Part shown: positions 1 to 14,329 of the stretch, one piece after another
How the letters are laid out: each line of letters starts with the position of its first letter
How positions within the stretch are numbered: position 1 is the first letter of the stretch
Source of the DNA: Candidatus Dadabacteria bacterium
GTDB taxonomy: Bacteria; Desulfobacterota_D; UBA1144; Nemesobacterales; CSP1-2
DNA length: 14,329 nt
Reading direction: 5' to 3'
Assembly: GCA_040289575.1 (NCBI GenBank)
Contig: PSLL01000019.1
Location: 1 to 14,329, forward strand
Notes under the pieces: generated by a model
Database searches by the model: none
What the model saw: only the letters and a program-made list of their open reading frames with translations
What the model was told of the DNA's origin: nothing
Position numbers and translations under genes: made by a program

Positions 1-204
1 GTTGCTCAGGACACAGGGTTCAGCAATATCCTGCCCACAGGTGAAGGGCTCTTTGCCTTCACCACAATAGATGAGGCACTGATGGCAATTGATGATATTA
101 ACAGCGATTACCGACGACATTGTGATGCAGCACGGGCGATTGCGGAAGAGTACTTCAATACCTGTACATTGGCAGCACGTCTGCTTGTGGATATAGGTCT
201 ATAG
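1..204 (+). CDS. Partial CDS (3' end): glycosyltransferase-like (GT-B/CgeB-like) protein C-terminus
   Basis: Frame 1 is open from base 1 to TAG at 202-204: VAQDTGFSNILPTGEGLFAFTTIDEALMAIDDINSDYRRHCDAARAIAEEYF...; the QDTGF..LP.GEGL.AF...EA...I......Y..H..AAR.IAEEYF pattern resembles the C-terminus of uncharacterised GT1-like proteins. Absent from the ORF track because the start lies outside the window. Confidence 0.7.
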   Translation, partial: VAQDTGFSNILPTGEGLFAFTTIDEALMAIDDINSDYRRHCDAARAIAEEYFNTCTLAARLLVDIGL

Positions 205-233
205 ATACCTGTGTTGTGTCTAATAGAGGAGAG

Positions 234-923
234 ATGAGAAAATACCTTATCTTTAATGCGGATGATTTTGGCGCATCCACAGGGGTGAATCGCGGCATTC
301 TGAAATGCCACACCGATGGCGTGGTCACAAGCGCCAGTCTCATGGTTACTGGCCGAGCCATACGCGAGGCTGTATCTATGAGCCAGGATTACCCGACATT
401 ATCAATCGGACTGCATTGGGACATCTGGGGAGAGAATGAAAGAGAGTTCAATACACACGATATTCAGGCGGTTCGCGATGAGTTTTACAAACAGCTCGAT
501 AGGTTCTATCACCTAATGGGTCGAATGCCCACACATATTGATTCCCACCGTCATGCACACAGAGAGAAGCATTTGATGCCCGTATTTAGAGAGATGGTAG
601 AGTCGTTGGGCGTGCCCCTGCGTGATGATGGGCGTGTGCGTTTCGTCGGTGGTTTCTATGCCCAATGGGAGTGGATGGTAACAAACCTGGAATATGTGAG
701 TGTGACGTTTCTTCAAAAGATGCTCTGTGAAGAGGTAAACGACGGATGGACCGAATTCTCGTGCCATCCGGGCTATGTCTCACCGGATTACAAAGCGGTT
801 TACCTAAGAGAGCGGGAATCAGAAGTACGTACACTTACAGATACCCGCATCCGGCAAACCATAGAGCAACTGGGCATCAGTCTTGTGAGCTATGCCGACT
901 ATCTGAAATCAGACCAGTTATAG
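234..923 (+). CDS. YdjC/ChbG/HpnK-family carbohydrate deacetylase
   Basis: Motifs LIFNADDFG, TSASLM, IGLH, PTHIDSHRH and EFSCHPGY. Start placed at ATG 234 behind GAGGAG; the track uses GTG 216. Confidence 0.92.
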   Translation: MRKYLIFNADDFGASTGVNRGILKCHTDGVVTSASLMVTGRAIREAVSMSQDYPTLSIGLHWDIWGENEREFNTHDIQAVRDEFYKQLDRFYHLMGRMPTHIDSHRHAHREKHLMPVFREMVESLGVPLRDDGRVRFVGGFYAQWEWMVTNLEYVSVTFLQKMLCEEVNDGWTEFSCHPGYVSPDYKAVYLRERESEVRTLTDTRIRQTIEQLGISLVSYADYLKSDQL

Positions 924-943
924 ACAACAAACCCGACCCATTT

Positions 944-1122
944 GTCATTGCGAACACATTCGCTTAACTCAGTGTAACTCTGTGAAGCAATCCCCTTTGA
1001 GATTGCTTCGTTGCTATCGCTCTCTATCTATTCGTCAGAGATATTAAGTGGAATTGGATGCCATGGCCCAATAGAGGCAGCATCCATAAGCTCCTATTCG
1101 TCGCTTATATCCTCGCAATGAC
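944..1122. repeat. REP/RPE-like palindromic intergenic element carrying an internal insert
   Basis: Perfect 10-bp terminal inverted repeat GTCATTGCGA (944-953) / TCGCAATGAC (1113-1122). Inner 9-bp inverted repeat GAAGCAATC (984-992) / GATTGCTTC (1001-1009). Further stem TGGATGC (1055-1061) / GCATCCA (1080-1086). Confidence 0.75.
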
Positions 1123-1207
1123 TGTTTTTATACACTATGGCAAAATACAATTTGGTATTAGGTTCATATACTTATGATGATGCTATTTTTGGTAAACACA
1201 CAGTTGG

Positions 1208-1237
1208 TTGATTTACATAATGGCGGTAATATATAAT
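1208..1237 (+). promoter_or_regulatory. Putative sigma70 promoter for the MORN-repeat gene
   Basis: TTGATT (1208-1213), 18-nt spacer, perfect TATAAT (1232-1237); SD-like AAGGAG at 1254-1259 upstream of ATG 1268. Confidence 0.5.
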
Positions 1238-1267
1238 TCGGATAGAGCTTGAGAAGGAGAAAGAGAA

Positions 1268-2011
1268 ATGGTTAAGGCAATAATAATGTGTATGCCTATG
1301 TTTTTAATATCGGTATCTGCTTATGGAGAGACTACTAATCCAATTTGTAAGGATAATCCTGACGGGATAGTGAAGGATTACTATACAAACGGAAGATTAA
1401 GGGCCGAATGGGGATGCCGAAACGGTCAGCTAAATGGGATAACCAGGTTTTACTATGAAAGTGGGGTGATACAGGCAGAGACGAATTATATTGATGGCAA
1501 AGCGATGGGAATGAATAGGACATACTATGAAAGCGGCAATATACAATCGGAAACGAACTACTATGATGGCAAAGCCGAGGGAATAGGTAGGACTTATTAT
1601 AAGAACGGCAACATACAATCAGAAACAAACTATAATGATGGTAAAGCCGAGGGAATAAGCAGGAGTTATTACGAGAACGGAGCCTTAATGCAGACATCGA
1701 ACTTTAAAGGCAATCTTAGGCAGGGGATAAGCAGAACCTACTACGACAACGGGAATGTAGAAAAGGAGGTAAACTATCAGGATGGCAAAGCGGTGGGTAT
1801 GAGTAGGACATACTATGAAAGCGGCAACATACGCGCGGATGCAAACTATAAGAACGGCAAACTCGATGGGATAGCTAGAGAATACTATGATTCTGGTGAA
1901 GTAAAGTATGTAGATACATACAAGGATGGAGAGCACATTGATAGAAAAGAGTATGATAAGGAAGGCAGGCTTAAATTTGATCAAGACTATTCCTATGCCA
2001 CAGGAAAATAG
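1268..2011 (+). CDS. Secreted MORN-variant (MORN_2 / YwqK-like) repeat protein
   Basis: N-terminal hydrophobic signal peptide ending ...VSAYG, then about 8 repeats of 24 aa of type YYE(S/N)GNIQSETNYxDGKAEGxxRT. Confidence 0.88.
   Translation: MVKAIIMCMPMFLISVSAYGETTNPICKDNPDGIVKDYYTNGRLRAEWGCRNGQLNGITRFYYESGVIQAETNYIDGKAMGMNRTYYESGNIQSETNYYDGKAEGIGRTYYKNGNIQSETNYNDGKAEGISRSYYENGALMQTSNFKGNLRQGISRTYYDNGNVEKEVNYQDGKAVGMSRTYYESGNIRADANYKNGKLDGIAREYYDSGEVKYVDTYKDGEHIDRKEYDKEGRLKFDQDYSYATGK
1379..1954 (+). repeat. Intragenic 72-bp (24-aa) tandem repeat, about 8 degenerate units
   Basis: YY-x-x-G units recur every 72 bp from 1379. The identical 24-mer TAGGACATACTATGAAAGCGGCAA occurs at 1516 and 1804, a spacing of 4 x 72 bp. 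Confidence 0.85.
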
Positions 2012-2142
2012 GAAACCGTGATAGATTTAAAAACTCAGAGGTTAAAGACCTCATTCAATCAATAAGACCTCCAATTCCAAACGCCGTGCTATTGCCAATA
2101 TATTATTCAGGTAAAATTAGATAAATACCTTGAGGTGAAATC

Positions 2143-2535
2143 GTGGAAGTTCAGGCTATCTGGAAAAGGAATTATCAGGTTGAAGTCAGAGCAAGACAGT
2201 TTAGCGTTCCGATTGACGAAGCCCAGGAATTCCATGGAGACGATACAGGAATGATGCCTACAGAGCTTTTTCTCTGCTCTTTGGCTTCGTGCTTCTGCCT
2301 TGCACTTGTGTTTGTCGCCAGGAAGAAAAGAATTGAAATTAAAGATATGCGCGTGAATGTGAAAGGTGAAAAAGACCTTAAAAATTTCCTTTTTTCAAGG
2401 CTTATTGTTGAGATTGATAGCTCTCTTTTGCCCGAAATTCTGCAAGGTATTATACCGCTTGCAAAAAAATACTGTTTTGTAAGCAACACGGTTTCGAAAT
2501 CGTGCCCGATAGAATACACAATAAAGAACATTTAA
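2143..2535 (+). CDS. OsmC/Ohr/YhfA-family thiol redox protein
   Basis: IDE....GDD.G..P.ELFL.SLASC (C50) and KYCFVSNT (C111); GTG start behind GAGGTG. Confidence 0.88.
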   Translation: MEVQAIWKRNYQVEVRARQFSVPIDEAQEFHGDDTGMMPTELFLCSLASCFCLALVFVARKKRIEIKDMRVNVKGEKDLKNFLFSRLIVEIDSSLLPEILQGIIPLAKKYCFVSNTVSKSCPIEYTIKNI

Positions 2536-2547
2536 AGGAGATCAAAG

Positions 2548-3003
2548 TTGCCAATAAAATTCAAGATTAAAAAAAATTATTTTCAGGATGCGCTCCGATT
2601 GATGCGTATATCGAAAATCCTTAGTGAGACGGAAGGGGTAAAGAAAGCCGTTGCTGTAATGGCAACCGAAAAAGCCAAGTTCGCGCTCGAAGATGCCGGT
2701 CTTATGACTGTGGAGATGAAGGATGCCAAAGGAAGCGATTTGGTGATGGTGGTTGAATCCGAGTCCGAAGAGATAGCCAATCAGGCACTCGCAAGAATGG
2801 AAGAGTTAATTTCATCGGGCATCTCCCAAACCAAGAAGGCTCCTCCCGATATACTACATCAGGAGATTCATGCGATAAATATCGGACTTGAGAACTTCAA
2901 GGAAGCCCTTGAAGCCCAAGGCGTAAAAGTAGTCCATGTCAACTGGCAGGTTCCTGCGAAAGGCGACATGAAATTGATAAATATTTTAAAGAAGATGTAT
3001 TAA
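2548..3003 (+). CDS. Mini-FdrA (AllF-like) protein: N-terminal and C-terminal segments of FdrA joined, without the central CoA-binding/ligase domains
   Basis: N-part IKKNYFQDALRLMRISK.L....GV..A.A.MATE..K..L...GL...DL.MVV resembles the FdrA N-terminus. C-part INIGLENF...L..QGV.VVHVNW..PA.GD..L..IL resembles the FdrA C-terminus. TTG start behind AAGGAG. Confidence 0.75.
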   Translation: MPIKFKIKKNYFQDALRLMRISKILSETEGVKKAVAVMATEKAKFALEDAGLMTVEMKDAKGSDLVMVVESESEEIANQALARMEELISSGISQTKKAPPDILHQEIHAINIGLENFKEALEAQGVKVVHVNWQVPAKGDMKLINILKKMY

Positions 3004-3004
3004 A

Positions 3005-3571
3005 ATGAGCATACGCAATCCCGAAAGGTTAAAAGAGGTTCTTTCAAATCCCAAGTGTCTCGCAAGGGCTTTTAGTAGGCATACATACGGAATGATTGCT
3101 TGGGTGGATTTGTTTGGAGGAAAGCTAAAATCATTTCGTGACATCGAAACAAAACTCGTTGTCTCCCGAATAATTGCCGACAATGCAAAGCACGCAAAGT
3201 TCTTCTGGGACAGAGCTAAAGAACTGGGTGAAAAACCGGAAACCTACAGACCTCCACAGATTGGGCAGAAGATTTATGACATACTTGAATCATACGAAGA
3301 CCCATTTGATCAATTTGCCTATGCATGGGGGTCTCTTATACATTTTTCGTCCCTGCTTGACATATACCACAGCGTGGCGGATTCAAAGAGCCGAGCCATA
3401 ATAGAAGAGGTTCAAGGAGACGTCAAGGAACACTTAAAACTTCTGGAGAGATACTTCAAATCAAATGCAGACACACCTGAGAAGAAAAAGCGCGCCGAAG
3501 AGGTAAGAACTTTAGCCCACAGAATCTACACCGATAGAGAAGATGAGGAGATAAAATGGTATGCCTCGTAG
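3005..3571 (+). CDS. Ferritin-like four-helix-bundle protein with degenerate metal ligands
   Basis: Two D-x-x-x-H helices (IIADNAKHAKFFWDRAKELG; VQGDVKEHL) about 80 aa apart, as the two DExxH motifs of ferritin-like proteins are. Starts 1 nt after the upstream stop. Confidence 0.65.
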   Translation: MSIRNPERLKEVLSNPKCLARAFSRHTYGMIAWVDLFGGKLKSFRDIETKLVVSRIIADNAKHAKFFWDRAKELGEKPETYRPPQIGQKIYDILESYEDPFDQFAYAWGSLIHFSSLLDIYHSVADSKSRAIIEEVQGDVKEHLKLLERYFKSNADTPEKKKRAEEVRTLAHRIYTDREDEEIKWYAS

Positions 3572-4406
3572 AGGAATGCCCAGCTTTGAGGAGTTGTTAA
3601 GTCCACTCCCAATCTATTCCATAAAAAACTGGTATTATAAACTCTATTCACTCTTCTTAATGACAATCGGCATGACATCAGATGGAATAAAAACTGGCTA
3701 TACATACGGCTTCGATTCGGGAATGATTATGAACTATGTATATCAGAATACTCCGCACGGGAGATTTTATATTGGAAAGCTTCTAGACAGGGTATTCCTC
3801 AATCAGATTACATGTAAAGCATTCAGGGCAATTAAAGAAATACAGAAAAATGCAATTAAAAATTATTTAGAACAGAGAAATGGAAGTCCCACGTTTATAG
3901 TTGATCTAGCTTCGGGAAAAGCCGACTACATATACGATGCTCTTAGAGAGGCAAACGCCAACGTAAAGGTTCTGCTCCGAGATATTAGCGAGACTGTGCT
4001 CAAAGAAAGCATGGCTATAGCCAGAGGTCTGAACCTAGAGGACAAGGTAAGCTATGAAGTTGCAGATGCACTTGATGTAGAGAGCCTAAAAAAGATTCCC
4101 AAGCCGAATCTTGTAGTTGAAGTCGGTTTATATGGAATCATACACGATGATGAGTTGATACGAAGGCATTTCTTTGAACTTCGGGATATACTTAACCCAG
4201 AGGCGATTCTCTTTAATGTCCAGACATATAATCCACAAATAGAGCTAATTGCGAGGGTACTCAAAAATAGCAATGGTGATCGCTGCGTGTGGCACCTCCG
4301 TCCAGCAGAGGTCGTAATAAATTGGGCAGAAAAGGCAGGATTCAAAAACCCAAAAGTCACCATGGACCCCTATGGCATCTATACAGTGGTTATGATGAGA
4401 AATTAA
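3561..4406 (+). CDS. Class I SAM-dependent methyltransferase-fold protein, YnbC C-terminal (Methyltransf_20)-like, stand-alone
   Basis: SDGIKTG..YGFDSG...NYVYQN.P.G...IGKLLDR.FLN, SAM motif I IVDLASGKADY, LRD, DALD, GLY, PQIELIARVL, D.YGIYTV. Overlaps the upstream gene by 11 nt. Confidence 0.85.
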   Translation: MPRRGMPSFEELLSPLPIYSIKNWYYKLYSLFLMTIGMTSDGIKTGYTYGFDSGMIMNYVYQNTPHGRFYIGKLLDRVFLNQITCKAFRAIKEIQKNAIKNYLEQRNGSPTFIVDLASGKADYIYDALREANANVKVLLRDISETVLKESMAIARGLNLEDKVSYEVADALDVESLKKIPKPNLVVEVGLYGIIHDDELIRRHFFELRDILNPEAILFNVQTYNPQIELIARVLKNSNGDRCVWHLRPAEVVINWAEKAGFKNPKVTMDPYGIYTVVMMRN

Positions 4407-4478
4407 TGCGAATTCATCAAACTCTGAGATTTTTAGGCAATATCAATAAGTCGAGTAAGTTTTATGGGAGGCACTAAA

Positions 4479-5879
4479 TTGAAGAGAGAGAGATTTGTTC
4501 TGGGATGGGAAGGCAATACTGAAGAGCCAACTTTTATAAAAAACGCTCTATCAAATAGGATTAGATCGGTCATGAAAAGCCCACATGGGATGTGGAACTA
4601 CATGACGTACCGTGATGCGATAAGGATATTGGGATGGAACGCAGAAGAGATTTATAAGGAAGGCAGGGTTGACTTAGACCCAAAAGTTTGGGCAGATTTC
4701 GGTTGGATGACGTGCTATGTGGGTCCGCCTAAGAGTGCTGTGAAAGCGATGCGTGAAAAGACAAATGCATCAAATATCAATCCATACTCTCCAGACCTTA
4801 TAAACCCATTGAGAGACGCATGCGCCCGGATAAAGCTTGGACGTGAAAGGAGTAGAGACTTTGAAGTCATAGGAACAGAAGGCGGACAGGCAGGGATTTC
4901 ATACGCACTTCAGACACTTATAGACCCCGGCGATGAGGTGATCATTACCGATCCCGGATATTTTCACTTTGAATCCGCAATCCTGATGGCAAGGGGGGTG
5001 CCCATAAAGATTCCCCTAGGTTCTAAAAATGGATACCGTTTAAACCCGGATGAATTAAAAGGTTATATTACGCCAAAAACAAAGGTGATAATCGTTTGTG
5101 ATCCACTTAACCCTTTCGGTACCGTGCAGACAAAAGACGAGTTGATTGCCCTCATTGAGATTGCAAGAAAAGGCAACATCATAATAATCGACGACATTAC
5201 ACACAACACTCAGAGAATTGACCCTAATTCTCAGCACTATCCTATGAGCTCCCTCTGGAAGGAGATAAACACAGACAATGTGATCTCAGTCTTCAGCGTC
5301 TCCCATGGATACGGAATGGCCGGTGTTCGCATTGGCTTTCTTGCGGGTCACACGGAGATTATGAGGGCATGCCTAATATCAAAAACCTCCTTGACAAGGC
5401 TTAATACCAATCTCATCTCTCAATATGGGGCGCTGGCGGCCTTAAATGACGAGGATTATATTAAGAAATCAGAGGAAATAATAAGGCGTAACTATAGTCA
5501 CATAAGAGAAACGATAAGCCAAATCAAAGACCTGTTCATTCCAGTTGAACCCAAATATGGCTTTTCCGTAGTTGTAGACGTTTCCAATACGGGCACAACA
5601 GCACAGGAATTGACCATTGCCCTTTTTAAACACCGCGTAGCCGTATATCCGGGAGACGGATTGGGCAACGTTGGCGCGACTGAATACATCAGGCTCAATA
5701 TCTCCCGCCCCGACATCTGGGCATTTGGACACCTCCGTAATATGCTCCCCCTGGCAATTGAAGAGGCAAGATCTGGGATCTATCGCAAGGGTGTCATACA
5801 ATTTTTTAGAGAAAAGAAGACAGAGCGGGCGGAGAGAATCATACAGAAGATGAAAGAGATACATTTGGCAGATGAATGA
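4479..5879 (+). CDS. Fold-type I aminotransferase class I/II-like enzyme with His replacing the PLP-binding Lys
   Basis: PGDEVIITDPGY, DPLNPFG, DDITH, FSVSHGYGMAGVRIG (canonical S-x-S-K-x-x-G-M-x-G-x-R-x-G) and YIRLNIS. Start probably TTG 4479 behind GGAGG (4467-4471); ATG 4464 is an in-frame alternative. Confidence 0.85.
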   Translation: MKRERFVLGWEGNTEEPTFIKNALSNRIRSVMKSPHGMWNYMTYRDAIRILGWNAEEIYKEGRVDLDPKVWADFGWMTCYVGPPKSAVKAMREKTNASNINPYSPDLINPLRDACARIKLGRERSRDFEVIGTEGGQAGISYALQTLIDPGDEVIITDPGYFHFESAILMARGVPIKIPLGSKNGYRLNPDELKGYITPKTKVIIVCDPLNPFGTVQTKDELIALIEIARKGNIIIIDDITHNTQRIDPNSQHYPMSSLWKEINTDNVISVFSVSHGYGMAGVRIGFLAGHTEIMRACLISKTSLTRLNTNLISQYGALAALNDEDYIKKSEEIIRRNYSHIRETISQIKDLFIPVEPKYGFSVVVDVSNTGTTAQELTIALFKHRVAVYPGDGLGNVGATEYIRLNISRPDIWAFGHLRNMLPLAIEEARSGIYRKGVIQFFREKKTERAERIIQKMKEIHLADE

Positions 5880-7119
5880 TATTGACGGCGTTTCTATTGA
5901 CAGACTTGTCGAGGAGTACGGCTCACCCATCTTTACCGTTTCCGCAAAGACGCTTAGAAATAATATCCGTGCATTCAAAGAGGAATTCTCTAAAAGGTAT
6001 CCAAAAGTAGTAATCGCCTACTCGTATAAAACCAACTGCCTCCTTGGCATACTCAGCATAATACACAGAGATGGGGTCTGGGCTGATGTGGCTTCAGGTT
6101 TTGAATACAATCTGGCAAGGGCAATTGGCGTGCCTGGAGAATCAATTGTCTTCAATGGCCCATACAAAAAGAAAGAGGAACTCAGGAAAGCCGTTAAGGA
6201 AGGGGCCTTAATAAATATAGACCATATTGACGAACTCAAACTGCTAGAGGAGATTGCCCACGAACTTCATGGAACAATTGATATAGGGATTAGGATTAAT
6301 GCAGATGTCGGGATTCATCAGTTGTCAGATAGATTTGGCTTTAACCTCGAATCTGGCGAGGCGATTCAAATTGTAGAGATGTGTACCGGGAAGAAATTGC
6401 TCAGGATAGTAGGGCTTCATATTCACCTTACGAGTTACATAATTGAACCTGATAGTTCAGAAAATACCTCTCCTGCAAAGAGAGTAAAACTCATCTGGCC
6501 CAAGAGTTCAGATATGTACAGAGAGGCCTCAAAAAAGGTTGTAGGACTCGTAGAGGAAATCAGAGAAAAGTTTGGAGTAAATGTAAAGTATGTAGATATA
6601 GGAGGCGGTTTTCCAGGTGTTGACTCTTTGGCTCCTTATGTTGGGGCGATAGTTGAACCGATTCTTGAGAGGTTTAGTCAGTATTTACCAACTCTCATCT
6701 TAGAGCCTGGAAGAGCAATTGTAAGGGATGCTATGCATCTTATAACGACTGTTGTCGGTGTAAAGGAGTTTCCAAGCGGAGAAAGGAGAATAATAATTGA
6801 TGCCGGAATCAATCTTCTTCCCACATCACTCTGGAGGTGGCAGGAGATAGAACCGGTATCAAAAGCAGAAGGCGGTTTAAAGGAGACTACGGTCTATGGA
6901 CCACTCTGCCTTCAGACGGACATAATATCAAGGGCAAAACTCCCGCGACTTAAATCGGGAGATAAACTCGTCATAAAAAACGTTGGGGCATACAATATTT
7001 CTCAATCCAGTTCATTTATATTCCCTCGCCCCTCAGTTTTAATCATAGAGAATAGAGAAGTAAGGATTCTAAAGAGGAATGAGAAGGTCGAGGATGTGTT
7101 CTTATTTGAAAAGGTATAA
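5872..7119 (+). CDS. Fold-type III PLP decarboxylase (Orn/DAP/Arg family; DAP-decarboxylase/MccE-like)
   Basis: YGSP, AYSYKTN (PLP Lys53), FNGPYK, IRIN, RFG, GLHIH, DIGGGF, EPGRAIV, DAG.N, GPLC..TD, GAY. Overlaps the upstream gene by 8 nt. Confidence 0.9.
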   Translation: MNDIDGVSIDRLVEEYGSPIFTVSAKTLRNNIRAFKEEFSKRYPKVVIAYSYKTNCLLGILSIIHRDGVWADVASGFEYNLARAIGVPGESIVFNGPYKKKEELRKAVKEGALINIDHIDELKLLEEIAHELHGTIDIGIRINADVGIHQLSDRFGFNLESGEAIQIVEMCTGKKLLRIVGLHIHLTSYIIEPDSSENTSPAKRVKLIWPKSSDMYREASKKVVGLVEEIREKFGVNVKYVDIGGGFPGVDSLAPYVGAIVEPILERFSQYLPTLILEPGRAIVRDAMHLITTVVGVKEFPSGERRIIIDAGINLLPTSLWRWQEIEPVSKAEGGLKETTVYGPLCLQTDIISRAKLPRLKSGDKLVIKNVGAYNISQSSSFIFPRPSVLIIENREVRILKRNEKVEDVFLFEKV

Positions 7120-7154
7120 TGTTAGGCTACTCCAGCATATAGGGAGGTTTGACT

Positions 7155-7206
7155 AAATATGTGTCATATTTTGTTTGAATATATCCATGAGTTTGGTAAA
7201 ATTCAT
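7155..7206 (+). promoter_or_regulatory. Putative sigma70 promoter with palindromic operator-like sites
   Basis: TTGAAT (7175-7180), 16-nt spacer, extended -10 TGgTAAAAT (7194-7202). Inverted repeat AAATATG-tgt-CATATTT (7155-7171). Imperfect inverted repeat ATGAGTTT / AAATTCAT (7187-7206) spans the -10. Confidence 0.45.
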
Positions 7207-7233
7207 AAACTTTAAAATAAATCGGGAGTCTAT

Positions 7234-9060
7234 ATGAACTACAAAAAAATAAAGTTAAACCTGATATTTTGGACTCTTATAATTGCCGTATTGGCTTCTC
7301 TTATCTCATGCAGTGTCGGAGATAACACTCCCCCTGCACCTATTGAGGATTTGAGCTTAAATCCTCCGCCTAGGCAACTTAGTTGGACAGCAACCGGAGA
7401 CAACGGACATTCAGGGACAGCAACAATCTATGACCTACGGTTTTCTCAGATCAGTGCTGAAGATGTAATAAAGAATTTCTCAAGCGCTATACACGTAGAA
7501 AATCTACCAAAACCCGCTCCAGCCGGGACAACGCAGAGCTTTCTTCTCCCGAGGATTGATACTACAGGAACTAAAAACTTTTTCTTTACTCTTGATGTTC
7601 GTGATGAGGTGGGGAACAACTCAGGTCCATCGAATGTTGTTGAGACTCAGACGCCCCTGGTTCCTGTAGAATTTCGGAGCAATGCAACCGGAAGCTGTTT
7701 TGGAGCGGCGGTCAGTAGCGGCGATTTCAACGGCGCTGTAAATAAAAACCTTAACCCATTTAGCCCTTCTGCCACGCCATCTGTTACTCCCAGTAACCGG
7801 ATTGAGGGCATCGCTATTGGTGATCCATGTCTCGGCAGGGTTTATATATTCTTTGGCGGAAACGATCTGTCTGGGGTTCTCGATGCCTCAACCGCAGATG
7901 TAACTATAATCGGCAATGCCAGCGACCGATTTGGGGCTACAGTCACCGGTCTCGGAAATGTTGGCGGCGATACATCGGATGACCTAGCAATAGGAGCTCC
8001 GGAATTCAATAACGGAACGGGCGCGGTTTTTATTATATTTGGCAGCGGCAAATGGAAGCACGGCTCACCCGTAACCATAGACCTTACAAACGGAGCTAAA
8101 CCGAATATCACAATTACAGGGGAAAACGTCGGAGACAAATTTGGAACCTCCATCGCAAAACTAGAAGGCGGAAGCTCAATACCGGTGCTTATAGGCGCGC
8201 CCGGGGCTGACTCTCAAAAAGGCAGAGCCTATTATATCTTCTTGAAGGATATAAATCCAAACACATCTGCTAGCCAGGCCAAAGCCATATTCCTTGGAGA
8301 GTCGGCAGGCAATATGTTCGGTCTTACTCTAGCTAATACGGGTGATTTCAATGGCGATGGTTTCTTTGATTTTGCCGTTGGTGCCCCAGCGGCTGGAAAG
8401 GTATATATATTCTTCGGACAAAAGAACATTGTTGGCCAGGACCTCTCAAAGGATAAGTCCGGCGTAGTGATAATAAGCGGCAGCTCCACAGATGGGTTTG
8501 GCTCCTCTATATCAGGAATCGAGTTTACCATCTCAGGAGGAGGGGATAATATAAGAGGCGATATAAATGGAGATAAAAAGCCTGACTTTATTATCGGTGC
8601 ACCCGGCTCAAATAATAATACAGGTTCTGTTTTTCTCTACTCCGGGGCGGATATAGTCTCTGCTAAGACGAGTGGAATGCCCCCCAATTTTATTGCAGAA
8701 TTTACTGGTACAAATCCAGGAGATAGATTCGGAACCTCCGTCAGCATTCTTGGTGATATAAATCCTCAAATGATCACACGTCAAGAGACAGAGTTTACTG
8801 TACTTCTATTTAATCCTACGAATGCGGATTTTGCAGTGGGCGCCCCGGGGACATCCGGTGGAACGGGAACCGTTTACCTGTTTTTTGGACGCAATAACTT
8901 TCCGAGTACGGTCGGAGCCGCAGGGGCCGATTTAATCCTAAATGGAAACTCTCCAGGAGAGGAATTCGGAACAATAGTAACGGGCACAGGAGACTTCACT
9001 AAAGATTTTATAAACGATTTTGCCACCTCCGGGTCAGGGTTTGTTAGAGAGGAATTCTAG
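7234..9060 (+). CDS. Lipoprotein with FN3-like domain and seven FG-GAP (integrin-alpha beta-propeller) repeats
   Basis: Signal peptide with lipobox LISC (C26). FN3-like segment DNTPPAPIEDL..LSWTA.GD.G..GTA..YDLRFS...RDEVGN.S..SN. Seven FG...GAP...G.VY.FFG-type units, with Ca-loop motifs such as DFNGDGFFD and DINGDKKPD. Confidence 0.88.
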   Translation: MNYKKIKLNLIFWTLIIAVLASLISCSVGDNTPPAPIEDLSLNPPPRQLSWTATGDNGHSGTATIYDLRFSQISAEDVIKNFSSAIHVENLPKPAPAGTTQSFLLPRIDTTGTKNFFFTLDVRDEVGNNSGPSNVVETQTPLVPVEFRSNATGSCFGAAVSSGDFNGAVNKNLNPFSPSATPSVTPSNRIEGIAIGDPCLGRVYIFFGGNDLSGVLDASTADVTIIGNASDRFGATVTGLGNVGGDTSDDLAIGAPEFNNGTGAVFIIFGSGKWKHGSPVTIDLTNGAKPNITITGENVGDKFGTSIAKLEGGSSIPVLIGAPGADSQKGRAYYIFLKDINPNTSASQAKAIFLGESAGNMFGLTLANTGDFNGDGFFDFAVGAPAAGKVYIFFGQKNIVGQDLSKDKSGVVIISGSSTDGFGSSISGIEFTISGGGDNIRGDINGDKKPDFIIGAPGSNNNTGSVFLYSGADIVSAKTSGMPPNFIAEFTGTNPGDRFGTSVSILGDINPQMITRQETEFTVLLFNPTNADFAVGAPGTSGGTGTVYLFFGRNNFPSTVGAAGADLILNGNSPGEEFGTIVTGTGDFTKDFINDFATSGSGFVREEF

Positions 9061-9075
9061 ATTGGGAGGACAGTT

Positions 9076-10434
9076 CTGAAGGAATCGGATTCTGGTTCGG
9101 ATACAAAGATAAAAGGGATAAAAAAACGCCTGTTTCTCAATGCCTCATGGCTCTTCGGGGGAAAAACCCTAGCTGGTATATTTTCTGCCTTCCAGAGCGT
9201 AGTTGTAGCGAGAATCCTTGGGGTAAGCGATTTTGGACTCCTAGCTTTAATAATCGCCTATGTGGATGTACTCAACAACTTCTTTGATTTTAGGGTCTGG
9301 GAGACCGCAACCAAGTATATAGGCACATTCTGGACAAATGGAGAGAGAGAAAAAACCCTCTCTATGATAAAGCTCTCATATACAGTAGATATATCAAGCG
9401 GAATTTTAGCCTTCATTATAGCTGTCATTACGGCAAATATTGTGAGTGTGCATTTAATTCACTCCCCTCAAGCCCATACGCTTATTTGGATTTATGCCTT
9501 TAGTCTTCTTATTGACACAGCAAACCAAACCTCCGATGCGATACTCAGGGTATTTGACAGGTTCAGGCGCATCGCCTTTGTCTCTTCTTTTAGCTATTTA
9601 TTTAGACTCGTTTTAATCTCCATTGTCCTCTACTTAGACACGGGCATAAAAGGGGTGCTATTCTCATATGTGGCGTCAAGTTTTGTGGGATTCTCAATCA
9701 GACTCCTGATCATATCAAAAACCCTACAGGAGAACGGGCTTGAAAGATGGTGGAGATCAAGCCTGAATCTGATCAGGAATCAGTGGAAGGAGATAGCGTG
9801 GTTTCTCGGCAACACAAGCCTTACAGGAACCCTAAAGATGGCAAACGATAACCTCCTAGGCGTCCTTGTGCTCGGATACTATTCTGGAAAAGAAGGAGCC
9901 GCATATTATAAGATCGCAAAGTCGTTTGTAAGAATAATGATACAACTCATAGACCCACTCTACGAGGCTATATATCCGGAGCTTGTAAGGATGTTCAGCG
10001 TAGGGGCTACAGGGGATTTTAGAAGGCTCCTGAATACATCAACAAAAAGCGTGGGCAAAGTTATGATCCCAATTGCCATACTCATCTTAATACTTTCTGA
10101 TTATCTAATAGAGATTATATTTGGAAAGAAATACCTTCCCTCATCAAACACCCTAAGAATAGTGACCATTGCCGTCTTAATCTCACAACTGACCTTCTGG
10201 ACAAGCCCGGCATTACTCGCTTTTGGAAAGGCCGGGCTTAGGAACTTAGTCAACTCAGTTTCTACTGCCGCCTATATTGGATTTCTGTTTCTCCTTGTAC
10301 CAAAATACTCATATATCGGAGCGGCTTGGGCATTCTTAGTAGGCAATGCGATAAGCTCAATAATATCTCTTTGGATTATGAGAAATTCATTAAGGATGGG
10401 AAATAAAGAGAAGCTAAAGGTTCAGGCCACATAG
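9076..10434 (+). CDS. Wzx/MOP-superfamily oligosaccharide flippase (polysaccharide biosynthesis protein), probable CTG start
   Basis: Multiple hydrophobic TM segments, G.Y..A motif, YPEL, IFG..Y. The reading frame continues upstream of the track's GTG 9262 through the Wzx-type N-terminus KRLFLNASWLFGGKTL...ARILGVSDFG. The SD GGAGG (9065-9069) lies 6 nt before in-frame CTG 9076. Confidence 0.85.
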   Translation: MKESDSGSDTKIKGIKKRLFLNASWLFGGKTLAGIFSAFQSVVVARILGVSDFGLLALIIAYVDVLNNFFDFRVWETATKYIGTFWTNGEREKTLSMIKLSYTVDISSGILAFIIAVITANIVSVHLIHSPQAHTLIWIYAFSLLIDTANQTSDAILRVFDRFRRIAFVSSFSYLFRLVLISIVLYLDTGIKGVLFSYVASSFVGFSIRLLIISKTLQENGLERWWRSSLNLIRNQWKEIAWFLGNTSLTGTLKMANDNLLGVLVLGYYSGKEGAAYYKIAKSFVRIMIQLIDPLYEAIYPELVRMFSVGATGDFRRLLNTSTKSVGKVMIPIAILILILSDYLIEIIFGKKYLPSSNTLRIVTIAVLISQLTFWTSPALLAFGKAGLRNLVNSVSTAAYIGFLFLLVPKYSYIGAAWAFLVGNAISSIISLWIMRNSLRMGNKEKLKVQAT

Positions 10435-10452
10435 GTCAGGCACTGGGTATAT

Positions 10453-11160
10453 CTACCCGGTCAATCCGCGTTTTTTAACCGTACCTGTATCATCGACTAC
10501 CTGTCCATCTCTAAATGAAACTATCCTCTGAGCATATGAGGCTATATCAGATTCATGAGTAACCATTATTATCGTCTTCCCCCCACTGCTCAACATCTTA
10601 AATATCTCCATTATCTCCATACTCGTTGCACTATCCAAATTCCCTGTAGGCTCATCCGCTAATATTATACTCGGCTCATTTATTATCGCCCTAGCTATTG
10701 CCACCCTCTGCTGCTGACCCCCTGAGAGTTGTGATGGATAATGCCTCTCCCTACCCCCTAATCCCATCATCTCCAGTGCCTCCTGCGCCCGCCTCACCCT
10801 CTTGCCTGACCCAGTCCCATCGTATATCAACGGAAGCTCCACATTCTCTAGTGCCGTCACCCTCCCAAGAAGATTGAAATTCTGAAACACAAACCCTATC
10901 TTCTTATTCCTTATCCGTGCTAGCTCATCTTTGCCCAATGATGAAACATCACTACCCTCAAGAAGGTACCTCCCACTGCTCGGAGTATCAAGACACCCCA
11001 GTATATTCATAAATGTGCTCTTACCTGAGCCTGAAGAGCCCATTATGGAGACAAACTCTCCCTTCTTTATCCTCAGAGACACTCCTCTTAGGGCATGCAC
11101 CTCCACATCTCCCATCTTATATACCTTGTGTATATCCTCTGTAACTATAATGTCTTCCAC
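10453..11160 (-). CDS. MacB/LolD-type ABC transporter ATP-binding protein (stand-alone NBD)
   Basis: Walker [15 protein letters not shown]-loop, [14 protein letters not shown] signature, [11 protein letters not shown]alker B, VTH H-loop. Start probably GTG 11160 behind GAGG, just after the adaptor stop; the track start of 11226 overlaps the upstream gene. Confidence 0.95.
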
Positions 11161-11164
11161 GGTA

Positions 11165-12319
11165 TTAAAACCTCTGCGGCTGTGGGAGAGGCCCAAGTGG
11201 CTGAGAACCCGATGTGTCTCTTCCAATGGCTTCTATAATTACCTCTTCTCCCTCCTTGAGGCTTCCATCGAGCACCTCTGTAAATCTATCATCGCTTATT
11301 CCAGGCTTAATCGGAATGGGCCTGATTACTCCGCCTCGCAATGGAATCCAAACAACTGAAGGGCTGTCTAAGTCTATTGATTTTTGTTCAATCTTGGCAG
11401 AGGGCGGAGGAATAAATCTCAGAGCCGCCCTCGGAACCCTCAGCACATCTTCTCTATGGGCTACGAGAATCTTTACATCTGCCGTCATTCCGGGCTTTAG
11501 TTTGAGTTCATGGTTATCTACGGACAATACAACATCATAAGTTACAACATTCTGTGTAGTAATAGGGGAGTTCCTTATCTGAGAGACCCTACCCCTGAAC
11601 GTTTCATTAGGATAGGCGTCTACCGTGAATGAACCTTCCTGCCCTTCTTTTATCTTCCCAATATCGGCCTCGCTCACATACGCATCAAGCTGCATATTGG
11701 CCAGGTCCTCGGCTATGAGAAAAGGTGCAGGGGATTGGTGTCCCAGAGCAATTGTTTGGCCGACGTTTATATCCTTTGAAATTACGACCCCATCAATAGG
11801 CGAGCGAATGGTTGTTGAGTCGAGATTTGATTTTGCCGTGTCAAACTCCGCCCTTGCGCTCTCAAGGGTGGCGGCCGCGGATGAAAATTTGGCTTTGGAA
11901 TCATCGTACTCCTGTTTAGGAATCAATCTCTTTTTGTACAACTCCTCATCTGCGTCCATTATCCTCTTCGCAAGCTCATAATCAAGCTGGGCCTTCTTTA
12001 AATCGGCTTCGGTCTGAGTCAGTTTGGCTCTAAAGGGTGCGGGATCTATCTGGGCAAGTGGATCTCCTTTTTTTACCCTTGAATTAAAATCCACGTACAC
12101 ACTCTCTACAGTCCCCGAGATCTGATTCCCGATCTCTACCGCATTGATAGGGTTTATAGTTCCCGTCGCGCTGACATAGGATGATATGTCGCCTCTGTCA
12201 ACCTTCGCGGTTTTGTAAACTATTTCTCCGCTCCCTTTTCGGAAAGAGGAAAATACCAGTATAGCAATACCAATGAGAATAACTATAAACGCCAAAACGA
12301 TTCTTTTATTCCTTATCAC
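11165..12319 (-). CDS. MacA-like efflux periplasmic adaptor (membrane fusion protein)
   Basis: N-terminal TM anchor, SATGTI.P...VEIG.QISG.V..V.VDFN..VKKGD.LAQID, alpha-hairpin, [18 protein letters not shown]...FTVDAYP, LKPGMTA. GTGA overlap with the TolC-family gene. Confidence 0.93.
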
Positions 12320-13542
12320 TCTATCTTCTCTCCTATGACCCTTTCCAACCTCGCAACGGCTATTTTGTAGTTATATATAGCCTGAATACGGTTCGCGTTT
12401 GTAGAAGCCAAGAGTGCCTGGGCTTCCGAAAGCTCAACCGCCGACCCCGTGCCGAGGCGGTATCTTTCTTGAGCCAGTTCGGAGTTCTCCTCGGCAGAAA
12501 TCTCCGAAGTCTCAGTCACCTCAACACTTTCTTCCGCAAACTTAAGATTCATATATAACTGCTTTACCTCAGACACTATTTCTGCTTCCATTGATTCAAT
12601 CTCGGCACGGGAGTGCTCGAGCTTCGCCCTCGATTCATTTACCTCAGACAGCCTCGAGAACCCTTGAAATAGAAAAAATCTGATCCCAATGCCTGCTATA
12701 AAATCCGGACCCGTTGCGCCTGCCCCTTCAAATCTGTATGCGACCCTTCCTATAATCGTTGGATAGAAGGCATCTTTTGAAGCCGCTAACTCTGCTTTTG
12801 ACGCTATCTCCTTGGCTCTGAGGCTCTTTAGCTGAGGATTTAACTCAAGGGCTTTGCTTATTGCGCTATCTAAGTTCACGTCCACTCTTTTATATTCTAA
12901 CATATCCTCAAGCTCATAATTGAAATCACCCTTGATGCCCATTACTTTTGCCAGGTCTATTCTTGCCATCTCCAGATTGTTTCTCGCAGTAATGAGATTA
13001 AGCTTCGCATTTCCCAAATTTACTCTTGCCTTCGTAACATCAATCTTTGATACCCTACCGGCTTTGAAAAAGCCCTCTGTCTGCTCGAGGATTTTTTCAT
13101 TCTGCGTAACCGCTTTCTCCATAGCCTCCACAACGCGCTTTTGGGCAAGAGCCGTATAGTAGGCCACCTCTGTGTTTAGAATTACATCATCGCGTGCCTG
13201 CTCCCTATCAAACTCCGCTGATTTCAGATTCGCCTTGCTCGCTTTAACCAGATTCGGCGTCCGCCAGAAATCCCATATAAGCTGGTCTGCAAATATCCCC
13301 GATTCCCTTTCAACAAAAGGCAATATAAACTTGAATTGAACCTGTGGATAATAATTCGACTCTGCCCCCCTTACCCTTGCCTTCATAATGTCAATCGATG
13401 CACCTGATGCCCTTAAGTCCGGATTGTTTTCCAATGCAATCTTAACGGCTTCATCTAGAGATAACGTCTTTGCCCGTTCTTGGGCAAAAGCAGAAAGGCC
13501 AAGATGGATTAATAAGATTAGCATCATCCATAGTGATTTCAT
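12316..13542 (-). CDS. TolC-family outer membrane efflux protein
   Basis: Signal peptide (..LSAFA), LSLDEAV..AL.NNP.L, YYP, two OEP repeats, RY..G....VEL..AQ. SD GGGAGGT upstream. Confidence 0.92.
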   Translation of the reverse strand: MKSLWMMLILLIHLGLSAFAQERAKTLSLDEAVKIALENNPDLRASGASIDIMKARVRGAESNYYPQVQFKFILPFVERESGIFADQLIWDFWRTPNLVKASKANLKSAEFDREQARDDVILNTEVAYYTALAQKRVVEAMEKAVTQNEKILEQTEGFFKAGRVSKIDVTKARVNLGNAKLNLITARNNLEMARIDLAKVMGIKGDFNYELEDMLEYKRVDVNLDSAISKALELNPQLKSLRAKEIASKAELAASKDAFYPTIIGRVAYRFEGAGATGPDFIAGIGIRFFLFQGFSRLSEVNESRAKLEHSRAEIESMEAEIVSEVKQLYMNLKFAEESVEVTETSEISAEENSELAQERYRLGTGSAVELSEAQALLASTNANRIQAIYNYKIAVARLERVIGEKIE

Positions 13543-13652
13543 CTATATACCTCCCGTTTGAAGAGATATAAATATATATGAAATAAATATTGAGTGCGGA
13601 GATGAACCGACGATTATTGAAAATTTAGTGGGGTAACAAAGAAAGGATTTAT

Positions 13653-14327
13653 CTACAATCTGCTATTACTTTTATTTTTTGCCAATCTAACGGCTACACT
13701 TATGGCGGAGATCATGCTCGATGGATTTGCCTTTCCCTTCCATGCAATATCATAGGCCGTACCATGATCCGGAGAGGTCCTTATAATAGGAAGACCGAGC
13801 GTTACGTTTACTCCATCGTCAAATGAGACCATTTTAAACGGAATCAATCCCTGGTCATGATACATCGCAATAACCGCATCCCAATTCCCCTGTGCGGCAT
13901 AGTAAAACAACGTATCCGCAGGGACCGGCCCCACAACGTCTATTCCCCTTTCTCTAGCCTTTTGAATTGCGGGGATAATATGAAGCCCTTCTTCATCTCC
14001 GAACGCCCCAGTCTCCCCTGCATGTGGGTTCAATGCGGAGACGACTATCCTAGGCTCCGGTATTCGGAAAAGCTCAATCAAGGACTCGTGCGTAAGTTCA
14101 ATTGTAGAGAGGATCTTCTCTTCGTTAATTAACCGAGGAACCTCAGATAAGGCACAATGGATTGTGACGAGTACAACCCGAAATTTCCCACCTTCAAACA
14201 TCATCGCTACCCTTTTTGCACCTGTAAGTTCCTGAAGCATCTCGGTGTGTCCGGGATACTTCGCTCCAGCAAGGTGGATTGATTCTTTGCTTATTGGAGC
14301 AGTAACAATGGCCGCGATTTTCCCCTC
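13653..14327 (-). CDS. pdxA: 4-hydroxythreonine-4-phosphate dehydrogenase PdxA (partial; 5' end beyond the window)
   Basis: The frame stays open beyond the track's Met to the window edge: IVTAPISKE...YPGHTEML, VTIH, ALNPHAGE.G.FG.EE, GP.PADT.F, AMYHDQGLIP.K, NVTLGLPIIRTSPDHGTA.DIA.KG.A. PdxA versus PdxA2 cannot be resolved here. Confidence 0.93.
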   Translation of the reverse strand, partial: EGKIAAIVTAPISKESIHLAGAKYPGHTEMLQELTGAKRVAMMFEGGKFRVVLVTIHCALSEVPRLINEEKILSTIELTHESLIELFRIPEPRIVVSALNPHAGETGAFGDEEGLHIIPAIQKARERGIDVVGPVPADTLFYYAAQGNWDAVIAMYHDQGLIPFKMVSFDDGVNVTLGLPIIRTSPDHGTAYDIAWKGKANPSSMISAISVAVRLAKNKSNSRL

Positions 14328-14329
14328 TA

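Follow-up and report, generated by a model that had tools for sequence, protein, structure and literature searches.

Six co-oriented genes at positions 2143 to 7119 of a Candidatus Dadabacteria bacterium contig (PSLL01000019.1, assembly GCA_040289575.1) are the 3' module of a nitrogen-scavenging operon of about 20 genes, which is of a nitrilase-less Nit1C/gpr type, includes AllFGH and carbamate kinase and is found in Dadabacteria and Thermoleophilia. The analysed DNA, called the window below, covers positions 1 to 14,329 of this contig (14,329 nucleotides). Gene content, linkage and residue conservation are established, as is the finding that in relatives a copy of the module takes the position of the xcb genes of bacterial coenzyme M (CoM) synthesis. 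Because it replaces xcb genes beside CoM-dependent enzymes there, the module probably makes CoM or a similar small thiol; we somewhat favour the explanation that it supplies a small anionic thiol carrier, CoM or an analogue, as a non-homologous xcb replacement, all of whose chemistry we infer.

The six genes and their parent operon

All six open reading frames are intact on the plus strand and encode, in order, an OsmC-like thiol protein (2143-2535, 130 aa; PF02566, E 1e-19), a mini-FdrA (2548-3003, 151 aa), a protein with a predicted ferritin-like/ADO-like helical bundle (3005-3571, 188 aa), a YnbC-type class I SAM-binding protein, the product of the methyltransferase gene (3561-4406, 281 aa; PF12147, E 3.6e-53), a protein of class I/II aminotransferase fold (4464-5879, 466-471 aa) and a fold-III PLP decarboxylase (5872-7119, 415 aa). 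The gaps between them are 12, 1, −11, 57 and −8 nt, the fourth becoming 72 nt if the aminotransferase starts at the alternative TTG at 4479; these frames and spacings agree with the initial annotation. In the profile search, the Pfam cut-offs were passed for OsmC (PF02566), Methyltransf_20 (PF12147), Aminotran_1_2 and Orn_Arg_deC_N, and mini-FdrA gave only a partial match to FdrA.

In a sample of 46 genome loci retrieved with the aminotransferase as query, the methyltransferase gene is present in 46, the ferritin-like gene in 38, the decarboxylase in 36, mini-FdrA in 35 and OsmC in 33, an arrangement far beyond chance. Median dN/dS is 0.09-0.17 per gene (31-48 unsaturated pairs per gene, from 528-990 pairs), and the frames, their spacings and the three "missing" catalytic features discussed below are real, conserved and under purifying selection. 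The initial annotation had supposed a selected pathway rather than decay, and local decay is indeed ruled out by co-occurrence, residue conservation and these dN/dS values. Most absences among the 46 loci are contig ends or paralogous type-2 copies.

The block is also conserved and undescribed as had been proposed, but it is not a self-contained pathway. Its boundaries are incomplete, with a cysK-like gene downstream of the aminotransferase at 30 of the 39 loci informative on this point and 13-14 more genes usually upstream in relatives, and contiguity and linkage with the larger operon in these relatives rule out a stand-alone system. A literature search, with subscription journals and supplements outside its scope, found no paper on the module, on a class I aminotransferase of the His type or on bacterial CoM synthesis by a route other than xcb.

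The 5' half of the operon in the same genome lies on a separate contig (C81), and in relatives the full operon is contiguous with the module. NitB (TIGR04044), NitD (TIGR04043), NitE (TIGR04045), NitF (TIGR04049) and the MSMEG_0565 glycosyltransferase (TIGR04047) are all over cut-off in the parent operon; orthologues of the four Nit proteins stand in one operon on C81, and the glycosyltransferase lies within 2.5 kb upstream of osmC in 27 of 31 informative loci. No subfamily-1 nitrilase (NitC) was found among the annotated open reading frames of the C81 cluster, where a PF04909 amidohydrolase, itself giving no PDB matches, occupies its slot beside NitB. The parent operon therefore differs from the described Nit1C/gpr clusters (M. 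smegmatis MSMEG_0565-0572, PMC6039565; Synechocystis sll0783-0787; Podar 2005, PMC1199592) in having no nitrilase and in adding AllFGH, carbamate kinase, a CoADR-like flavoprotein and the six-gene module, none of which is among the seven described Nit1C genes. Canonical Nit1C clusters do without the module, judging by the plasmid records given below.

Among 120 genomes of the phylum, the ferritin-like gene was found in 53, the aminotransferase and mini-FdrA in 52 each and the radical SAM gene in 50; every one of these 50 has the ferritin-like gene or the aminotransferase, and 66 genomes have none of the four. The same gene cast occurs in soil contigs of 68-77% GC, whose aminotransferase relatives are named Solirubrobacteraceae or Thermoleophilaceae. 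Plasmids carry NitD in 511 records, with only two 30% matches to the aminotransferase and no amidohydrolase-type cluster found, and no relatives were found in viral contigs. With the module in 53 of the phylum's genomes and a relative of the ferritin-like gene confirmed on 223 stretches in a metagenome scan, the module could matter for nitrogen and sulfur cycling in soil and sea.

The parent operon shares AllG (PF06545), AllH (PF11392), FdrA (NF004760) and carbamate kinase with E. coli AllFGH and AllK (oxamate carbamoyltransferase; PMC11326118). Mini-FdrA consists of a copy of the FdrA N-terminal domain (residues 1-90) and a C-terminal tail (about 100-151); its residues 95-150 match 418-473 of E. 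coli FdrA (3DMY), and the long FdrA/AllF of the same operon ends at 3DMY residue 400 and is thus without the C-terminal strand-helix tail. Dadabacteria encode this tail, part of AllF in E. coli, on the separate protein of 151 aa, and 4/4 high-GC (Thermoleophilia-type) loci have it fused to AllG. The modelled complex of mini-FdrA with long FdrA/AllG scored 0.90 against 0.56 for the best control, which may reflect the model's memory of 3DMY. On the basis of homology, fusion and this model, mini-FdrA is assigned to an AllFG(H)-like carbamoyltransferase as its third, structural fragment. The initial annotation had counted it among the repurposed scaffolds; the tail match, the truncated long FdrA and the AllG fusion rule this out in favour of a split piece completing an enzyme encoded elsewhere in the genome. 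For the AllFGH enzyme family, the split tail also defines how the subunits are organized.

A module copy in the position of the xcb genes

Three relatives have a paralogous module copy (methyltransferase, His-aminotransferase, CysK, ferritin-like protein, decarboxylase) inside an epoxyalkane:CoM-transferase (EaCoMT) cluster, with 2-KPCC found in two of the three. The order in G008 is aldehyde dehydrogenase, CoA-transferase a/b, acyl-CoA synthetase, SDR, HTH-MEDS, EaCoMT, 2-KPCC and SDR, followed by the SAM protein, His-aminotransferase, LLM, cysK, MetE-like, CoADR, ferritin-like and decarboxylase genes. The EaCoMT is 57.5% identical to the Xanthobacter 2-hydroxypropyl-CoM lyase, the 2-KPCC matches 1MO9 (E 1.5e-137) and keeps the Arg and Cys motifs, and the CoA-transferases, synthetase and CoADR are 38-53% identical to their counterparts in the clusters of Nocardioides JS614 and Mycolicibacterium NBB4. 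The latter clusters carry five xcb genes (xcbA-E; Wu 2022, PMC9457059), whose position among orthologous accessory genes is held here by the module copy. The two sets are alike in having five genes, including a PLP enzyme, and differ in sequence: the six window proteins gave no match to the JS614/NBB4 clusters, homologues of XcbB, C, D and E were not found in the cluster, and the module is without a ComA-type or fumarase-superfamily gene.

No xcb operon was found in these three relatives; searches of G006, G008 and G079 found neither dcyD nor the conserved xcb hypothetical gene, and ComA is absent from G008 (98% complete) and G079. Accordingly, in G008 and G079 the module accompanies EaCoMT and 2-KPCC while the genome has no other CoM operon. 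Among the fetched loci, xcb queries match only unlinked ComA-family genes; G006 and the window's own genome have an unlinked ComA-family gene. In G006, where 2-KPCC was not found, the CoM-type block begins directly behind osmC-mini-fdrA in an arrangement spanning three contigs, and a single ferritin-like and a single aminotransferase match in the genome would have to serve both clients. In G081, the operon is without the SAM-protein/aminotransferase pair, and a type-2 pair is located elsewhere in the genome. The CoM-type copies form one clade (7 rows, SH-aLRT 100, quick tree) and therefore represent one recruitment event; EaCoMT occurs in only 3 and 2-KPCC in 2 of the 120 genomes, neither being found in that of the window.

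The OsmC-like gene is confined to the Nit1C-type context, with no osmC in the CoM-type copy, and its Cys pair C50 and C111 is kept in 33 Dadabacteria and 54 high-GC relatives. The cysK partner remains below the cut-offs of both the cysteate synthase CapA model (NF053679; 348 and 360 bits against 600) and the CBS model (361 and 392 bits against 510), and no module gene passed the cut-off for a sulfonate-forming enzyme. No known CoM route uses SAM. The cysK gene is absent from the window and from 80/80 high-GC loci.

Substituted catalytic residues

The three canonical features reported missing in the initial annotation are absent: the FdrA ligase core from the 151-aa mini-FdrA, the four Glu ligands from the ferritin-like protein and the PLP Lys, which is His281, from the aminotransferase. 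The predicted structure of the ferritin-like protein (pLDDT 93) indicates a four-helix ferritin-like fold, and it aligns with 5UX2 (Z 17.7, rmsd 2.6, 171 residues), TenA and HDO folds following closely; Foldseek gave no ferritin match under E 0.001. All four Glu of the di-iron set E/ExxH/E/ExxH, judged from a 29%-identical ferritin-like relative, are replaced, by M30, N60, L111 and V140, and the conserved pocket residues are R25, H26, N60, H63, H113, R178, E179 and E182. A four-His metal site was considered and is weakened because the fourth His, H143, is lost in 48/48 high-GC relatives. The SAM motif D-L-A-S/A-G-x-A/G of the YnbC-type protein is matched in 40 of 45 relatives, and its PDB matches are weak only.

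The aminotransferase belongs to fold type I with the pyridine Asp, phosphate Ser/Arg and carboxylate Arg; it keeps N216, D244, S278, S280, R289 and R410, together with the family-specific H247, K307 and R312. In this otherwise intact B6 pocket, the Schiff-base Lys of the SxSK motif is invariantly His, in 120/120 close homologues (own protein included) and 120/120 distant ones, and the non-canonical chemistry suggested at the outset is plausible on these sequence grounds. K307 is a possible substitute for the Schiff-base Lys; K124, which was also considered, is absent in 120/120 distant homologues. ColD, E1 and SpnQ act on NDP-sugars and belong to the DegT family, whereas the His-aminotransferase is class Ib-like in both sequence and fold. 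As it retains the alpha-carboxylate Arg, its substrate would be an amino or oxo acid. The PMP-dependent 3-dehydratases ColD, E1 and SpnQ share with it an aminotransferase-related fold in which His replaces the catalytic Lys, and they are described as active (PMC8987622).

The decarboxylase keeps its Lys, has no Glu after the catalytic Cys, and finds its best solved relative in the N-citrylornithine decarboxylase FslC (7KH2, E 3e-49). Decarboxylation to an amine had been proposed as the final step, but 8 of the 18 Thermoleophilia-type loci that are informative do without the gene, and decarboxylation is therefore not an obligatory last step. The SAM protein is skipped in 4 of 68 informative high-GC loci.

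A proposed thiol carrier and competing explanations

The surroundings of the module favour a sulfur-containing thiol cofactor over an amine or lipid as its product. The suppliers would be five genes, for the SAM protein, His-aminotransferase, ferritin-like protein, decarboxylase and a CBS/CysK-like enzyme, the last lost in the window. A CysK/CBS-type beta-replacement, which a housekeeping paralogue could perform in the window's organism, and/or SAM-derived group transfer would give a sulfonated or thioether amino acid, optionally trimmed by the decarboxylase. The His-aminotransferase would bind PLP/PMP without a Schiff-base Lys, K307/R312 holding the anionic tail and His281 acting as acid/base in the elimination at a C-S or C-O bond; its role would then be similar to that of XcbE and its chemistry to that of ColD. 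Delivery and recycling of the free thiol may fall to OsmC, the metal-free ferritin fold and the flavoprotein that resembles CoA-disulfide reductase. For the client on C81, a nitrogen-containing one-carbon unit would be loaded on the thiol and phosphorolysed to carbamoyl phosphate by AllFGH, completed by mini-FdrA, and carbamate kinase would yield ATP, NH3 and CO2 under nitrogen limitation.

A bolder version, which we put forward only tentatively, is that the module constitutes a further, independently evolved CoM route, which combines a SAM protein with a metal-free ferritin fold and a class I B6 enzyme that has no Schiff-base Lys, and that CoM serves the nitrilase-less Nit1C/AllFGH pathway of Dadabacteria and soil Thermoleophilia as its carrier. 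According to PMC11507031, methanogens and users of alkenes or epoxides are the only reported sources of CoM synthesis genes; if the proposal is true, CoM would have a role beyond methanogenesis and alkene oxidation. With a non-homologous gene set standing in for xcb, both the cofactor pathway and its B6 chemistry would be new, and the Nit1C/gpr cluster, unexplained since 2005, would gain a concrete carrier molecule. Against the thiol carrier stand the single recruitment event behind the CoM link, the rarity of EaCoMT and 2-KPCC, the unlinked ComA-family gene of G006 and the own genome, the possible import of CoM, the spread of the G006 arrangement over three contigs, the failure of every gene to reach a cut-off for a sulfonate-forming enzyme, the use of SAM, which is foreign to the known CoM routes, the inconstant composition of the module, from which cysK, the decarboxylase and the SAM protein are variably missing, and its absence from canonical Nit1C clusters.

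The nitrogen side of the operon could instead reflect catabolism. Nit1C/gpr operons are induced by nitrogen starvation (PMC6039565), and the transcarbamylase AllFGH is catabolic (PMC11326118). Among 15 upstream regions, 3, that of the own genome included, have a sigma-54-like promoter ahead of the amidohydrolase (0.01 in shuffles), and FslC, the closest relative of the decarboxylase, acts on N-acylated ornithine. The module might then strip nitrogen from an amino-acid-like substrate by decarboxylation and ColD-like deamination, releasing NH3 and passing a carbamoyl compound to AllFGH and carbamate kinase, and in the CoM cluster it might break down a nitrogen-containing epoxide/CoM adduct, CoM being imported; a search for alkene monooxygenase in 5 genomes gave no match, the control being likewise silent. 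We regard this as rather unlikely, as it leaves the module at the xcb position, with the xcb genes missing, unexplained, and in Methylohalobius, xcb genes are present even in EaCoMT clusters that have no monooxygenase (PMC11507031).

Nit1C-family cut-offs are passed by the genes for the GT4 glycosyltransferase and for the GNAT, radical SAM, DsrE-like and AIRS-family proteins, and in both phyla osmC comes immediately after the glycosyltransferase gene. This would suit a cluster whose product is a sulfur metabolite or cofactor that is glycosylated, acetylated, carbamoylated or cyanated. In it, carbamate kinase and AllFGH would run forward, the module would make the amino-acid-derived arm, and the AIR-synthase-like protein would resemble HypE, which dehydrates, in a HypE/HypF analogy. 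This seems improbable, since the second copy of the module in G008 travels without any Nit1C core gene. We give still less credence to the view that the His-aminotransferase and ferritin fold do not catalyse a reaction but serve a complex as scaffold or ligand-binding subunits. Beta subunits that have a ferritin fold without the ligands (PaaC, MMO/ToMO beta) do score Z 13.8-14.8 against the model, H143 is lost as mentioned and mini-FdrA is itself structural; however, the invariant His at the catalytic position and the invariant cofactor- and carboxylate-binding residues across 45-50% identity fit catalysis, the His-for-Lys enzymes named above are active, and no partner di-iron alpha subunit was seen among the annotated cluster genes.

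The sigma-70/terminator scan remained at chance level, and its sigma-70 part did not pick up a promoter-like element on the plus strand at 2086-2119 (GCTAT ... GGTAAAATTA), which we recognized by eye in upstream regions. This element is common to the window and three loci of close relatives (L001, L002 and L003) and partial in L007, L009, L014 and L140, and it may drive the module where the latter is detached from the 5' half of the operon.

Six genes within a larger operon

The six + strand ORFs at 2143–7119 (osmC, mini-fdrA, ferritin-like, SAM protein, His-aminotransferase and decarboxylase) are co-oriented with intact frames and gaps of 12, 1, −11, 57 (or 72) and −8 nt, in agreement with the initial annotation. 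Pfam backs OsmC, Methyltransf_20, class I/II aminotransferase and fold-III decarboxylase among them, and the second ORF (mini-FdrA) has a partial FdrA match in NCBIfam. Genes for a YdjC deacetylase (216–923), a MORN-repeat protein (1268–2011), an FG-GAP lipoprotein (7234–9060) and a flippase (9262–10434) flank this module and lie outside the conserved operon. A genome scan seeded with the aminotransferase gave 46 loci, with titles mostly of Dadabacteria or Thermodesulfobacteriota; the methyltransferase was present in 46, the ferritin-like gene in 38, decarboxylase in 36, mini-FdrA in 35 and OsmC in 33. Median dN/dS values for the six genes were 0.11, 0.13, 0.13, 0.13, 0.09 and 0.17, resting on 31–48 unsaturated pairs out of 528–990 per gene. 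On the basis of these values, the gene linkage and the invariant residues described below, the module is maintained by selection without decay, which bears out the earlier claim.

The view that the six genes are the whole unit did not survive, because the real unit is a larger parent operon. An MSMEG_0565-family glycosyltransferase gene lies at most 2.5 kb from osmC in 27 of the 31 loci with enough upstream DNA, and the four exceptions are close relatives with the module detached as in the window. The order in 20 regions, picked because their contigs contained these genes, is GNAT, AIRS-like, XRE-cupin, AllG, FdrA, carbamate kinase, (amidohydrolase), NitB, radical SAM, CoADR-like (CoA-disulfide-reductase-like) flavoprotein, small ORF, AllH, glycosyltransferase, osmC, mini-fdrA, ferritin-like, SAM protein, aminotransferase, (cysK) and decarboxylase; in the window's genome, the 5′ fourteen are on contig C81. 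This operon is a variant of Nit1C/gpr (PMC1199592, PMC6039565, PMC11049912) that has no nitrilase and is joined to the carbamoyltransferase AllFGH (PMC11326118).

Among 120 phylum genomes, counts that include non-independent kin were 53 for the ferritin-like gene, 50 for radical SAM, 52 for aminotransferase and 52 for mini-FdrA, with none of them in 66; in one genus, the identical 9 of 36 genomes carry all four. All 50 radical-SAM genomes have the ferritin-like gene (49) or the aminotransferase (48), and in two of the four remaining genomes, which have no radical-SAM match, the 5′ genes run into a contig edge. Among the 223 metagenome loci that were confirmed, the best 80 (68–77% GC) show the same gene cast: ferritin-like in 80, SAM protein 65, OsmC 64, glycosyltransferase 41, aminotransferase 38, FdrA 28, decarboxylase 10, NitB 10 and radical SAM 7, mostly from short contigs. 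Named aminotransferase relatives belong to Solirubrobacteraceae and Thermoleophilaceae, and the module is conserved in two distant lineages. In Dadabacteria, cysK comes after the aminotransferase gene in 30 of the 39 loci that are informative on this point; it was found neither in the window nor in any of the best 80 high-GC loci; in informative high-GC cases, decarboxylase is skipped in 8/18 and SAM protein in 4/68.

A TTGACT...TAAAGTTGATA...TATAGT promoter/operator, strongly conserved upstream of the GNAT gene (locus L047 on C81, ~2845–2900), precedes the first operon gene in 14 of 14 upstream regions judged by eye, and is likely the site of the XRE-cupin regulator. In 3 of 15 upstream regions a sigma-54-like promoter stands ahead of the amidohydrolase gene, compared with 0.01 in shuffles; the motif TGGCAC-N5-TTGC is perfect in L047 (~9000–9016), and also occurs in L142 and L138. 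A conserved ORF of ~82 aa with no family match (L047 13989–14243), which in either lineage invariably comes after the flavoprotein gene, is possibly a NitG counterpart. In the high-GC locus L065, a 211-aa ORF without Pfam match (3900–4535, − strand) lies between NitB and amidohydrolase; a gap of similar size occurs in other high-GC loci and not in the Dadabacteria operon.

Proteins with altered catalytic features

The annotation had noted three scaffolds without canonical features, and two of these losses were confirmed. In the aminotransferase, His281 aligns with the PLP Lys of a P. horikoshii aminotransferase, while the Lys motif is kept in 7 of 7 alignable same-genome paralogues (one shifted by a gap). 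His281 is conserved in 120/120 close homologues (own protein counted), 21/21 from high-GC loci and 120/120 distant homologues; N216, H247, S278, S280, R289, K307, R312 and R410 do not vary in either 120-homologue set, and D244 is kept in 239 of 240. K307 and R312 stand at positions that in aminotransferases face the partner active site, and these residues would suit an anionic side chain of the substrate. Retention of the carboxylate Arg implies that this substrate would be an amino or oxo acid. The B6 enzymes ColD, E1 and SpnQ likewise have His for Lys, and there His is the acid/base for eliminations (PMC8987622).

The third ORF has a confident predicted ferritin-like bundle (pLDDT 93), whose top match is an aldehyde-deformylating-oxygenase-like protein (Z 17.7, rmsd 2.6, 171 aligned), with TenA and HDO folds scoring within 2 Z. 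Its four Glu ligands are absent (M30, N60, L111 and V140) in comparison with a 29%-identical relative with canonical ligands; a sister family (P0250, P0260, P0264 and P0271) retains most canonical Glu/His ligands. The decarboxylase resembles FslC and lacks the Glu that binds a distal amine.

For the third scaffold, the FdrA ligase core is indeed missing from mini-FdrA, but it is supplied in trans by the long FdrA and not lost, as indicated by tail homology, an AllG fusion and the truncated long FdrA. Residues 95–150 of mini-FdrA align with the tail at the C-terminus of E. coli FdrA (3DMY 418–473, E 0.001), and the long FdrA on C81 aligns to 3DMY only as far as residue 400. Across the 21 Dadabacteria regions, no protein but the mini one was found to carry the tail, which is fused in frame onto the AllG N-terminus in 4/4 high-GC loci with an AllG match. 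A complex model of long FdrA (95–515), AllG and tail scored 0.90 (best control 0.56), passing a mark met by 116/157 solved complexes and 2/215 mismatches; at least 97% of contacts agree between runs, partner pLDDT is at least 91, and the contacts are mostly with FdrA 100–184. Because 3DMY has the tail within one chain, this pass may reflect memory of that structure.

Coenzyme M clusters and the proposed thiol

The related genome G008 has a second module copy without any Nit1C gene. Its block comprises aldehyde dehydrogenase, CoA-transferase a/b, acyl-CoA synthetase, SDR, HTH-MEDS, MetE-like, flavoprotein and SDR, then SAM protein, His-aminotransferase, LLM, cysK, MetE-like, CoADR, ferritin-like and decarboxylase. 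The flavoprotein is 2-KPCC (E 1.5e-137 vs 1MO9), with two Arg motifs, which we take to bind the CoM sulfonate, and the Cys pair kept; the C-terminal motif is unmatched in the related genome G079. Of the two MetE-like proteins, the first shares 57.5% identity with Xanthobacter 2-hydroxypropyl-CoM lyase. The G008 CoA-transferases (46–50%), synthetase (42–53%), SDRs, MEDS, LLM and CoADR (38–41%) have matches in the clusters of Nocardioides JS614 and Mycolicibacterium NBB4, and the G008 aldehyde dehydrogenase has none there. Where those clusters carry five xcb genes (cf. PMC8727900), G008 instead has five module genes, four of them 67–80% identical to those of the window. Neither G008 nor G079 has ComA, a search for dcyD in G006, G008, G079 and G081 was negative, and adsL turned up only as a 32% match away from the block in G008; the conserved xcb hypothetical gene gave 0/5 genomes, an empty answer without control, although 6 xcb plasmids do match this query.

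Among the 120 genomes, 2-KPCC occurs in two (G008 and G079) and EaCoMT in three (also G006). In G006, the CoM-type block starts immediately after osmC–mini-fdrA (three contigs, order inferred), and since the genome has single ferritin-like and aminotransferase matches, the two clients appear to share one module. In G081, the operon is ferritin-like, cysK and decarboxylase, and the sole aminotransferase is a type-2 copy elsewhere. The His-aminotransferase and the ferritin fold make up the constant core of the module, and either context also has a CoADR-like reductase.

We lean towards the reading that a small anionic thiol, either CoM or an analogue, is what the module provides; that the thiol is CoM itself is a tentative proposal. 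Counted against this reading are the inconstancy of cysK, decarboxylase and SAM protein genes noted above, the single clade of type-2 aminotransferases (SH-aLRT 100, quick tree), which indicates one recruitment event, the lack of EaCoMT or 2-KPCC matches in the window's genome, the unlinked ComA-family genes of this genome (25% identical to xcbB) and G006, a cysK partner below cysteate-synthase and CBS cut-offs, and canonical Nit1C clusters having no module. Known CoM routes, as outlined in PMC9457059, also use no SAM enzyme. For the thiol reading we infer every chemical step: carbamoyl phosphate and ATP would be made by the client from a one-carbon nitrogen unit bound to the thiol, and the CoA-ligase fold of FdrA would fit thioester phosphorolysis there. 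That the module is instead a catabolic funnel seems unlikely, part of a tailored-metabolite pathway still less probable, and a set in which the His-aminotransferase and ferritin fold are non-catalytic scaffolds very improbable. The module is not described in the open-access papers searched (PMC12625717, PMC6440738 and PMC11507031 among them). It is real, and represents a previously undescribed form of the Nit1C type with a candidate new cofactor route.

The G008 CoM-type cluster is flanked by apparent F-type conjugative transfer genes (L149 4318–11655; L141 13098–16887), which suggests that it may ride an integrative element. The window's genome has a solitary LLM gene (C22 18612–19589, − strand), 71% identical to that of the G008 block, and its contig with the ComA-family gene opens with apparent archaeal (Nitrososphaera-type) ABC transporter genes (C61 1–5500), possibly bin contamination. 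In the CoM-type block of G006 (L171 14150–17641), three tandem MetE/EaCoMT-like genes adjoin thiolase-like, hydrolase-like and acyl-CoA ligase-like genes.

Follow-up and report, generated by a model that had tools for sequence, protein, structure and literature searches.

A conserved class I aminotransferase-fold family with histidine at the Schiff-base lysine position, encoded in the tail of a Nit1C-type operon

The locus and its genes

The DNA analysed here, a 14,329-nucleotide stretch of a Candidatus Dadabacteria contig that we call the window, carries the tail of a Nit1C-type operon, and within it a gene for a class I aminotransferase-fold protein in which histidine occupies the position of the Schiff-base lysine (Table 1). 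The open reading frame of this gene (the His gene) spans 4464-5879 and encodes 471 residues from ATG 4464; judging by a GGAGG followed 8 bases on by TTG, the TTG at 4479 is the likelier start. Residue numbers follow the 471-residue frame, from which 5 is subtracted for the TTG start.

Table 1. Features of the operon tail and of the His gene (window coordinates; residue numbers in the 471-residue frame)
Feature	Positions	Strand	Basis or remark
OsmC-like gene, first of the operon tail in the window	2143..2535	+	PF02566; in 47/70 His loci
Short FdrA-N-like gene	2548..3003	+	PRK06091 81.8 bits, under cut-off; in 45/70 His loci
Putative ferritin-like gene, 188 aa, conserved	3005..3571	+	No Pfam or NCBIfam match; in 48/70 His loci
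Methyltransf_20 SAM methyltransferase gene	3561..4406	+	PF12147 181 bits; in 63/70 His loci
His-type class I aminotransferase-fold gene	4479..5879	+	466 aa from TTG 4479; open reading frame, PF00155, AlphaFold2, Foldseek
D244-I-T-H247: pyridine-N Asp and His replacing the 3'-O Tyr	5193..5204	+	Alignments to 1dju and 4dgt
His281 (CAT) at the Schiff-base Lys position	5304..5306	+	Alignment, conservation, run assemblies
K307-x4-R312-x-N314, helix end and loop facing the partner subunit	5382..5405	+	Conservation; predicted dimer interface
Arg410, alpha-carboxylate-binding Arg (YIRL)	5691..5693	+	1dju alignment; 243/243 matches listed
LysA/FslC-like fold III PLP decarboxylase gene	5872..7119	+	Shares 8 bases with the 3' end of the His gene

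The decarboxylase is closest to the N-citrylornithine decarboxylase FslC (7kh2, E 3e-49), has an insert before LIWPK, and keeps its PLP lysine in 45 of 46 cases by motif. It lacks the distal-site motifs of diaminopimelate (DAP) decarboxylase, with LPTSxW and CLQTD against MRPAMY and CESSD in 1twi, and we therefore set aside a scheme in which lanthionine or cystathionine is decarboxylated through a DAP-like site. A second LysA-like gene of the same genome, on contig C22, has 27% identity to the decarboxylase orthologue at locus L045. For the protein of 3005-3571, structural look-alikes in the ESM Atlas score 0.88-0.93 and are mostly unnamed, and the ferritin and rubrerythrin families found on a minority of their members suggest a ferritin-like fold.

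In the window the operon tail stands behind an unrelated MORN-repeat gene, itself accompanied by a YdjC gene, and the CBS/CysK-like gene that other loci carry is missing. After the operon come an FG-GAP repeat lipoprotein gene and a polysaccharide flippase-like gene (7234-10434). An efflux run on the reverse strand (10453-13542) encodes an outer-membrane efflux protein, a HlyD-type adaptor and an ABC ATPase, with no permease reading frame after the ATPase in that run; PdxA lies upstream of it at 13653-14329.

Histidine in place of the Schiff-base lysine

The Schiff-base lysine is a textbook invariant of class I aminotransferases. Translation of 5295-5336 gives SVSHGYGMAGVRIG, in which 5304-5306 is CAT, and phmmer pairs this segment with GFSKTFAMTGWRLG of 1dju, the P. 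horikoshii aromatic aminotransferase (E 1e-34). In this alignment His281 occupies the lysine position, as a sequence-only reading of the window had proposed.

Word-index searches were run with three queries, the window protein, its His-type relative P0122 and its Lys-type relative P0273, from which we used the best 120 of 1280, 120 of 1434 and 120 of 502 matches, respectively; one further, exhaustive search supplied its best 150 matches. The resulting sets are defined by their queries, the second and third of which were picked with their residue already known. The His-side set of 243 sequences comprises the window set of 120 (the window protein and 119 others), the P0122 set of 121 and two divergent members, P0123 and P0127. 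Histidine stands at position 281 in 243 of 243 of these listed matches; the window search alone gives 120 of 120, its own protein included, among the best 120 of 1280. Source names on the His side are Dadabacteria/Thermodesulfobacteriota and the Thermoleophilia-type actinobacteria Solirubrobacteraceae/Thermoleophilaceae, and the window and P0122 sets share 44-55% identity, about 50%, among the matches listed. In the 46 GTDB loci the codon is histidine throughout, as CAC in 27 and CAT in 19. Since the residue is kept in all 243 listed matches and through the switching between CAC and CAT, it is not there by chance. Had the close homologues all carried lysine, the sequence-only reading would have fallen; on the His side they carry histidine. 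Among 96 rows of a generic outgroup we found 94 lysines, one serine, one tyrosine and no histidine.

For a sequencing error or a decaying pseudogene as the source of the codon we found no sign. The codon is covered by contigs of four out of four public runs with no other letter (two of the runs may be the source of the window DNA, and a third is flagged as near-identical). The reading frame is intact, the gene occurs in 52 of 120 genomes of the phylum, and the conservation across the 243 listed homologues together with the agreement of the four run assemblies refutes such an explanation, which we regard as having almost no chance of being right. The sequence-only reading had likewise argued against an error.

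The cofactor site

Twelve active-site positions were set in advance: Y108, G140, Y166, N216, P217, D244, H247, S278, S280, H281, R289 and R410. Their roles we take from the aspartate aminotransferase literature, with placement by the 1dju alignment. Eight of the twelve are invariant and all twelve are kept in at least 240 of the 243 His-side matches listed, against 36 invariant columns out of 471 overall. The serines and arginine that bind phosphate, the Asn-Pro motif, the pyridine aspartate and the carboxylate arginine, which had been read as retained, are so: S280, R289, N216, P217 and R410 are present in 243 each, S278 in 241 and D244 in 240 of the 243 matches listed. The two divergent members P0123 and P0127 are without the pyridine aspartate. 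One detail of that reading has to be corrected. It had the tyrosine of the D-E-x-Y motif replaced by threonine; anchored on ISDEVYE of 1dju and ISDEIHS of the PatB-type protein 4dgt, the pyridine aspartate is the second Asp of DDITH, and the residue standing for tyrosine is thus His247, not Thr246. His247 is found in 243 of 243 His-side matches listed.

Further pocket residues are specific to the His group, namely R312 and Y395 (243 of 243 each) and N314 (241 of 243) among the matches listed. The conserved cysteines are C84 and C303 (239 of 243 each, His-side matches listed), and the four-Cys [2Fe-2S] motif is absent; within this listed set C212 is confined to Dadabacteria and the two divergent sequences. 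Family-specific N- and C-terminal extensions are conserved in the window set (best 120 of 1280).

Another lysine might take over the covalent role. The candidate is K307, the sole lysine shared by all 243 His-side sequences listed, which lies directly before a loop crossing into the active site of the partner subunit; from there it could form an internal aldimine, making the enzyme covalent after all. The same lysine, however, is present in 116 of the 123 Lys-type sister sequences listed, which have their own K281, with arginine in six, as expected for a salt bridge or anion anchor. A weaker objection is that the predicted dimer interface names residues 304-306 and 308-319 and leaves out K307. 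We consider a covalent role for K307 quite improbable. No other lysine is specific to the His group; by conservation, then, the substitute that could have overturned the sequence-only reading did not turn up. A heterodimer with a Lys-type paralogue was also rejected, as tblastn found no such paralogue in the genome.

Fold and class

The protein scores 125.3 bits against PF00155 (cut-off 19.7), and its AlphaFold2 model has a mean pLDDT of 93.3 and a pTM of 0.92. Foldseek returns class I matches (6f5v at E 2e-27; TM 0.72-0.74 by query), as does VIA, with Z up to 40.7 at an rmsd of 2.5 Å over 366 aligned residues, which bears out the class I/II aminotransferase fold first read from the letters. 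The lysine that would complete the description of a class I/II aminotransferase is replaced by histidine in all 243 matches listed. A search of the ESM Atlas with the His protein gave generic aminotransferase clusters only. Against PF01041 (DegT/DnrJ) it scores 27.7-28.3 bits over about 110 residues (cut-off 19.8), within the range of ordinary class I genes (22-43 bits), against 416-459 for two genuine DegT genes that this genome also carries. The protein is class I, not DegT.

A homodimer model scored 0.88, the best of three controls reaching 0.00, with at least 84% of contacts in common between runs and a pLDDT of 88 or more. The scoring considers the protein partner alone; 20 of 30 solved dimers come up to the mark, as does 1 of 23 single chains. 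Resemblance to class I dimers of known structure is the probable reason why the model passed.

The best NCBIfam match is PRK06225 (NF004870), at 167.8 bits under a cut-off of 351, with about 26% identity and shared DPGY, DPxNP and [HD]D[IC]T motifs. The resemblance to PRK06225-type aminotransferases noted from the sequence thus stands as to best match and motifs and falls short of the cut-off. The members P0167 (447 bits) and P0207 (593 bits) keep both the lysine, as the sequence-only reading had said, and the tyrosine, and are about 80 residues shorter. The GntC cyclodehydratase (NF041364), a class I-fold enzyme of elimination chemistry that carries the lysine, comes second at 161.3 bits against a cut-off of 415; in VIA it is tied with others among the leading matches (Z 39.6, rmsd 2.2 Å, 340 aligned). 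With class Ib aspartate, aromatic and prephenate aminotransferases (1dju, 1gd9, 1j32, 6f5v) the protein shares the fold and the phosphate, pyridine and carboxylate residues at 19-24% structural identity, but those enzymes have the Schiff-base lysine and D-E-x-Y and lack the N-terminal insert. The PatB/MalY/cystalysin C-S lyases, which likewise combine the class I fold with elimination, share D-x-x-H (DDITH here, SDEIH in 4dgt), but 4dgt keeps its lysine (PTK); in the PatB/MalY family TIGR04350 the protein scores 116.6 bits against a cut-off of 340, with His281 in place of lysine.

A Lys-type sister group

The Lys-type set of 123 sequences, consisting of the P0273 set and P0125, carries lysine in 123 of 123 matches listed and asparagine at the D244 position in 122. 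Where the His group has R312, N314 and Y395, these sisters have K312 (121 of 123), H314 (122 of 123) and Y395 in 6 of 123. Their identity to the window set is 40-59%, about 46%, again among the matches listed. The family would comprise two sister types, His/Asp and Lys/Asn, each lacking one canonical residue that the other keeps, and R312/Lys and N314/His switch together. D-x-x-H is also present in 123 of 123 Lys sisters listed and so, by these alignments, is a mark of the whole family rather than of the His group.

Visualizing the relatedness of the sequences as trees, we found the whole family supported at 99/98 and the Lys group at 98/98, with basal His forks under 80 and three basal groups. 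In the free tree the Lys type is nested among His lineages with two changes, which would mean a reversion from histidine to lysine, though a single origin of histidine is not rejected (p-AU 0.508). PRK06225 is the nearest outgroup in a quick tree (SH-aLRT 99, long branches flagged); the careful tree has three basal groups.

The sister group sits in unrelated catabolic loci. Its source names include Ensifer (P0292 is Ensifer soli per the source), Pararhizobium, Clostridium and Tessaracoccus, and around its genes (L048-L099; members P0273, P0292 and P0121) we observed GntR, proline racemase, mandelate-racemase-like, DAO-family, B12-binding and glycyl-radical genes. The Lys-type sister may be an uncharacterised racemase or lyase annotated as an aminotransferase. 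One Lys-type member, P0125, has 759 residues, with a C-terminal extension of about 290 that has no Pfam match.

The Nit1C-type operon

In Dadabacteria the His gene belongs to a 20-gene cluster, contiguous with it in genome G089. The cluster opens with amidohydrolase, GNAT, AIRS-like, XRE regulator, AllG, FdrA and carbamate kinase genes, continues with NitB, radical SAM, CoA-disulfide-reductase-like, a small open reading frame, AllH, glycosyltransferase and OsmC, and ends with short FdrA, ferritin-like, methyltransferase, His, CBS/CysK-like and LysA-like genes. The place of the amidohydrolase varies; the Amidohydro_2 protein adjoins the NitB or the GNAT gene. In the window genome the operon is split into a front half on contig C81 (2959-16423, L047) and the tail at 2143-7119 of the window. 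Models TIGR04043 (343.9 bits), TIGR04045 (162.9) and TIGR04049 (349.8) are over cut-off on C81, and in L045 TIGR04044 and TIGR04047 also pass their cut-offs, the genes concerned having orthologues on C81.

The NitB, radical SAM, GNAT and AIRS genes of Nit1C occur together here. The Nit1C cluster (MSMEG_0565-0572) of Podar et al. 2005 (PMC1199592) shares with the window-type operon the NitB, radical SAM, GNAT, AIR-synthase-like and glycosyltransferase families, all over cut-off. The subfamily 1 nitrilase, however, is not among the 20 cluster genes; the window-type operon has instead the amidohydrolase, AllF/G/H, carbamate kinase and the His-gene tail. AllG, FdrA (AllF), carbamate kinase and AllH lie inside the operon at 5055-8901 and 14242-15276 of L047. 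With an amidohydrolase standing for the nitrilase, they suggest carbamoyl-phosphate chemistry. The product of the Nit1C-type operon was unknown when it was described, and the word aminotransferase does not occur in the main text of that paper (PMC1199592).

Among 120 genomes of the phylum, the His gene is found in 52, the decarboxylase in 47, all within those 52, and the radical SAM gene over cut-off in 50, of which 48 are within the 52; overlaps were counted by hand, related genomes do not count as independent cases, and some of the genomes (several) lack parts. At the 70 His loci, many of which end at contig edges, the methyltransferase accompanies the His gene in 63, the decarboxylase in 51 and the CBS/CysK-like gene in 39; the last is missing from 16 of the 51 loci with the decarboxylase, the window included. 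The best named PDB matches of the CysK-like protein are cystathionine beta-synthases. Of 57 Lys loci found, 55 were compared, and none has the methyltransferase, decarboxylase or CBS/CysK-like gene; GntR is present in 15. Metagenome loci were taken as the best 80 of 261 and include none from the actinobacterial His group or of P0123 and P0127. Plasmid searches returned matches of about 30% identity and no family member, the viral contig search no family member, and the RNA look-up lists no RNA holder of the gene.

A non-covalent elimination as the proposed function

Every natural replacement of the Schiff-base lysine by histidine that we found described occurs in a sugar 3-dehydratase from the DegT branch. 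In PMC8987622 these fold type I enzymes, ColD, E1 (AscC/DdhC) and SpnQ, are C3-OH eliminases with a catalytic histidine: PMP forms a Schiff base with the keto sugar, the histidine takes the C4' proton and the 3-OH leaves. The preprint 10.1101/2021.09.04.459008 calls Lys-to-His the hallmark of these dehydratases. The window protein shares with them the fold type and the histidine and differs in branch (PF01041 28 bits against 416-459), in the absence of the four-Cys Fe-S motif of the E1/SpnQ type and in its operon, which, one glycosyltransferase aside, has no NDP-sugar pathway. Since the protein is class I and not DegT, the change from lysine to histidine arose independently of ColD, E1 and SpnQ. 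That part of the earlier proposal of an independent origin of His-type B6 chemistry holds, and its other part, a dehydratase or eliminase activity, rests on analogy and gene context. In the literature searched, which lay largely outside subscription journals, we found neither the family described nor any natural enzyme of class I with this Lys-to-His change.

We regard the replacement as real and the family as a probable His-type B6 enzyme in a new branch, class I, of a kind otherwise known from the DegT sugar 3-dehydratases. The protein probably still functions as an enzyme, with B6 bound non-covalently, and that it is active in this form appears likely. From analogy, the intact site, the PatB-like D-x-x-H, the conserved cations K307, R312 and R415 and the neighbouring genes we infer B6 binding, catalysis, the type of reaction and the class of substrate, and hypothesize that the enzyme uses non-covalently bound B6 for an elimination from a small amino or oxo acid, anionic and probably containing sulfur; to this we give a probability of roughly 0.45.

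In this ColD-like mechanism a homodimeric class I (fold type I) enzyme would bind PLP or PMP without an internal aldimine, with His281 as the acid-base at C4' and C-alpha. Entry would be by direct condensation of an amino acid with free PLP or of an oxo acid with PMP; His281 would then move the proton, the group at the beta position (thiol, sulfite, phosphate or water) would depart, and hydrolysis would release the enamine as oxo acid and ammonia. At the tail of the Nit1C-type operon, the FslC-like decarboxylase next to it and the methyltransferase would act along the same line of metabolites.

Several observations may favour elimination. The D-x-x-H shared with the PatB-type C-S lyase 4dgt would be in keeping with it, as would sulfur-related neighbours in Dadabacteria (CBS/CysK-like, OsmC, CoA-disulfide-reductase-like and DsrE-like genes). 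The genome has seven further class I/II genes, and in the six of them for which the motif was read it is SK or TK, so routine transamination is covered. Against this, the absence of the CBS/CysK-like gene from 16 of 51 decarboxylase loci weakens a tight sulfur link, and the one precedent for histidine is of another branch, DegT, acting on sugars; D-x-x-H is found in the Lys sisters as well, and two divergent His members lack the pyridine aspartate. A DMSP-type route was set aside, as nothing links it specifically. We tentatively hold, at somewhat less than even odds, that the family would represent convergent lysine-free B6 catalysis in class I, set off as His/Asp against its Lys/Asn sisters, with a small sulfur metabolite as product for the Nit1C machinery.

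The protein could instead be a lysine-less transaminase, in which His281 would carry out the 1,3-proton shift on non-covalent PLP/PMP and an amino group would be exchanged between a common donor and an oxo acid or aldehyde particular to the pathway, one example being the amine that the adjacent decarboxylase makes. The top matches, by sequence and by Foldseek alike, are all transaminases, the pyridine Asp244 (240 of 243 listed) and Arg410 (all 243) are kept, and a decarboxylase with an aminotransferase is a common pairing. Engineered aspartate aminotransferase K258H reportedly has catalytic activity, to judge from the title of a 1995 paper (PMID 7819232), but that activity is said to be very low. 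It is hard to see why histidine should be fixed across phyla for a reaction that lysine does better, and His247 stands where transaminases typically have tyrosine. We think a transaminase unlikely. Histidine does not force elimination, because SpnQ can also transaminate, which it does without the reductase, and ColD, after its product is released by hydrolysis, regenerates PMP with glutamate (PMC8987622).

A third reading dispenses with catalysis: the protein would bind B6 or a metabolite and serve the decarboxylase and the CBS/CysK-like enzyme as scaffold, as sensor or as carrier of PLP/PMP, and the histidine would be kept for binding. The loss of the catalytic lysine, the conserved terminal extensions and the translational coupling of the His gene to the decarboxylase are consistent with such a role, and the PDB title of MalY, a relative in fold, describes it as a modulator of gene expression. 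But His281, Arg410, R312, Y395 and N314 are strictly kept (241-243 of 243 listed), which suggests a shaped substrate site, and the genome has no Lys-type family paralogue as a partner, the next matches having 25-30% identity. The B6-binding pseudoenzyme that had been offered as an option is weakened by these invariant residues and now seems quite unlikely.

Significance

The His family and its Lys sister (about 46% identity) form a matched pair in which to ask what histidine chemistry buys and which second-shell changes enable it: Asp/Asn at 244, Arg/Lys at 312, Asn/His at 314 and Tyr395. Recognition of the family would also correct many 'aminotransferase' annotations. The His protein also offers a soluble, assayable way into the Nit1C-type operon.

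At two loci, L119 and L120 (5900-16334), the His gene and the same decarboxylase occur with no Nit1C genes nearby. The neighbourhood there is a different, sulfur-flavoured one, with three OsmC-like genes, a COX1/cbb3-like pair, a CMD protein, an SsuD-like monooxygenase, a UbiE-like methyltransferase and a Cys/Met-metabolism PLP enzyme.
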